DNA from: a candidate division WOR-3 bacterium | Lineage (GTDB): Bacteria; Hydrothermota; Tepidihabitantia; Tepidihabitantales; Tepidihabitantaceae | NCBI GenBank assembly: GCA_965649295.1 | Contig: CBFGKH010000006.1 | Span: 123,639-187,638, forward strand | Reading direction: 5' to 3' | Length of the DNA stretch: 64,000 nt | Part shown: positions 1 to 64,000 of the stretch, one piece after another | How the letters are laid out: each line of letters begins with the position of its first letter | Numbering within the stretch: position 1 is the stretch's first letter | Notes under the pieces: model-generated | Told to the model about the DNA's origin: nothing | Database searches by the model: none | The model's input: only the letters and a program-made list of their open reading frames with translations | Position numbers and translations under genes: made by a program

Positions 1-1770
1 CGTCACCTGCAGCCCTTCACCTTCCAGCGCCTGACTGAACCCAATCGGGAACTCCACTTCGGCCCTGCCATCAGCCAGTCGGGCCGAACCCGAGGCCACG
101 ACCTGTTGCTCTTGTCCAATCAGCCCATAGCCGGTCACGCCATCTGCCAGCCAGGTCTGCCAACCACCGGTGGCGTAGCCGTGTCCCTGCACATAGAAGC
201 CGCGAATGCCAGCACCAGTACCGGTGTTGTTATAGGCGGTCAGGGCGTAGTTGTCGTTGTTGTTGTTCCGAAAGTGGCCGCCCGCACCGTTGTTGCTGTT
301 GGCATAGACACCGTAGCTACCGGCATTGGAGACAAGCACGCCCATCGCATTGGCGTTCGGCGTGTACAAGGCGTAGTTGGCATTCGTCACCTGCACGCCG
401 TCGTCTCCCGCACTTGCTATCTGGATGCCGTCAATGCTTGCCGTGCCGACGACCACCCCGAACTGCGCTGAATTGATGCGGAAACCCTGATTGGCGGTAT
501 CAACCTGCACGCCGGTCGAGTCCGCCTTCAGCACACGCACGCCATCCTTGCGCGCCCGCTGCACATAGGCGCCGTGAGCATTGGCCCGCGCCACGTGCAG
601 CCCGTGCGCGCCAGCCCGGTCAATCGCGAACCCGGACCAGCCGCAGGAATCGGCGTGAAACCCGTGATGCCCGCTGAACCCGGCATCGAAGCCGTTCATA
701 GTGACAGCGGTGTCAACCTGCACGCCGGTCGTCTGCGCTCGCACGACCTCGATGCCATCGGCACCGGCGCGGCCGACATACACACCTTCCCAGCCAGTGT
801 TCCCTATCCAAATGCCCAACGACTGGGCCGAGTCAATCCGCAAGCCGTTGCCTTGTGACGCCAGAACCTGGACGCCGTTCTGCGTTGCCCGCTCTACAAA
901 CAGCCCGGCCTGGGCACTGTCCACGCGCACGCCGAACAGACCGGCTCGATCCACGGTCAGGCCGTTGTAGCTTGAGCGCCAGACCCGCATCCCGTAGTCA
1001 CCGGCACGAATCACCGCGATTCCGCCGCCCGCGCCGCTGTTGTTCGCCAGCAGCACCGCGCCGGTTCCGGCCACCGCCGCATCAAGCGTGCAGGGCTTGA
1101 CAATATCACTGCCGCGCACCGGCCCGGCACCGATCCCGATGCTGTCATTACGCGGCTGCCACGCCGAGCCGGTCCACTTCATCACCTGCCCGGTCGCAGC
1201 GCCCATCTGCCCAAGGTCACTAGCCGCAATCGTGCCGTCGCTAATCATCGCCGATGTCACCGCGCCGGCCTGCCCTTCGTTGACATACCGGCTGTCAAGC
1301 GCAATCGTGTCCTTGCCCTGGAGCAGGTCGGCATTCGCTGCCCGCTCACTCAAGTAGGCATAGGCCGCGCTCGCTATCCGCAGCCTCGGAGCCAGCTCGG
1401 CGCCGTTCACCGCCATCCCAAGATAGACCGCACCTGCGTCCGGCACCGTGCCGATTGGTGTCACCGACCCAAGCAGCACCGAGAATAGCCCGGCTCGGGT
1501 GCGCACGGACTGGGTCTCCTCCCAGAACTGGGTACCGCCGCTTGGCTGGCTGTACAGCCGGAAGCGAACCGAGTAGAGCGTATCTGCCACCGGCACCCCC
1601 AAGGTGTCGGTCAGCCTGCCTTGATACGATAGCAATCGGGGAATGGTAATATTGTCGGTCGCGAAAGTTACCGCGCCTGCCTGGCGAGACAACCCCGGCT
1701 GCTCCAAATGAGCACTAGCCAGCGCCAGCACCCAAAGCGACAGCAGTATCAGCACGTTCCGTACGACCAT
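1..1770 (-). CDS. Secreted surface/tail-fibre-like protein with beta-solenoid repeats (partial, runs off the window start)
   Basis: Absent from the ORF track because it has no stop in the window. Read manually from ATG at 1770 (RBS GGAGG): MVVRNVLILLSLWVLALASA signal peptide, IPRLLSYQGRLTDTLGVPVADTLYSVRFRLY...GLFSVLLGSV domain, repeated GVQVDTA segments, C-terminal GSARLADGRAEVEF...LQVT. Confidence 0.8.
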   Translation of the reverse strand, partial: MVVRNVLILLSLWVLALASAHLEQPGLSRQAGAVTFATDNITIPRLLSYQGRLTDTLGVPVADTLYSVRFRLYSQPSGGTQFWEETQSVRTRAGLFSVLLGSVTPIGTVPDAGAVYLGMAVNGAELAPRLRIASAAYAYLSERAANADLLQGKDTIALDSRYVNEGQAGAVTSAMISDGTIAASDLGQMGAATGQVMKWTGSAWQPRNDSIGIGAGPVRGSDIVKPCTLDAAVAGTGAVLLANNSGAGGGIAVIRAGDYGMRVWRSSYNGLTVDRAGLFGVRVDSAQAGLFVERATQNGVQVLASQGNGLRIDSAQSLGIWIGNTGWEGVYVGRAGADGIEVVRAQTTGVQVDTAVTMNGFDAGFSGHHGFHADSCGWSGFAIDRAGAHGLHVARANAHGAYVQRARKDGVRVLKADSTGVQVDTANQGFRINSAQFGVVVGTASIDGIQIASAGDDGVQVTNANYALYTPNANAMGVLVSNAGSYGVYANSNNGAGGHFRNNNNDNYALTAYNNTGTGAGIRGFYVQGHGYATGGWQTWLADGVTGYGLIGQEQQVVASGSARLADGRAEVEFPIGFSQALEGEGLQVT

Positions 1771-1903
1771 GGCGGTTCCTCCCTTGGTCGAACTAGCTCC
1801 TGCCTTCCGACACGTCCATGCTGCGGACCGGCCACGGCCCAGACCCGGCCCGAGTGACAAGCCAATCTAAACCAATGACGAGAAAGGTCAAGTAGGAACA
1901 GGA

Positions 1904-1932
1904 TTGCCCGGAGCCTGCTCTTTCCGTATAAT
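1904..1932 (+). promoter_or_regulatory. sigma70-type promoter
   Basis: TTGCCC-N17-TATAAT upstream of RBS AGGAG and ATG 1964. Confidence 0.65.
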
Positions 1933-1963
1933 AATTAGCTGGCTAGGTTGGATAGGAGTGGAT

Positions 1964-2218
1964 ATGTCAAACAACCTCTCAGACCGCTTTGCCTTTGATG
2001 CCGAACGGCTGCGCCGCATCCGCGCCATCGAGGAACAGACCGAGCCCGGCTACCGCCCCAATCGCGATTTCTATTCTTACCTGCGCTTGTTCCTCGTGCT
2101 CGTCCTGATTGGGATTGCGGTCGGCTACCTCTACGTCCACCGCGAAAGCGTCATCGAATGGGTCCGCCAACCAGTGGCAAAGCCACCGGTTGACACCCTG
2201 CCGGCCGACGATTTCTAA
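1964..2218 (+). CDS. Small single-pass membrane protein
   Basis: MSNNLSDRF..., one hydrophobic helix (LFLVLVLIGIAVGYLYV), good RBS and promoter. Confidence 0.7.
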   Translation: MSNNLSDRFAFDAERLRRIRAIEEQTEPGYRPNRDFYSYLRLFLVLVLIGIAVGYLYVHRESVIEWVRQPVAKPPVDTLPADDF

Positions 2219-2233
2219 CGGTAACGGCAGCGG

Positions 2234-2794
2234 CTAGTGCAGCCGCTCCAGATACTTGCCGGTGGCGACGTCAATCCGAATGCGGTCGCCGTTCTTGATG
2301 AACTGCGGCACTAGCACTTCAAGTCCGTTCTCGATTGTCGCCGTCTTCGGTGCGGCATTGGGATCGCCGTGCAGGGCCGGCCCAGTTGCCGTCACCACCA
2401 CATCAACTGTCCGCGGCAGAACCGCATCCAGCGGCTCACTGCCCAAAAACTCAAACTGCAGTCGGCACCCGTCAGTCACAAACCGCTCGTAGTTGCCAAG
2501 CATCTGTCTCGGGATGGCGATATCCTCAAAAGTCTCGGGATGGAGAAAATGAAACGTATCGGCATCACGATAAGAGTAGTCCAGCCAGACCGTCTCCACC
2601 GCAATGTCCTCAACCTTGGCCTCCGGATGAAGGCGTTGTTCGGTCTGGGTGTGGGTGCGAAGATTGCGCAGCCGGACATGAACCGAACTCGGCAGCTTGG
2701 CCGTCCCGACCTTGAGCTCGGCGTGCAGCACCTTATACAGCTCGCCATCAATTCGGACACACATCCCATCGCGCAGGTCTGCTGCCTTAATCAT
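2234..2794 (-). CDS. efp: Elongation factor P family protein with a non-canonical loop
   Basis: 186 aa; AADLRDGMCVRIDGELYKV, RLRNLRT, VPQFIKNGDRIRIDVATGKYLER; loop reads KVGTAKLP instead of KPGKG. Confidence 0.85.
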   Translation of the reverse strand: MIKAADLRDGMCVRIDGELYKVLHAELKVGTAKLPSSVHVRLRNLRTHTQTEQRLHPEAKVEDIAVETVWLDYSYRDADTFHFLHPETFEDIAIPRQMLGNYERFVTDGCRLQFEFLGSEPLDAVLPRTVDVVVTATGPALHGDPNAAPKTATIENGLEVLVPQFIKNGDRIRIDVATGKYLERLH

Positions 2795-2977
2795 ACACGC
2801 TCCTAGTTACCTGACCCAGCCTAGCCGACGCCAGACACGCTGTCAAAGAGAACTGCCGCCAACTCCGTACGATATCGGTCAATTCTCAGCCCCGCCAACG
2901 ACCGTGGCTAAGCTCCAACCGTCGCCATAGCTGTGTGCTCAGAAGACCATGGCCTGTTCTCGATGTTTCTGGCTGGA

Positions 2978-3280
2978 AACTTCTGCAAGACAATCGGTTA
3001 GGTAGAGCCACCAGTCCTCGAGACCCCCTCCCCGTGGACTGTCCCGGGAGTGGTCCCCAAAGCTACCCGCAACCCCGCTGGCCGCAGCACTCTCGTAGCC
3101 CTTCTCCACTGTCCTTGCCCGCGAGCCTCCAAACCGGCCTGCGCAGGCCCTTTCTATTGGGTGAGCCATAGTCCTTCGGGCAGCCCCTGCAACAGTGCCT
3201 CTGGACAAGCCTCGCCTTCCCCTCGCATCGGCCTTCTCGCCGCTCTCTGGCCACCTCCTAGGACTTACCCTTAGTAAGCG
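2978..3280 (-). repeat. 12-nt-periodic intergenic element, copy 1
   Basis: Plus-strand 12-mers from 3041 start gtc,gtc,acc,gct,act,ctt,cct,gcc,gcc,cct,gtg,cct,ccc,gcc,gcc,cct,ctt,ctc,cct,cct. The minus strand carries the shared core AGCTTTGGGGAC-CACTCCCGGGAC-AGT and the end motif CTAACCGATTGTCTTGCAGAAGTT. Confidence 0.7.
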
Positions 3281-3427
3281 CTCCGAGCAGCCCCTCGTTG
3301 CCCACTCACCAGACCGCCTCCTTGCGGTCCCAACCTTGGTTTGCCGAGAGCCGTTGTTCTCGGCTCACCTGGTTACTGGCCCTCTGGTTTTTGACTTCGC
3401 GGCCCGACCCTCCTATCATTGCCAGTT

Positions 3428-4567
3428 ATGCGTCTGCTCGTTGTCAACTGGCGCTGCATCAAAAACCCGCTGGCCGGTGGTGCTGAAATCTACTTTCAGG
3501 AGATCTTTTCGCGCTTGGTCCGGCGCGGTTACGAAGTGACACTGTTGGCTGAGCGCTTTGCCGGTTCGATGCCCGAAGAGACAATTGACGGGATTCGGAT
3601 CATCCGCCGGGGTGGCAAGAACACTTTCAACTTCACGGTCTATCGCCACATTGACCGGCTGGCCAAATCGCTCGAAGCCGACCTCGTGATTGACGACCTG
3701 AACAAGATTCCCTTCTATTCGCCGTGGTTTACCCGGCGGCCGGTGCTGGCGATTCTGATGCATCTCTTCCGCGGCGCAATCTTCCACGAGACCCTACCGC
3801 CGCTTGCCGCCTATGTCTGGCTGGCAGAGAGCATCATTCCTTTGGCATATCGGAACTGCCGGTTCGCCGTGCTCTCCGAAAGCTCAAAGGCCGACACCGT
3901 CCGGCTCGGCATCCGGCCCGAGCGCATCACCGTAATTCCGCCCGGCACCGACTTCGACCGCTTCCGGCCGCCCACTAGCGCACCGGACCGCCTGACCACT
4001 GCTGTGCCGGTCGTCCTCCACGTCGGCCGCCTGAAGAAATACAAGGCCACCGACCACCTGCTTCAGGCCTCACGCCGGCTGCTCGACAAAGGGGTGAAGC
4101 ATCGCGTGGTCATAGTCGGCACCGGCGATGACCTGCCGCGGCTGCGCAAGATTGCCGCCGGTCTCGGTCTGGACCCCACGGTCGAGTTCACCGGCTTTGT
4201 CTCAGAAGAAGAGAAAATAGCCTGGTACCGCCGTGCTGCGGTGCTATCTGAGAACTCGGTGAAAGAAGGTTGGGGACTGATTGTGATGGAGGCGAATGGC
4301 TGCGGCCTGCCAGTCGTGGTTGCCGACTCGCCCGGCCTGCGCGACTCCTCCCGCGACGGCATCAACGGCCTGGTCTATCCTTACGGCGATATTCCGGCCC
4401 TGGCCGAACGGCTCGAACGGCTGCTCACCGACGAGGCCCTGCGCCAAAAGCTTGGCGAGCAGGCCATCAAATGGGCGCACCAGTGGACCTGGGATGCTGC
4501 CGCCGACCAGATGGCGGCAGTGATCGAGCAGGCAAAGACCGAAGCCGAAAAGGTAGGGGGAAGATGA
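3428..4567 (+). CDS. Glycosyltransferase family 4 (GT-B)
   Basis: GGAE N-terminal motif, VGRLKKYK, EGWGLIVMEANGCG (E-x7-E). Confidence 0.9.
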   Translation: MRLLVVNWRCIKNPLAGGAEIYFQEIFSRLVRRGYEVTLLAERFAGSMPEETIDGIRIIRRGGKNTFNFTVYRHIDRLAKSLEADLVIDDLNKIPFYSPWFTRRPVLAILMHLFRGAIFHETLPPLAAYVWLAESIIPLAYRNCRFAVLSESSKADTVRLGIRPERITVIPPGTDFDRFRPPTSAPDRLTTAVPVVLHVGRLKKYKATDHLLQASRRLLDKGVKHRVVIVGTGDDLPRLRKIAAGLGLDPTVEFTGFVSEEEKIAWYRRAAVLSENSVKEGWGLIVMEANGCGLPVVVADSPGLRDSSRDGINGLVYPYGDIPALAERLERLLTDEALRQKLGEQAIKWAHQWTWDAAADQMAAVIEQAKTEAEKVGGR

Positions 4568-4905
4568 CCATTGTTCGTGATGGAATCACCTTGGCCGAGC
4601 TCAAGCAGCTAGCCGCTGCCCGGTTTGGCGATTATGTGAAAGCGGTTGTTGATATTGAGCGCCGCGTGATGGCAATCAGCGGTGAGCTACACTCCGATGA
4701 AGAAGATTTGCTGCTCAACGACGGCTCGCGCCAGCAGGACCTCTGGGGTATCAATCTCTACCCCGACGCCGACCCGGCTGGCTGGATCGAGTTCGATTCG
4801 ATGATCAACCTGCGGCCCTCACAGGGCAATCGCAGTCGCGGGGTTGACGATGCCCAGACCCGGGCACGGATTATCGAAGTTGTCAGCTCGCTAGTGCGAC
4901 GATGA
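4564..4905 (+). CDS. DUF5674-like protein
   Basis: Real start is probably ATG 4564, overlapping the GT stop: VKAVVDIER, GELHSDEEDLLL, LWGINLYP, IEFDSMINLRPSQGNRS. Confidence 0.8.
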   Translation: MTIVRDGITLAELKQLAAARFGDYVKAVVDIERRVMAISGELHSDEEDLLLNDGSRQQDLWGINLYPDADPAGWIEFDSMINLRPSQGNRSRGVDDAQTRARIIEVVSSLVRR

Positions 4906-5258
4906 ACTGGCAGCACCAGGACCTTGCCGCTGGCCGGTGGTTTGAACTCGACCTCATCGAGCAACTGGCGAACGTCGGTTCGGAAGTCGAACGGGCCATC
5001 AGTTGGCGCGAGAAAGGTGATGCCGAACGAAGCTGGCGCTCGTTTGAGCGGGCACTCGAACTACTAGACCTGACCATCGCCGACCCCAAGAACCGCGGTC
5101 GGCGCCGCGAGCCCTGCCGCTGCCGTGAACTGCTCGTTGACTACTTTGCCGGCGACAATCAGTACGGTTCCTCGGACGAACTCTGGCGCCGGTACTTCCT
5201 CGGCTTCGCCTGGGCCACCCAACTCCGCCGCACTGCCCGCCGCGCGCCTCGCCCCTAG
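4902..5258 (+). CDS. Conserved helical hypothetical protein
   Basis: ATGA-coupled to the DUF5674 gene; RWFELDLIEQLANVGSEVERA...FERALELLDLT motif. Confidence 0.75.
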   Translation: MNWQHQDLAAGRWFELDLIEQLANVGSEVERAISWREKGDAERSWRSFERALELLDLTIADPKNRGRRREPCRCRELLVDYFAGDNQYGSSDELWRRYFLGFAWATQLRRTARRAPRP

Positions 5259-5323
5259 CAACGCTGGCTTGAAATAGCCCGATTCCTTGACCCGCCCTTG
5301 ATTCGGCCATAAGATTCGCCGCT

Positions 5324-6337
5324 ATGAATGAAACTCCCGCGCTGCTGTGCCGCGATGTCGTCAAGAACTTCCGTCGCGGTCGTGGCCTGAAGAAGAAGAT
5401 TACCTGCGCGGTTGACCACGCGAACCTGGAGATTCGTCAGGGTGAGCTCTTCGGCCTCTTGGGCCCCAACGGCGCGGGTAAGACCACGCTCGTCCGCTGC
5501 ATCGCGACGCTGCTCATTCCCGACGCAGGCACAATCAGCCTGTTCGGCCACGACGTGTTCCGCGACTCGCTCTGGTGCCGCCAGCGCATCGGACTTTTGA
5601 CATCGGGCGAACGCACGCTCTACTGGAAGCTCTCGGCCCGCGCCAACCTGAACTTCTTTGCCGCGCTCTACGGCCTTTCGGGCAAGGCACGGGACAAGCG
5701 CATTGACTACCTGATTGAACTGCTCGGCCTGAAAGATGTCGAGCACGAGCGGCTCGAACGCTACTCGTCCGGAATGAAGCAGAAGGTGTCGGTCGCCCGC
5801 GCCATTCTTCACGACCCGGACCTGATTCTGCTGGACGAACCGTCGCTCGGACTCGACCCGCAGTTTGCCCGGTTCATCCGCCAGTTCATCAAGGAAGAGC
5901 TGAACGGACGCCTGGGCAAGACGATTCTCATCACCACCCATTACATGGACGAGGCCGACGAACTCTGCAACCGCATCGCGTTCATCAGCAAAGGCAAGAT
6001 TGTTGACTGCAAGACCCCGGCCGAGTACAAACGTGACATCCCGCACACCGAAATGCTGCACATCCGGCTGCAGGGCCGGCCTGACACATCCGGGCTTGAG
6101 CGCCTGCCCACGGTCGAGCGCGTCGCTGCCGAGCACAACGACGGCGTGACGAGCGTCCGGGTTGTCGCCCCGCGGGTCGAGACCGTGTTGGCCGACGCCA
6201 TCGAGCTGCTGCGGCCCCAGGCCAAGATTCTCGGCATCGAGGTGAAACAGCCCACGCTCGAAGACGTCTTTCTCTACGTCACCGGCACGTCACTCGGCGC
6301 TGACACGAGCGAGGGCAAGCCCGAAGCGCAGCGCTAG
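5324..6337 (+). CDS. ABC-2 type exporter ATP-binding subunit
   Basis: Walker A GPNGAGKT, signature YSSGMKQ, Walker B LILLDEP, H-loop TTH. Confidence 0.95.
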   Translation: MNETPALLCRDVVKNFRRGRGLKKKITCAVDHANLEIRQGELFGLLGPNGAGKTTLVRCIATLLIPDAGTISLFGHDVFRDSLWCRQRIGLLTSGERTLYWKLSARANLNFFAALYGLSGKARDKRIDYLIELLGLKDVEHERLERYSSGMKQKVSVARAILHDPDLILLDEPSLGLDPQFARFIRQFIKEELNGRLGKTILITTHYMDEADELCNRIAFISKGKIVDCKTPAEYKRDIPHTEMLHIRLQGRPDTSGLERLPTVERVAAEHNDGVTSVRVVAPRVETVLADAIELLRPQAKILGIEVKQPTLEDVFLYVTGTSLGADTSEGKPEAQR

Positions 6338-6346
6338 CCTGCTGCA

Positions 6347-7177
6347 ATGTCCTTCGCGGCAACCCTCAATGTCATCCGGGCCGAGATTGAGAAGACCTTT
6401 CGCATCTACCTGTCCTATCCGATCATCCTCGCCTTCTGGGCCATCTTTCCGCTGCTCTGGGTTTTCCCGTTCGTGTTTCAGGGCCGGGCGCTCGTCGGCG
6501 CAGCTTCGAGCGAATCGTTCCGCCAGCTCACCGGTTCGGGCAACTACATGGCGTTCGTGCTCATCGGCGCGATGGTCTCTAACTTCGTCTTCTCCGGACT
6601 CTGGGGTGTGGGCAACTCCCTCCGCGAGGAGACCTACTGGGGCACAATGGAATACATCATCGCCTCGCCCACCCATCCACTCGTGATTCTCATCGGCAAG
6701 ACCCTGGCCGAAGCCATCTCGACGCTGATTATCGTCACCTTGCAGGCAGTCGTCATCAGCCTGCTCCCGTTTGGCATCTCGTTCAGCCTTGCCAAGGTCG
6801 TGCCGGTCCTGCTGATTGTCGGCCTGCTGATGATTGGGTTCTACGGCTTCACCATTGCCTTTGCCGGCTTCACTCTGCTCATCAAGGAGGCCCACGGCTG
6901 GATTCACACCCTCGAATGGGTCTTCTTTCTCTTCTCACCCATCCGTTACCCGGTGCAGGTCAATCCCATCACGCAGGTCGTCTCGACCCTGATACCATTG
7001 ACCTGGGCGCTCGTTGCCATCCGCGGCATCATCATGCTCAACCGCAACGAGGTCAGTCTTGGTAAAACAGTCGCCATCCTGCTCGTAATGGACGCAGTCC
7101 TGCTCGTATCCGGCTGGCTCATCTTCCGCTGGCTCGAACGCAAGACCCGTAAGGACGGAACCGTCGGGATGCACTAG
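6347..7177 (+). CDS. ABC-2 type permease
   Basis: About 6 TM helices, REETYWGTMEY motif, operonic with the ATPase. Confidence 0.9.
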   Translation: MSFAATLNVIRAEIEKTFRIYLSYPIILAFWAIFPLLWVFPFVFQGRALVGAASSESFRQLTGSGNYMAFVLIGAMVSNFVFSGLWGVGNSLREETYWGTMEYIIASPTHPLVILIGKTLAEAISTLIIVTLQAVVISLLPFGISFSLAKVVPVLLIVGLLMIGFYGFTIAFAGFTLLIKEAHGWIHTLEWVFFLFSPIRYPVQVNPITQVVSTLIPLTWALVAIRGIIMLNRNEVSLGKTVAILLVMDAVLLVSGWLIFRWLERKTRKDGTVGMH

Positions 7178-8092
7178 ATGAATACGGATTCACAGAGTCA
7201 AGGGGTCAGGGATTCCGGTCCGGTCGCCGGACTCCTTGCATCCTCGAATCCTGGTCTCCTTCTTCGGTTGCGCCATTACGCGAGCGCGGTCTGGGCCGAG
7301 AATATCAAAGAGTGGCGGCTCGAACTCACCTACCCAGCCGACTTCGCCCGCTCGCTCATTGACCCGGTTGTCTATCTCTTGCCGTATCTTCTTTATGGTG
7401 TAGCCCTGGTCGGCGGCCGCCAGTCCGAGAACCTGGCAAAGCTCGTCGGCACATCCGACCTCGTCTCGTTTGTCACGCTCGGCTACATCTTCATCGGCTT
7501 CATGAACATGGCCCTCTGGGCGATGGGCTTCTCGCTGCGCAAGGAGCAGATGTACGGCACGCTCGAATCGGTCTTTGCCGCGCCGGTGCCGCGTTGGGTC
7601 TTCACCATGGGAATGGCGATGCACTCAATCCTGCACCAACTACTGATGATTGCAGTGCAGATACTCTTCATCGTCCTCGTCTTCAGCATCCATATCAACC
7701 CGCTCGGGCTGCTGCCATCGCTCGCCATTATCGGCCTAATGATGGTCGCGCTCTATGGCATCGGCATGGTGATGGCTTCAACCACGCTCATCTTCAAGCA
7801 GGGCTGGCTCATCTCCGAAGCCCTGGCCAGCATCCTGATGGTAATTACCCCGATTGCCTACCCGCTGGCAGTACTACCCATCTTTCTCCAGCAGGCAGCC
7901 TTGGCCGTGCCCACGACCTACGGCATTCTCACCGCTCGCCATTTCCTCCTCGGCGAGCAGATGAGTTTCACTATTGCCGATGCGTTCCTTCGCCTCGGCA
8001 TCCTGTCGGTTATCTGGGTAGCATTCGGCCTTACGGTCTTCACCCTCATTGACAGATACACCCGCCGCTCTGGCACCCTCAGTCACTACTAA
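7178..8092 (+). CDS. ABC-2 type permease
   Basis: About 6 TM helices, RKEQMYGTLES motif, paralog of the preceding gene. Confidence 0.9.
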   Translation: MNTDSQSQGVRDSGPVAGLLASSNPGLLLRLRHYASAVWAENIKEWRLELTYPADFARSLIDPVVYLLPYLLYGVALVGGRQSENLAKLVGTSDLVSFVTLGYIFIGFMNMALWAMGFSLRKEQMYGTLESVFAAPVPRWVFTMGMAMHSILHQLLMIAVQILFIVLVFSIHINPLGLLPSLAIIGLMMVALYGIGMVMASTTLIFKQGWLISEALASILMVITPIAYPLAVLPIFLQQAALAVPTTYGILTARHFLLGEQMSFTIADAFLRLGILSVIWVAFGLTVFTLIDRYTRRSGTLSHY

Positions 8093-8110
8093 TACTATGG
8101 CGAGCCGGAC

Positions 8111-9025
8111 ATGAAGAGGATAGCACTAATCGGCGTAACAATGGGCGACCCAGCCGGCATCGGGCCTGAGATTCTGCTCAAGGCACTGGCCGCAATGCCC
8201 AGGTTCAGGCCGGTCATCTTCGGCTCGCGCGCGGTGCTAGAGAAGGAGCAGCGCCGACTTGGCACGAGCGTTGACCTGTCACTCGTCCAAGACTGCGCAC
8301 CCCGACTTGGCCGCTACCAGCTAGGCCGACCACAGAAGAACTGTGGCGAAGCAGCGTTCGCTTGCCTCGAAGCCGGCGTTACCGCGCTCCGGCAACGCAC
8401 GATAGCTGCGCTGGTCACTGCCCCAGTATCAAAAGAAGCTCTGCGCCTGGCCGGGTTTCGCTGGCCAGGCCAGACCGAGTTCCTTGCTGACCGGCTTGGT
8501 GCGCGCCACACCGCGATGCTGGCTTGGACCCCGCGGTTCAAGGCGGTCTTTGTCACAATTCATTTGCCCCTGACCCAGGTCAGCCGTCATCTCACCACCG
8601 ACGCCGTTGCCGAGAAAGCCCGCCTCCTTCACGAGTTTCTCCAAGCCGAACTCGGTCGCAAGCCGCGCATCTGCTGCCTTGCGTTCAATCCCCACGGCTA
8701 CGAGTTCACCCGGGGCGAAGAGAAGCGAATTGCCGCTGGCGTGAACCTAGCGCGCCAGGCCGGCATTGATGCTGTTGGCCCGATTCCAGCCGATGCTGCG
8801 ATCGCCTCCCTTGCCTACGATGGTTTTGTCGCCATGTACCACGAGCAGGCGATGATTCCGGCCAAGCTGCTGGCCCATGGTCAGGGTGTCAATGTAACAC
8901 TCGGGCTTGGCCGTATCCGCACTTCGCCCCTGCACGGCACTGCCTTTGACATCGCTGGACAAGGCATTGCCAGCCCCAGCTCAATGCTGGCAGCTATTCG
9001 CCTGGCCCGGCGCCTCGCTCGCTAG
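8111..9025 (+). CDS. pdxA: 4-hydroxythreonine-4-phosphate dehydrogenase PdxA family
   Basis: TMGDPAGIGPE, TAPVSK, MYHEQ, RTSPLHGTAFDIAG. Confidence 0.9.
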   Translation: MKRIALIGVTMGDPAGIGPEILLKALAAMPRFRPVIFGSRAVLEKEQRRLGTSVDLSLVQDCAPRLGRYQLGRPQKNCGEAAFACLEAGVTALRQRTIAALVTAPVSKEALRLAGFRWPGQTEFLADRLGARHTAMLAWTPRFKAVFVTIHLPLTQVSRHLTTDAVAEKARLLHEFLQAELGRKPRICCLAFNPHGYEFTRGEEKRIAAGVNLARQAGIDAVGPIPADAAIASLAYDGFVAMYHEQAMIPAKLLAHGQGVNVTLGLGRIRTSPLHGTAFDIAGQGIASPSSMLAAIRLARRLAR

Positions 9026-9049
9026 TTCAGAAAATACAACCTAGGAAAA

Positions 9050-9186
9050 CCGGCCGGCAAAGAGGCGGGCGACGGCGTGGGGTCAGGCGGGTGGGATGAT
9101 GTTGGTCCAGCGAGATGGGCCTCACCAGACCCTGTGGAGGTTGAGATGCTCTGCCGCCTGAGGCCGCCGCCCTGCCTCACCAATCG
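9050..9186 (-). ncRNA. Structured small RNA, 6S RNA-like candidate
   Basis: Own promoter (TTGACA 9221-9216, TAAATA about 9199-9194). Long rod: GAGGCAGGGCGGCG/CGCCGTCGCCCGCCTC, TCAGGCGG/CCGCCTGA, a central A/C-rich bubble, and an apical stem GGTCTGGTGAG/CTCGCTGGACC. Confidence 0.5.
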
Positions 9187-9258
9187 CAACTTATATTTAG
9201 TCTGGAACAAGCCGCTGTCAAGTATTATTGCAACTGGCCAGAAATTCGCTGGTTAGGT

Positions 9259-10428
9259 CTAGTGGTGGAACAGCCTTAGCCCGGTGAAGACCATCACCAT
9301 GCCATATTCGTCAGCAGCACGGATAATCCCATCGTCACGGGTCGAACCGCCGGTCTGAATGATGTAGCGCACTCCGGTGCGCGCGGCCCGGTCAATATTG
9401 TCGCGGAACGGAATGAAAGCGTCTGAGCCAAGGCAGATGCTGTCAAACCGACTGAGCCATTCATCCTTTTCCTGCCGCGACAGCCGTTCCGGTACCGCGC
9501 TGAAGTTGAGCTTCCAGGCAGCAAGCTCGGCCTCGGTCACATCCTCTTCGAGATAGAGGTCAATAGCCGTTGCCTTCTCTGACCGACTAACCCCGCGCTT
9601 GAACGGCAGGCCCCGCACCTTTGGGTGCAAGCGCAGTAGCCACTTCTCGGCTTTCTGGCAGGCCAGGCGCGTGCAGTGAATCCGCGACTGCTGGCCGGCA
9701 CCGACGCCGATCACCTGTCCGTCCCAGACCAAGCAGATTGAGTTCGACTGCGTGTACTTCAGCACCAGTTCGGCAATCAGTAGGTCGGTGGCCACCGCCG
9801 CCGGAATCTGCTTCTTGACCGTAACGACCTTGTCAAGGAGGGCCGCACTGATGACCGCGCTGTTGCGGGCCTGCTCGAGGGTGATGCCGAACACGGTCCG
9901 CTGCTCCAGTTCCGGTGGCACAAAGTTTGGGTCAATCAACAGAATCGGAAACCGACCCGACTTCTTCTTGCGCAGCAGTTCGAGCGCGGCCGGCTCATAA
10001 CCGGGCGCGATACAGCCGTCCGAAACCTCCCGGTCGAGAATCGCCGCTGTCGGTTCATCAACCGGTTCTGAGAATGCGGCCCAGTCACCAAACGACGACA
10101 TCCGGTCAGCACCGCGGGCCCGCACGTAGGCGGTTGCCAACGGCGAAAGCTCGGCCTTGCCGACAAAGAGCGACTCGGCCAGCTCTGGTGATAGCGGCCG
10201 GGCAATCGCCGCGCCAGCCGGGCTCGTATGCTTGAACGAAGCTGCTGCTGGCTGGCCGGTTAGCTGGCCCAGCTCCCGCACTAACTGCCACGAGTTCAAC
10301 GCATCAAGCAGATTGATGTAGCTGGGTGCGCCGTTGAGGACTCGTAGCGGCAGGGTGCCTTCGGTCACAAATGCCCGCGCCGGCACCTGGTGCGGGTTGA
10401 TCCCATAACGGAGTTTCAGTTCATCCAT
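9259..10428 (-). CDS. purH: AICAR formyltransferase (PurH C-terminal domain only)
   Basis: LRYGINPHQ, SFKHTSPAG, KYTQSNS, GAGQQSRIHCTRLA, SDAFIPFRDN, GLRLFHH. Confidence 0.9.
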   Translation of the reverse strand: MDELKLRYGINPHQVPARAFVTEGTLPLRVLNGAPSYINLLDALNSWQLVRELGQLTGQPAAASFKHTSPAGAAIARPLSPELAESLFVGKAELSPLATAYVRARGADRMSSFGDWAAFSEPVDEPTAAILDREVSDGCIAPGYEPAALELLRKKKSGRFPILLIDPNFVPPELEQRTVFGITLEQARNSAVISAALLDKVVTVKKQIPAAVATDLLIAELVLKYTQSNSICLVWDGQVIGVGAGQQSRIHCTRLACQKAEKWLLRLHPKVRGLPFKRGVSRSEKATAIDLYLEEDVTEAELAAWKLNFSAVPERLSRQEKDEWLSRFDSICLGSDAFIPFRDNIDRAARTGVRYIIQTGGSTRDDGIIRAADEYGMVMVFTGLRLFHH

Positions 10429-10460
10429 AGGCAGTCTTGATCACGACCTTCGCTCCAACC

Positions 10461-10493
10461 GTCATTCCGCGGCCGCGGTGCGGCCGCGGAATC
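10461..10493. repeat. REP/RPE-like palindrome
   Basis: GTCATTCCGCGGCCGCGGTGCGGCCGCGGAATC; related copies at 28416 and 62623. Confidence 0.6.
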
Positions 10494-10570
10494 GCCGCTC
10501 GCACCGGCGGAACTAACTTCTTGCTGTCTTTGTGCTCTTTGTGGTGAAATCTGGTGCTGGTCCCGCATGC

Positions 10571-12394
10571 TCACTCCACCGTCACGCTCTTGGCTAGGTT
10601 GCGCGGCTTGTCCACATCGCAGCCGCGGAGAACCGCAGCGTGATACGCAAGTAGTTGCAGCGGCAGCGCAACGAGAATTGGCGATAGATACTCTGGTGTC
10701 GGCGGCAGGTAGAAGACGTCTTCAGCCAACTCAGCCAAGGCCCGGTCGCCGACCGTCCCCACGGCGATTATCCGCCCCTTGCGCGCTTTGGCCTCGGCCA
10801 GATTGGAGATCATCTTATCGTACACCGAACCCTGCGGCGCGATACCAATGACCGGCACGCCATCGGTAATGAGTGATATTGGGCCGTGCTTCATCTCGCC
10901 AGCCGGATAACCAGTAGCATGGACGTAGGCGACCTCTTTCAACTTCAGTGCACCCTCAAGGGCTGAAGGATAGTTGATGCCCCGGCCGAGGAATATGAAG
11001 TCGTGCTCTTTGACCAGCTTCGCGGCCGTCTCCCGCACCCGGGCATCAAGCCCAAGACAGGCCCGAAGCTGCTCGGGCAGCCGGCGCACCGCCCGGCGAA
11101 TCTCGGCGTATTTCTCATCGGGCAGGCTATGACGCACCCGGGCAAAATAGAGCGCCACTGCCAATAGCGTCAGGATTTGAGCTGTGTAGGCTTTGGTCGA
11201 GGCGACGCCAATCTCAGGCCCGGCATGGATATAGACCGACGAATCTGCCTCACGGTCAATGGAGGAACGCCGGGTATTGAGAATCGCCAGTGACTTGATG
11301 TCGCGGCACTGGGCCTCGCGCAGAGCTGCCAGCGTGTCGGCCGTCTCACCCGACTGGCTAATCGGCAGCATCAGGGTCCGACCATCGTAGATGAACTCGG
11401 AGGTGCGCAGCTCCGACGAAATCTCCACCGACACCGGTATCCGGCAGAATTTCTCGAAGTAGTAGCGGCCGATCAGACCGGCGTGATAGGAGGTACCGCA
11501 GGCCTGAATCACAATCCGCTCGACCCGTTCGACCTCGTCCGGATAGAGCAGAAACTCTGGGTCCAGCGCGATGCGGTCAGCGTGGAATCGGCGCTCGACA
11601 TTTTCTTCTATTACCCGCGGCTGCTCGAAAATCTCCTTACGCATGAAGTGCGGATAGCGGCCGCGCGTCACCGCCTTCGCCTTCAGCTCCAGCGCCGAGA
11701 AGCTGCGCCGTACCGGTCGCCCCTGCAGGTCGGTAAGCTGTACTCGCTCCCGGGTAATGATGGCAATCTCGCCGTCCTGCATTGGCAGCATCTTGCGGGC
11801 GACCCCGGCCAGCGCCGTGGCGTCAGAAGCCAGAATCGTCTCACCCTTGCCCAGCCCGATAATCAACGGCGAGCCGGTTTTCACCGCATAAAGCCGGTCC
11901 GGCTCGCGGGTTGAGACCACCGCAATCGCATAAGCGCCCCGCAGCCGGGCCGCTGCCCGGCGCAGGGCCAAGGCCAGGTCGCGCTTGTAGTAGCTCTCAA
12001 TCAGGTGCACAATAACCTCGGTGTCGGTTGTCGAGACAAACTTGTGGCCCTGCTTTAGTAGTTGCTCGCGCAGCTCGCGGTAGTTCTCAATAATGCCGTT
12101 GTGCACCAGGGCAATCGTCCCGGTGCAGTCGGCAAACGGGTGGGCGTTCTCATCGGTCACGCGACCGTGCGTTGCCCAGCGAGTGTGGCCGACACCGAGC
12201 GAACCAGGCAGACTCTCCTGGGCGAGCAGTTCTTTCAGCTTGGCCAGCCGGCCCGCGGTCTTGCGAATGTGCAGACCGTCATCAACCGTGGCGATGCCAC
12301 AGGAGTCGTAGCCGCGGTATTCCAGCCGCTCCAGCCCGACCAAGATGACCGTCGCGACGTTTCTTGGCCCGACGTAACCAACGATACCACACAT
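10571..12394 (-). CDS. glmS: Glutamine--fructose-6-phosphate aminotransferase
   Basis: MCGIVG, EYRGYDS, GHTRWATHG, SQSGETADT, PRNLAKSVTVE. Confidence 0.97.
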   Translation of the reverse strand: MCGIVGYVGPRNVATVILVGLERLEYRGYDSCGIATVDDGLHIRKTAGRLAKLKELLAQESLPGSLGVGHTRWATHGRVTDENAHPFADCTGTIALVHNGIIENYRELREQLLKQGHKFVSTTDTEVIVHLIESYYKRDLALALRRAAARLRGAYAIAVVSTREPDRLYAVKTGSPLIIGLGKGETILASDATALAGVARKMLPMQDGEIAIITRERVQLTDLQGRPVRRSFSALELKAKAVTRGRYPHFMRKEIFEQPRVIEENVERRFHADRIALDPEFLLYPDEVERVERIVIQACGTSYHAGLIGRYYFEKFCRIPVSVEISSELRTSEFIYDGRTLMLPISQSGETADTLAALREAQCRDIKSLAILNTRRSSIDREADSSVYIHAGPEIGVASTKAYTAQILTLLAVALYFARVRHSLPDEKYAEIRRAVRRLPEQLRACLGLDARVRETAAKLVKEHDFIFLGRGINYPSALEGALKLKEVAYVHATGYPAGEMKHGPISLITDGVPVIGIAPQGSVYDKMISNLAEAKARKGRIIAVGTVGDRALAELAEDVFYLPPTPEYLSPILVALPLQLLAYHAAVLRGCDVDKPRNLAKSVTVE

Positions 12395-12402
12395 CGCCGG
12401 CG

Positions 12403-13794
12403 CTACTCCTTTGTTCCGGCCAGCAGCGTTCGCGCCTGCTCGACCACTGCCTCGGCCCGTTCGCGCGTCCTGGCCTCGGCGATTATCCTCAAGAGCGGCT
12501 CGGTATTCGACGGCCGCACATGCAGCCAGTAGTCGCTGCCCGCAATGCGCAGCCCGTCCTGAGTGTCCACGGCGGCGTCAGCGAACCCGGCCAGCAGTTG
12601 CGGCGTTCGTTCGGCGAACTCCTCACGCGAGACCGCTAGTGTCGTCTTCACCATTTCGTAGTGCGGCAGCCGCTGCCGGATGGCTGACAGCCTCACGTTC
12701 GGCTGGCTGAGCAACGCCAGCACTGTCGCGGCTGCGACCAGCCCGTCGCGAGTCGGGTTGACACTCGGCACAATCACACCACCGTTCCCCTCGCCGCCCA
12801 GCACCGCGCCGGTCTCAAGCATTCGCTCCAGCACCGACACTTCGCCGACCGGCGTCCGAACCACCTCGGCTCCCAGTGTCCGGCAGACATCTTCGACGGC
12901 CCGTGTCGTCGAAAGGTTGACAACCACCTTGGCGCTTTGGCTCTTGGTTTTTGGCTTTTGGCTTTCGCCTTGGGCTCCGAGTAGGCTCAGGCATGCGAGG
13001 CATATCGTCGCTTCTTCTCCCAATGGCGTCCCGGTCTCATCCACGCAACTGAAGCGGTCACCGTCCGGGTCGAACGCCAATCCGGCATCCAGCCCCTGCT
13101 CCCGCACCACGGTGCAGAGCGTACCCAGGTGCGCTGCCATCGGTTCGGGTCGGCGCGGAAAACCGTGCTTCATTGTCGCCGGTGACGGATCGCAGTAGAT
13201 GCACGTCACCTCGTGCCCAAACCTCTCGACCAGTCGCTTCGCCGCCACTGCCGCTGCCCCATTGGCCGCGTCAATCCCAATGCGCCGCCGCGCGCCGGCT
13301 TGCGGACAGATGCCGCTGGCGACAATCGCCGCCACATGCTCGTCAACTGCCCCACCGTCTGCCTGAACCGGCTGCAGCCCCAGCCAGTCAGTCCGCCGCA
13401 CCGGCCCACTAGCCCGGGAGCGCAGTTCCTCAATCTCGGCCGGCCGCAGAAAGGTGCCATCGCTGCGGCAGAACTTCATTCCATTCCAACGGTCGGGGTT
13501 GTGGCTGGCAGTGATTACAATACCGCCGGCCAGGTTGTGAGTACGGGTGTAATACAAAACGGTCGGCGTCGGAACGATACCAAGGTCAACAACCTCACAG
13601 CCAACCGAAGCCAGGCCGGCAACTGCCGCGGCCGCAAGCATCTCACCTGACAACCGTGAGTCACGTCCCAGCGCCACCCGCTGGCCGACGCGCGTTGACC
13701 CGAACGCCGCCGCGAACCGGGTCACTGTTTCGGGAAGCAGGTCATCGCCGACGACACCACGCAGACCAGAGATGCTGAGAATGGGATGCTGCAC
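12403..13794 (-). CDS. glmM: Phosphoglucosamine mutase / phosphomannomutase family
   Basis: SISGLRG, TASHNP, DPDGDR, GGEGNGG, RPSNTEP. The start is probably GTG 13794; the ORF-track extension to 14160 overlaps the opposite gene. Confidence 0.85.
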   Translation of the reverse strand: MQHPILSISGLRGVVGDDLLPETVTRFAAAFGSTRVGQRVALGRDSRLSGEMLAAAAVAGLASVGCEVVDLGIVPTPTVLYYTRTHNLAGGIVITASHNPDRWNGMKFCRSDGTFLRPAEIEELRSRASGPVRRTDWLGLQPVQADGGAVDEHVAAIVASGICPQAGARRRIGIDAANGAAAVAAKRLVERFGHEVTCIYCDPSPATMKHGFPRRPEPMAAHLGTLCTVVREQGLDAGLAFDPDGDRFSCVDETGTPLGEEATICLACLSLLGAQGESQKPKTKSQSAKVVVNLSTTRAVEDVCRTLGAEVVRTPVGEVSVLERMLETGAVLGGEGNGGVIVPSVNPTRDGLVAAATVLALLSQPNVRLSAIRQRLPHYEMVKTTLAVSREEFAERTPQLLAGFADAAVDTQDGLRIAGSDYWLHVRPSNTEPLLRIIAEARTRERAEAVVEQARTLLAGTKE

Positions 13795-13801
13795 TGGGGC
13801 G

Positions 13802-13830
13802 ATTATAGTCCCAGTGCCGCAAGGGGTCAA
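13802..13830 (-). promoter_or_regulatory. sigma70 promoter of glmM-glmS(-purH)
   Basis: TTGACC-N17-TATAAT, 7 nt before the GTG start. Confidence 0.7.
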
Positions 13831-13973
13831 ACTGCCAGAGGCTGTCATTTTGCGGCGGCAACGCGGCCGAGGAACCGTCGGGCTGGTTGCGACTGTGTGC
13901 CAACCCGCATCGCCGCTTTGACTTCTGCCCGCTGCTCTGCTAACTTCTGACCAAGACGCAGCGGTGAACCCCG

Positions 13974-15110
13974 ATGAAACGACTTGCGCTGTCCCTCTTT
14001 GTCCTGACATTTCTTGTCGCCGGCTGCGGCCAGCAGCCGGTGGTCTGGCAGTACCGGATTGACAGAAACAACGATGAGATGGCGAAGGCCATAACGACCG
14101 ACGGCACGAACCTCTATGTCGGCGCGACCGTGGTAAGGCCGGACGGTTCGGACCGGGCAATACCGCTCGTCACCAAGCTCTCGCCCGATGGCAAGGAGCT
14201 ATGGTCGAAGCTGTATCAGTACGCGGTGTACAGCACCTGCGAAGACCTGGTTGCTGACAGCACTGGCACCTGCTACTTGGTTGGCCGCGTCCGGCCCCAG
14301 GAGAAGACCGCCTGCCTGGTTGCCAGCTATGCGCCGGACAGCCGGGTGCTCTGGCAGAAAGGGCTCGAACTCGGGGACAAGACCTGGGGAATGGGCATCA
14401 CCAAGGTCGGTGAAGACAAGCTCGCCATCTGCGGCCTTGCCGGCACCGAGGAGAACAGCGACTACCTGATTGCCCTGCTCAACGCTGGAGACGGCCGTAC
14501 GATTTGGGCCCGCAACTACGACCTGAGCAAGAGCGACATCGCTTGGCGCATCGCCAGCGACCACAAAGGCAATCTGGCAGTTGTCGGCCAACACGGTAAC
14601 GATGACATCATCGTCATCAAGACAGCGCCGAACGGCGATACCCTCTGGACCCGCAGCTATGACTCCGGCGGTGAGGACCGGGCTGGCGACATCGCCTTTG
14701 ACCCGTTCGGCAACGTGCTTGTCACCGGCACGGCTCAAGTCGGCGATTCCACCCGCTGCGTCATCCTTGAATACGACCCGGACGGCGGCGTCATTCGCAA
14801 GGCCGCCTACGGTGAACAGGCTCAGGCCGAAGGCCGGGGCATCTGCGTCACCCCCGCCAGCGACATCTTCATTGCCGGCACGCTGCTCGGTGCGAAGACC
14901 GCGACCGGACGCAAGGCCGAACTCCTCGCCTTCGAATACCGACCGAGTGCGGTGTCAGTTTGGGAGCGGCACTACGCACCATCAGGAGACGAAGCAGCGG
15001 GTGTGGACTTGGTCGTAGCCGACAATGTCTATGCCGTCGCCAACGTCAACAGTCGAACCCGGGATGCCGTGGTCTGCTGCTTCAGCCGGCCAGTCCCAAA
15101 GCGACGTTAG
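13974..15110 (+). CDS. Lipoprotein with SBBP-like beta-propeller repeats
   Basis: Lipobox LVAGC; repeated D-x-x-G-N / G-x-x-x-W blades. Confidence 0.8.
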   Translation: MKRLALSLFVLTFLVAGCGQQPVVWQYRIDRNNDEMAKAITTDGTNLYVGATVVRPDGSDRAIPLVTKLSPDGKELWSKLYQYAVYSTCEDLVADSTGTCYLVGRVRPQEKTACLVASYAPDSRVLWQKGLELGDKTWGMGITKVGEDKLAICGLAGTEENSDYLIALLNAGDGRTIWARNYDLSKSDIAWRIASDHKGNLAVVGQHGNDDIIVIKTAPNGDTLWTRSYDSGGEDRAGDIAFDPFGNVLVTGTAQVGDSTRCVILEYDPDGGVIRKAAYGEQAQAEGRGICVTPASDIFIAGTLLGAKTATGRKAELLAFEYRPSAVSVWERHYAPSGDEAAGVDLVVADNVYAVANVNSRTRDAVVCCFSRPVPKRR

Positions 15111-15632
15111 ATGATCGCTGCTCTTAGCGGCATCCGGCCGGTTATCGCTCCTGACGCCTATATCGCGCCCAATGCCACAATCATCGGCCGCGTGACGGTC
15201 GGTTCGGGTTCGAGCATCTGGTTCAACACCGTCCTGCGCGGCGATATGGACGCAATCACGGTCGGCACTGATACGAATATCCAGGACCTCGCAATGGTTC
15301 ACGTTGACGATAAGACGCCCTGCATTATCGGCAGCCGCGTGACCATCGGCCACCGCGCCATCGTCCACGGCTGCGTCCTCGAAGACGAATGTCTCGTCGG
15401 GATGGGCGCAGTGATTCAGAACCGGGCCCACATCGGCCGCCACTCGCTCGTTGCCTCCGGTTCGGTGGTGCGCGAGGGCTTTACGGTGCCACCGGGCAAG
15501 CTCGTCGTCGGTGTGCCCGCGGTAGTAAAGCGCGACCTGACCGCGGCCGAGATTGAGCTGATTCTGCACATCAGCCGTAACTACGCGGCCCGGGGACGAC
15601 AATACCAGACCGGGTTTGTAAGGCTGGACTAA
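15111..15632 (+). CDS. Gamma carbonic anhydrase family (YrdA/CaiE-like)
   Basis: Hexapeptide repeats, LRGD, NIQD, metal-ligand His in MVH, TIGH and VHG. Confidence 0.9.
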   Translation: MIAALSGIRPVIAPDAYIAPNATIIGRVTVGSGSSIWFNTVLRGDMDAITVGTDTNIQDLAMVHVDDKTPCIIGSRVTIGHRAIVHGCVLEDECLVGMGAVIQNRAHIGRHSLVASGSVVREGFTVPPGKLVVGVPAVVKRDLTAAEIELILHISRNYAARGRQYQTGFVRLD

Positions 15633-15633
15633 G

Positions 15634-17043
15634 ATGCTGGGGCTGCTGCTCGGGCTGATTGCATCTCCGCTGTCCGGGCCGGGCGACATCGGCCAGGCCT
15701 TCTTCAACCAGTCCTGGTGCCAGCAACCTACCAGCGGCCACTACCAACCACCGCTGCCGCGTTCACTCGGCCTCGGCCAGGTTCTCCTTGACTCTGGCCC
15801 GATTACCGCCTACAGCGTCTGCACCGACACTAGCGGCACCGTCTGGCTCGCGCTCGCCCGAGCTGATGATACCCTGCGCCTACTCGCCTCCCACGACCAG
15901 GGTCAGACCTGGCAACAACAGCAATGGCTCTATGCTGGAGCGCCGCTCCGTCAGGTCAGGCTGCTTTCGCCGGTGGCTGGCCCGGTTGTCCTGCTGGCAT
16001 TCGTTCTGGTCGCGAGTGGTGACGGTGACCTCTGGCTCTGGCGCGTCAATCAGGACACCGGCTCGGCGCTGCTGCCGGTTGTTGTTGGCCCGGATACGAT
16101 TGACGACTTTGCGGTGGCGCTCGACCGCACCACAAACTACTACACCTACTGTGTCTATGTCAACGAGCGCCGGGCCGGCCGCACCGGTGGCTTCATCCGC
16201 AGTAGCGACCAGGGCCAGACCTGGAGTCCAGAAACCGACTTCTGGAACGCCCACGACCCCCAGCTTCTCGCCACCAACAGTTCAATGGTGCACGCTGCCT
16301 GGCGCTTTGCCATCGGCGGCACCCAGCTTCACTATGCCTACAACCGTCACTGCGGAACACCCCGGTACTGGTCAACGGTTCGGACTCTCACCGCCAGCCG
16401 CTACCGCCACTCCTCACCGCTGTTGGCTCAGGCTGACACCGGTGGCGGCTACTGGTCAGCGGTCTGGGCATTCTCGACCGTCTATCGCTACGACACCCTC
16501 AGCCGCGAGATTGAGTATGCTTGGAGTCCCACTAACGGCGACTGGTGGTTCACCGGCAAAGCCTTGGGCAACAGCTTTGTCGAGCAGTGGCCGGTCAGCC
16601 TTGCCAGCGACCCGACCGGCCCGGGTGGTTTTGTCGGCCTGCTCTACCTTTCCGGCCGGATTCTGGCGCTCGACTCACTCCAGCTCTACTGGCGCTGCGC
16701 CAACATCTACAGCCCTGAGTTCTGGACCCCGCCGGTGCTGGTCAGCTCCTCGCCGGTCATCCCCGAACCGGCACCGCAGCTCTGCCATGTTCGGTTTGGC
16801 GACTGGCGCGGCCCGCTCGTCTTCTACTGCACCGCCGACTCCGCCCTCAACATCGGCGCCGGCTGGCTGCCACCACCAAGCGACACCTCCCCGCGGCCAA
16901 TCGTTGCCGGCCGCACCCCAAAGCCAACCGCCGCCATCTACGATGCGCTTGGCCGCCGCGTCAACCCGCAAAACCTTCGGCCCGGCATCTACTTCTACCG
17001 TCCGACCACCGGCCCCAGTTGCCGAACTCTCCTCCGACCCTGA
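15634..17043 (+). CDS. Secreted BNR/Asp-box propeller protein with a short T9SS-like C-terminus
   Basis: SHDQGQTW and SSDQGQTW Asp-boxes; C-terminal IYDALGRRV...LRPGIYF. Confidence 0.7.
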   Translation: MLGLLLGLIASPLSGPGDIGQAFFNQSWCQQPTSGHYQPPLPRSLGLGQVLLDSGPITAYSVCTDTSGTVWLALARADDTLRLLASHDQGQTWQQQQWLYAGAPLRQVRLLSPVAGPVVLLAFVLVASGDGDLWLWRVNQDTGSALLPVVVGPDTIDDFAVALDRTTNYYTYCVYVNERRAGRTGGFIRSSDQGQTWSPETDFWNAHDPQLLATNSSMVHAAWRFAIGGTQLHYAYNRHCGTPRYWSTVRTLTASRYRHSSPLLAQADTGGGYWSAVWAFSTVYRYDTLSREIEYAWSPTNGDWWFTGKALGNSFVEQWPVSLASDPTGPGGFVGLLYLSGRILALDSLQLYWRCANIYSPEFWTPPVLVSSSPVIPEPAPQLCHVRFGDWRGPLVFYCTADSALNIGAGWLPPPSDTSPRPIVAGRTPKPTAAIYDALGRRVNPQNLRPGIYFYRPTTGPSCRTLLRP

Positions 17044-18839
17044 AACCACTCCAGCCGCCCTTCTGTCCGACCACGGCCGCCGAAATGAAATCACTCGGCT
17101 GGGACGAGTGTGACATCATCATCGTCACCGGCGACGCCTACGTTGACCATCCTGCCTTTGGAACAGCCATCATCAGTCGGGTGCTGCTCGCTGCCGGCTA
17201 CCGCGTCGGCATCATCCCCCAACCGCGCTGGCAAAATCCGGTTGACATCAGCCGGCTCGGCCGGCCCCGGCTCTTCTTCGGCGTCACCGCCGGCAACGTT
17301 GACTCGCTTTTGGCCAACCACAGCCCCACCCTCAACCGGCGCCAGCGCGACGACTACTCACCAGCCGGCCAGCCGGGCCGACGACCGGACCGGGCAACAA
17401 TCGTCTATTGCAATCTCCTGCGGCAGGCTTTCCCCGATACCCCCCTCGTCATCGGCGGCATCGAAGCCAGCCTGCGCCGACTCGCCCACTACGACTACTG
17501 GACCGACTCGGTGCGCCGCTCCCTCCTCCTTGACACCCGCGCCGACATCCTTGCCTACGGCATGGCCGAACGAGCAGTCCTCACCATCGCCGAGCGCCTG
17601 AGCTGCCCCAGCCCTGACCTCGCTGGCATTCCCGGCACCGCCATCATCAGCCGCGACCCGCCCCCTGGCCCGCACGTACTGTTGCCGGCGTTCGAACAGG
17701 TAAGCAAAGACAAAGCCGCCTTCAATCAGGCGTTCCGCCGCTGGTATTGCGAAACCGCCAAGCCGGTTGTCCAACCCCACAGTGACCGGCTCGTAATCCA
17801 ATACCCGCCCGGCCCACCACTCCCCACCGCCGAACTCGACCGCATCTACGAACTCCCCTACTCGCGCCAGCCCCATCCGTCCTACCGGCAGCCAATACCG
17901 GCACTGGCCACCGTCCGATTCTCAATCACCTCCCATCGCGGCTGTCTTGGCACCTGCTCATTCTGCTCACTCGCCGCCCACCAGGGCCGCATAGTCCAGT
18001 CCCGCAGCCCCGAATCAATCCTGCGCGAAGCCCAAATCATCACCAAACTGGCCGACTTTCGCGGCCACATCACCGACATCGGCGGCCCCAGCGCCAACAT
18101 GTACCAAGCCACCTGCCCGCAACTGCGACGAGGCACCGCCTGCGCCAACCGCGAATGCACCCATCCCCAGCCCTGCCCCAATCTCCAACTCGCATTCGAA
18201 CAACAACTCGAAATGCTCGCGGCAGTGCGAAGACTGCCCGAAGTCAAAAAAGTCTCGGTCGGCACCGGCATCCGCTTCGACCTCCTCGCCAACCCGGCCG
18301 GCACCCGCTACCTCGAACAACTCTGCCGCCACTACCTCTCCGGCCAGTTGCGCATTGCACCCGAACACGTCTCCGATCGAGTCCTCGCCGCCATGCACAA
18401 AGGCCGGCACGAGGCCTACCGCCAGTTCCGCCGCCGCTTCTATGCCATAAACCGGCAACTGGGGCGAAAACAATACCTGATACCCTACTTCATCTCCGGC
18501 CATCCCGGCGCGACAATCGAAGACGCCGTCCGCCTCGCCGAACACCTCGTGCGAACCGAACGTATCCTCATCCGGCAGGTGCAACAGTTCACCCCGCTGC
18601 CCATGACCGCGGCCGCTGCTGCCTGGCACACCGGCCATGACCCCTTCACCGGCCAACCCCTGCCGGTTGCCCGCGACCCCAAAGAACAACGGCTCCAACG
18701 GGCCCTGCTCCAGCTTCAACAACCCAAAAACTTCAACTACGCTGTCCAAGAACTGCAGCGCCGCGGCCGACCCGACCTGGCCAAACGGCTCCTCGCCCTG
18801 CAGCCGCTGCTCAACCGCCGTCTTGACAGCCGCCAATGA
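17019..18839 (+). CDS. ygiQ: YgiQ/UPF0313 radical SAM protein
   Basis: TGDAYVDHP, GGIEASLRR, HRGCLGTCSFC (CxxxCxxC), DIGGPSANMY; start may be ATG 17085. Confidence 0.9.
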   Translation: MPNSPPTLKPLQPPFCPTTAAEMKSLGWDECDIIIVTGDAYVDHPAFGTAIISRVLLAAGYRVGIIPQPRWQNPVDISRLGRPRLFFGVTAGNVDSLLANHSPTLNRRQRDDYSPAGQPGRRPDRATIVYCNLLRQAFPDTPLVIGGIEASLRRLAHYDYWTDSVRRSLLLDTRADILAYGMAERAVLTIAERLSCPSPDLAGIPGTAIISRDPPPGPHVLLPAFEQVSKDKAAFNQAFRRWYCETAKPVVQPHSDRLVIQYPPGPPLPTAELDRIYELPYSRQPHPSYRQPIPALATVRFSITSHRGCLGTCSFCSLAAHQGRIVQSRSPESILREAQIITKLADFRGHITDIGGPSANMYQATCPQLRRGTACANRECTHPQPCPNLQLAFEQQLEMLAAVRRLPEVKKVSVGTGIRFDLLANPAGTRYLEQLCRHYLSGQLRIAPEHVSDRVLAAMHKGRHEAYRQFRRRFYAINRQLGRKQYLIPYFISGHPGATIEDAVRLAEHLVRTERILIRQVQQFTPLPMTAAAAAWHTGHDPFTGQPLPVARDPKEQRLQRALLQLQQPKNFNYAVQELQRRGRPDLAKRLLALQPLLNRRLDSRQ

Positions 18840-18878
18840 CCAAAGCTACACTTCGCTGAAACTGAAAGGAGATAGGCT

Positions 18879-19496
18879 ATGAGGCACTTGCCGTGGCTGA
18901 CCCTGCTCCTGCTCAGCGCGGGCTGCAACCCGTTCCAGCAGGACAAAGAGTTCAAACCCAAAGGAACCCCGTTCACCCTCAATCCGGCAATCACCGTCAC
19001 CGCCCTCTACGGCTCAGACACCGGCTACAGCCGCCACGGGTTCTTCAACCTCGAACTACGCGGCCGGGCCACTACCATTGTCATCGAAACCCTGCCCGGC
19101 GGACTCTTCTTCATCCCCAAAAACAAAGAGACCCAGAACCTGATAGTCATCAAGCCCCAGGTCTTCTTATTCAGCACCGTCGAGACAACCTATGTCATCG
19201 GCGCATTCTGCTGCAACGCCGGCCTCCACGCGCCCGACGCATCAGACGACTACACAATAGGCCCGGTTACCGACAATCCTGACCTGCGGAAGATTGTCAA
19301 CATTTGCGCCGACCGCGACCTCACCTTTCACGGATTCCTGGTCCAGGAAGCAGTCTGGCAGGTAACCGATGGCGACGGCCTCACCCCGGGCATGGAAGAC
19401 TCGCTGCGCAACCTGCTACCACCCGACACCTCGCGCCTGCCCGAACCAACGTCATTGCCCCTGCGACCACTAAAACCGCAACCCCGAAAATACTAG
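18879..19496 (+). CDS. Lipoprotein, putative thioester-domain-like
   Basis: Lipobox LSAGC; AFCCN...P and VQEAVWQVTDG motifs. Confidence 0.7.
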   Translation: MRHLPWLTLLLLSAGCNPFQQDKEFKPKGTPFTLNPAITVTALYGSDTGYSRHGFFNLELRGRATTIVIETLPGGLFFIPKNKETQNLIVIKPQVFLFSTVETTYVIGAFCCNAGLHAPDASDDYTIGPVTDNPDLRKIVNICADRDLTFHGFLVQEAVWQVTDGDGLTPGMEDSLRNLLPPDTSRLPEPTSLPLRPLKPQPRKY

Positions 19497-19499
19497 CCA

Positions 19500-20060
19500 A
19501 TGCGCCGGCTGCTACCCGTCCTGCTGCTCCTGCTCCTGGCCGGCTGCGACTACCTGGGCACCGGCGAATTTGAGCCAACCGGCACGCCATTCAACCTCAA
19601 TCCGCAGCTCGACGTTGTCGCCATCACCGGCAGCCCGGAAACCGACCCCCGCGGCCCAATGACAATGCGAATGACCCTCGCCTCAAACACCGGTAGCCCG
19701 GCCAGCGACCTACTGCCCGCCGGACTAACCCTCCGCCGGCGCAACACCACTGCCCAGCACATGATACTCCTCAAACCGCATGCCGTCACCGCTCCGGCCA
19801 CCGGCAGCACCGCCAATCGCCTTGGCGCGTTCTGCTGCAACCGCTGGCGCCGACCGCCCGAAATCGAAGACGCCTACGACATCGGCCCGATAACCGACGA
19901 CCCCGGGCTGCGCCAGATTATCGCACTCGTTCGCGACAAAGACATCAGTGACGGCAGCAACATGTGGATGGTGCAACGCGCAGTCTATATGGTCACCGAT
20001 TCAACTGGGCTGAATCAGGCTTACATTGACTCGCTCAATTCCTTGCCACCGGCTCGTTGA
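19500..20060 (+). CDS. Lipoprotein, tandem paralog of 18879-19496
   Basis: Lipobox LLAGC; shared GTPFxLNP, GAFCCN, IGPxTD and VQxAVxxVTD motifs. Confidence 0.7.
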   Translation: MRRLLPVLLLLLLAGCDYLGTGEFEPTGTPFNLNPQLDVVAITGSPETDPRGPMTMRMTLASNTGSPASDLLPAGLTLRRRNTTAQHMILLKPHAVTAPATGSTANRLGAFCCNRWRRPPEIEDAYDIGPITDDPGLRQIIALVRDKDISDGSNMWMVQRAVYMVTDSTGLNQAYIDSLNSLPPAR

Positions 20061-20070
20061 AGCGGATGCG

Positions 20071-22185
20071 CTAGGAGCCGAGTAGGGTCAGGGTGATGGT
20101 GCTGCTCTCGCCTTCGCCAGCCAGTCGGCAGAAATAGACGCCGGTCGCCAGTCGGTTCCCGAACTCGTCAAGTCCGTCCCATCCAACCGAATGCTCGCCA
20201 GCACCAAGGTAACTGTCGAGGAGCGTGCGCACTGCCCTGCCCGACCGGTCAAATATCGTCATCCGCACCCGCTGCCCTAGCTGCAGGCCAAACCGAATGG
20301 TTGCCCCATAACGAACCGGGTTGGGTTGCACCCAAAGACGCTGGCCGACTTGGCTGATTGTTGGGCCGGTCCTTGCCAAGGCCAAGGGTGGAGTTTGGTA
20401 GTGCTCAATCGGGTAGCCGGGCTCGAGGTCACGACCATTGAACCCGGGAAAGTCCGGGGCATAGCGTGTTGCCCGGAAGACACTGCTGCTACTAGTCGGG
20501 TCGTCGCCCTGCACCAGCGGTGCGGCGGCGACCGGATTCTGGTAGCGCCAGACAATCCTGCAGTCGGCGGCGACTTCCCGGAAGTTGCCCTTGCCGCCCT
20601 CGCAGATCAGGGTATTGCCGTTTGGCAGTCGGTGCGCTCCTGAGATGTAGGCCGAGAAAAGACTGGAAGGCGGGTCGGCCCGATAGCTCCAGACCAGTTC
20701 GCGCGGGCCGTGCGGAACGCCCGGCAACGGCCGTGGATAGCGGCCGGTGCTGTCTGCCGGCGGCGTGAACTCATCAACTGTCGAGAAACTGCCGCCCGGC
20801 CGGTTCAGGCCGTTGTTGTACACCATCAGGTTGCCGGCGCCGGGCAGGCCGGGCTCAATCCAACGGACGTCGTGCTGGCCAAAGAAGACCTGGTCCATGG
20901 CGGTGCCGGCGCGATAGGCCTGGGGATTGCCCCAGCGGTAAAGGATGTCGCCGCCCATTCCTTGCCGGCCTCCGGTGTGGCCGCGAGCTTCTTCGGTAGT
21001 GGTGCTGTGGTCAATTATCCAAATCTCGTTCAGGTTGCGAACGCTGAGCGCAATCTGGTCCAGCTCAGGGTTGTAGTCAATCGCATTGATGTGCAGCCAG
21101 TCTGGGTAGTTTGTGCCGAAGTTGATGTCAACCAGTTCGGGGTGGTCGGCGACGACGCCGTAGTTGGCTTTGGTTGAGTCGTAGTCTTGAATGAGGTGGT
21201 CCCAGACGTGCCATTCCCAGACGATGCGGTTGGTGGCGGGGTCAACCTCGATGACGTGGTCGGGCCGGAAGCTGTTGAGTACCAGTCCCGGCCGACGACC
21301 GGCTGCCAGGGCTTCGGCCCTTGTTTTTGACTCGTAGGCCACCATCAGCACGTGGCCGTTGGGCATTGGTTCGACGTCGTGATGCTGACAGTGGAGCGTG
21401 TCGGCACAATTGAACGCCCAGATCAGGTTGCCGTTCCAGTCGTAGCGCTCAACCCGGCCGCCCGGCGCCGAGAACGGGTTGTTGACGCTGGCTGGCCGCA
21501 GCAGGCTGCCGTCGGGCAGAAGATAGGCAGAAAGCCCGGGCGTGTACGCACTCTGCCACGACCGAATTAGTCGGCCGCAGTTGTCAATGAGATAGGTCTT
21601 GGTGGAAAGGATTGGAGCAAAGAGCGTGTAACCCGGCGACGCGCCGCTGTCGTTCTGCAGTAGCCCAACTGTCGTCCGCTCGGCCGAAAGCTCAACTGCA
21701 TAGCTTCCGAGTGAGGAATCAGCGCGAAGGTCGTTCCAAGTCCCGACTCGCCGGCCAACAGCCTCACCGAGATTGACGGCATTGGCGCCACCGGCATTGT
21801 CCGGTTCACCGGCTGTCCAGTCCCGGTAGTTCATCGGCTCGCCGGTAATCCAGGTCCAACCGCTGTCCGGCTCTGGCGAACCAGCCGGCTGATACCCACC
21901 CAGCCATGGTCCAGCCAATCTGCCGTCTGGCCGTTTTCGCCAGAAACGATCGGCGTCGGCCTGTGCGAACAGAAATGAATCCTCGGCCGGCGAGGTCAGC
22001 GTGGCGAGATAGCCGCCGCGGGCCACTGCTGAGTCATTGGCCTGATACCAGTTTATCCCCCTATCAACGTTGATGACGTGATAGTAGTGAATCGTGCCGT
22101 CAGGATGAACCCACGGCTCCGGCTGGGCGAAAACCGTTCCGGCAAGAGAAAGAGCAATAGCAACGAACAGTGACTTTGGTCTCAT
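20071..22185 (-). CDS. Aryl-sulfate sulfotransferase-like protein with N-terminal C-type lectin-like and C-terminal FlgD/T9SS-like domains
   Basis: Signal peptide; GGYLATLTS...WLGG...WTAGEPDN...WND (CTLD); QHHD, WLHINAIDY, GQHD, RLPNGNTLI (ASST); WDGLDEFG...GVYFCRL. Confidence 0.8.
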   Translation of the reverse strand: MRPKSLFVAIALSLAGTVFAQPEPWVHPDGTIHYYHVINVDRGINWYQANDSAVARGGYLATLTSPAEDSFLFAQADADRFWRKRPDGRLAGPWLGGYQPAGSPEPDSGWTWITGEPMNYRDWTAGEPDNAGGANAVNLGEAVGRRVGTWNDLRADSSLGSYAVELSAERTTVGLLQNDSGASPGYTLFAPILSTKTYLIDNCGRLIRSWQSAYTPGLSAYLLPDGSLLRPASVNNPFSAPGGRVERYDWNGNLIWAFNCADTLHCQHHDVEPMPNGHVLMVAYESKTRAEALAAGRRPGLVLNSFRPDHVIEVDPATNRIVWEWHVWDHLIQDYDSTKANYGVVADHPELVDINFGTNYPDWLHINAIDYNPELDQIALSVRNLNEIWIIDHSTTTEEARGHTGGRQGMGGDILYRWGNPQAYRAGTAMDQVFFGQHDVRWIEPGLPGAGNLMVYNNGLNRPGGSFSTVDEFTPPADSTGRYPRPLPGVPHGPRELVWSYRADPPSSLFSAYISGAHRLPNGNTLICEGGKGNFREVAADCRIVWRYQNPVAAAPLVQGDDPTSSSSVFRATRYAPDFPGFNGRDLEPGYPIEHYQTPPLALARTGPTISQVGQRLWVQPNPVRYGATIRFGLQLGQRVRMTIFDRSGRAVRTLLDSYLGAGEHSVGWDGLDEFGNRLATGVYFCRLAGEGESSTITLTLLGS

Positions 22186-22404
22186 GGGCTGCCTCCGTTG
22201 TCAACCTTGAAGCCGGCTGACGATAAAGCTCATGCTATTAGACATGGTTGAGACAGGAATACTGCGGTTGTTAGGGAAAGCACGACCGACGGCCGCGATT
22301 GGGCCGTGTTCCGCGGTAACCAACGCGGAGCCACAGTTCGAGTCTAGGCTCCGGCCAAAGCCGTGTCAATCAACTCTGTGCTGGTGGGGCCGGGCTGCTG
22401 TCGG

Positions 22405-23355
22405 CTAGCTCTCGACGAGTGCGCCCAAGGGCCGCAGAATGCCGAGCCGCGTCAGTAGCAGGATAAGCAGGGTGTAGCCGGTGGCTACGAGGAAGCTGAG
22501 CAGCAGCCGCTGCGGGCGGGTCTCGCGGCCACGGGCAATGGCGGTCGTGGTCGCCTGGGCCAGCAACAGGATGCCAACGAGATTGGTCAGCCAGTACCCC
22601 ACCACCATTGCCGGCAGGAAAAGCCGACGGCTGACGAGACTGACAAGGCTGGCAAAGAACCAGGCCAGTGGCAGGTTGACAACAGCGTCGTTCCACCACG
22701 ATAGCGGCGAGAGGAGCCATCCGACTGTCGCGAGGATGCCACGGCGGGTACGCGGCCCGAGGTAGCGTCCCACCCGCTGACGATAGGCAGCAAATTCCGG
22801 GCCGAACTGCTCGGCAAGAAACCGCTCTTCGCGCAAGGTCTGGGCGTGAAAGGCGCCGGTCCCGATGATGGCAGCGCCAAGCAGCCAGAACGTCGGGTGG
22901 ATAAGAGACGCGGCCCAGAACCAGAGGATGAAGAAGAGGTATATCGGATTGCGGCTGAAGCCATAGATACCGGTCGTGACCAGTCGCGCTGGTCTGGCCA
23001 GACCGATTCGCCAGTTCTCGCCCAGGCTGATTGCGGCAATGACGTTGAGTCCGGCAGCAGCGATGGTCAGCCCAAGTCCGATTGCCGCGAGCGCGTGGGA
23101 ACGAAATAGCCGCGGCCCTAGCCAGCCCGGCGAGCCGGACGCAAAGGGTATCGCGTGCAGGGCAAGGAGCGTACACCAGCCCAGTACAAAGAGAAAAAGC
23201 ACGAGCGTGGCGAGCCGTTGTCCTGGCTGAGCTGACTCGAAGTGCCCTTGCCGGCGACGGCGAACCAGTCGGCCAACAGTCAGGCCGAAAAAGAGGGCCA
23301 GGGCTGCAAGTTCGATGACGCGACCGGCAAGACCAACGGCATCAGCGTGAGTCAT
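22405..23355 (-). CDS. Isoprenylcysteine carboxylmethyltransferase/PEMT family membrane protein with an extra C-terminal membrane domain
   Basis: LVTTGIYGFSRNPIY, EERFLAEQFG; then GWLLSPLSWWND...NLPLA domain. Confidence 0.8.
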   Translation of the reverse strand: MTHADAVGLAGRVIELAALALFFGLTVGRLVRRRRQGHFESAQPGQRLATLVLFLFVLGWCTLLALHAIPFASGSPGWLGPRLFRSHALAAIGLGLTIAAAGLNVIAAISLGENWRIGLARPARLVTTGIYGFSRNPIYLFFILWFWAASLIHPTFWLLGAAIIGTGAFHAQTLREERFLAEQFGPEFAAYRQRVGRYLGPRTRRGILATVGWLLSPLSWWNDAVVNLPLAWFFASLVSLVSRRLFLPAMVVGYWLTNLVGILLLAQATTTAIARGRETRPQRLLLSFLVATGYTLLILLLTRLGILRPLGALVES

Positions 23356-23572
23356 CTACCGGTGCGGCAGGGTCGGCAAGGTATTGGTGCAGTTGGCTAA
23401 ACCCGGCCCGGTTGCGCAGTATGACCAAAGCAATTAGCCCGAGCAGCACCACTGTCACGAGCACGACAAACCAGGTATAGCCGTGACGGTGGCGCGGCCG
23501 GCTTGGGAGCTTGTTCAGGGCGGCAAGAATCTGCTGCGCCCGCCGGTCGTCTTCGGTTGGTGGCTCTTTCAG
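23342..23572 (-). CDS. Small single-pass membrane protein (CTG start, not in the ORF track)
   Basis: 76 codons filling the gap between the cupin and methyltransferase genes: KEPPTEDDRRAQQILAALNKLP...WFVVLVTVVLLGLIALVIL...; GAGGTG RBS; CTGA overlap with the cupin stop. Confidence 0.5.
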   Translation of the reverse strand: MKEPPTEDDRRAQQILAALNKLPSRPRHRHGYTWFVVLVTVVLLGLIALVILRNRAGFSQLHQYLADPAAPVDDSR

Positions 23573-23931
23573 GGCAACACCTCTTCGTCTGCCGGTTGCC
23601 AGGCCGGGTCAACGATACAGGCAAACTCAAGGTCGTTGGCGCCGGTGTTTTCAATCCACTGGACTGCAGCCGGCGGTATGTAGATTGCGACGCCGGCGCT
23701 GACTTGGGCCTGTTCGTCACCGATGTGCATGATGCCGATGCCGCGGATGATGTAATAGACTTCGCTCGTCTTAAGCCGGTGGGGCCGTGAGCAGGACCCG
23801 GGTCGCAGCCGGGCAACTGCCAGTGAGTAGCGAATCGCTGCCTGGTCTCGCGCCGGGTGGAGAAGCTCGCGGAGGAGTGTCCCGTCGCCGGCGACTATCT
23901 CGCGGCAGTCGGCCAGTCGTTTGCAGAGCAT
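23569..23931 (-). CDS. Cupin domain protein
   Basis: HRLKTSEVYYIIRG...G...IYIPP...QWIENTG. Confidence 0.85.
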   Translation of the reverse strand: MLCKRLADCREIVAGDGTLLRELLHPARDQAAIRYSLAVARLRPGSCSRPHRLKTSEVYYIIRGIGIMHIGDEQAQVSAGVAIYIPPAAVQWIENTGANDLEFACIVDPAWQPADEEVLP

Positions 23932-23955
23932 CTGGCCGTGGGGCCCCCGGTCAAC

Positions 23956-25479
23956 CTATTGCAGCGGGCCGACTGCCTGTTCAACAGCGGCGAGCAGTTC
24001 GCCTTGCCGCACCGCCGCAGTGAGACGGTTGATGTCCTCTTGCACCGGTCGGTCCTCAACCATCATCGCCACATGCTTGCGGATGACATCGTAGGCAACC
24101 TGCGTGCCACGGCCCAACCGCAGCGGCTTGCGGAACTCGACTGCCTGGGCGCCGGCCATCAGCTCGATGGCGACGACATACCAGGCGTTGTTCTGAATCT
24201 GGGCCGTCTTCAGGGCGCTAGTGAAGGCCATCGAGACAAAGTCTTCCTGGTCGGCGGCGGCCGGTATCGAACCGGTGGCGGCGGGCGCGGCAAGAATCCG
24301 GTTCTCGCAGCAGAGCATACCTTGGGTGTACTGGGTGAGCATCAGGCCGGAGAACATACCCGCGCCCTTGGTGAGGAACGCAGGCAGGCCGCAGGAGAGG
24401 TTGCGGTTGAGCAGCCGGTTGGTCCGGCGCTCGCTGAGCACGCCAATCATCGTGATGCATGAGCCGACGAGGTCGAGCGGCAGCGCAAGCGGCGTGCCCT
24501 GGAAATTGGCGCCGGTCAGGTAGGCCTTCTCGTCCGGGAAGAAGAGCGGGTTGTCGCCGACGCCGTTCAGTTCGGTCTCAAACATCTGCCGCGCCCAGCT
24601 CAGGGCATCCTTGGCACTGCCGACCACCTGCGGGGTTGAGCGGAGCGAGTAGGCGTCCTGCACCTTCTTGCCCGGCTGCTTGAGCAGCTCGGAGTCGGCG
24701 GTCAGCTTGCGGATGTTGGCAGCGCAGTTTATTGCGCCGGGATAGCCGCGCACCCGGTGAATCCGCTCGTCATAGGCAGCCATGTTCGCATTGAGAACCT
24801 CAAGGGTCAGGGCCGCGGCGATCTCCGAGACTTTGAAGTAGTGGTCGGCATCACAAAGCTGCAGCGCGCCCCAGCCGGCCGTCATGTTCGAGCCGTTGAT
24901 GCAGGCCAGGCCGTCGCGGGCCTCAAACTGTATCGGCTTGATACCGGCCGCTTTGAGTGCCTCGGCGCCGCCCAGCCGCCGGCCCTGATAGTAGGCCTCG
25001 CCTTCGCCGAGCAGAACCAGCGCCATCTGGCTCATCGGTGAGAGGTCGCCGCACGCGCCGACCGAACCCTTGTCATAGACGACCGGCGTCACGCCCTTGT
25101 TGAGCATCTCGACCATTGTCTCGACAACCTTCAGCCGAATGCCGGAGTGGCCAATTGCCAGTACGTTGATGCGCGAGCACATGCCGGCCCGCACCACCTC
25201 TTCGGGCAGCGGCACGCCGCAACCGGCCGAGTGCGAATAGACGATGTAGCGCTGGAACTTCTCGGTCTGCTCCGGGGTGAGGATTGTCTCCGACAGCTCG
25301 CCGATGCCGGTGGTGATACCGTACATCACTGCCCGCGCCTTCACCTTCTCCTCGATGAAGCCCCGACAGTGGTTGATCCGTTCCTTGGCTTCGGGCGCGA
25401 GCTCAACCGGCTCGCGCTGCCGCGCCACCCGCACAACATCCTCAAGCTTCAGGCTCTTGCCATTGAGAATAACTGCCAC
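23956..25479 (-). CDS. hutH: Histidine ammonia-lyase / aromatic amino acid lyase (MIO family)
   Basis: MYGITTGIGEL, GSVGACGDL, QDAYSLR, NPLF, GANFQG, QEDFVSM; start GTG 25479 with RBS GGAGG. Confidence 0.85.
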   Translation of the reverse strand: MAVILNGKSLKLEDVVRVARQREPVELAPEAKERINHCRGFIEEKVKARAVMYGITTGIGELSETILTPEQTEKFQRYIVYSHSAGCGVPLPEEVVRAGMCSRINVLAIGHSGIRLKVVETMVEMLNKGVTPVVYDKGSVGACGDLSPMSQMALVLLGEGEAYYQGRRLGGAEALKAAGIKPIQFEARDGLACINGSNMTAGWGALQLCDADHYFKVSEIAAALTLEVLNANMAAYDERIHRVRGYPGAINCAANIRKLTADSELLKQPGKKVQDAYSLRSTPQVVGSAKDALSWARQMFETELNGVGDNPLFFPDEKAYLTGANFQGTPLALPLDLVGSCITMIGVLSERRTNRLLNRNLSCGLPAFLTKGAGMFSGLMLTQYTQGMLCCENRILAAPAATGSIPAAADQEDFVSMAFTSALKTAQIQNNAWYVVAIELMAGAQAVEFRKPLRLGRGTQVAYDVIRKHVAMMVEDRPVQEDINRLTAAVRQGELLAAVEQAVGPLQ

Positions 25480-25522
25480 GTTATTGCCTCCGTATGAGTC
25501 GGCGCTGCCACGGCGCCGGGTC

Positions 25523-26287
25523 TTATTCGTTCGGACTCGGGCGCCGGTCTTCGGGCCGACGCCGGGGCGGAACCGAGCGCCGGACCGGCGGCCGGGTTCG
25601 CTTCTCCATGTCCGCCACATGGCTGCCCGGCCAGAATACCTTGCGGCATTTCGGACAGCGGCGGAACTCGTAGTGAATCTGATAGACAAAGAACGGCACC
25701 TGGGGCCGCGCCTGCTCGCGGGTGATCTTCTCCAGCGGCGTGTTGCACTCCAGACAGCGGCCAAACTCGGCCGTCGGCTGGATTGGCTCCTCGCGCCGGG
25801 GTCGGACCTCGCGGCGGTGCTCATATCGCCGCTGGTCGCTACGACGGTGCCCGGCTGACTCCGGTTGGGCCGGCAGGGGCAGGGCAGCCAGCGGTGCTAC
25901 TGACGGCAGGGACGGAGCCGGAACGGCGGACGGCTGTTCCTTGACCGGCACCGGCGGCTTGAGACCACTAGCCAGCGCTGCCTTGACCTCGGCAACCTGC
26001 TCTGCCGCTGCCGTGGAGTTGATGAACACAACCCCTGCCAGCTCGCGCAGCCGATTGGCCCGGGTCAGAAGAATCCGGCCCTGCTGCCGGGCTACCCGAT
26101 AGGCAGCCATACCGGCAAGGTTGCGCTCGTAGGCTACATCCATCCCCAAAAGCCGCAGCTCGCGCGCCAGCTTGCCCAGCATCACATCACACAGAAACCC
26201 AACCACGGCCGGGTCTTTGGGTGGCGGTACGCGGCGCGAACGGCGGCGGCTGGGCGACCGCTCCGCGGCCGGAACGTTCTCTGTCAC
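25523..26287 (-). CDS. Mut7-C RNase (PIN-like, DUF82) domain protein
   Basis: FLCDVMLGKLARELRLLG, RILLTR, Zn ribbon RCLECN...RCPKCRKVFWPGSH; Pro-rich insert. Confidence 0.85.
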   Translation of the reverse strand: MTENVPAAERSPSRRRSRRVPPPKDPAVVGFLCDVMLGKLARELRLLGMDVAYERNLAGMAAYRVARQQGRILLTRANRLRELAGVVFINSTAAAEQVAEVKAALASGLKPPVPVKEQPSAVPAPSLPSVAPLAALPLPAQPESAGHRRSDQRRYEHRREVRPRREEPIQPTAEFGRCLECNTPLEKITREQARPQVPFFVYQIHYEFRRCPKCRKVFWPGSHVADMEKRTRPPVRRSVPPRRRPEDRRPSPNE

Positions 26288-26433
26288 TGACCGATACTGT
26301 AGCACAAACCAGTCCGAAATCAAGCGGCGTGGCCGCAACCGGAAAAACCGGCAAGCGACCAGACCGATTCCTGCCGCAACTGGCCGGCGCGCTGGGCCGG
26401 TTCGCTCACCGCCTCGATTGCTTGACCTCTGCC

Positions 26434-26550
26434 GGTTGCGACGCTAGATTATGGCCAAAGACCGTTCCGAGTGACCATGAAAGAGTTGCTCTCCTGGGCT
26501 TCTGCCCAGGAGGGTTGCGACGCTAGATTATGGCCAAAGACCGTTCCGAG
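26434..26550 (+). repeat. 38-bp perfect direct repeat (2 copies) around a 41-nt hairpin-containing spacer
   Basis: GGTTGCGACGCTAGATTATGGCCAAAGACCGTTCCGAG at 26434-26471 and 26513-26550. Confidence 0.9.
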
Positions 26551-26557
26551 AGGCACT

Positions 26558-27043
26558 GTGAATACCAAAGAGCGTCTGGTCCGACTTGCCGCGATTGCGG
26601 TGCTGACCGCCATCTTCCTCGGTGCCTGTGCGCCGGGCAATGCCCGCTGGTCAACCGAAACCGGCCGCCCGGCCAACTTCTGGGCCGGTCTCTGGCACGG
26701 CCTGATAGTCGTTGTCACCTTCATCGTCAGCCTCTTCACCAAGGAAGTGAAGATCTACGAGACGAACAATGTCGGCTGGGCCTACAACCTCGGTTTTCTC
26801 CTCGGCGCAATGGTCTCCTTGGGCGGCGGTGCCCGCTCGGCCTGCCACCGGCGACGGCGCGAACCGGACTGGGAGCGCATTGGCGAAAAGATCGCCGGCG
26901 CGGTTCGGGCTCAGGTCCTGCGCGACGAGTTCAAGCCCAAGGCCAGTCCTGACCAGCGCTCCGGCGCTGACGACTGGGACGAGTTCAGCCGCCGCATTGA
27001 GGACTGCATCCGCACCGAGTTCAAAAAGAAGTGGGATGACTAG
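26558..27043 (+). CDS. Membrane lipoprotein
   Basis: Lipobox LGAC; PANFWAGLWHG...IYETNNVGWAYNLGFLLG motif. Confidence 0.75.
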   Translation: MNTKERLVRLAAIAVLTAIFLGACAPGNARWSTETGRPANFWAGLWHGLIVVVTFIVSLFTKEVKIYETNNVGWAYNLGFLLGAMVSLGGGARSACHRRRREPDWERIGEKIAGAVRAQVLRDEFKPKASPDQRSGADDWDEFSRRIEDCIRTEFKKKWDD

Positions 27044-28286
27044 CATGGCTGGCAGCAAGTTTCGCCGTCGGCGGTCATTCTGCTCCCCGTGGTCAGCCCT
27101 CTGGACTATCGCCGCTGCTTTCGGCCTGCTGTTCGCCCCGGCTCGCGCTGCCCGCTTTCTTGGCGAGCAGTCCTACACCCTGCCCGCCAATGAGACCCGC
27201 ATCGGCGACTTCTACTTTGGCGGCACGATGCTCCGCATCGAGGGCCGCCTTGACGGCTCCTGTCTAGCCGCTGCCCAGTCTATCACCATCGCTGGCCCGG
27301 TCTCCCGCAACCTCTTCCTCGCTGCCCAGACAGTTGACGTCTCCGGTGCTGCCGGCGGCGATGTTGCCTGTCTGGCAGCGACAGTCAACTTCACTGGCCG
27401 CACTCCCGCTGCCTTGCGCGTCGGCGCCGGTTCGGTCTATGTTGACGGCGCTGTTGGCCAGGACCTGCTGGCGGGTTGCGGCAATCTGACAATCGCCAAA
27501 AACTCCGAAATCAAGGGCGACCTTTTGGCAGGCTGTCGGTCACTGGAGATCGCCGGCACAATCCGCGGCGACGTCCGCGCCGTGGCCAGAGAGATCACCA
27601 TCGCCGGCACAATTGACGGCGACGTCGAGGTGACGGTCGCTGACCGGCTGACTCTGGGGCCAGACGCCCGGGTTTACGGCAACCTGCGCTACCGTTCGAG
27701 CAAGAAGCTCGACCTCGGCAACCCCGACCTCGTGTTCGGCAATATCGAACACATCCGGCTCGAATCGCCCCGTGACGTCGATGACATCCGCAGCCTGCGG
27801 CCGCGGCCGAGCATGTTTGTCACCTTCCTGCTGCCGCTCACCCTCTTCTCAATTCTCGGCGCCTTGGTCGTTGGCTTTCTGCTCATCGCCATCTGGCAGC
27901 ACGTCATCGCCCAAGCGCTCGAACGCTCAATAAACCACTGGGTGCGCACGTTCGGCTTTGGCCTCATCGGCTTTCTGATTGGGCCAATGAGCATCATTAT
28001 CGGCCTTGCCCTGATTATCACCATTCCGGCCGCACTGATTGCCGGTGTCGCCTATCTTGTCTTTCTCTATGTCGGCAAGGTACTGGCCGGCATGTTCCTC
28101 GGCAAGCTCCTCTTTCGCATCTTTGGCGCACCCGATGTCTCGCTCTGGGCCGCCGCGCCGCTGGGCATCGTGATTGTCTGGGCCCTCTGCGCCATCCCTT
28201 ACGTCGGCATGGTCATCTGGCTCGCAGCCATCGCCTTGGGCTTCGGTGTCATCGCCGAACTTATCGGCATGTCCCGCCAGCCCTGA
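27036..28286 (+). CDS. Bactofilin-like beta-solenoid protein with a multi-pass C-terminal membrane domain
   Basis: Repeated I-x-G-x-x-x-G-D/N units followed by several TM helices ending IPYVG. Confidence 0.75.
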   Translation: MTSMAGSKFRRRRSFCSPWSALWTIAAAFGLLFAPARAARFLGEQSYTLPANETRIGDFYFGGTMLRIEGRLDGSCLAAAQSITIAGPVSRNLFLAAQTVDVSGAAGGDVACLAATVNFTGRTPAALRVGAGSVYVDGAVGQDLLAGCGNLTIAKNSEIKGDLLAGCRSLEIAGTIRGDVRAVAREITIAGTIDGDVEVTVADRLTLGPDARVYGNLRYRSSKKLDLGNPDLVFGNIEHIRLESPRDVDDIRSLRPRPSMFVTFLLPLTLFSILGALVVGFLLIAIWQHVIAQALERSINHWVRTFGFGLIGFLIGPMSIIIGLALIITIPAALIAGVAYLVFLYVGKVLAGMFLGKLLFRIFGAPDVSLWAAAPLGIVIVWALCAIPYVGMVIWLAAIALGFGVIAELIGMSRQP

Positions 28287-28415
28287 GTCCAAGATTTCTC
28301 TTGCGTTAGCAGCTCCACTCTCCTTGCCCGCACCCTCCTGTCGTCCCAAGATGGTGGTTGCTGCGGTGGTGGTGGCGACGGCGATGGTTCCCACTCTCCT
28401 TGACCGTACGTTCCT

Positions 28416-28448
28416 GTCATTCCGAGACCGCGCAGCGGTCGAGGAATC
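28416..28448. repeat. REP-like palindrome
   Basis: GTCATTCCGAGACCGCGCAGCGGTCGAGGAATC. Confidence 0.55.
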
Positions 28449-28480
28449 GCCGGTCCTAGCCTGAGCAAAGCCAGGCCACG

Positions 28481-28809
28481 AGACTAGCCGGTATCGGCTG
28501 AAGCCTATCCTGCCAGCCTGTTGCGAAGAAATCGGCCAGGACTCTCGATGGCAGCCTCTCTAGGACAGCTACCGGGAGCTGCGCTGGCCTCTCTGCTAGG
28601 CCTCGCGCAAACTCAGCCCGAAGCTCTGCCGCCGGCATTCCCGGAAACCGGTCTAGTGGCACCATCGTCAGCAGCAGCGGCAACTGGACCAAGAAGCGAG
28701 ACACTGACCGCCTCGCTGAGGTGCTCGACAGGAGCTGGGGAGACCATTCCGGGGACAGTAGAGTGGGAGTGGGTCGTATCGAGTCTAGCCGATTGACTGC
28801 TCAGAAGTT
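28481..28809 (+). repeat. 12-nt-periodic intergenic element, copy 2
   Basis: About 24 consecutive 12-mers nearly all ending R-R-S; core AGCTGGGGAGAC-CATTCCGGGGAC-AGTAGAGTGGGA; end motif CTAGCCGATTGACTGCTCAGAAGTT. Confidence 0.7.
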
Positions 28810-28996
28810 AGGCCTCGCGACCGCCGGCAACAGCCGACACCACCGATTCTCTCTGCTCCGTTTGGCCATTCAGGCAGCATAACAATAATAGGGCCGCGCT
28901 CGGGCCACTACCCGCTCGCCGCCGAAATCCAGGCCAACCTCGCTATATCGCTCAGGCCCAGGCCGGTTCCGGCTCCCAGCCGATTGCCGGCACCGC

Positions 28997-29617
28997 CTAG
29001 CCCTTGGCCTGACCGAGCCGACCGAAGTAGGCTGCTTTCTCAATCGCCCGAGCGATGTCAACCTGCTCAACATGAACACCGGGCCGAACCCGCAAGAACA
29101 CCGGCGCAAAGTTGACGATCGCCCGGACCGAAACCGCTGTCAGGGCATCGGCCACTGCCTGAGCCCGCTCGGGCGGCACCGCAATCACCCCCAGCCCTGG
29201 CCCGAGCTCGACCGCCCGACTCGGCAACTGGGCTACATCCCAGCACGGGCAACCGGCAAAAGTTCGGCCAATCTTGGCTGGGTCAATGTCAAAGGCAGCG
29301 ACAAAGTGAATCTGCGTTTGCGGCCCGCCGAAATGCTCAAGCAGGGCCCGGCCGATGTTGCCGACACCGACGAGCACTGCCGGCACGCCCGCCGGCGCAT
29401 CGAGAATCCTGGCAAAATTGTCAAGCAGGTAGCTCGTCCGGTAGCCACTGCCCGGACTTCCCTTGATGCCGGCCACCATCAGGTCGCGCCGCACCTGGGC
29501 TGGCGACACTCGGGCCAGGGCCGCGAGCTGGTGCGAAAAAACATAGGCCGGCCGAAAATCACCGAGCACCCGGCGATAGAGGATCAGCCGCTCAACTGTC
29601 CGGCTGGGAATAGTCAT
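28997..29617 (-). CDS. rex: Redox-sensing transcriptional repressor Rex
   Basis: IPSRTVERLILYRR, SPAQVRRDL, G..GSGY, VGVGNIGRAL, IVNFAP. Confidence 0.92.
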   Translation of the reverse strand: MTIPSRTVERLILYRRVLGDFRPAYVFSHQLAALARVSPAQVRRDLMVAGIKGSPGSGYRTSYLLDNFARILDAPAGVPAVLVGVGNIGRALLEHFGGPQTQIHFVAAFDIDPAKIGRTFAGCPCWDVAQLPSRAVELGPGLGVIAVPPERAQAVADALTAVSVRAIVNFAPVFLRVRPGVHVEQVDIARAIEKAAYFGRLGQAKG

Positions 29618-29730
29618 ATTGCTCACGCCGATTATAACCGCCTCCTGCCGGCGGCTGTCAAGTCGCGCCCGCACTCCTGCCCATTGACGAACTGGCCGCT
29701 GGGTGTATCTTAGAACCTTGCCCTACGGCC

Positions 29731-31059
29731 ATGAGCGAATCAGAAACTCACATCCAGGAAGACATTGACAGCGGCCTGCCCAGCGCTGCTGTCCAGATGG
29801 TGCTCGACGACCTAAAGCAACTCTGGCTGTCCGGCAAATCACTCTTCGAGGTCCTTGACGTCGTCTATGAGACAATGCGGCACATCATCCCGTTCGACCG
29901 CCTCTCGGCCGCATTCTACAACGAGGAGACCGGTCTTGTTGTCTCCCGCTGGGTACGCAGCAGCCTGCCCGTCCAACACGTCGGCAAAGGCTACTGGGCC
30001 GAACTGAAAGGCTCGTCGCTTGAGCCGATTCTGCGCACCGGCCAGCCGCGCATCATCAATGACCTCGAAAAGTACCTAATCGAGCATCCCGATTCCCGCG
30101 CCACTCAAGACATCCTCAAGGACGGCATTCGCTCCAACCTCACCTGTCCGCTTACTGCCGGCGGCCGGCCCATCGGCTTCCTCTTCTTTGCCTCGACGCG
30201 ACCGGCAACCTACCGCCGCGAGCATATCGAGACATTCCAGGCCGTTGCCGAATCGCTCTCGCTGGCCGTGGAGAAGGTCAAATACATTGACGACCTTGAA
30301 CAGGCCAAACGCAACTACGCCCAGCTCCTCTTCTTTGTCGCCCACGAACTTAAGTCCCCGCTCTCCGCCATCGTCACGCTCGGCGACACGCTGCTGGGCG
30401 GCTATCTCGGCCAGCTCACCCCGGCCCAAGCCGACAAGGTTCGCCGGATGGTCGCCAACTCCAACTACCTCATCAACCTTGTCCGCGACTACCTTGACCT
30501 GGCCCAGATTGAAGCCGGCGAGATGAGCTACCATCCACAGCCGGCCGTTGACCTGGTCGAGGACGTCTTCCGACCCGTGCTCGACATCCAGGCGCCGTCG
30601 GCCCAACAGCGCCGGATGCGCATCGAGACCGACCTCGAATACCTCACTGCGCCCTGCGACCCCCAGCTTATCAAGGTCGTCGCCAACAACCTGCTCAGCA
30701 ACGCCATCAAGTATGGTCGCGAGGGCGGCACCATCACCGTTCGGCTGGTGCGCCGGGCCTACTCCGACTTCACCGCTGCCGGCCGCGTCGAACGGGCTTG
30801 GTGGGCGGTTTTCTCGGTACGCAACGATGGTGTCGGCTTCACCCCAGAACAGAAACAGCAACTCTTTGCCCGGTTCCGCCGCCTCCACAACCCTGAGCAC
30901 AAAGGCGTTGCCGGCTCCGGTCTCGGCCTCTATATCTCGCGCCAAATAATAGTCAAGCACGGCGGCGAGATTACCGCCGACTCCGAACCCGGCGAGTGGG
31001 CCGAGTTCCGCTTCCGCATCCCGCTCCGGCAGGAATCGCCGGCCAGCCCAATTACCTAG
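29731..31059 (+). CDS. GAF-domain cytoplasmic sensor histidine kinase
   Basis: GAF (SNLTCPLTAGGRPIGFL), HELKSPL, NLLSNAIKY, GSGLGL. Confidence 0.92.
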   Translation: MSESETHIQEDIDSGLPSAAVQMVLDDLKQLWLSGKSLFEVLDVVYETMRHIIPFDRLSAAFYNEETGLVVSRWVRSSLPVQHVGKGYWAELKGSSLEPILRTGQPRIINDLEKYLIEHPDSRATQDILKDGIRSNLTCPLTAGGRPIGFLFFASTRPATYRREHIETFQAVAESLSLAVEKVKYIDDLEQAKRNYAQLLFFVAHELKSPLSAIVTLGDTLLGGYLGQLTPAQADKVRRMVANSNYLINLVRDYLDLAQIEAGEMSYHPQPAVDLVEDVFRPVLDIQAPSAQQRRMRIETDLEYLTAPCDPQLIKVVANNLLSNAIKYGREGGTITVRLVRRAYSDFTAAGRVERAWWAVFSVRNDGVGFTPEQKQQLFARFRRLHNPEHKGVAGSGLGLYISRQIIVKHGGEITADSEPGEWAEFRFRIPLRQESPASPIT

Positions 31060-31111
31060 TCAGTCGCGCCGCACTTGACTGCTGCCCGCTCCAACCGTAA
31101 CCTGAAACACT

Positions 31112-31498
31112 ATGGCCAAGGCGAAGATTCTGGTTGTTGACGACGAGCCGCCGCTGCGCCTGCTCGTCCAGAAGATTCTTGAGCTCGACGGCTACGCCGT
31201 CAAGACGGCGGCCAGCGGCATGGACGCACTAAAGGAAGTCCGCCGTGAGCAGCCCGACCTGGTCATTCTCGACCTCTCCATGCCCGGCATTGACGGCTTC
31301 GCCACCTGCTCGATGCTCAAACGCGACTCCAACTTCCGCGCCCCGGTCATTGTTCTTTCGGCCCGCATCGGCGAGCGGGACATCCTCCAGGCCAAAGAGG
31401 CTGGCTGCGATGCCTTCATCCATAAGCCAGTCAAACGCGAAGAACTGCTCGCCAAGGTCGCCGAGCTCTTGGCCGCCAAACCGACCCCGGCCGAATAG
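31112..31498 (+). CDS. Single-domain response regulator (CheY-like)
   Basis: ILVVDDE, DLVILDLSMPGIDG, LSA, KP. Confidence 0.92.
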   Translation: MAKAKILVVDDEPPLRLLVQKILELDGYAVKTAASGMDALKEVRREQPDLVILDLSMPGIDGFATCSMLKRDSNFRAPVIVLSARIGERDILQAKEAGCDAFIHKPVKREELLAKVAELLAAKPTPAE

Positions 31499-31502
31499 CC
31501 GC

Positions 31503-32072
31503 CTAGGCCTGGTCTCGCAGTCGCTTTGCTAGTTCCCGGCCGTAGGCCAAGGCCTGTTCGCGAATGAGTCGGTTCTTACGCAGCGCCGGCAGATTCGGAC
31601 AGTTGGCCACCACGTGCTGGCCTAAGTAATCCACCCCGACAAACCGGGCCGTGGCCGCGAACATGTGAACTGCCAGGTCAGCACCGTCAAAGTGGTCACC
31701 GCCGGCGGTCAGCACCAAGGCCCACTTACTACCGCGCAACAGCCCTTCACCGGTCATCAGGGCAAACGTGCGGTCGAGCACGGTCTTGGTCTGAGCAGTG
31801 ACGTTCCAGCAGAAAATCGGGCTCGCCCAGATGACGAGGTCAGCGTCCACGAGCTTGTCGTAAAGCTCGACCATATCATCTTCCTGGGCACAGCCAGCCG
31901 CCTGCTTCGACTTGGTGCAAGTGAGACACTCAACACAACCGTTGATATTAAGCTCACAAATACGGACCCGTTCGGCCCGTATCCCGCGACCCATGCCGGC
32001 AATCACCCAGTCCAGCACCGTGGCGGTGTTGCCCTGCCGCGGGCTGCCTTCGAGTACCAGTACCTTCTTCAT
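31503..32072 (-). CDS. Flavodoxin-family / iron-sulfur flavoprotein
   Basis: GSPRQGNT, CVECLTC...C, ASPIF. Confidence 0.88.
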   Translation of the reverse strand: MKKVLVLEGSPRQGNTATVLDWVIAGMGRGIRAERVRICELNINGCVECLTCTKSKQAAGCAQEDDMVELYDKLVDADLVIWASPIFCWNVTAQTKTVLDRTFALMTGEGLLRGSKWALVLTAGGDHFDGADLAVHMFAATARFVGVDYLGQHVVANCPNLPALRKNRLIREQALAYGRELAKRLRDQA

Positions 32073-32177
32073 TTGGCTGCTCCTCTCGGTTCTGGTTCAA
32101 TCATCCTGCCGCCTTGGGCCAAGTCAATCGCTGCCGGCGCGAATTGACTAGCCAGTCCGAACCGCTATATCTCTTGC

Positions 32178-32930
32178 GTGCCCGCTGCCAAGCGACCACT
32201 CATCCTACTGACCAACGACGACGGCATCGAGGCCCCTGGCCTCCGCGACCTCTATGCCGGCCTGCGCAACCTGGGTCGGGTCTGGGTCGTGGCTCCGGCT
32301 GTCAACCAGTCCGCTTCCAGCCATTCCTTCAGCCTCCGTAAGCCGATTCGGGTCTGGCGCCTCCGGCCGCGCTGGCTGGCAGTCCACGGCACCCCCACCG
32401 ACTGTCTCTTGATATCCCATCACGGCATCCTCCGGCGAGAGATTGACCTAGTCTTCTCCGGCATCAACGACAGCCCCAATCTCGGTGACGACGTCCTCTA
32501 CTCCGGGACGGTCGCCGCTGCCATCGAAGGCACAATGCTCGGTATGCCGTCGGTCGCGGTCTCCTATGTCAACGCCGGCAGCAACCGCGACGTTGCCCTG
32601 CGACTGCTGCGCGGCCTGGTACCACTGCTCCTGGACGGCATTCTGCCCAAGAAATCGCTGCTCAATATCAACATCCCGGCTGAGCCGGTCAAGGGCATCC
32701 GGGTCACCCGCCTGGGCAAGCGCATCTACCGCGACATGGCCATCAAGCACTCGCTGCCTGACGGCGCGGTCTCTTGGACAATTGACGGCGAGATGGGTTT
32801 TGATCACGTGCCCGGCTCGGACTTTGAGGCGGTTTACTCCGGCTTTGTCTCCATCACCCCGCTCCACCTTGACATGACCCATCACGCCGAAATCGCCCGG
32901 CTGCAGAAGGTGTTGGGCCGGCTGCTTTGA
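32178..32930 (+). CDS. surE: 5'/3'-nucleotidase SurE
   Basis: LLTNDDG, GTPTDC, SGINDSPNLG, YSGTVAAA. Confidence 0.95.
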   Translation: MPAAKRPLILLTNDDGIEAPGLRDLYAGLRNLGRVWVVAPAVNQSASSHSFSLRKPIRVWRLRPRWLAVHGTPTDCLLISHHGILRREIDLVFSGINDSPNLGDDVLYSGTVAAAIEGTMLGMPSVAVSYVNAGSNRDVALRLLRGLVPLLLDGILPKKSLLNINIPAEPVKGIRVTRLGKRIYRDMAIKHSLPDGAVSWTIDGEMGFDHVPGSDFEAVYSGFVSITPLHLDMTHHAEIARLQKVLGRLL

Positions 32931-32963
32931 CACTCGGCCCGCTGCCTCTATAATTCCGCCACC

Positions 32964-33509
32964 ATGACACGTCAAGAGGCTTGGGCACTGGTCCAGTCGC
33001 GGGTGCAGAACCGCAACCTGCAAAAGCACATGCTCGCAACCGAGGCCTGCCTGCGCGGTCTTGCCCGCCGCCTGGGCGAGGACGAAGAACTGTGGGGCTT
33101 GGCCGGACTCCTCCACGACGTTGACTACGAGGAGACCAAAAACGACACCTCCCAACACGGCATCCTTGGCGCCGAGTTGCTCCAGTCGCTCGGCATCGAG
33201 CCGGCCGTCGTCCATGCCGTCCGCGCCCATGTCGGCAACGTGCCGATTACCTCAAAGCTCGATCGGGCACTCTTTGCTGCCGACCCGATAACCGGGTTGA
33301 TTGTCGCGGCGGCGCTGATGCACCCGACCAAGCGGCTGGCCAACGTTGACACTGACTTCGTGCTTCGCCGTTACCAAGAGAAGAAATTCGCGGCCGGGGC
33401 CAACCGCGAGCAGATTGCCACCTGCTCCGAACTCGGCTTCAGCCTTGCCGACTTTACCGCCATCTGCCTCGCGGCGATGCAGACCGTCGCCGCCGACCTG
33501 GGACTCTGA
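32964..33509 (+). CDS. HD-domain (HDIG) protein
   Basis: KHMLA, GLLHDVDYE, ADPITGLI, KFAAGANRE. Confidence 0.88.
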   Translation: MTRQEAWALVQSRVQNRNLQKHMLATEACLRGLARRLGEDEELWGLAGLLHDVDYEETKNDTSQHGILGAELLQSLGIEPAVVHAVRAHVGNVPITSKLDRALFAADPITGLIVAAALMHPTKRLANVDTDFVLRRYQEKKFAAGANREQIATCSELGFSLADFTAICLAAMQTVAADLGL

Positions 33510-33578
33510 TGCCCCGCCTCCAGCTTCGCCTTCTCATTCACCATCTGGCATTCTGCAGCTTGCCCTTTGGCCGCTGAC

Positions 33579-34442
33579 ATGGCATCGCTTTCGTTCCAGG
33601 ACATCATTCTCCGGCTCCAGACCTACTGGGCCGAACGCGGTTGCGCCATCCTCGCGCCCTACAACTCCGAGGTCGGCGCCGGCACCTTCAACCCCGCCAC
33701 CTTCATCCGCGTCCTCGATTCGCAGCCGTGGAACGTCGTCTATTGTGAACCGTCCAAGCGACCCCGCGATGGCCGCTATGCCCAGAACCCGCTCCGGGTT
33801 CAGCAGTTCTGGCAGTTGCAGGTGATACTCAAGCCGGCACCGGCCGATGTTCAGGACCAATACTTGCACAGCCTTGCCGCCATCGGCATTGACCTCAAGG
33901 CCAACGACATCCGCTTCACTGAGGACGACTGGGAATCACCCACTCTCGGCGCCTGGGGCCTGGGCTGGCAGGTCGAACTGAACGGCATCGAGATTACCCA
34001 GTTCACCTACTTCCAACAGTGCGGCAGTATTGACCTGAGAATAATTCCGGTCGAAATCACCTACGGTCTGGAGCGGATTGCGATGTTTGTCCAGAACGTT
34101 GACTCTATCTTCGCTGTCCGTTGGAACGACAAGCTGACCTGGGGCGACGTCTATCGGTTGAATGAAGAGGAGTTCTCAAAGTTCAACTTCGAGGAGGCCG
34201 ATGTTGACCTCTACCGGACAATGTTCGACCGCTTCGAGGCCGAGGCCCAGCGCCTGCTCAAGCTCGGCCTGGTGATGCCCGGCTACGACCACGTCATCAA
34301 GTGCTCCCACTTCTTCAACCTGCTCGAGGCCCGCGGCGCCATCTCGGTCTCCGAGCGCCGCAACTACATCAACCGGGTCCGGCGCCTGGCCCGCCTCACC
34401 GCCACCACCTACCTGCAAAAGGTCGAGCCCGAGAACAAGTAG
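33579..34442 (+). CDS. glyQ: Glycine--tRNA ligase alpha subunit
   Basis: [48 protein letters not shown]. Confidence 0.97.
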
Positions 34443-34525
34443 TTCCGCACCTGCCAACCGTCCGGTCCGGCCTGTCCTAGCTCTTCGCCATGCTGACTTG
34501 GTGCTGAACCGCCGCCACAAAAGCC

Positions 34526-34554
34526 GATGCCCGCCGACCCAAGCGGCGGGCATC
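34526..34554. terminator. Stem-loop between convergent glyQ and clpB
   Basis: GATGCCCGCCG-acccaag-CGGCGGGCATC. Confidence 0.6.
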
Positions 34555-34755
34555 CTGACGTTCTGTAACAACTGCCGCTGGGAGAGTTACCATCGTCTCT
34601 CCCGGTCATCCCGAAAACCCTGTTCTCGGGAATCTCCTGCTGTCCGACCTCCCTGAGGCCGGAACTAGCCAGCGGTCAAATGGCGTCGGGAGCGGGGAAA
34701 CAAGGGGGTTATTTTTGGTGGGTTGGGAAGGAGGGATACCCGCTCCCGACAAATC

Positions 34756-37323
34756 TTACACTCCCGATTGTGCGCCCGAGGGCGAAAGAACGATCCGGCC
34801 ATCCTCAACCGACACTCTTACCTCGGTCGGTCGGTCGCGAAGTATCAGCTCTGCGAGCGGATTCTCCAGCAGCCGTTGGATTGTACGCTTGAGAGGTCGT
34901 GCACCGAAATCAGGGTCATAGCCTTCCTTCGCAAGAACGGCCTCAGCGTCATGACCGATTATAAGGCTCACCCCTTCGGCTGTCAAGCTCGCCTTTAGCC
35001 GAGCAAGCTGGATATCAACAATCTTGCGAATGTCATCGCGCGTCAGCGGATTGAACACAACAATCTCGTCAATCCGGTTGAGAAACTCCGGCCGGAAGTG
35101 CTGACGCAATAGCGGCATGATCTCCTCGCGAGCAACCCGGCCGCCCCGGGCAAGCTCGGTCCCGATGTTTGAGGTCATGATGATAATCGTATTCTTGAAG
35201 TCAACGGTGCGACCATGACCATCGGTCAGCCGACCGTCGTCAAGAATCTGTAGTAGCACGTTGAAGACATCAGGATGCGCCTTCTCAATCTCATCGAGCA
35301 GCACAACCCGATAGGGCCGGCGTCGCACTGCCTCGGTCAGCTGGCCGCCTTCCTCAAACCCGACGTAGCCCGGTGGCGCGCCAATCAACCGCGAGACTGT
35401 GTGCCGTTCGCCGTATTCGGACATATCAATCCGAACCATCGCCTCTTCGGTATCAAACAGCACCTGGGCAAGAGTTCGAGCCAGCTCGGTCTTGCCCACG
35501 CCGGTTGGCCCGAGGAAGATGAACGAGCCAATCGGCCGCTTCGCATCGCCAATCCCGGCTCGGGCCCGGCGAATCGCGTTGGCCACCGCGCTCACCGCCT
35601 CATCCTGGCCAACCACCCGCTTGTGAATCTCCTCCTCCAGCCGCAGTAACTTCTGCCGCTCCGATTCAAGCAGGCTCTGCAAGGGAATCCCGGTCCACTT
35701 GGCAACAACCTCGGCGATGTCCTCCTCGGTCACCTGCTCGCGCAGCAGGCGGTTGCCCTTCTCCTTCGCCTTAATCTCGGCCAGCCGCTTGCGCAGCTCG
35801 GCCAGTCGGCCGTACTCCAGCTCGGCTGCGCGATTGAGGTCATACTTCCGCTTGGCGGCCTCGACCTCGTTCGTCACGCGCTCAATCTCCTCCTGCAGCC
35901 GCGAAAGCTCCTCAACCTCCCGGCGCTCGGTTTCCCATTGGGCGGTGAGTCGGCGCTGCTCCTCGCGCAGGTTGCCAATCTCCCTTTCGATTTCGGCCAG
36001 CCGCTGCTGCGACGCCTCATCCTTATCGCGTGCTAGCGATAGTTTCTCCATCTCCAGTTGCAGCAGCTTGCGGTCAACCTCGTCAAGCTCCACCGGCTTC
36101 GAGGTAATCTCCATCTTCAGCTTGGCCATCGCCTCATCAACGAGGTCAATCGCCTTGTCCGGCAGGAAGCGGTCAGAGATGTAACGGTTGGAGAGCACCG
36201 CGGCCGCCACCAGTGCCGCATCGGTAATCTGGACGCCGTGGTGCACCTCATACCGCTCCTTCAGGCCCCGCAGAATCGAAATCGTCTCCTCAACTGTCGG
36301 TTGGTCAACAAAGACCGGCTGGAATCGGCGCTCCAGCGCCTTGTCCTTCTCGATGTACTGCCGATACTCATCGAGCGTTGTCGCGCCGATTGTCCGCAGC
36401 TCGCCCCGAGCCAGCATCGGCTTGAGGATGTTGCCGGCGTCAACCGCGCCCTCGGCCTTGCCCGCTCCGACAACCGTGTGCAGCTCGTCAATAAAGAGGA
36501 TGATGCGGCCATCCGACGCCGCCACTTCCTTCAACACCGCCTTGAGCCGATTCTCAAACTCGCCGCGATACTTGGCCCCGGCAATCAAGGCCCCCATGTC
36601 CAGCGCCACGAGCTTCCGGTCCTTCAGGCTCTCCGGCACATCGCCGCGCACAATCCGCTGCGCCAGACCCTCGACAATCGCGGTCTTGCCCACTCCGGCC
36701 TCGCCGATTAGCACCGGGTTGTTCTTGGTGCGGCGCGAGAGCACCTGAATCACTCGCCGGATTTCATCGTCGCGGCCAATCACCGGGTCAAGCTTGCCCT
36801 CGCGGGCCAGTTGGGTTACATCGCGACCAAATTTGTCGAGCGGCTGATACCGCTCCTCTGCTGCCTGGTCAGTCACCCGCTGACTACCGCGCAGCTCCCG
36901 CAGCGCCCCGAGCACCTTATACTCGTCAATGCCAAAGTGCCGCAGAATCGCTGGCAGGTCACCGTCGTTGATTCCCAGCAACCCGAGCAGCAGATGCTCG
37001 GTCGAGACATACTCGTCCTTGAGCTTCTTCGCCGCTTCCTCGGCCGCGGCGAGCGCCCGCTGGGCTCGGGTTGACAGATAGAGCTGGCCGCTGCCACCAG
37101 TTACCCTTGGTCGGCGGCCCAGTGCGGTTTCAAGATGCTCCGCCACCTGCCGGGGCTGCACCCCAACTCTGGTCAAGAGCTGGGGAATCAAGCCGTCAGT
37201 CTGCTCGACGAGCGCGAGCAGGATGTGCTCGGCATCAATCTCGTTGTGCTGTCGGCGCTGGGCAAGCGCCTGAGCAGAGACCAACGCCTCCTGCGCCTTC
37301 TCGGTAAATCGTTCAATGTTCAT
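34756..37323 (-). CDS. clpB: Chaperone ClpB
   Basis: Two AAA modules ([16 protein letters not shown]), coiled-coil middle domain, GAPPGYVG. Confidence 0.97.
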
Positions 37324-37568
37324 AGTTCATCTATTAGACTGCACTTATCTATCGGCGTTGCAGTCCCGTCACCCTGACCCCGTCGCGCCGGCAGACATGA
37401 ACCAGTAATTGCTATTGACAAGCGTCTGGCTGCAACTTACCATCGAGAGCAGCCTACCGCTATCAGCGGTAAGGGGTGTAAATGTCTTTTCTTTGCCCGG
37501 GCCGACCGGTCGCAGCAACCCAAGCTCGGCCGTGGGGGATGACGACGCTCCGCCCGAAGGGAGGAACT

Positions 37569-39119
37569 ATGCATCGCAACCTGGCAGTCTGCCTGCTGAC
37601 TGGCCTGATTGCGGTCAGCGCCCAGGCCATTGACACGGTCTGGGTCAGAACCTACCACCACTATTCCGAAGACCGACCCTATGCCATGACCGTTGACGGT
37701 TCCGGTAATGTCTATCTGGCTGGCTTCCGGGTCGGTCCGGGTACTGGTTGGGACTTCCTCTGTATCAAATACCGGCCCAATGGCGACACCGCCTGGGTGC
37801 GCAGCTACGAGGGCCAGGATGCCAAGTTGTTCGCAGTCGACATTGACCCAGCTGGCAACGTCTATGCCGGCGGGTTTTCCAATTTTGTCGGCGAGTTTGA
37901 CTACACCACTGTCAAGTATGACCCCAACGGCAACCAGCTCTGGTTGCGTCGCTACGAGCGTCAACCCCAAAGTAACGACCATCTTTGGGCACTTTGCGTT
38001 GACGACTCCGGTTATTGCTACGTCACCGGCGACTGCTATAACGGCCCCGATCCGGTTGACGGCGCAGTCATCAAGTACAAGCCCAATGGTGACACCGCTT
38101 GGGTGCGGCACGGGCCGGGCCCGCGCAATCAGAATGTTGCCATTGCCGTTGATGATTCCGGCAATGTCTATGTGACCGGGACCTGCATTGTTGACCGCGA
38201 TCGCCCCTGGACCAGCGGATTCTGGACCGCAAAGTACCGGCCGAACGGCGACACCGCTTGGGTGCGGCGCTGGTTTGGCCCGCGCAACCGGGCTGGTGCC
38301 AATGCGCTGGCCCTGGACAGTTCTGGTGTTGTCGTCGTCGGCTGGTGCTACGACGCTAACTACAACTACGACTGGGGAGTCATCAAATACAGCTTGGCCG
38401 GCGATTCGCTCTGGGCCGATGTAGTGAACGAGCCCTGGGACAACTATGAAGAAGGTCGCCGGGTGGCCCTTGACTCGCTGGGCAACGCCTTTGTCACCGG
38501 CACCGCTAGCAACGGCCCCAGCTCATTTATCATGACCGCCAAGTATGACACGGTCGGCAATCGGGGATGGCTTGTCATCCACGGTGACACGACCAGCTCT
38601 CCCTCTGACATCCCCGCCGACATCGTCACCGACGCAGCGGGCAATTGCTACATCTGCGGCCCGAGCGTGAGCAGTGCTCACGGTAGTTCAATCGTCACCT
38701 TGAAGTACGGGCCTGACGGCCGCGAGGTCTGGCACGCCTACTACCAACCGCCCCATGACGGTGCCGATGCCTGTGGCATTAGGCTGGCCGGCCCAAACTA
38801 CGTCTATGTTGCCGGCGCCGGCCTGTATCCCGGCCGCTACTGGGACTGCGTGACCATCAAGTATGACCAGACGCTCGGCATCGCCGTGCCCGGCACCGCA
38901 TTGCCAGCGTCGCATCCTGGGCCAACCGTCTTTCGCCGCAGCCTCAATTTGCCTCCTGCTGGCTGCCAGCGAGCATCTCGTGTTCCTCTGCTCGACCTAT
39001 CTGGCCGGCGCGTCCTGACGCTGCGGCCCGGTTCCAACGATGTCAGCCAGCTTGCTCCCGGCATCTACTTCGTCCGCACCGACCAGTCGCAGTTCTATCG
39101 GGTTGTCATAACGAAATAG
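37569..39119 (+). CDS. Secreted SBBP-repeat beta-propeller protein with a T9SS-like CTD
   Basis: Signal peptide; repeated VDxSGNVY...KYxPNGDTAW; C-terminal DLSGRRV...LAPGIYF. Confidence 0.85.
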   Translation: MHRNLAVCLLTGLIAVSAQAIDTVWVRTYHHYSEDRPYAMTVDGSGNVYLAGFRVGPGTGWDFLCIKYRPNGDTAWVRSYEGQDAKLFAVDIDPAGNVYAGGFSNFVGEFDYTTVKYDPNGNQLWLRRYERQPQSNDHLWALCVDDSGYCYVTGDCYNGPDPVDGAVIKYKPNGDTAWVRHGPGPRNQNVAIAVDDSGNVYVTGTCIVDRDRPWTSGFWTAKYRPNGDTAWVRRWFGPRNRAGANALALDSSGVVVVGWCYDANYNYDWGVIKYSLAGDSLWADVVNEPWDNYEEGRRVALDSLGNAFVTGTASNGPSSFIMTAKYDTVGNRGWLVIHGDTTSSPSDIPADIVTDAAGNCYICGPSVSSAHGSSIVTLKYGPDGREVWHAYYQPPHDGADACGIRLAGPNYVYVAGAGLYPGRYWDCVTIKYDQTLGIAVPGTALPASHPGPTVFRRSLNLPPAGCQRASRVPLLDLSGRRVLTLRPGSNDVSQLAPGIYFVRTDQSQFYRVVITK

Positions 39120-39281
39120 CAGCAGCTTGATTTTGCCGCCGGCCCGCCTTGACCGGCGTATTACCAGTAATATACTAATTTGTCAGATTTTGGGCTACAT
39201 CCCGATATCAAGGAACTAGGCCAGTTTGTCGGCGGGTGTGAGCGCACCTGCCCTAAGGACCTATAGTCTGAGGAGGCTGTG

Positions 39282-42200
39282 ATGATGCGACAGATGTCCT
39301 TGCTGACTGCCATTATCCTTGTGGGCCTGGCAGCAGCCCAGACAGGTGTTGACCTTAGCCAGGCCGGCTATCTCCCCGCTGGCACCGAAATAGTCGAACT
39401 CCGTACTGCTGACGCCCGCCACTACAGTAATGGCGACGGCACAATAACCGCCGTCATCGAGGCGCTCAATCCCGGCGGCCCGAACCCGCAGCCTTTCGAT
39501 GTCACCACGCTCAGCTCCGGCTATACCTGTTTCATCGAGAAGATGACGGTTCTTTGGATAACCTATTACTCCCGCACGACCGGTGATTTCCACGTCGGCT
39601 ACTATACTGAAAGCGGCGGCACCATTCAGGAACGGGGCATGGCTGAATGGCAGCTTGGCTCGATCCCGGACAATGCCACTGTCAGCTCGGTTTCGTGCTC
39701 AACACGCTGCTTCAACTCCGGTTACAACTGGCCGACATCAGTGCCGCTGTATGAGATGACGAACCGCCCATCAACGACCCCAAATGACAACCCTGGCAAC
39801 ACGACGTTGTTCAATGATGCCGGTGACGGCGTGCAATATGCGACCTACACTGGGTTTGCTAACGACATCTGGCTACACGCAACCCTGAACGGCGCTGCCC
39901 CGCTTGTCCAGTCCCGCCTCACCGGAGGTGACTGGTTCGCCCTCGGCTACTCCTACACCGGCTCTGGTTCGGCCTACGAGGCCGGTTTCTACGGTGCTTG
40001 GGGAAACTATGCGCCCAAGCTCCGAGTCACCTACACCGTTCCGGCCACTCATGATGTCGGCGTGACCCAGATTCTTGCCCCAACCGGCACAGTTGATTCT
40101 GGTGCTCAGGTCACGCCCTCCTGTATCGTCCAGAACTACACAAGCAGCTCCGCGAGCTACATTGTGCGGCTCAAGGTCGGTCCCAATGGCAGCTACTACA
40201 ACGGTACCGCCTCGGTTACTAACCATCCGGGCAACTCAAGCCTCACAGTAACCGGCTTCTCGCCACCAATGTATGCCAACTGGCCGCGCAACACTGCCAT
40301 CGCTGTCACCTGCTCAACCGAGCTTACCGGCGACGCCAACAACAATAACGACAAAGCTACTACCAGCGTCCAGACTCGTGTCCGTGATGTCCAGCCGACA
40401 ATCTGGTACCAACCTCCCACAAACGTTGACTCCGGTGTAACCGTCACGCCGTCGGTGCGTGTCCAAAACAACGGCACAGTGCTGGCAACTTTCAATGTCC
40501 GGTTCTGGACAAGCGACGGCTTCTCCAGTACCAAGACCGTGACCAATCTCTCGGCCAATGGCGGCCAGGACATTGTTGACTTTGACCCCTGGACAATCAC
40601 CACCCGCGGCACAGTCGCCTGCACCTGCGCCACCCTGCTCAGCGACGATATGATTCGGGCCAACGACAGCATCAGCCGCAACGTGAGCGTTGCCGTGCGT
40701 GACGTCCGGGCAGTGGCAATCACCGCACCGGTCGCAGTTGACTCGGGTGTGCCGGTAACGCCCGAGGCAACGGTCCAGAACCTGGGCACGGCAGCAGCAA
40801 CCTTCCCAGTGCGCCTGTTCGTGGATGGCGTGCCGCACGGCAGCGACAAGTGGGTGAACAATCTCGCGCCCGGCCTGCCGCCAGTGGCCGTGACTTTTGA
40901 CGAATGGACTCCGAACCGTCACGGCAGCTTTGTCCTGCGCTGCTCGACTATGCTCGCCAACGATATGGTCCCAATCAATGACACAGTCTCGCGCACCGTG
41001 TCGGCAATGGTGCGGGACGTGCGGCCAATGCGCATCAACGTGCCGGCAGCCGAAATTGACTCTGGCCCGCCGCTGCTACCGAATGTGACGGTTGAGAACG
41101 TCGGCCCCAACCCATCCGGCCCGTTTGATGTCAGACTGACCATCGGCGCGTGGTCCGACCTCTATCACCTCGACAACCTTGCGCCCGGCGAGACTGCCCG
41201 TATCGGATTCCACTCCTGGCAGCCGCAGCGCGGGACTTGGCCGATTGAGCTTGTCACTCTCCTTGCTGGCGACGCCAACCCCGGCAATGACACGATTCGT
41301 TCCTCGGTCACGGTAGCTGTCCGCGACATCGGCGTCGGCTCAATACTGGCACCGGCTGGCAACGTCCGTCGCGGCACAGTCATAACTCCCCGCATTGCCA
41401 TTACAAACTACGGCAACCAGCCAGCCCTGGCCAACGCCGAACTGGTGATCAAGGACGAGTTTGGGACGGTCCTGCATACCGCCCAGGCGCGAGATGTCGC
41501 GGTCCCGGTTGCCGGTCTGGATAACCTGCCGCTTGAACCCGACTGGCCAGCGACCAATCTTGGCCGATTCCAGGCTGTCGCCAGAACCGTCTATGGCGAT
41601 GACATGCATCCCGAGAACGATACCGACAGCACCTACTTCGACGTTGTTGCCGGCAGCACTGACATTGGTGTCCAGCGAATTTGGTCGCCAGCCGGAACGA
41701 TTGACACTGGTACCACCGTTGTGCCAACCGTCTGGATTTACAATCCTGGCGAGCTGACTGCTGATGGCGACGCATTCTTCACCATAACCCACGCCAGCGA
41801 AACTGTATATTCAGCCACCGCCGCGATTGTCGGGCTCGCGCCGGGTGAATCAACCGAAATCAGCTTTGACGGCTGGCCCGGCCCCCACCCTGTCGGCAGC
41901 TACGTTGGTCGCTGCTCAGTGGCGCTCGCCGGTGACGAGAATCCTGCCAACGACACCCTGAGCCGGCCGTTTACCGTTGTTGCTCGCACCAACTGGCCGA
42001 GTGGCTGGCAGGAGGTGAGTAACCTGCCGGCTCCACCCTCCAACCGGCAGGTCAAGGACGGTGGCTGGATTGCAGGCCCGGCTGCCAATGGCCTGCTCTA
42101 CGCAATCAAGGGCAATAAGGTGCGTGACTTCTATGCCTACGACCCGATTGCCGATAGCTGGACCCGCAAGGCCGATTTCGGTTCTTCCAGCAGCCGGCTG

Positions 42201-43220
42201 CCCGGCAAGGGCGGTGCGGCGATTGCTGACGGTGGCCGCTACATCTATGCGGTCAAGGGCAACAACAGCCTTGAGTTCTACCGCTACGACGTGACCACTG
42301 ATAGCTGGCAGGCATTGCGCGAGGTCCCGCCCGGCAACCACAAGATCAAGGCTGGCGCCGACCTCGCCTATGTGAACTACGGTGACACCGGCTATGTCTA
42401 TCTCCTCAAAGGCTACCGCAACGAGTTCTACCGCTACAACACCGTAAGCGGCGAGTGGCAGACCGAAACCCGGGCTCCGGACCGGGCCAGCCCTAAGTAC
42501 GACAAAGGTTCATTCCTTGTCGGCGACGGCACCGGTGTGCTCTATGTCCATCAGGCCAAGTTCCACCGGCTCTACCGTTACGACGTCGCCACCCGCGCCT
42601 GGAGTGCCGATACCTTGCGGGGCATGCCGTTCGTCTCCCGTGTCTTCAACCGCACCCGCCAGTCCAAAGACGGCGGCTGCGCCGCCTGGTCCAACGGCAT
42701 CATCTATGCGCTCAAGGGCAACAACACCCAGGAGTACTACCGCTACTTCCCAGCCCATGACTCCTGGCAGGAACTTGACACAATGCCGCAATGGGGCCGG
42801 CTCACCCAACGCAAGCGGAAGGTCAAGTCCGGTGCCGATATCACCAGCTACGAGCCAGGCGTTATCTTTGCCCTCAAGGGCAACAAGACCAACGAATGCT
42901 GGCGCTGGAAAGACTGGCCAACCGCCTACTCGCTATCGCCCCAGCGCGACGGCATTGCCACCAGCTATTTGGCTGGCGACTATCAGTTGACGATTACCCC
43001 CAATCCGCTGCGCACTGGCTTCCTCTGCCTGACCACCGGCCCGCTCTATGACCGTGCTACGCTCTCTGTCTTCGATCCGCTTGGTCGCCGCGTCCTCACT
43101 CGGCCGCTTACACGCTCGTCCGCTCAACTCGACCTGCGTTCCCTGCCGAGCGGTGTCTATCTCCTCCGCATCGATCTCGGCAGCAGCCGGTTCACCCGCA
43201 AACTGGTAATCGAGCACTAA
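39282..43220 (+). CDS. Large surface protein: DNRLRE-like domain, about 6 CARDB-like Ig repeats, Kelch-like propeller, T9SS-like CTD
   Basis: Repeats of DVxxxxIxAP...V.N.G...NDT; KGN.T.EFYRY blades; PNP...DPLGRRV...LPSGVYL. Confidence 0.85.
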   Translation: MMRQMSLLTAIILVGLAAAQTGVDLSQAGYLPAGTEIVELRTADARHYSNGDGTITAVIEALNPGGPNPQPFDVTTLSSGYTCFIEKMTVLWITYYSRTTGDFHVGYYTESGGTIQERGMAEWQLGSIPDNATVSSVSCSTRCFNSGYNWPTSVPLYEMTNRPSTTPNDNPGNTTLFNDAGDGVQYATYTGFANDIWLHATLNGAAPLVQSRLTGGDWFALGYSYTGSGSAYEAGFYGAWGNYAPKLRVTYTVPATHDVGVTQILAPTGTVDSGAQVTPSCIVQNYTSSSASYIVRLKVGPNGSYYNGTASVTNHPGNSSLTVTGFSPPMYANWPRNTAIAVTCSTELTGDANNNNDKATTSVQTRVRDVQPTIWYQPPTNVDSGVTVTPSVRVQNNGTVLATFNVRFWTSDGFSSTKTVTNLSANGGQDIVDFDPWTITTRGTVACTCATLLSDDMIRANDSISRNVSVAVRDVRAVAITAPVAVDSGVPVTPEATVQNLGTAAATFPVRLFVDGVPHGSDKWVNNLAPGLPPVAVTFDEWTPNRHGSFVLRCSTMLANDMVPINDTVSRTVSAMVRDVRPMRINVPAAEIDSGPPLLPNVTVENVGPNPSGPFDVRLTIGAWSDLYHLDNLAPGETARIGFHSWQPQRGTWPIELVTLLAGDANPGNDTIRSSVTVAVRDIGVGSILAPAGNVRRGTVITPRIAITNYGNQPALANAELVIKDEFGTVLHTAQARDVAVPVAGLDNLPLEPDWPATNLGRFQAVARTVYGDDMHPENDTDSTYFDVVAGSTDIGVQRIWSPAGTIDTGTTVVPTVWIYNPGELTADGDAFFTITHASETVYSATAAIVGLAPGESTEISFDGWPGPHPVGSYVGRCSVALAGDENPANDTLSRPFTVVARTNWPSGWQEVSNLPAPPSNRQVKDGGWIAGPAANGLLYAIKGNKVRDFYAYDPIADSWTRKADFGSSSSRLPGKGGAAIADGGRYIYAVKGNNSLEFYRYDVTTDSWQALREVPPGNHKIKAGADLAYVNYGDTGYVYLLKGYRNEFYRYNTVSGEWQTETRAPDRASPKYDKGSFLVGDGTGVLYVHQAKFHRLYRYDVATRAWSADTLRGMPFVSRVFNRTRQSKDGGCAAWSNGIIYALKGNNTQEYYRYFPAHDSWQELDTMPQWGRLTQRKRKVKSGADITSYEPGVIFALKGNKTNECWRWKDWPTAYSLSPQRDGIATSYLAGDYQLTITPNPLRTGFLCLTTGPLYDRATLSVFDPLGRRVLTRPLTRSSAQLDLRSLPSGVYLLRIDLGSSRFTRKLVIEH

Positions 43221-43238
43221 TCGGCACCCGCCCGAAAA

Positions 43239-43270
43239 TGTCGCGACCCGCCAGCCGGCGGGTCGCGACA
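43239..43270. terminator. Stem-loop between convergent genes
   Basis: TGTCGCGACCCGCC-agcc-GGCGGGTCGCGACA. Confidence 0.7.
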
Positions 43271-43285
43271 ACTGTTCGGTCAGGA

Positions 43286-43735
43286 TTAGTCCTTGCTTTC
43301 GATGGTGATTTCCCGAGCCTTGACTTTCTCAGCCTTGGGCAGGACCAGTTCGAGCACGCCGGCCTTATAGCTGGCCGTAGCTTTGTCCCCTTGGATGCTC
43401 ACTGGCATCACAATCGTCCGCTGGAACGAACCATAGGCGCGCTCGATCCGGTGGAAGGTCTTGTTCTTCTGTTCGGCCTCATGTCGCCGCTCACCGGAGA
43501 TTGTCACCGTGTCGTCGGCGACTGTGACCTTGATATCTTCCTTCTTCATGCCCGGGATCTCGGCCCGGAGAATCATCGCATCGTTCGTCTCCTCGACGTC
43601 TACGGCCGGTGCCCAGAAGCCTTCGGCCCGCTCCCGGGGATAACGGCCGAGCATCGAGTCGAAGAATCTTTCCATATCTTCCCGCATTGAGGCCATCTCG
43701 CGGAAAGGATCCCAAGTCATTAGATTTCGAGCCAT
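43286..43735 (-). CDS. Hsp20/alpha-crystallin small heat-shock protein
   Basis: WAPAVDV, EIPG, ISGER, ERAYGSFQR, GVLELVLPK. Confidence 0.95.
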   Translation of the reverse strand: MARNLMTWDPFREMASMREDMERFFDSMLGRYPRERAEGFWAPAVDVEETNDAMILRAEIPGMKKEDIKVTVADDTVTISGERRHEAEQKNKTFHRIERAYGSFQRTIVMPVSIQGDKATASYKAGVLELVLPKAEKVKAREITIESKD

Positions 43736-43869
43736 AACACCACCTCCTTTTGGTTTATCTTTGCCTTCACCCGCTTAGACTACAGTTGGCGGCAGGACGG
43801 TTCAGCCCGACCACCACCGACTATCCCTGTTCGCGCTTGATTATCTACTGGTCAGACCGATACTCTGCT

Positions 43870-44742
43870 GTGCTCTACCTACTGCTCAAGGTCGCATCAG
43901 CGGTCGGCATGGGCCTGATTCTCAAACGGACCGACAAACAGGGCCTGGCCCGGCTACCGGTCATCCGCATCAACTACGCGGCTGCGGCTGGCTTAGCCTT
44001 TCTCGGCTGCCTTGCCGCTGGCCAGCAGCACATCTCGCTACCCACCGCCCTCCTTGCCATCTTCACCGGCGCTATCTTCGTTGCCGGCATGCTCTGCTGG
44101 GCCCAGACCATTCGCACGGCCGGTCTGGCCCTGTCAGTGGTTGCCATGCGCACCGCCATCGTCATTCCGGTCATTGCCTCAATCCTCATCTGGCACGAAA
44201 AGCCAACTGCCATCCAGCTCATTGGTGTCACCACTGCCCTAGTCGCCCTCAGCCTGGTCCTCAGTGACACGCTCCACCAGACCCAGCCGCGTGACCCGAA
44301 CCCCGGGCATGGACCCAAAGCACCATTCTGGCTAGCCAGTCTCTTTCTCATTGACGGCCTGGTAATGGTTCCGGCCCAAATCTTCCGCAAGGGACTACCC
44401 GAAAGCGAGACCCTGCCGTTCCAGACCGTCATCTTCATCGCCGCCTTCTTCATCACCACCATCATCTACTACCTGCGCCGACCGCGGACTAATGAGCAAT
44501 CACTCAACTGGGGAGCCCTGCTCGGCGCTGCCAACCTTGGCAACTACCTGTTTCTCGTCATGGCCCTAACCGTCTTGCCCGGCGTTGTGGTCTATCCGGT
44601 CATTGCTGCCGGCGAGGTCGGCCTTCTGGCCCTGGCCGGGGTCTTGGTCTGGAAAGAGAAAGTTGGCGTGCGAAGCTGGCTTGGCATTGGCCTCGCTGTC
44701 TGCGCTCTCATCCTCATCCAGCTCGGCAGGACTGCTAACTAG
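43870..44742 (+). CDS. DMT/EamA family transporter
   Basis: About 10 TM helices in two repeats (WHEKP, WKEKV); start GTG 43870. Confidence 0.85.
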   Translation: MLYLLLKVASAVGMGLILKRTDKQGLARLPVIRINYAAAAGLAFLGCLAAGQQHISLPTALLAIFTGAIFVAGMLCWAQTIRTAGLALSVVAMRTAIVIPVIASILIWHEKPTAIQLIGVTTALVALSLVLSDTLHQTQPRDPNPGHGPKAPFWLASLFLIDGLVMVPAQIFRKGLPESETLPFQTVIFIAAFFITTIIYYLRRPRTNEQSLNWGALLGAANLGNYLFLVMALTVLPGVVVYPVIAAGEVGLLALAGVLVWKEKVGVRSWLGIGLAVCALILIQLGRTAN

Positions 44743-44753
44743 GAGGAAGAAAA

Positions 44754-45260
44754 ATGGACAGTCGTTTGACCGCTATCTTTCGCCGACGGAGTGTGCGGGC
44801 GTTCACTGGCGCGACGATTGCCGCGGCCGACCTGCAGGCGTTGCTTGAGGCCGGAATGGCTGCGCCCAGCGCCCGCAATCTGCAGCCGTGGCACTTTGTG
44901 GTTGTGACCGACCGCCGGCAACTAGAGCAACTGGCCGAAATCCATCCCTACGGTAAGATGCTCGCCGCTGCCGGCGCCGCAATCGCGGTCTGTGGCGACA
45001 CAACCGCTAGCCCTGACTTCTGGATTCAGGACTGCTCTGCCGCGACTGAGAATATCCTGATTGCTGCGGCAATGCTCGGGCTTGGCACCTGCTGGCTGGG
45101 GATGCATCCGCGAGCCGAGCGCGTCGCGGCGGTGCGGAAGTTCCTCTCGATACCCGAGCAGTTCGGGATTCTCTCACTCATTGCGGTTGGCGTGCCGGCC
45201 GAACTGCCTGCACCGCGCACCCAGTACGACGCGTCGCGCGTCCACCACGGCCGCTGGTAG
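44754..45260 (+). CDS. Nitroreductase family protein
   Basis: RRSVRAF, APSARNLQPW, GLGTCWLG. Confidence 0.93.
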   Translation: MDSRLTAIFRRRSVRAFTGATIAAADLQALLEAGMAAPSARNLQPWHFVVVTDRRQLEQLAEIHPYGKMLAAAGAAIAVCGDTTASPDFWIQDCSAATENILIAAAMLGLGTCWLGMHPRAERVAAVRKFLSIPEQFGILSLIAVGVPAELPAPRTQYDASRVHHGRW

Positions 45261-45291
45261 CGGCGCTACCCAACTGGCGATTGCCGGCGGG

Positions 45292-47349
45292 CTAGCTGCT
45301 AACTGCTGACTTCGCCTGTTCGGCCTTGGTGTCCTTGGTGGTTGGCCCCGAGCCGCCAAGCGCGTTGAGCACGGCCTGGCCGATTTGGGAACAGTGGAAG
45401 TTGATGCGCTCAATATCGGCAATCATGTCAAGATGCACCGACGATGTGTCCATCGTCTCCTTCAGCCCTTGACTGAGCCGCCCCAGATGCCGGTCGTGCA
45501 GCTCGCGGCGACGCTCGACACCCCAGGCCCGGCGCTCGACCAGTCCGATAGCCAGCTTGCGGTCCCAGGTGGCAAGCGCGGCAATTGCCTGCGTCAGGCT
45601 CTGTTCTACCTCGGCGTGGAACTGGCCTATCTCGGCTAGCCCCTCGGCCGAGAATGCCAGGCCTTCCTCCATCTTCTTCCGACAATGGGCCATGATATTC
45701 TTGGAAACAACATCGGCGATGTGCTCCAGCTCGTCGGTCACATAAAAGAGAGCAACGGTGCGCCGCGACAGCGCTGGTGACAGCTCCTCTTGTGAAACCC
45801 GGGCAAGAAATCCGGTTATCGCCCCCTCAAGCCGGTCAACCTCGTCGTCACCAGCAACAATCCGGCGCCGTCCCTCTTTGTCATTATTGAGGAATACCGG
45901 CAGCGCTGCCCGATACAGCTCCAGCACCCTGTCGCCCATCCGCAACACCTCCCGGCAGGCTTGGGCCACTGCGACTTCGGGTGCTTCGAGTGCAGTCAGG
46001 TCAAGATAGCGTGGCCCCAGGGCCTGGCTGGCCCGATCCGGCACCAGCCGGCGCAGCAGTCGCTCATAGCCGCCGAGGAGCGGCAGAAAGACGACTGCCG
46101 CCATCACATTGATGAGAGTATGGGCATTGGCAATCTGCCGGGGGACGGCACTCGCAGTCAGGCTGAACAGCCTGACCAGAAACGGTAGAAACGGCATCAC
46201 CAGCCCGACCGTGACAAGCTTGAAGAGAAGATGGCCGGCAGCAATCCGCTTTGCCTCGATACCGCCGCGCCAGCTCGCAAGAATCGCATTGAAACAGGTG
46301 CCGACATTGGCGCCGAGAATGAACGGCACTGCCGTCTTCAGGTCAACTAGCCCGGCAAACGAAAGTCCGACGATAATGCCAATCGTTGCTGCCGACGACC
46401 TAATCAACCCGGTAAAGAGGACCGCGAAAAGCAGGGCCAGCCACGGCACCCTGCCGACCGCGGCCACAACGCTGGCCACCTGGGGCACATAGCGCAGCGG
46501 GTCAGCAGCCGTCAGCACTACCTTGAGCGACCAGAAGACCAGTCCGAACCCGAAAACCGCCTGGCCGATGTTGCGCAGCCGCCGCCACGAGTTCATCAGC
46601 ACAAATCCCAGCACCGCCACGATGATGGCATAGTCGAAGAGCCGGAACGCGAGAATCTGCACTGTCACGGTTGTACCGATATCGGCGCCAAGAATCACTC
46701 CCAATGACTGGCCAAGCGAGAGCAGCCCGGCTCGGGCCATTCCCACGAGCAGAGTGATGGTTGCCGATGACGATTGAAAGATGACTGTCACCCCGATGCC
46801 AGACAGCGCGCCAAGGATACGATTGGCGGTGAGCGAGAAAAGTAGCTCGCGCACCCGGTTGCCAGCGAGCCGGCGCAGCCCTTTCGACCCATAGTAGAGA
46901 CCGAACAGGAATAGTGTCAGCCCCCCGAGCATCTCGACAATCGTCAGCAGATACCAGCGCCGCCGCAGGGCCACGATGTCAAAGACGACCTCGTCCTCAG
47001 CCGTGGCCGCCCGAATCCGGTAGTCGCCAGCCGTGGCCCCGAGCGAAAGCCGGGTGCGCGCAAATCCGAGCCGATCGGTCAGCACCAAGGTATCAGCAAG
47101 CCGGGCTGGCGTTTTACCGTAGTAGTTATCAAGCGGCTGGGACAGCACGCTGAAGCGGACCGGCACACCAACCAGCGGCACGCCGTTGCGGGTAACCTGC
47201 ACCGTCAGCGGCCGCGCCAGCCCCAACCCCGCCTCTCCCACTTGGCGGTTGCCGGAAACATCCTCACCGTCAAGCTGGCCAAAGCTAATCGTCGCCGCCT
47301 GACCGATAGTGGCAATTAGCAACAGTAGGGGAACCAGTCTGCTTAACAC
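45292..47349 (-). CDS. Na+/Pi cotransporter (PnaS/NptA) with PhoU-like C-terminus and N-terminal Ig-like domain
   Basis: QSSSAT, GADIGTT, RSSAAT, GANVGT, IANAHT; PhoU-like ELEHIAD/DIERI. Confidence 0.88.
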   Translation of the reverse strand: MLSRLVPLLLLIATIGQAATISFGQLDGEDVSGNRQVGEAGLGLARPLTVQVTRNGVPLVGVPVRFSVLSQPLDNYYGKTPARLADTLVLTDRLGFARTRLSLGATAGDYRIRAATAEDEVVFDIVALRRRWYLLTIVEMLGGLTLFLFGLYYGSKGLRRLAGNRVRELLFSLTANRILGALSGIGVTVIFQSSSATITLLVGMARAGLLSLGQSLGVILGADIGTTVTVQILAFRLFDYAIIVAVLGFVLMNSWRRLRNIGQAVFGFGLVFWSLKVVLTAADPLRYVPQVASVVAAVGRVPWLALLFAVLFTGLIRSSAATIGIIVGLSFAGLVDLKTAVPFILGANVGTCFNAILASWRGGIEAKRIAAGHLLFKLVTVGLVMPFLPFLVRLFSLTASAVPRQIANAHTLINVMAAVVFLPLLGGYERLLRRLVPDRASQALGPRYLDLTALEAPEVAVAQACREVLRMGDRVLELYRAALPVFLNNDKEGRRRIVAGDDEVDRLEGAITGFLARVSQEELSPALSRRTVALFYVTDELEHIADVVSKNIMAHCRKKMEEGLAFSAEGLAEIGQFHAEVEQSLTQAIAALATWDRKLAIGLVERRAWGVERRRELHDRHLGRLSQGLKETMDTSSVHLDMIADIERINFHCSQIGQAVLNALGGSGPTTKDTKAEQAKSAVSS

Positions 47350-47442
47350 CGCCCTAACATATGCCCAGATTCCCAAGCTGTCAACGGTTAGGACAGAGTT
47401 GCAGCACCTTGCTTGGGCCAAACCGCTGGACTAAAATCGCTT

Positions 47443-47940
47443 GTGCCAAGACCGCGCTCGTTCCTAGTTCGAACTACTACTGCCATTCTTCTCTTCGGTT
47501 TGGGCCTAGCACTGATTCTTCGCTCGTTGCCGCGGCGCGGTCACAACCAAGCACCACCGGCTGACAACTGCCGCTATACCGATTCCGCGGTTCCGGCTCC
47601 GGGAGCCACCCCACCCGATTCTGCAACTGTGCTCGCCGCCCTAGCCCGCGTCTCCGACCCCGAGCTAGGGATAAGCATTGTTGACCTTGGTCTGCCCGAG
47701 AGCATTAGCGTTGACGGGAACGGCAATGTCAACGTCGTGCTGGTGCTGACCGTGCCCCATTGTCCGCGACGAGGACAGCTCGGCCAGCAGGCGCTCGCCG
47801 CCATCACTGCTCTTGCTGGTGTCCGTCGGACAACCGTCCGGCTGGACACGACTATTCGCTGGAGCAGGTCGCGACTGACACCGGCTGGCCACAAGTACTG
47901 GCGCGAGCGGTTCGGAACTGGGGCCGATTCGGCGCCCTAG
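47443..47940 (+). CDS. DUF59 / metal-sulfur cluster assembly domain protein with an N-terminal membrane anchor
   Basis: DPELGISIVDLGL, LTVPHCP. Confidence 0.75.
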   Translation: MPRPRSFLVRTTTAILLFGLGLALILRSLPRRGHNQAPPADNCRYTDSAVPAPGATPPDSATVLAALARVSDPELGISIVDLGLPESISVDGNGNVNVVLVLTVPHCPRRGQLGQQALAAITALAGVRRTTVRLDTTIRWSRSRLTPAGHKYWRERFGTGADSAP

Positions 47941-48050
47941 CCCGGGGCAGCGAATCCGGTCGTGACTTGACTTCCTTCCCGGCCAGGAGAAACTATACTG
48001 TTGGCTATTGTTGAGCTGCGGTGCCGGCCGGGCGCCGTGAAGGGAGTGCG

Positions 48051-50657
48051 ATGTCCAAAGGGTTCTTAGTTGCCATCTGCGGTCTGCTCGCTGCCAGTGC
48101 CTTTGCTGGCACTGATATTGACCTATGGGGAAAACCAAGCCCCAGCCATCCGCCGCGTTTCTCTGCCGCTGACGGAAACTGGTTTGGCGAGTTCTTGGTT
48201 GACACCGCCGTTGTCTGGGCACCAGGCCAGGGCACAATGCCAGCAGTTGCCTGGGGTGGCGGCAACTGGCTAGCGGTCTGGCACGACAATGTTCGGTCAG
48301 CAACCGGCACGGTCTATGCTGCCCGCGTCACGCCGGGGGGCGGGCTCCTTGACTCGGCGCCCATCTTCCTCGCCAATGGTGCCACCAACCCGGCAGTCGC
48401 CTTTGACGGCACCAACTTCCTCGTCGTCTGGGAAAAGGCAACCGGCACCAATCAGTACGACATCTATGGGGCCCGAATCAGCCCAACCGGCGCGGTGGTT
48501 GACACTGGCGGCGGCTTCCCGATTGTCGAGAATCCGACCAGCTCACAGTCATTTCCGGCCGTCAGTTTTGGCGGTGGTAGCTTCCTCGTTGTCTGGGAAG
48601 ACGACCGCAACACGGCAACAACCGGCAGCGACATCTATGGCCGGCTGGTAACACCTGCCGGCACTGTCGGACCGGAGTTTGTCGTCGCCAACTGGCTCCG
48701 CGACCAAACCCGACCCCGCGTGGCCTACGGCGACACTATCTTCTGCGTGGCCTGGCAGGACCAGCGCACTGGCCGGCCAGCACCGTTTGCCGGCCGCGTC
48801 ACCCGCTCCGGCGTCCTCCTTGACATCTACGGTATCCGGCTCACCGACAACAACTCGCAGCAGATTGGCCCGGCAGTCGCGTTCGGCGGCGGCAACTTTC
48901 TGGTTGCCTGGGCGCGGTATGACTCGGCTGCCCAGGTGAACCGTCTTCGCGGCACCAGGGTCACACCCGCCGGCGCTGTGCTCGACTCCGCCGGCTTGGT
49001 GCTGGCGATGAGCACCACCGGTGAATGGGGCCCGGCAATTGACTTTGACGGCACTAACTTCCTCATCGCCTGGATGAGCCGACCGATGAGCGGCTCCGAT
49101 GTCTGTGCCTCACGGGTCACAGCTCAGGGCGAACTGATTGACACCGTGGCGATTGAGGTTGGCCGTGCCCCGAACGTCCAGGAGTTTCCGGCCCTGGCCT
49201 TTTCCGGCAGCAGCTATCTTGTCCTCTGGTCCGACATGCGCAGCCCGTCCTATGCGGTGGCAATCTACGGCTCGCGCGTCACAACCGGTGGCTTGCCTCT
49301 TGACTCGGCCGGCATCCGCATCTCCTGGGGCGCCAATGCCCAGGGCATTCCGGCCGCGGCATCGGACGGCACGAATTACCTGGTTGTCTGGCAGGACTAT
49401 CGTTCCGACGGTGAGGACTCCGACATCTACGGCATCAGGCTTGACTCGCTCGGCCGGCAACTGGAGCCGACCGCCTTTCCGATTGTCACCCGCCGCGGCT
49501 ACCAAGGCGAGGCCCAGGTCGCCTTTGACGGCACCAACTGGCTTGTCGTCTGGCAGGACAGCCGAACCGCTGGCTCAGCCATCTACGCTGCCCGGGTCTC
49601 GCGGGCCGGCACGGTGCTTGACCCTGACGGCCAAGAGCTGTTCCGAACTGCCGGCGACTATCTGCGACCAGCAGTCGCCTACAACGGCACTAACTATCTT
49701 ATCGCCTGGGGTGACTACGCCACTGGCGGCCCGCCCAATATCCGCTACGGCCGGGTGCGGCCCGACCTGACCGTTCTCGACTCCGGCGGCATCCTCGTTC
49801 CCTACGACACCATCACCGTCGCCCGCTCTTATTGCAGTATCGGCTCGGACGGCACCAACTGGCTACTATGCTGGACCGACGGTCACGACCGCAACTTCTC
49901 TGACGTCTATGCCACCCGCATCGGCCCGAACGGCACCGCGCTCGACTCGGCCGGCTTCCCGGTCAGTCAAGCCCTTTTCTACCAGTATTGCCCGGCTGTT
50001 TGCTTCGACGGCACCAACTATCTGGTCGCCTGGACCGACCGCCGCTCCCAGCAGGATACAGCTATCTATGCGGCCCGCGTCTCGCCCACTGGCACTGTTC
50101 TGGAACCCAACGGCATCCCCGTCAGCTCTGGCGCCGACTTCCTGACCCGGGCAACGAGCCTTGTCTGGAACGGCACCGAATGGGTGCTCGGCTGGGGTCG
50201 CCGGGGCCTGATTCGCGGTGCCCGATTGCAGCCCAGCGGCGCGGTTATTGACACCTTCACGATTATCCGCTGGGGTCAGGCCTACTACCCGGGCTTTGCT
50301 GCCCGCAGCCGTGGCCAGGTCTTGCTCTGCTACACTGGCTGGGCTGAGGAATACCGCGGCCGCCACATCGGCGTCGCCCGCATCTGGGGCAAGTTCGGGC
50401 CATTCCCTGGTGTTGCCGAGGAACCCTTAGCAGCCGAGCTAGCCAGCAGCATCAGGGTCCTGCCCAATCCCACCGCCGGCCCGGCCCTCATCCGCACTGC
50501 CCAAGCCCGGCGCGTCGCGGTCTACGATGCTCTTGGCCGACTGGTGCGAAGGCTCGAACTGCAACAAGGCCAGGCTCAGCTCACCGGCCTTCAACCGGGT
50601 GTCTATCTGCTGTTAGCAGAACCAGGCGCGGCCCGAGCCAAGCTGATCGTCCGCTAG
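48051..50657 (+). CDS. Secreted repeat protein (AFDGTNYLVxWxD repeats) with a T9SS-like CTD
   Basis: About 11 repeats of P.VAFDGTN(F/Y)LV.W...IYxxRV...G.VLD; PNP...YDALGRLV...GVYL. Confidence 0.85.
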   Translation: MSKGFLVAICGLLAASAFAGTDIDLWGKPSPSHPPRFSAADGNWFGEFLVDTAVVWAPGQGTMPAVAWGGGNWLAVWHDNVRSATGTVYAARVTPGGGLLDSAPIFLANGATNPAVAFDGTNFLVVWEKATGTNQYDIYGARISPTGAVVDTGGGFPIVENPTSSQSFPAVSFGGGSFLVVWEDDRNTATTGSDIYGRLVTPAGTVGPEFVVANWLRDQTRPRVAYGDTIFCVAWQDQRTGRPAPFAGRVTRSGVLLDIYGIRLTDNNSQQIGPAVAFGGGNFLVAWARYDSAAQVNRLRGTRVTPAGAVLDSAGLVLAMSTTGEWGPAIDFDGTNFLIAWMSRPMSGSDVCASRVTAQGELIDTVAIEVGRAPNVQEFPALAFSGSSYLVLWSDMRSPSYAVAIYGSRVTTGGLPLDSAGIRISWGANAQGIPAAASDGTNYLVVWQDYRSDGEDSDIYGIRLDSLGRQLEPTAFPIVTRRGYQGEAQVAFDGTNWLVVWQDSRTAGSAIYAARVSRAGTVLDPDGQELFRTAGDYLRPAVAYNGTNYLIAWGDYATGGPPNIRYGRVRPDLTVLDSGGILVPYDTITVARSYCSIGSDGTNWLLCWTDGHDRNFSDVYATRIGPNGTALDSAGFPVSQALFYQYCPAVCFDGTNYLVAWTDRRSQQDTAIYAARVSPTGTVLEPNGIPVSSGADFLTRATSLVWNGTEWVLGWGRRGLIRGARLQPSGAVIDTFTIIRWGQAYYPGFAARSRGQVLLCYTGWAEEYRGRHIGVARIWGKFGPFPGVAEEPLAAELASSIRVLPNPTAGPALIRTAQARRVAVYDALGRLVRRLELQQGQAQLTGLQPGVYLLLAEPGAARAKLIVR

Positions 50658-51763
50658 ACGGTAATCTCGCCGGCCCAGTCCTGCTGGAACAGCTGGCCGA
50701 CACTCGCCCGCTCCCGACTTGGGTCACCCAAAAGCACCATCAGCTTCACCAGCGCTGCCTCCGGCGTCATATCCGCGCCCGAAATAACCCCGGCTTCGAG
50801 CAACCGGCAACTTGTCTCATAACGCTCCAGCTCAACCCGGCCGCCACCACACTGAGTCACCGCCACCGCCACCACTCCCCGCCTGACTGCCGCCGCAATC
50901 GCCCCGAGCATCCGCTCATCGCTTGGCACCGTACCTGCCCCATAGGCCAAAAGCACGATTCCCGCCAGACTCTCATCACCAAGAATGTGCGGCAGCAGCG
51001 ACCCTTGCTGGATACCAGGAAAGAAACTGACCGCAACGACATTCGTCTCCAGCCCGGTGCGCAGCCGCAACCGTTTGCCGGAAATTGGCCGCAGCACCCG
51101 CCGATCAATAACAATACTCTCACCTGCCCGGCCCAGCGGTGGGTAGTTCGGCGAAGCAAAGGCCCGAAAACCAGAAGCACTAACCTTGCGACTGCGATTG
51201 CCCCGCAGCAGCACATCACCAAAAAAGATACTCACCTCGGGCACGACCGGCAGCCCCGAATGGGCCGGATTAGCAATCAGCAGCGCTGTCAACAGATTCT
51301 GCAACGCGTCGTTACGGACATTGTGCAGATGCGAAAGCTGGGCGCCGGTCAAAACGACCGGCTTACTCAGGTTTTGGAGCATAAAACTCAGCGCCGAGGC
51401 GGTATAAACCATCGTGTCAGTGCCGTGCAACACCACAAACCCCTCGTAGCGGTCATGATTCTCGGCAATCACCGCCGCCAACTCGCGCCAATACTCTGGC
51501 CCGATATTCGCCGAATCGAGCGGCGTCAGGCTGCAGCCATCCACATTGAACCCGATATAGCGGGCATTCGGCGAGCCGTCAGCCAGCCGTTCATTCAGCG
51601 AACTAGTACGGCGACGATACTCGGCCCAGCTCACCACCGCCAGCGGACTCTTCGGGTCCTGGGGGTCACGCGGCATCGAACCGATCGTGCCCCCGGTATA
51701 GACGACCAACACCCCCTCACCCCGGTTGCCCGGCTCATAGCAATGAGAAATCGCAGTCGTCAC
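50654..51763 (-). CDS. ansA: Type I (cytoplasmic) L-asparaginase
   Basis: YTGGTIG, HGTDTM, TGAQ, DMTPEAA. Confidence 0.88.
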   Translation of the reverse strand: MTTAISHCYEPGNRGEGVLVVYTGGTIGSMPRDPQDPKSPLAVVSWAEYRRRTSSLNERLADGSPNARYIGFNVDGCSLTPLDSANIGPEYWRELAAVIAENHDRYEGFVVLHGTDTMVYTASALSFMLQNLSKPVVLTGAQLSHLHNVRNDALQNLLTALLIANPAHSGLPVVPEVSIFFGDVLLRGNRSRKVSASGFRAFASPNYPPLGRAGESIVIDRRVLRPISGKRLRLRTGLETNVVAVSFFPGIQQGSLLPHILGDESLAGIVLLAYGAGTVPSDERMLGAIAAAVRRGVVAVAVTQCGGGRVELERYETSCRLLEAGVISGADMTPEAALVKLMVLLGDPSRERASVGQLFQQDWAGEITV

Positions 51764-51765
51764 GG

Positions 51766-51957
51766 CTAGCGAACGTTCAACATCGGCACAAGCTTCTGAT
51801 CAAACGGCGTGATAACAAACGTGTTATTCTGACTCTCCGCCACCTTCTTCAACATCTCGACATAATACCAGGTCAGATAACTATTCGTCAGCGAGCCGGC
51901 AATCACCCAATCGGCCACCACCGCGGCAATCGCGACGACTACCAGTAGTCCAAACAT
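51766..51957 (-). pseudogene. Short ORF resembling an internally deleted SPFH/prohibitin gene
   Basis: Strong RBS AAGGAGG; TM start joined directly to IAGSLTNSYLTWYYVEML...NNTFVITPFDQKL, which resembles a prohibitin-family C-terminus. Confidence 0.4.
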
Positions 51958-52077
51958 AAAGCCTCCTTGGCCTAGCCATACTCTACCCGGGCCAGACCAC
52001 AACGCAAGCACCAGCCACTGCCGTTTGACAAAACCAGACCGCAGCGCTATCTTTGCCCCACACCAAGGAGGACCTAG

Positions 52078-52695
52078 ATGAAAAAACTGCTGCTCGTCCT
52101 GCCGCTGCTGGCCGGCCTCGTGCTCGTCGGCTGCGACACAACACCAGACTACTACCCGCTGACTGTCGGTAGTGTCTGGAACTACACCGGCTACACGACG
52201 ATGACCACGTCGCTGGCTTCAACCGACACGATGGTCAAGCTCGACCAGCGGGTCCAGATTACAAAGTCCGACACCCTCAACTCTGGACTCCAGGTAGTCG
52301 AAGTCATAACGACAATCACTCAGGATATGGCGATGCCGGACACCACCATAACCGTCGTTGATACAAGCTACTACCACGAGACCGACTCAAGCATCGTGGT
52401 CTATCCCGACAAAGCCGCAACCGCCGGCGAGACGGTAATCCGTCTGCCGCTCGAAGCCGGCAAGACCTGGACCCAGGCCGGCGCAACAACCACCGTAGTT
52501 GAGCAGGAAGACGTGACTGTTCCCGCCGGCACCTACAAAAAAGCCTGGCGCCTGGAGACATCAGTAACCGGTGTCACAACCGGCAAGGCCTGGTATGCCA
52601 ACAAGACCGGGCTTGTCAAGTACGCCATGACCTACACCGGCGGTGGCGTAACCTACAACACCGTCGTTGAACTGAAGTCAGCCACGGTCAAATAG
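52078..52695 (+). CDS. Lipoprotein of unknown function
   Basis: Lipobox LVGC; DYYPLTVGSVWNY and VTVPAGTY motifs; promoter TTGACA-N17-TATCTT and RBS AAGGAGG. Confidence 0.85.
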   Translation: MKKLLLVLPLLAGLVLVGCDTTPDYYPLTVGSVWNYTGYTTMTTSLASTDTMVKLDQRVQITKSDTLNSGLQVVEVITTITQDMAMPDTTITVVDTSYYHETDSSIVVYPDKAATAGETVIRLPLEAGKTWTQAGATTTVVEQEDVTVPAGTYKKAWRLETSVTGVTTGKAWYANKTGLVKYAMTYTGGGVTYNTVVELKSATVK

Positions 52696-52721
52696 TCACT
52701 AGCTGCTCAGTCCTGATTCGC

Positions 52722-52748
52722 TGGGCCGCGAGCGAAACTCGCGGCCCA
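52722..52748. terminator. Stem-loop between convergent genes
   Basis: TGGGCCGCGAG-cgaaa-CTCGCGGCCCA. Confidence 0.65.
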
Positions 52749-52848
52749 AGCATTTCCGAACACTACCTATCCAATTGGCTCGGTCACGGCCCAGCCAAAA
52801 ACAACGCGCGGCGCGGCGGCCGCCGCTAGAAAGCAGTCCGGGTCAGCC

Positions 52849-55227
52849 CTAACGCTGTACCACCAGCTTGCGGTTTAGGGTATAACTGCCTGCGGTCAGC
52901 CGGCAAAAGTAAACACCCGGCGCCAATCCGGCCAGGTCCAGATTCCACGTGCCGGTAGTGGCAGCGATTGCTGGCCCCCGCTGGACGAGTCGGCCGGCCT
53001 GGTCGTAGAGGCTGAGCTTGACTGTGCTTTGGGTGGGCACCGAGAAGGTGACCGTCGCTGTCCGCCGGGCTGGGTTCGGCCCAACCCCAAGCGCGACGCG
53101 CGGCGCTGGTTCTGGCATTGGGTCGGCGACAACGCCGGTGCCGCCACCACTAGTCCAGACCGCGGCATTGTGAATCACCCTCGCCCAGCCACCACTACGC
53201 CGACTGTTGCCGTTGACGCCCGGGTAGGAGTTGATGCCCACGACGCGACGGTTGGCGCTCGCGGCAACGTAGTATTCGCCGTCGTCCCATTTGGCAACTG
53301 AGTCGGCGCCGCTGGCCAGCCCAACATCGCAGATGTAGTAGTCGCCAACGGTGCTGACACCGGTCATTACCGGATGGCTGGAGTTATACCAACCGAGCAA
53401 CCGGTTGTTGAAGCTAAGGCCGCCGGGAACCAAGGTTCCGTAGGCGCCGGTCATTATCCTGCCTGCCAACTGCCAGCCGCTCGCAAATGAGAAGTTCGTG
53501 AGCACCACCCCTTTGCCGGCATCAACATAGTCGGCGAGGACGTTGCCCAGCGCAACCGGGTCGGCAAAGGCGTAGTTGGAGAAGGCGATGACCCCGTCGT
53601 AGGGCAGTAGCTCGGCCAGGGTCGGGGTTGCCGACTGGACCGAACGGTATTCGACCGAATCGCCCAGCGCAGTGAGCGCCGCGCCCAGGCTGTCGGGCAG
53701 CCCGTCGTCGGAGTAAAGCACCAGTAGCCGCAGCCGCGACGACGGAACAACGCACATGAGGCCGCGCGGGTCTAGGGCGATGGTGCCGGAGGCGATGAGG
53801 GTGCGGGCTGGACTGAATACTTTGAAGGTGTTGGTGGAGTAGCCGCTGTGGGCAACGTAGTACTGGCTGCCGTCCCAGGCGACAAATGCTGGGTCACCAG
53901 TGCCGCCGCCAATGTCCCAGGTGGCGTCGTGGGTGATTGTGCCGCCATTGAAGCGGGAGCAGGCATAGCCGTAGAGGAGCGAGCTGGTCCCGCACCAGAT
54001 GGTGTCACGGGCCAAGGAGAAATTGTAGGGGTGAGGTGAGATGTTTATCGTCGTCAGATTGATGAAGTTACCAGTCAGGTCATACTTATAGACTCTGTTG
54101 CCAAAGGGCACATAGAGGAACTGGCCGTCGGTGCGCACGGCGGTGTTGGCCGGATTGGCTAGGGTGAAGTCGGTGTATGTGCCGTCGGCAGTCCGGTGGC
54201 GGCGCAGGGTGGTGCCGGTGCTGACTTCGTAGATGTATTGGCCGGCCGGGTCGGCGCCGACGCGCGATTGGCCGCTCTGGAAGTTGAAGGGTGGCCGGCA
54301 GTTGCCGGGTGCCGGGTTGGGCACTTGACTTTTGGGGCAGCCGTAGAGGATGTTGGTGACGTCGTAGTTTTTGAAGTAGAGCGAGTCGGGGTTGAGGAAG
54401 CCGGTGAGCGGCTCGTGCACCCGGAACCGCCAGATCCAGTTGCCGTAGAAGCAACTGGCATAGACGCAGCCGCCGATTACCGGGTCTGCTTGGAAGCCGA
54501 TGCCCGAGAGGTAGCTCGGCAGGCCAGTGGGGAAGGTGTCGGTTGGGGTCCAGGTGTTGGCGACTGTGTCGAAGCGGCAGTACATTACGAGATAGGTCCC
54601 GCTTGATGAGTGCGGCATTGACCAGAGCCGGTTTGGGTACGTCCGGTCGAGCACGAGGTCGCGGGCGGTTGTCGGCAGCACCACTCCGCCCGACTGGGTG
54701 AGTGAGCGGAGGACGTTGCCGTTTTGGTCCATCGTGTAGATGGTCAGGTTGTTGGGGGCCGAGAATGTCGTGGCCCAGAACTTGCTACCGTCCCAGTCGA
54801 GGCCGCGCACCTGCCGACCACCGGTCGGAGCGAACTGGCGGACAAAAGTCCCGCCGAGGGTATAGACCTCACAGTACTCGGGTGAACCGAGCCGCGACAC
54901 GCAGATTGAGTCTGCAAAGGCGCAGATGGCGATGACGGGATCGCTGCCCCGGGTCGGAAATGAACCGATGAGTGCGCCGGTCAGCCGGTTCCGGTAGTGG
55001 ACCGCACTGTCCTGGAGCGCGCAGAAGACGGTGTCGTTGCGAACGTAGATGCATTGATAGAGTGTCTGGCTCGGTAGCGAGTCGAGCTTGACCCACATTG
55101 AGTCATCGGTCGGTCGTGGTGTTGTCGGCTTGGCCGGGATGGCGGTGCTAAATGGCTCGGTCGCATCCGGCCCGAGCGCCGCCGCTATGGCAACGACGAG
55201 CGCGAGTGATAACAGTGTCTTGGACAA
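52849..55227 (-). CDS. Secreted multi-domain protein (propeller repeats plus alpha/beta domain) with a T9SS-like CTD
   Basis: Signal peptide from TTG 55227 (RBS AAGGAGG); GLDWDG blades; PNPARR...YDQAGRLV...PGVYFCRL. Confidence 0.8.
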   Translation of the reverse strand: MSKTLLSLALVVAIAAALGPDATEPFSTAIPAKPTTPRPTDDSMWVKLDSLPSQTLYQCIYVRNDTVFCALQDSAVHYRNRLTGALIGSFPTRGSDPVIAICAFADSICVSRLGSPEYCEVYTLGGTFVRQFAPTGGRQVRGLDWDGSKFWATTFSAPNNLTIYTMDQNGNVLRSLTQSGGVVLPTTARDLVLDRTYPNRLWSMPHSSSGTYLVMYCRFDTVANTWTPTDTFPTGLPSYLSGIGFQADPVIGGCVYASCFYGNWIWRFRVHEPLTGFLNPDSLYFKNYDVTNILYGCPKSQVPNPAPGNCRPPFNFQSGQSRVGADPAGQYIYEVSTGTTLRRHRTADGTYTDFTLANPANTAVRTDGQFLYVPFGNRVYKYDLTGNFINLTTINISPHPYNFSLARDTIWCGTSSLLYGYACSRFNGGTITHDATWDIGGGTGDPAFVAWDGSQYYVAHSGYSTNTFKVFSPARTLIASGTIALDPRGLMCVVPSSRLRLLVLYSDDGLPDSLGAALTALGDSVEYRSVQSATPTLAELLPYDGVIAFSNYAFADPVALGNVLADYVDAGKGVVLTNFSFASGWQLAGRIMTGAYGTLVPGGLSFNNRLLGWYNSSHPVMTGVSTVGDYYICDVGLASGADSVAKWDDGEYYVAASANRRVVGINSYPGVNGNSRRSGGWARVIHNAAVWTSGGGTGVVADPMPEPAPRVALGVGPNPARRTATVTFSVPTQSTVKLSLYDQAGRLVQRGPAIAATTGTWNLDLAGLAPGVYFCRLTAGSYTLNRKLVVQR

Positions 55228-55293
55228 GGCTACCTCCTTGGTTTGAGTCCCCAACTACTCTTTGCCACAATCGGCACTGGCAGCAGCCGCACG

Positions 55294-57867
55294 CTAACGA
55301 GCCCACCGGCGAACCCGTCGTTCTGGCGGCCGCGGCTTTGTCGGGCGGCGCCGATTGTTCGCTTTTCGTTTCTCTTCAGCTTGGTGGTAAAGCCGAGCCA
55401 GCTCGGCCAGTCGCCGCTGCACCAGACCATTGACCGAGTCGGGCGGGTAGTTGCCCCGGGCATCAGGCTTGCCGGCTGGCTTACCGGTCAAAAGCTCAAT
55501 TCCGTCGTCAATCGTCCTTACGGTCCAGATATGGAACTTGCCTTGCCGCACCGCCTCGACCACTTCTTCGCGCAGCACCAGGTCGCGCCGATTCGCCTCG
55601 GGAATCATCACGCCCTGAGTGCCGGTCAGTCCACGCGCCTGGCAGGTGGCAAAGAAGCCTTCAATCTTCTGGTTGACCCCGCCAATTGGCTGAATCTCGC
55701 CCTGCTGATTGACCGAGCCGGTGACCGCAATGTCCTGCCGCAAGGGCAGGCCAGCAAGGTCCGAAAGTAGGGCATAGACTTCGGTGGAGCTGGCTGAGTC
55801 GCCGTCAATCTGGCCGTAGGACTGCTCAAAGCAGATTGAGGCCGAAAGCACGAGTGGCTGCCGCCGCGCATACTTCTGGCGCAGATAGCCGGTGAGAATG
55901 AAGACGCCCTTGTCATGGGTCGGGCCGGAGAGCTGGGCCTCGCGTTCAATGTTGATGATGCCGGCCGAACCGACGCCGGTCTTGGCGGTAATCCGGGCCG
56001 GCTTGCCAAAGGCATACTCGCCGGTCGCATAGACCGCCAGCCCATTGACCTGGCCAACCCGGGCGCCAGTCGTGTCAATGAAAATCTGGCCTTGGTCAAT
56101 CGCTTCCTGCAGTTTCTCCTCAATCAGCCGGGCCCGCTCGCGCCGGGCCGCAATCGCCTGCCGGACGTGCTCGGCGGTTGTCGTCTTGGCTTTGGCCTTG
56201 CCGGCCCAGTAGTCAGCCTCCATCAGCACCTCGTTGATGATGTTGAAGCGGGTGGAGAGCTTGTCCTGGCGGCCAGCCAGCCGCGCCCCGTATTCGACCA
56301 CTGCCTGCACTCCGCTCCGGTCCAGCGGCCGCAGCCCCTCCTTGACGCCGAGGCTCTTGATTACCTGGGTGTACTCGGCGACTGCGGCTGCGTTCTGCGC
56401 CATCTCCCAGTCAAAGTCGGCCCGCACCTTGAAAATCTTGCGAAAGTCCTCGTCGTAGGCCGAAAGCAGGGCATAGACCTCGGGGTCGCCAATCATTATC
56501 ACCTTGACATTGATTGGCACGGGCTCGGGTTTGAGTGTGGCCGAGCCAAAGAGCAGCGAGTAGGAATCCTGGGCCGCAATGTCGAGCTGCCGATTGCGCA
56601 GGGTGCGTTTGAGCGTCGGCCAGACCCCGGGTTCGAGCAGGGCGTCAATCGCATTGATGACAAGAAAGCCGCCGTCGGCCCGCAGTAGCGAGCCGGCCTT
56701 GATGCGGGTGAAGTCAACCCGCCACTGCCCAGCCCGGTCCCAGACCCGATCAATCCAGCCAAAGATATTCTTATAGCTCGGATTGGTCTCAAAGATTACC
56801 GGTACCCGGTCAGCGCCGGCATTGTCAACCAGCACATTGACCCGAAACTCAAGATAGGGGTCAACATTGGCCGGCTGGTCTGCCGGCTTCTGGCGAAAGA
56901 GTTCGAGCCGCTCCAGCACCGCGTTGCGGACATCCCCAAGCCAGGCCCGGACACAGCCCGGCTTGCTCGGCGCACACTCGGGGTCAAACTTCTCGGTAAT
57001 GTCGCCAATCCGCTCATCCAGCAGCGGCTGAATCGCCTCACGGTCAAGTCCAACGAGCGTCTCCCGGGCCAGCTTCTCATACTCCCGAATCTCCTTGAAG
57101 ATTACCCCCAGCTCGCTCGACAGTTCGGCATAGGCGGCCCGAATCTCGGCGGCCCGCTCGGCTGTGAGCTTGCCTTCCTCGACCAGCCGGGGCAGGTCGT
57201 CAATTCGGACCGGCTGCTTGTCAACAATCGGCGCCAGGTCCGGCCGCAGAAACGGCGCGGTCTGCACCAGGGCAAACCCGGCTGCCGCAATCTTTTTCTC
57301 AAACTCGCGCACCCGGGCCCCGCCCCGCTCCTTGAACCCGTCAATCACCTCCTGCCGCTGCCGCTGATAGGCCTCGCTCTCATACGCCAAGGGCACCGAC
57401 TTGACTAAATACTCAATAAACTCATCCATCGTCTGCTTGAACCGGCGGCCAGCGCCGGGCCGCAGCCGCAATAGACACGGCGAGTCCGGGTCGCGGAAGT
57501 TGGCAACATAGAGCTTGTCGTCAAGCTCGACTGGCCGGGTGCGGGTGCTCTCCAATAGTTGCCGCACCGTCGTTGTCCGACCAGTCCCAACCGGCCCAGA
57601 AACAAAGACGTTGTAACCAACCGAGTTTATCTCCAGCCCCAGCATCAGGGCATTGACTGCCCGCTGCTGACCGACAATCGTTTGGGCCAGCTTGATGTCG
57701 TCGGTCGTCGCAAACTTCCAGTCGCTAGTATCGCAGCGCCAGTAAAGCTCGTCCGGGCCGAGCTCCCGTAGCCCGGCACCGCCGGTCTCGCTCGCTAGCT
57801 TGTTCTCTCCTCGTCCCCTCGTGCCCCTTCGGCTTTGCTCTGGCCGAGCTTGGTCGTGACTCCTCAT
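55294..57867 (-). CDS. Lon-like protease (LonC type)
   Basis: GQQRA, degenerate Walker A GPVGTGRT, GQVNGL, IDGDSAS (catalytic Ser), GGVNQKIEGF (Lys). Confidence 0.9.
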   Translation of the reverse strand: MRSHDQARPEQSRRGTRGRGENKLASETGGAGLRELGPDELYWRCDTSDWKFATTDDIKLAQTIVGQQRAVNALMLGLEINSVGYNVFVSGPVGTGRTTTVRQLLESTRTRPVELDDKLYVANFRDPDSPCLLRLRPGAGRRFKQTMDEFIEYLVKSVPLAYESEAYQRQRQEVIDGFKERGGARVREFEKKIAAAGFALVQTAPFLRPDLAPIVDKQPVRIDDLPRLVEEGKLTAERAAEIRAAYAELSSELGVIFKEIREYEKLARETLVGLDREAIQPLLDERIGDITEKFDPECAPSKPGCVRAWLGDVRNAVLERLELFRQKPADQPANVDPYLEFRVNVLVDNAGADRVPVIFETNPSYKNIFGWIDRVWDRAGQWRVDFTRIKAGSLLRADGGFLVINAIDALLEPGVWPTLKRTLRNRQLDIAAQDSYSLLFGSATLKPEPVPINVKVIMIGDPEVYALLSAYDEDFRKIFKVRADFDWEMAQNAAAVAEYTQVIKSLGVKEGLRPLDRSGVQAVVEYGARLAGRQDKLSTRFNIINEVLMEADYWAGKAKAKTTTAEHVRQAIAARRERARLIEEKLQEAIDQGQIFIDTTGARVGQVNGLAVYATGEYAFGKPARITAKTGVGSAGIINIEREAQLSGPTHDKGVFILTGYLRQKYARRQPLVLSASICFEQSYGQIDGDSASSTEVYALLSDLAGLPLRQDIAVTGSVNQQGEIQPIGGVNQKIEGFFATCQARGLTGTQGVMIPEANRRDLVLREEVVEAVRQGKFHIWTVRTIDDGIELLTGKPAGKPDARGNYPPDSVNGLVQRRLAELARLYHQAEEKRKANNRRRPTKPRPPERRVRRWAR

Positions 57868-57879
57868 TGCCCCTCCTCG

Positions 57880-59178
57880 CTACTTGGCCGCGAGCTTCAC
57901 CCCGTCAATCCGGATAAACGGCGCAAAAAACGAGCCCAAATCCTGCTGGCGGTCGCCGACTGCCGCCACCTGCCGCAGTAGCTCATAGACATTGCCGCCA
58001 AACATCACATCCTTCAGCCGGCCGACAAGCTGCCCCTTCTCCACCTTGAAGCCGCCGGTAATCCCGAGCGTCACGTCGCCAGCAAGGATATTCGACTGGC
58101 CGCCACCAACGCAGTCATAAACCACCACGCCCTCGTCAATATCCCCGAGCACCGCCTCAAACCGGTCCTGACCCGGCAGCACCTCGATATTGGTCAGGCC
58201 GGGCGAGGGCAGCGACGCATAACCGCGCTCGGCTGAACCGGTCGAGAACTGCCGACAGGCAGCCGCCGTCACCAGGTCAAAGACAAAGCCGCGGAACACG
58301 CCCCTCTCAAACAGCGGGTTACGGCGTCGGGCTATCCCCTCGCCGTCAACCGGCGACGAGTCCAGCGCATAATTGCGCAGCGGGTTATCAATAATCGTCA
58401 GCTTCGGGTCGAGCAGTTGCTGGCCGACCTTGCCGATAAGCGGCGAGACCCCCTTTTCGAGCATCGTGCCCGACACCGCGCGGCTAATCGGTAACAGCAG
58501 ATTGGGCAGCGATTCGGGCATAAAGATGACCGGATAGCTACCGCTCGCCAGTTGGGCCTTGGTTCGCGCCAGCTTGGCCAGCCGTTCGAGCTTGTCGGCA
58601 ATCGCCGTCACATTCGGCTGCGACCCGTCGGTCAGGTTCTGAAAATCGGTAAGCCAGTACAGGCCATCGAGCACCAGTAGCCCGGCAATCATCACTTCGG
58701 ACGTGCAGGTGCTATACTGAACATCTAGCCCGCTAGTATTGAGAATCCGCACCTGCTCGTAGGCCCGGCTGAAAGTGACATCAAGCTTGAGGTCCGGCAC
58801 CCGCGCCCGCACCGCATCAATCAGTTCGGCGCCCCACTGCCGCAGCTTGTCGGCCGAATAGACGAGCACCCGGTTGTCGCAGAGCTTCACCTCCGGAAAG
58901 CGCACCTCACCGGGCAGCTTGATACTCGCCTGCCGGCCCCACTTTGCCGTATCCACGGCGGCATCAGCCTGCTCCTGCAGCCGAGCCGGATTGGTGCCGG
59001 CGGCAAAACCGATGCGGCCACCAGTAAAGACCCGCAGCCCAAACCCGCGCGTGTTACGCGAGTCCTGGGTATGAAACTCGTTCGAGCGGAACTCGACCTT
59101 CAACTGGTCAATCTCGGCCGAATAGACCTCGGCCTGCTCAACCCGCGGTTCGACCAGCGCCAGCAACTGTTCTTCCAC
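57880..59178 (-). CDS. TldE/PmbA family protein
   Basis: GFGLRV, IIDNP, DGEG, GFKVEKG; lacks HExxxH. Confidence 0.88.
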   Translation of the reverse strand: MEEQLLALVEPRVEQAEVYSAEIDQLKVEFRSNEFHTQDSRNTRGFGLRVFTGGRIGFAAGTNPARLQEQADAAVDTAKWGRQASIKLPGEVRFPEVKLCDNRVLVYSADKLRQWGAELIDAVRARVPDLKLDVTFSRAYEQVRILNTSGLDVQYSTCTSEVMIAGLLVLDGLYWLTDFQNLTDGSQPNVTAIADKLERLAKLARTKAQLASGSYPVIFMPESLPNLLLPISRAVSGTMLEKGVSPLIGKVGQQLLDPKLTIIDNPLRNYALDSSPVDGEGIARRRNPLFERGVFRGFVFDLVTAAACRQFSTGSAERGYASLPSPGLTNIEVLPGQDRFEAVLGDIDEGVVVYDCVGGGQSNILAGDVTLGITGGFKVEKGQLVGRLKDVMFGGNVYELLRQVAAVGDRQQDLGSFFAPFIRIDGVKLAAK

Positions 59179-59181
59179 TCC

Positions 59182-60558
59182 TCACCTCCCACCGATAACG
59201 ACGTTCTTGATGCGGATGTGCGGCGCGCCCATCCCCACTGGCAGCGGGCCTTGGCCGTTCTTACCGCAGCCGCCAAGTCCGCCAAACATCACCAGATCAT
59301 CACCAATCATGTCAATGTTACGCAGCGTCTCGAAGATATTGCCGGCCAAAGTCACATCCCGCACCATCTTTGTCTTCCGGCCGCCCTCAATCAGATAGGC
59401 GTACTGCGACGAGAAGGTGAACGCCTCCAGCTCGGTCATCCCGCCGCGCGAGCCGACAACGTAGAGCCCGTGCTCGGTCGCATCAAACATCTCCTCAATA
59501 TTGTGCTGCCGCGGCTCGACAAACGTATTCGCCATCCGCACAATCGGCGCAAACCGATAGCTCACTGCCCGGGCATTACCCGACAGCGGCTCCTGCATCT
59601 GCTGCGCCGTCTCGCGGTTGTGCAGATGCCCGGCAATCCGACCCTGCCGGATGAGGTCGGTGCGTCGGGCCGGCACGCCTTCGTCGTCATAACGGTAGCT
59701 GCCCCGCTCGCCCGGCAGCGTCGCATCATCGGCAATCGTCAGCTCCTCCGTGCCATACTGCGTGCCAATCTTCATCAGCTCCCGCAGCCGCTCATTACTG
59801 TAGATGTGGTCGGCCTCGCTCAGATGGCCAAACGCTTCGTGACAGAAAACCCCGCCGAGCAGCGGATCAATAATCACCGTGTATTTGCCCGCCTGCACCG
59901 GCTCGGCCCGCAGCAAATCGAGCGCAATCTTCGCAATCCGCTCCACCAGCGGCTCGCGATTCTGCACCGACTCAAACCCCTGGGTCTTGCCAAACGAGTC
60001 ACTATAAGACTGAATGTTCGTGCCGTCCCGGGCCGTCGCCGAGCAGGCAAAACCGGTATAGCTGAACTCCTGCTCGACAAACCGATTGTCGGAAGAAAGA
60101 AAACTGACCCGCTTGTGCAAGTCGGCATACGCCGACAAAGTCGTCACGATGCCCGGCGTCTGCAGCACGATATCGTTGTAATGGCGAATCAGGTCGTGCT
60201 TGGCTTCAAGCGGCACTTGGCGCGGATCGTCTTTCGGGTCGAGCCGAACCGTCTCATCCAGCGGTTCGAGCTTGGGCAGCTCCACCGCCCGCGCCGGCAG
60301 CGCCCGCACCTCGCGACAGAGGTCCCGCCCGAGCTCGCGCAAAGAATCATCAACCCGATTGAACGTCGCCACCAGCCAGTTGCCCCGCGAAAACGCCCGC
60401 AGACAGCCGCCCAGCTCAAACGTCCGGCTGATATCGTCCAGGTCCCGACCGCGATAGACTACCCTTGACGACTCCGACTCTTCGACCCGGATATCCGCAT
60501 AGTCCGCGTCCATACCGTCAATCACTGTCCGCAACAGCGGCTTCAGGCTCTTATCCAT
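59182..60558 (-). CDS. tldD: TldD family metalloprotease
   Basis: HEAFGHLSEAD, YDDEG, PIVRMANT, GGCGK. Confidence 0.9.
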   Translation of the reverse strand: MDKSLKPLLRTVIDGMDADYADIRVEESESSRVVYRGRDLDDISRTFELGGCLRAFSRGNWLVATFNRVDDSLRELGRDLCREVRALPARAVELPKLEPLDETVRLDPKDDPRQVPLEAKHDLIRHYNDIVLQTPGIVTTLSAYADLHKRVSFLSSDNRFVEQEFSYTGFACSATARDGTNIQSYSDSFGKTQGFESVQNREPLVERIAKIALDLLRAEPVQAGKYTVIIDPLLGGVFCHEAFGHLSEADHIYSNERLRELMKIGTQYGTEELTIADDATLPGERGSYRYDDEGVPARRTDLIRQGRIAGHLHNRETAQQMQEPLSGNARAVSYRFAPIVRMANTFVEPRQHNIEEMFDATEHGLYVVGSRGGMTELEAFTFSSQYAYLIEGGRKTKMVRDVTLAGNIFETLRNIDMIGDDLVMFGGLGGCGKNGQGPLPVGMGAPHIRIKNVVIGGR

Positions 60559-60618
60559 GCCAACTCCAGTTTGTCACCTGACCAATAGCCTAGGCCGTCC
60601 TGAATCGCTGTCAATAAC

Positions 60619-60898
60619 AATGGCACCAGGAGCCAGCCCAACCGACAGCCGCACCCAATCGCCAGCTCAGCCCATCGCTCTCGGCCCGAGCCATAGAGCG
60701 GCCCCGACCCTCGCATTTGGCCACAGCGGGATTCAGAGAGCACCGCAAGCCCATCCCGTGACAACTCCAGTCACCAGCCCCAAAACTCAAGCTAAGACCA
60801 GCCCAGAAAGAGCTAGTGAGACCATCCCCGAGACAGTAGAGTGGAGGGACGGCCCAAGAGGGCTATCGGGCTGTAGATTATGGACTTAGCCACAGAAA
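60619..60898 (+). repeat. 12-nt-periodic intergenic element, copy 3
   Basis: ccatcccgtgac aactccagtcac cagccccaaaac tcaagctaagac cagcccagaaag agctagtgagac catccccgagac agtagagtggag. Confidence 0.75.
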
Positions 60899-61019
60899 CC
60901 CCGTCCTCATCTCTCATCATCCTTCCCGACCACCATTTTCCCTGCTCAATCTTTCGCCTTCTCGCGTATAACCCGATAGAGCGAAAGAACCGGCCTCAGC
61001 ACAAACCTAGGAGGGAAAG

Positions 61020-61400
61020 ATGAACCGCCGTGAAGAGTGGCTAGAACAGAAGACAGTCCGCGCCAGCCGACGCTACCTGCGCTCAATAACCCGCGGCCAG
61101 ACCAGCACCCGCCGCGACCAGGCAATCGCCGCCCAAGTCGCCAAGTTCGCCGCTGCGACTCGGGCTGCGCTAGAGCTGGGCGAAAAGGTCAAAGAAGTCA
61201 TCAGCCGCCACGAGACACCGGTAACCCACCTCGCCCTCTACCGCACCTTCGCCCTCCACCTCGGTCGCCTCCGCCCCCGCTACACCGACGACGACTTCGC
61301 CCTGCTCTGCATCGCCGCCATCAACCGCTGGACAAGCTACGGCCTCAGCCCTGCAGCCCTGCGCCACCTCTGCCGCGAGGTATTCGAAGTAAGGGTCTAG
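61020..61400 (+). CDS. Small basic helical protein resembling the SIRV2/Adnaviria major capsid protein
   Basis: RBS AGGAGGG; Arg-rich N-terminal helix; F-x11-EKVKEVI...ALYRTFALHLGR...WTSYGLSPAALRHL pattern. Confidence 0.6.
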   Translation: MNRREEWLEQKTVRASRRYLRSITRGQTSTRRDQAIAAQVAKFAAATRAALELGEKVKEVISRHETPVTHLALYRTFALHLGRLRPRYTDDDFALLCIAAINRWTSYGLSPAALRHLCREVFEVRV

Positions 61401-61617
61401 GCGGACGTAGCCCGGTGAGTGCAAAACACCCGAGCCAAGTGCCAGAGCAGCAGGACTGGGGACATCAGACTGCGACCTGGCGCTCTGGGTCAGTCCCGGC
61501 CCGCTTGCGGTCGCCCCGAGCCGAAGTCTATGGGCAGTCGGAAATGAGCCGCGGACAGCCTACGGGCTCAGCGAGAACGAGCTGTGGACAGATGCGGCGG
61601 AGGTATCGGGGGCCGAT

Positions 61618-62079
61618 CTAGGTGCGCTTCTTGCTGGGAGCCGGGGAAGCGACACGCCTCTTCTCCCTGCTCTTCGCGCCCGGACGTGCGGCCGCCCGCG
61701 ATCGCACTGCCCCAGCGCTCGTGTTGCCACTCTCCCTGATGACTTCATCGGCGAAGTGCGCGACCTCGCGAAGTCGCACCCACCAGTGATAATAGTCTCC
61801 ATCCTCGAGCCATTCCCCTAAGAGAAGAACCTCATTCTCAGACCTGTAAAGAGTGCAATTGGCGTTTCCCGTGGTTCTGTCGGAGAGGCATACCCAGGAG
61901 CCGGCATACTGCGCAGCTCCGACCTTCGTCAGCTTCACGTCGTAGCGATCGCCATGGTACGCTACGCTGAGAGCTAGCTCGCGACTGCCGCGCATGATAC
62001 ACCGGTGGACCTCGCCATGAAAAGTGTCGCCGTAGGCAGCCCACACCATGCGACTGGAACCCTCTAGCTTCGTGTTCAC
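61618..62079 (-). CDS. Hypothetical protein
   Basis: RBS AAGGAGGAG before GTG; beta-rich, Trp-rich 153 aa. Confidence 0.6.
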   Translation of the reverse strand: MNTKLEGSSRMVWAAYGDTFHGEVHRCIMRGSRELALSVAYHGDRYDVKLTKVGAAQYAGSWVCLSDRTTGNANCTLYRSENEVLLLGEWLEDGDYYHWWVRLREVAHFADEVIRESGNTSAGAVRSRAAARPGAKSREKRRVASPAPSKKRT

Positions 62080-62211
62080 GTGACTCCTCCTTCAGCATCG
62101 CTAGCTGAATTCATATTCACCCCAGACCAGTGGCGGGGCGGGTTGAATGCTCTTCTCCACCGGGCGAGCGTGTCAAAGATGAGCCTCTCAGCGGTGGAGT
62201 TGTCATTTTCT

Positions 62212-62490
62212 TCATGACCGCGCGCTCGACGACATTGTCGCCGGCAAATGCTCCCGGGCACTCGCCAGTGGGATCGCAGGCGCCCCATCCCTACTAGAAG
62301 TCAGGCTGTTGCGGAGAACATTGAGCCGCTTGGCAGTCAGCTTGACTTCAGCCTCTTCCGCCAGTTCAGCAATCTGCTCCGCGAGCCGGTTGAAGTCGGT
62401 GTGCGGACCTGCGTCCAGCGATGCGGCCACCCTGTCGTAGAAACCGAAGATAAGCCGTCCACCGCCTGCGCTCGCCGGATTGCTCAACAA
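62212..62490 (-). CDS. Hypothetical protein or fragment
   Basis: Helical stretch FNRLAEQIAELAEEAEVKL; possible promoter TGGACA-N16-TAAAAT just upstream. Confidence 0.35.
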   Translation of the reverse strand: MLSNPASAGGGRLIFGFYDRVAASLDAGPHTDFNRLAEQIAELAEEAEVKLTAKRLNVLRNSLTSSRDGAPAIPLASAREHLPATMSSSARS

Positions 62491-62622
62491 GGCATTTTAG
62501 TCCGACTTCCGACGATGTCCACCTGCCTTCGGCGCATTGCCCCCCTCCTCACACTCCGCCCCCACTCGCCTCCGCGCCGCCACTCCACACTCGGCCCTTC
62601 TCTCCGCGCCCCTCAGCCCAAA

Positions 62623-62648
62623 GACCCCTCGACTCCGCTCGGGGTGAC
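62623..62648. repeat. REP-like palindrome
   Basis: Minus strand GTCACCCCGAGCGGAGTCGAGGGGTC. Confidence 0.55.
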
Positions 62649-62776
62649 ACCCTCCGGCGCCTTCTGTCCTCTACACTCTACCTTCTCGCTTCTCATCGCT
62701 AGCCTCTAACGCCACTACTGGGCCGGCGTCTTGACTGCCCAGATGTCCTGCCTACACTTCCACAAGCGAGCTAAAC

Positions 62777-64000
62777 TTGGCAAAACTAGAAGACCTCAAA
62801 CGCGGCGCACGGATAACGGGCGTCCTGCCTGGAGTCACAGTTACCGTGATTGACGTGCGCTGGCACGGCTCCGACGTTGTAGAACTGACGTACAAGGATG
62901 AGACCGGAGCGCTCGGCAACCTGCTCCTCTATCGAGAAAGCGAACCCACGCTAACAATCGAGCAGCCCGGGCGATCCTGGAGCTTCGATGGTGACGGCGC
63001 GCTGCTGCGGCTGGTATCCGAGGCCTGCCGCATCAGACTCGCCCACCTGTTCGACCCGCTGTTTGCCGTCCACACTTCGCTGGTCGAGCCGCTGCCGCAC
63101 CAGATAACTGCCGTCTATGAGGAGATGTTGCCCCGCCAGCCGCTCCGTTTCCTGCTGGCCGACGACCCGGGTTCCGGCAAGACGATAATGGCCGGCCTAT
63201 TGATGCGCGAGCTCATCATTCGCGGCGACCTCAAACGCTGCCTGATATGCTGTCCGGGCAACCTCGCCACCCAGTGGCAGGATGAGCTGCTGCAACGTTT
63301 CAACCTCCAGTTCGACATCATCTCCAGCGCGACCATCGAGGAATCTGCCTCCGGCAATCCCTACCAGGAGAAGCCGCTGGTCATCAGCCGGCTCGACCAT
63401 ATGAGCCGCAACGAACGCATCCAGAAGATGTTGCGGCAAACCGAGTGGGACCTAGTCGTCATTGATGAGGCACACAAGTTATCGGCCCACTACTACGGCT
63501 ACGAAATCAAGGAAACGATGCGCTACAAACTGGGCCGGCTCCTCGGCTCGCCCGAGCGCACCCGGCATTTGCTCTTCCTCACCGCGACCCCACACAGTGG
63601 CAGGGAAGAAGACTTTCAGCTATTCATGGCGCTGCTCGACGCCGACCGGTTCGAGGGCCGGTTCCGCGACGGCGTTCACGTCACCGACACGCGTGACCTG
63701 ATGCGTCGGCTGGTCAAGGAGCAGCTTGTGAAGCTTGACGGCACGCCGCTCTTTCCTGAGCGTCGGGCCTACACCGTGAAGTACGAGCTGTCACCCGCCG
63801 AGGCTCAGCTCTACGCCCATGTCACCGACTACGTGCGCCACGAGATGAACCGGGCTGACCGGCTCGCCGCCGAAGGCGAGGGCCGGCGCGGAAACCGCGT
63901 CGGCTTTGCCCTGACCACCCTGCAACGTCGGCTTGCCTCGTCACCCGAGGCGATATACAAATCGCTGCAGCGCCGCCGCGAGCGACTAGAGAAACGGCTC
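62777..64000 (+). CDS. SNF2/RapA-like helicase, probably defence-associated (partial, runs off the window end)
   Basis: Read manually from TTG 62777: AKLEDLKRGARITGV...RIRLAHLFDP...PLPHQITAVY...LLADDPGSGKT...VVIDEAHK...LTATPHSG. Confidence 0.9.
   Translation, partial: MAKLEDLKRGARITGVLPGVTVTVIDVRWHGSDVVELTYKDETGALGNLLLYRESEPTLTIEQPGRSWSFDGDGALLRLVSEACRIRLAHLFDPLFAVHTSLVEPLPHQITAVYEEMLPRQPLRFLLADDPGSGKTIMAGLLMRELIIRGDLKRCLICCPGNLATQWQDELLQRFNLQFDIISSATIEESASGNPYQEKPLVISRLDHMSRNERIQKMLRQTEWDLVVIDEAHKLSAHYYGYEIKETMRYKLGRLLGSPERTRHLLFLTATPHSGREEDFQLFMALLDADRFEGRFRDGVHVTDTRDLMRRLVKEQLVKLDGTPLFPERRAYTVKYELSPAEAQLYAHVTDYVRHEMNRADRLAAEGEGRRGNRVGFALTTLQRRLASSPEAIYKSLQRRRERLEKRL

What the first reader, a model, noticed from the sequence alone, without database searches (positions are those of the whole stretch)
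60619..61400. Candidate new system: 12-bp-phased DNA elements plus an MCP-like protein whose fold binds 12 bp per dimer
Seen: a ~280-bp element with 12-nt phasing ends about 120 bp upstream of the MCP-like gene, on the same strand, and two relatives lie elsewhere in the window. Established: SIRV2-type MCP dimers each cover 12 bp of A-form DNA, and rudivirus genomes show 12-bp indels. Inference: the elements could be nucleation or packaging tracks for this protein (a nucleoid organiser, a GTA-like filament or a satellite-like mobile element), or relics of DNA that evolved inside such filaments. The matching 12-bp period and the physical linkage are the basis; function is unproven.
Basis: inference. 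Interest (0 to 1): 0.9.

Follow-up and report, generated by a model that had tools for sequence, protein, structure and literature searches.

The report
Phased 12-bp DNA tracks, capsid-like proteins

Summary
The element is real, but it is one of the weakest copies. A plain period-12 test of 60619-60900 is not significant (355 of 2000 shuffles). In the family's fixed phase, 14 of 23 units carry the conserved R-R-S triplet (P=2.5e-7). It is one of 65 intergenic elements in this 2.28 Mb genome. Each has about 23 head-to-tail 12-bp units, a conserved core made of two consensus units (GGGGACC, CGGGACA) and a conserved 3' part. They are non-coding, match no Rfam family and show no excess RNA folding.

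The 126-aa protein belongs to a family homologous to rudivirus coat proteins (profile E=2.8e-9 to SSRV1). The family occurs in 28 of 29 sampled genomes of this order and 0 of 121 elsewhere in the phylum.

The link is enriched but not the rule: 6 of 10 loci encoding capsid-like or related XRE-HTH proteins have a track just upstream (about 2% expected), including 4 of 5 HTH genes. Most tracks precede ordinary genes.

New here: the tracks are evenly spaced, none closer than 11 kb (0 of 5000 permutations).

The scan had already found this system on other pieces of this genome. Binding is unproven.

The parts
60560..60811 (+). Phased track of element e3: 21 head-to-tail 12-bp units. Each is a degenerate motif half (sARRSa) plus a variable half.
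   Evidence: Weight-matrix scan gives score 40.0 and 23 units including the core. Leave-one-out score 38.4; 14 of 23 units carry R-R-S in family phase, P=2.5e-7.
60812..60847 (+). Conserved core. It consists of two consensus units in phase (..GAGACC / ATCCCCGAGACA) followed by GTAGAGTGGAGG (3' subfamily B).
   Evidence: nhmmer hit at C6:184450-184485, E=2.1e-6. The stack of 34 copies shows its information content. The 16-mer occurs 33 times in this genome, 0 times in the control reading and 0-3 times in each of 60 relatives.
60863..60890 (+). Two-block motif CTATC-N17-CTTAGC, possibly a promoter.
   Evidence: Conserved block in the alignment of 34 copies. The loose form lies within 170 nt downstream of 23 of 66 tracks, against 1 of 66 upstream and 48 of 1752 gene upstream regions.
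60891..61019 (+). Leader-like part with the subfamily-B block ATTTTCCCTGCTCA and a GGAGGG ribosome-binding site at 61010-61015.
   Evidence: Sequence and alignment. No excess RNA folding: z=+0.81 for 60800-61019.
61020..61400 (+). Gene for a 126-aa all-helical protein, a divergent member of the bacterial family related to the SIRV2-type capsid protein.
   Evidence: ORF. In-genome family profile E=2.1e-36. Family profile against rudivirus coat proteins: E=2.8e-9 and 5.4e-7. Model pLDDT 92.2 with five helices. The top fold matches are SIRV and AFV1 coat proteins.
59182..60558 (-). Divergent PmbA/TldD metallopeptidase gene. Its start codon lies 2 nt from the far end of the track, so its promoter must lie inside the track.
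   Evidence: ORF, Pfam E=5.8e-60, context table.
3028..3327 (-). Relative e1: track 3040-3327 plus core 3028-3063, 3' subfamily A. It lies 246 nt upstream of efp (2234..2794, minus strand).
   Evidence: Raw period-12 power 4.03, the highest of the window. Weight-matrix score 53.5. nhmmer E=8.1e-8. efp by Pfam.
28482..28812 (+). Relative e2: track 28482-28757, core 28734-28768 and two-block motif 28785-28812. It lies between two convergent genes, a bactofilin-domain protein gene and a Rex-like repressor gene.
   Evidence: Weight-matrix score 68.1. nhmmer E=3e-7. ORFs, Pfam, motif.

Best explanation
Window 60560-60890 is one copy of a dispersed, DNA-level cis-element.

Anatomy (shown). About 21 degenerate 12-bp units lead, in strict register, into two consensus units (the core). 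These are followed by a conserved promoter-like block and, in about two thirds of copies, by a gene in the same orientation.

Proposed mechanism (inferred). The trans factors are an order-specific set of proteins with the SIRV2-type capsid fold and a related XRE-HTH family, one member of which is a fusion of the two. An HTH-bearing member recognises the core. Capsid-fold dimers then polymerise away from the promoter, one dimer per 12-bp unit. This wraps about 276 bp into a short nucleocapsid-like rod.

Proposed function (inferred). Because the roughly 65 copies are evenly spaced (11-54 kb apart) and lie before many ordinary genes, the rods more likely mark or insulate chromosomal sites (domain barriers or promoter control) than package DNA. 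The copy before the 126-aa gene would then give the system feedback on one of its own components.

Shown: the anatomy, the phase, the homology, the enrichment and the spacing. Inferred: binding, polarity of spreading and function.
For: 1. Strict phase without sequence conservation. In an ungapped stack of 34 copies anchored on the core, information sits only at unit positions 7-12 of every 12-bp unit from -252 to 0. The variable half carries about 0.1 bit.
2. The core is itself two in-phase consensus units, and the track units are degenerate versions of it.
3. Not coding: at most 7 of 34 copies are stop-free in any of the six frames. No Rfam family. No excess RNA folding (z=-0.49 and +0.81). 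The strand asymmetry is confined to the motif half.
4. The protein family is homologous to Adnaviria capsid proteins, and all seven best PDB matches are such proteins. Those proteins cover 12 bp per capsomer (PMC5517147, passages read).
5. Linkage in this genome: 6 of 10 loci for capsid-like or HTH proteins have a track directly upstream on the same strand. One of the six, the C5 cluster, is a weaker track (score 28.0). About 2% of genes have such a track (35 of 1761). Sources. Among the HTH genes the count is 4 of 5.
6. Linkage in other genomes: 3 of 20 capsid-like genes have empirical p<=0.01, and two of these three are HTH fusions. Upstream regions reach high period-12 power in 4 of 24 cases against 1 of 28 downstream regions. 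Strong tracks lie upstream in L011, L012 and L017.
7. Distribution: the family is in 28 of 29 sampled genomes of the order and 0 of 121 outside it. Strong tracks (power >=4) number 3-16 per 337-400 kb in four positive genomes, against 0 and 1 per 400 kb in the two outgroup genomes.
8. Even spacing: 50 within-contig distances have minimum 11.3 kb and CV 0.41. None of 5000 permutations over 321 long intergenic regions reaches this.
Against: - No binding data exist. The homodimer prediction gave no verdict (see Tried and rejected).
- Most tracks are not near system genes: 2 of 66 have a capsid-like gene within 700 bp downstream.
- Most capsid-like genes lack a track: 3 of 6 loci here, 17 of 20 and 20 of 24 elsewhere.
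- The units are asymmetric direct repeats, which a two-fold symmetric homodimer would not obviously read.
- One genome of the order (G052, 92% complete) shows track-like arrays but no capsid-like match.
- The phyletic co-occurrence amounts to one clade against its outgroups, with only two outgroup genomes scanned for tracks, so it is a single evolutionary event.
- The core 16-mer is nearly identical in 33 copies here but essentially missing in 60 relatives. Simple conservation of a binding site does not explain that.
- The weight matrix was trained on this family, and the gene calls come from my own crude gene finder.
Confidence: 0.5

Rival explanations
1. The tracks are iteron-like binding arrays for the XRE-HTH family alone, or for an unidentified factor. 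The stand-alone capsid-fold proteins do something else, and the 12-bp match to the viral footprint is coincidence.
For: The tightest linkage is with HTH genes: 4 of 5. The plain capsid-like genes of the conserved type (C8:7214, C2:102390, C4:8044) have no track. Only the C8:92925 fusion matches the capsid-like profile in hhalign (87%, E=4e-6), while the other four HTH proteins do not.
Against: One HTH family member is fused to a genuine capsid-like domain. Fusions in a second family of the order also sit behind tracks. The window's own stand-alone gene and the C5 cluster have tracks. From my general knowledge, not tested here: XRE-type HTH dimers normally read short palindromes, not 23 direct repeats.
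Confidence: 0.2
2. The elements are a selfish or recombination-driven repeat family, MITE- or REP-like. Their even spacing reflects target immunity or selection against nearby copies. System genes are simply frequent neighbours.
For: High copy number, strictly intergenic position. The core and 3' part are nearly identical within the genome but genus-specific: 33 copies here, 0-3 in each of 60 relatives. Two 3' subfamilies exist. Minimum spacing is 11 kb. From memory only: Mu, Tn7 and Tn3 show target immunity over kilobases.
Against: The variable half of the units is saturated between copies while the register is kept without indels. This argues for old copies under constraint, not recent transposition. 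I saw no transposase, but I did not search for terminal inverted repeats or target duplications. The enrichment before HTH and capsid-like genes recurs in other genomes with different unit consensus.
Confidence: 0.12
3. The track acts as RNA: a long 5' leader or non-coding RNA with a motif every 12 nt, bound by an RNA-binding protein or by Rho.
For: The element has a fixed polarity. In 23 of 33 cases the downstream gene has the same orientation. The core can be drawn as a short hairpin, by eye from the alignment.
Against: No Rfam match. No folding excess. Track composition is not G-poor: A .26, C .29, G .29, T .16. The conserved triplet is R-R-S rather than the YC dimers of rut sites (the rut motif is recalled, not tested). 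In 10 of 33 copies the element points at the 3' end of a convergent gene. In L011 a TATAAT-like box lies between the track and the gene. Expression could not be examined.
Confidence: 0.1
4. The period-12 signal at 60619-60900 is a chance or compositional effect.
For: The plain Fourier test is not significant: 355 of 2000 shuffles. TRF finds no period-12 array there.
Against: Leave-one-out family test. Independent core match. Shared 3' blocks.
Confidence: 0.01

Closest known systems
Nucleocapsids of Adnaviria (SIRV2 3J9X, SSRV1 6WQ0, AFV1 5W7G)
   Same: Homologous all-helical protein: profile E=2.8e-9 and 5.4e-7, and these are the top fold matches. The capsomer footprint is 12 bp (PMC5517147), equal to the unit length of the tracks. 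As recalled from the ICTV profile abstract, non-rudiviral adnavirians use two paralogous coat proteins, and this genome also has several paralogs.
   Different: The genes are chromosomal and conserved across a bacterial order, with 2-34 matches per genome, and have no relative on viral contigs. The candidate DNA target is a set of short, about 276-bp sequence-marked arrays at about 65 sites, not a whole linear genome. Some members are fused to an HTH domain. No virion genes were seen.
Centromere-like iteron arrays bound by filament-forming adaptors (ParR-parC, TubR-tubC); recalled from memory, not tested here
   Same: Tandem direct repeats in strict register that a small DNA-binding protein is thought to coat cooperatively. 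An array lies next to the gene of the binding protein.
   Different: About 65 dispersed, evenly spaced chromosomal arrays rather than one plasmid site. The units keep only half of their letters. I did not look for a partition NTPase. The protein fold is different.
Nucleation-and-spreading nucleoid proteins (ParB-parS, H-NS); recalled
   Same: A strong site (the core) next to weaker sites over which a protein could spread. Sites are dispersed over the chromosome.
   Different: Spreading here would be guided by phased weak sites of fixed number (mode 23-24 units) and fixed polarity.
Rho utilisation (rut) sites
   Different: Composition is not G-poor and the motif is purine-rich R-R-S. Exact register is kept over 250 nt. 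A conserved core and 3' part follow the track.

Membership tests
SIRV2-type (Adnaviria) major capsid protein family, Pfam PF12193 Sulf_coat_C | Sequence or profile similarity to the viral coat proteins | tested here: met
   A profile of 57 bacterial members matches 6wq0 (E=2.8e-9), 3j9x (5.4e-7), 6d5f (2.4e-4), 5w7g_A (3e-4), 3f2e (3.8e-4) and 5w7g_B (3.5e-3). PF12193 matches 4 of 8 in-genome members, best E=7.1e-5, below Pfam's own cut-off for single proteins. The window's member has no direct hit and joins through the in-genome profile, E=2.1e-36.
SIRV2-type (Adnaviria) major capsid protein family, Pfam PF12193 Sulf_coat_C | Fold: an N-terminal long helix plus a C-terminal helical bundle | tested here: met
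   Model pLDDT 92.2 with helices 3-24, 33-63, 68-87, 90-105 and 111-122. Foldseek ranks 3f2e (prob 0.99, TM 0.71), 3fbl (0.73), 5w7g_B (0.68) and 3j9x (0.64) at ranks 1, 2, 3 and 5. The E-values are weak, 0.6-2.8.
SIRV2-type (Adnaviria) major capsid protein family, Pfam PF12193 Sulf_coat_C | Dimers wrap 12 bp of A-form DNA each | not testable with these tools
   No protein-DNA prediction was available.
SIRV2-type (Adnaviria) major capsid protein family, Pfam PF12193 Sulf_coat_C | Encoded by a virus and forming virions | tested here: not met
   No relative among viral contigs with query A2. Present in 57 of 61 related genomes, in chromosomal contexts. In this window it is flanked by PmbA/TldD and helicase genes.
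Iteron or centromere-like protein-binding arrays | Tandem direct repeats in constant register | tested here: met
   Ungapped stack of 34 copies. Units per track range 20-30, with a mode of 23-24.
Iteron or centromere-like protein-binding arrays | The array lies next to the gene of its binding protein | tested here: inconclusive
   6 of 10 system loci have an array upstream, but 60 or so arrays lie elsewhere, and which protein binds is unknown.
Structured non-coding RNA or rut-type leader | Match to a known RNA family, or folding beyond shuffles | tested here: not met
   0 Rfam matches at gathering score. The best permissive match has E=0.92. Folding z=-0.49 and +0.81.
MITE- or REP-type mobile repeat | Copies similar over their whole length | tested here: not met
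   The variable half of the units carries about 0.1 bit across 34 copies, while the core and 3' blocks are conserved. Terminal inverted repeats and target duplications were not examined.

The most novel reading that the evidence does not exclude
A whole bacterial order has turned the coat protein of archaeal filamentous viruses (or its cellular ancestor) into a chromatin-like device. About 65 evenly spaced, sequence-programmed 276-bp tracks are each wrapped into a short A-form nucleocapsid-like rod. Each rod is nucleated at a two-unit core by HTH-capsid fusion proteins. Together the rods divide the chromosome into domains of about 28 kb and gate neighbouring promoters. If so, this would also be the first cellular relative of the Adnaviria capsid and a clue to the origin of that virus realm.
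Probability: 0.3. Interest if true: 0.95.

Novelty: categorically new. Interest (0 to 1): 0.85.

Why it matters
[quoted passage not shown] My literature searches found no bacterial homolog and no 12-bp phased chromosomal arrays.

If the reading holds, three things follow:
- It would add a new class of bacterial nucleoid or regulatory element, in which DNA geometry (a 12-bp register) is conserved rather than sequence.
- It would give a cellular counterpart for a viral capsid protein whose origin is unknown.
- It would provide a natural protein-DNA pair that forces B-DNA into an A-like form at programmed sites.

The even spacing makes a role in chromosome organisation directly testable.

Tried and rejected
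- Plain Fourier and autocorrelation of 60619-60900: not significant on their own.
- TRF: no period-12 call at the site.
- Coding reading of the 110-aa ORF 60557..60889 that overlies the track: rejected. The family has stops in all six frames and period-3 power there is low.
- Rfam, at gathering and permissive thresholds: nothing.
- Homodimer prediction of the 126-aa protein with alignment A3: no verdict. Score 0.36 against a mark of 0.42.
- Sequencing runs: no RNA holder listed.
- Two-block motif as a genome-wide promoter: the strict form is not over-represented against the reversed genome (23 vs 73 and 20 vs 65). However, 34 of its 43 hits are intergenic and 13 follow a track. The motif is absent upstream of the track-less capsid-like genes. 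No link to the ECF sigma gene in the C5 cluster (Pfam) could be shown.
- Replicating the even spacing in a second genome (G002, two 200-kb stretches, self-trained matrix): too weak to judge. Distances were 40, 25, 21 and 35 kb on one contig. On the other contig one distance was 6.8 kb, between hits barely above the null.
- More outgroup genomes for the track-density test, and DNA around HTH genes of other genomes, could not be fetched. The outgroup control therefore rests on two genomes, and the HTH-track link outside this genome rests on two fusions in G047.
- The search for related loci with the divergent alignment A1 failed because no stretch was conserved enough. The closer set A2 was used instead.
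- hhalign of the other four HTH proteins against the capsid-like profile: no match. Only the resemblance of the C4:31348 C-terminus to the fusion, seen by eye, suggests that it also carries the domain.

Full report
**1. The site.** Window 60559-61019 is the gap between a PmbA/TldD metallopeptidase gene (59182..60558, minus strand; Pfam E=5.8e-60) and a 126-aa ORF (61020..61400, plus strand) preceded by GGAGGG. Autocorrelation of 60619-60900 is raised at lags 12, 24 and 36 (0.341, 0.322, 0.341). The plain Fourier power at period 12 is only 1.07, and 355 of 2000 shuffles reach it. TRF reports no period-12 array there.

**2. The family.** The highest period-12 power in the window lies in two other intergenic gaps, near 2977 (4.03) and 28441 (3.47). 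All three gaps share a core of about 45 nt. nhmmer finds 35 copies of the core in the 2.28-Mb genome at E<=0.01. I stacked 34 of them on the core without gaps. Information content then appears only at unit positions 7-12 of each 12-nt unit (consensus sARRSa, with R-R-S strongest), from -252 to 0. The other six positions carry about 0.1 bit. The core continues the same register with two consensus units..GGGGACC and ACTCCCGGGACA.

A phase weight matrix finds 66 tracks, 65 after merging one double-strand call. At a score of 30 or more there are 680 real positions against 27 in the reversed genome. Tracks have 20-30 units, with a mode of 23-24. Overlap with predicted genes is at most 82 nt, and none at 49 of the 66 tracks. 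The gene calls come from my own simple codon-usage finder (1761 genes).

The copy in question spans C6:184198-184473, which is window 60560-60835, and scores 40.0. With a matrix trained without it, the score is 38.4. Five of 4.56 million null positions and 0 of 2000 shuffles reach that score. 14 of its 23 units carry R-R-S (P=2.5e-7). It is therefore a genuine but weak member.

**3. What the element is not.**
- It is not coding. In the best of six frames only 7 of 34 copies are free of stops. The 110-aa ORF over the track is therefore spurious.
- It matches no Rfam family.
- It does not fold better than shuffles: z=-0.49 for 60560-60850 and +0.81 for 60800-61019.
- It is not G-poor.

**4. The 3' part.** Two subfamilies follow the core. 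One has GTCCCCGGGATGGGG and later a palindrome CTGTGTACTTnAAAGTACACAG. The other, which includes this copy, has GTAGAGKGGAGG and later ATTTTCyCTGCxCA. Both carry a two-block motif yTAwC-N16-18-sTTAGs. Here it is CTATC-N17-CTTAGC at 60863-60890. A loose form lies within 170 nt downstream of 23 of 66 tracks, against 1 of 66 upstream and 48 of 1752 gene upstream regions. It may be a promoter, but I could not show this.

Among the 35 core-bearing copies, two lie at contig ends. Of the other 33, the next gene has the same orientation in 23 and is convergent in 10. The far end of a track often abuts the neighbouring gene. Here the PmbA/TldD start codon is 2 nt away.

**5. The protein.** The 126-aa protein has no Pfam hit of its own but has eight paralogous ORFs in the genome.
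- A profile of eight members matches the SIRV2 coat protein (E=1.2e-4) and the SSRV1 protein (2.2e-4).
- PF12193 matches 4 of the 8 members.
- A profile of 57 members from this and related genomes raises this to E=2.8e-9 (SSRV1, nearly full length) and 5.4e-7 (SIRV2). All seven best PDB sequences are Adnaviria coat proteins.
- The AlphaFold model (pLDDT 92.2, five helices) finds SIRV and AFV1 coat proteins at Foldseek ranks 1, 2, 3 and 5. TM-scores are 0.64-0.73 and the E-values are weak.

Homology is therefore established at the family level. The family occurs in 57 of 61 relatives. In a phylum sample it occurs in 28 of 29 genomes of the order and 0 of 121 outside it. No relative was found on viral contigs with query A2.

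**6. The link between tracks and genes.**

*In this genome.* Tracks lie directly upstream, on the same strand, of the window's gene (score 40.0), of the HTH-fused gene C8:92925 (66.5) and, more weakly (28.0), of the four-gene C5 cluster. That cluster also holds an ECF-type sigma gene. Three other capsid-like loci have none.

Searching with the HTH fusion revealed an XRE-HTH family of five genes. Four of them have a track directly upstream. Altogether 6 of 10 system loci have a track, while 35 of 1761 genes do. My rough binomial estimate for that is of the order of 1e-8.

*In other genomes.*
- Of 28 capsid-like matches in five genomes, 25 had enough upstream DNA and 20 had a genome-specific null. 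Three of the 20 reach empirical p<=0.01, and two of these three are HTH fusions.
- Of 29 relatives of the window's paralog, 24 had enough upstream DNA. Four reach power 3.5 or more, against 1 of 28 downstream regions.
- Three of 12 loci from another collection have strong tracks upstream, but two of them may be the same sequence.

The association is real but concerns a minority of capsid-like genes, and it is tightest for HTH-bearing genes.

**7. Genes behind the other tracks.** They look unrelated to each other. efp is confirmed by Pfam. The rest I named by reading the translations and did not test: Rho, two aminoacyl-tRNA synthetases, a LemA-like protein, an aminopeptidase and large secreted proteins. 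This argues against a narrow regulon.

When 65 sites are drawn at random among the 321 intergenic regions of 250 bp or more, the mean CV is 0.91 and the lowest is 0.59. On average 13.9 distances fall under 10 kb, and never fewer than 5. None of 5000 draws matches the observed values, and neither does uniform placement. Sub-threshold intergenic candidates fall inside the large gaps.

Two caveats apply. The genome is in 19 contigs, and two tracks sit at contig ends, so assembly breaks at repeats could hide a few short distances. A replicate in G002 was inconclusive.

**9. Between genomes.** The unit consensus differs by genome. Examples are CTGAGATTCACC in L017, CCGGnnnTSRYC in L011 and CCTCCATTAAAC in G038. 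The exact core 16-mer occurs 33 times here, 0 times in the control reading and 0-3 times in each of 60 relatives. The gene-proximal units in L017 still read GGGG(T)GAC(C), as read by eye.

Strong tracks (power 4 or more) number:
- 27 per 2278 kb in G000;
- 3, 13, 5 and 16 per 337-400 kb in four genomes that have the family;
- 2 per 240 kb in G052, a genome of the same order with no family match at 92% completeness, whose arrays look genuine;
- 1 (coding-like) and 0 per 400 kb in the two outgroup genomes.

This fits co-occurrence. However, it is one clade against two outgroups, and G052 is an unexplained exception.

**10. Reading.** The anatomy suggests DNA-level recognition by a polymer with a 12-bp axial repeat that nucleates at the core. 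The relevant features are a fixed register, a conserved half-unit, a strong two-unit end, fixed polarity and no RNA signal. The only proteins specifically tied to the tracks are the capsid-fold and HTH families. The viral homologs cover 12 bp per capsomer (PMC5517147, passages). Rudiviruses and lipothrixviruses show frequent 12-bp indels (PMC4390879, passage). I drop the virion, GTA and satellite variants. I add the HTH fusion as the likely nucleator and even spacing as a hint of a chromosome-level role.

Unexplained points: the asymmetric units, the genus-specific yet internally uniform cores, and the many system genes without tracks.

**11. Literature.** I found no paper describing bacterial homologs of this capsid fold or 12-bp phased chromosomal arrays. 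The search listings were examined, and only PMC5517147, PMC12282232 and PMC4390879 were opened, as passages. The scan itself had already reported this system from other pieces of the same genome. I treated those notes as leads and tested them as listed.

Noticed in passing
window 26434-26471 and 26513-26550: An exact 38-nt direct repeat (GGTTGCGACGCTAGATTATGGCC...) lies 220-335 nt upstream of a bactofilin-domain protein gene (26769..28286). Its TAGATTATGG is also present in element e3 at 60874-60883.
   Followed up: no
window 60556-60572: The start codon of the divergent PmbA/TldD gene lies 2 nt from the far end of the track, so its promoter must sit inside the phased units. Many other copies also abut their upstream neighbour, at -19 to about 100 nt.
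   Followed up: partly
G000 C5:141500-145800 (L003): Here four capsid-like ORFs stand in tandem. An ECF-type sigma factor gene (Sigma70_r2 and r4_2) lies between the third and the fourth. A weaker track lies in front, next to rplT.
   Followed up: partly
L067 7640-7900 (G052): This genome of the same order has no capsid-like match at 92% completeness. It still carries a convincing array of about 22 units with a 12-bp period (GGnATnTA...).
   Followed up: partly
3' parts of subfamily A copies, e.g. G000 C3:99095+130: A near-perfect palindrome, CTGTGTACTTnAAAGTACACAG, lies about 130 nt after the core in about 14 copies. It could be an operator or a hairpin of unknown role.
   Followed up: no
G000 C13:30130-30417: The small gene behind one track encodes two copies of a KLWAYIKKxKL-type segment. 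By eye it resembles a SWIB/MDM2 chromatin-associated domain. Not tested.
   Followed up: no
window 48239-50033 and 42090-42906: There are coding repeats of about 160 nt (10 copies) and about 150 nt (4 copies) inside large ORFs. They probably encode repeated beta-propeller or Kelch-like modules.
   Followed up: no
window 61618-62490 (minus strand) and 62777-64000: Two small ORFs without a significant Pfam family (153 and 92 aa; only an E=0.21 match for the first) lie directly downstream of the capsid-like gene. They are followed by an SNF2/ResIII helicase gene that runs off the window.
   Followed up: partly
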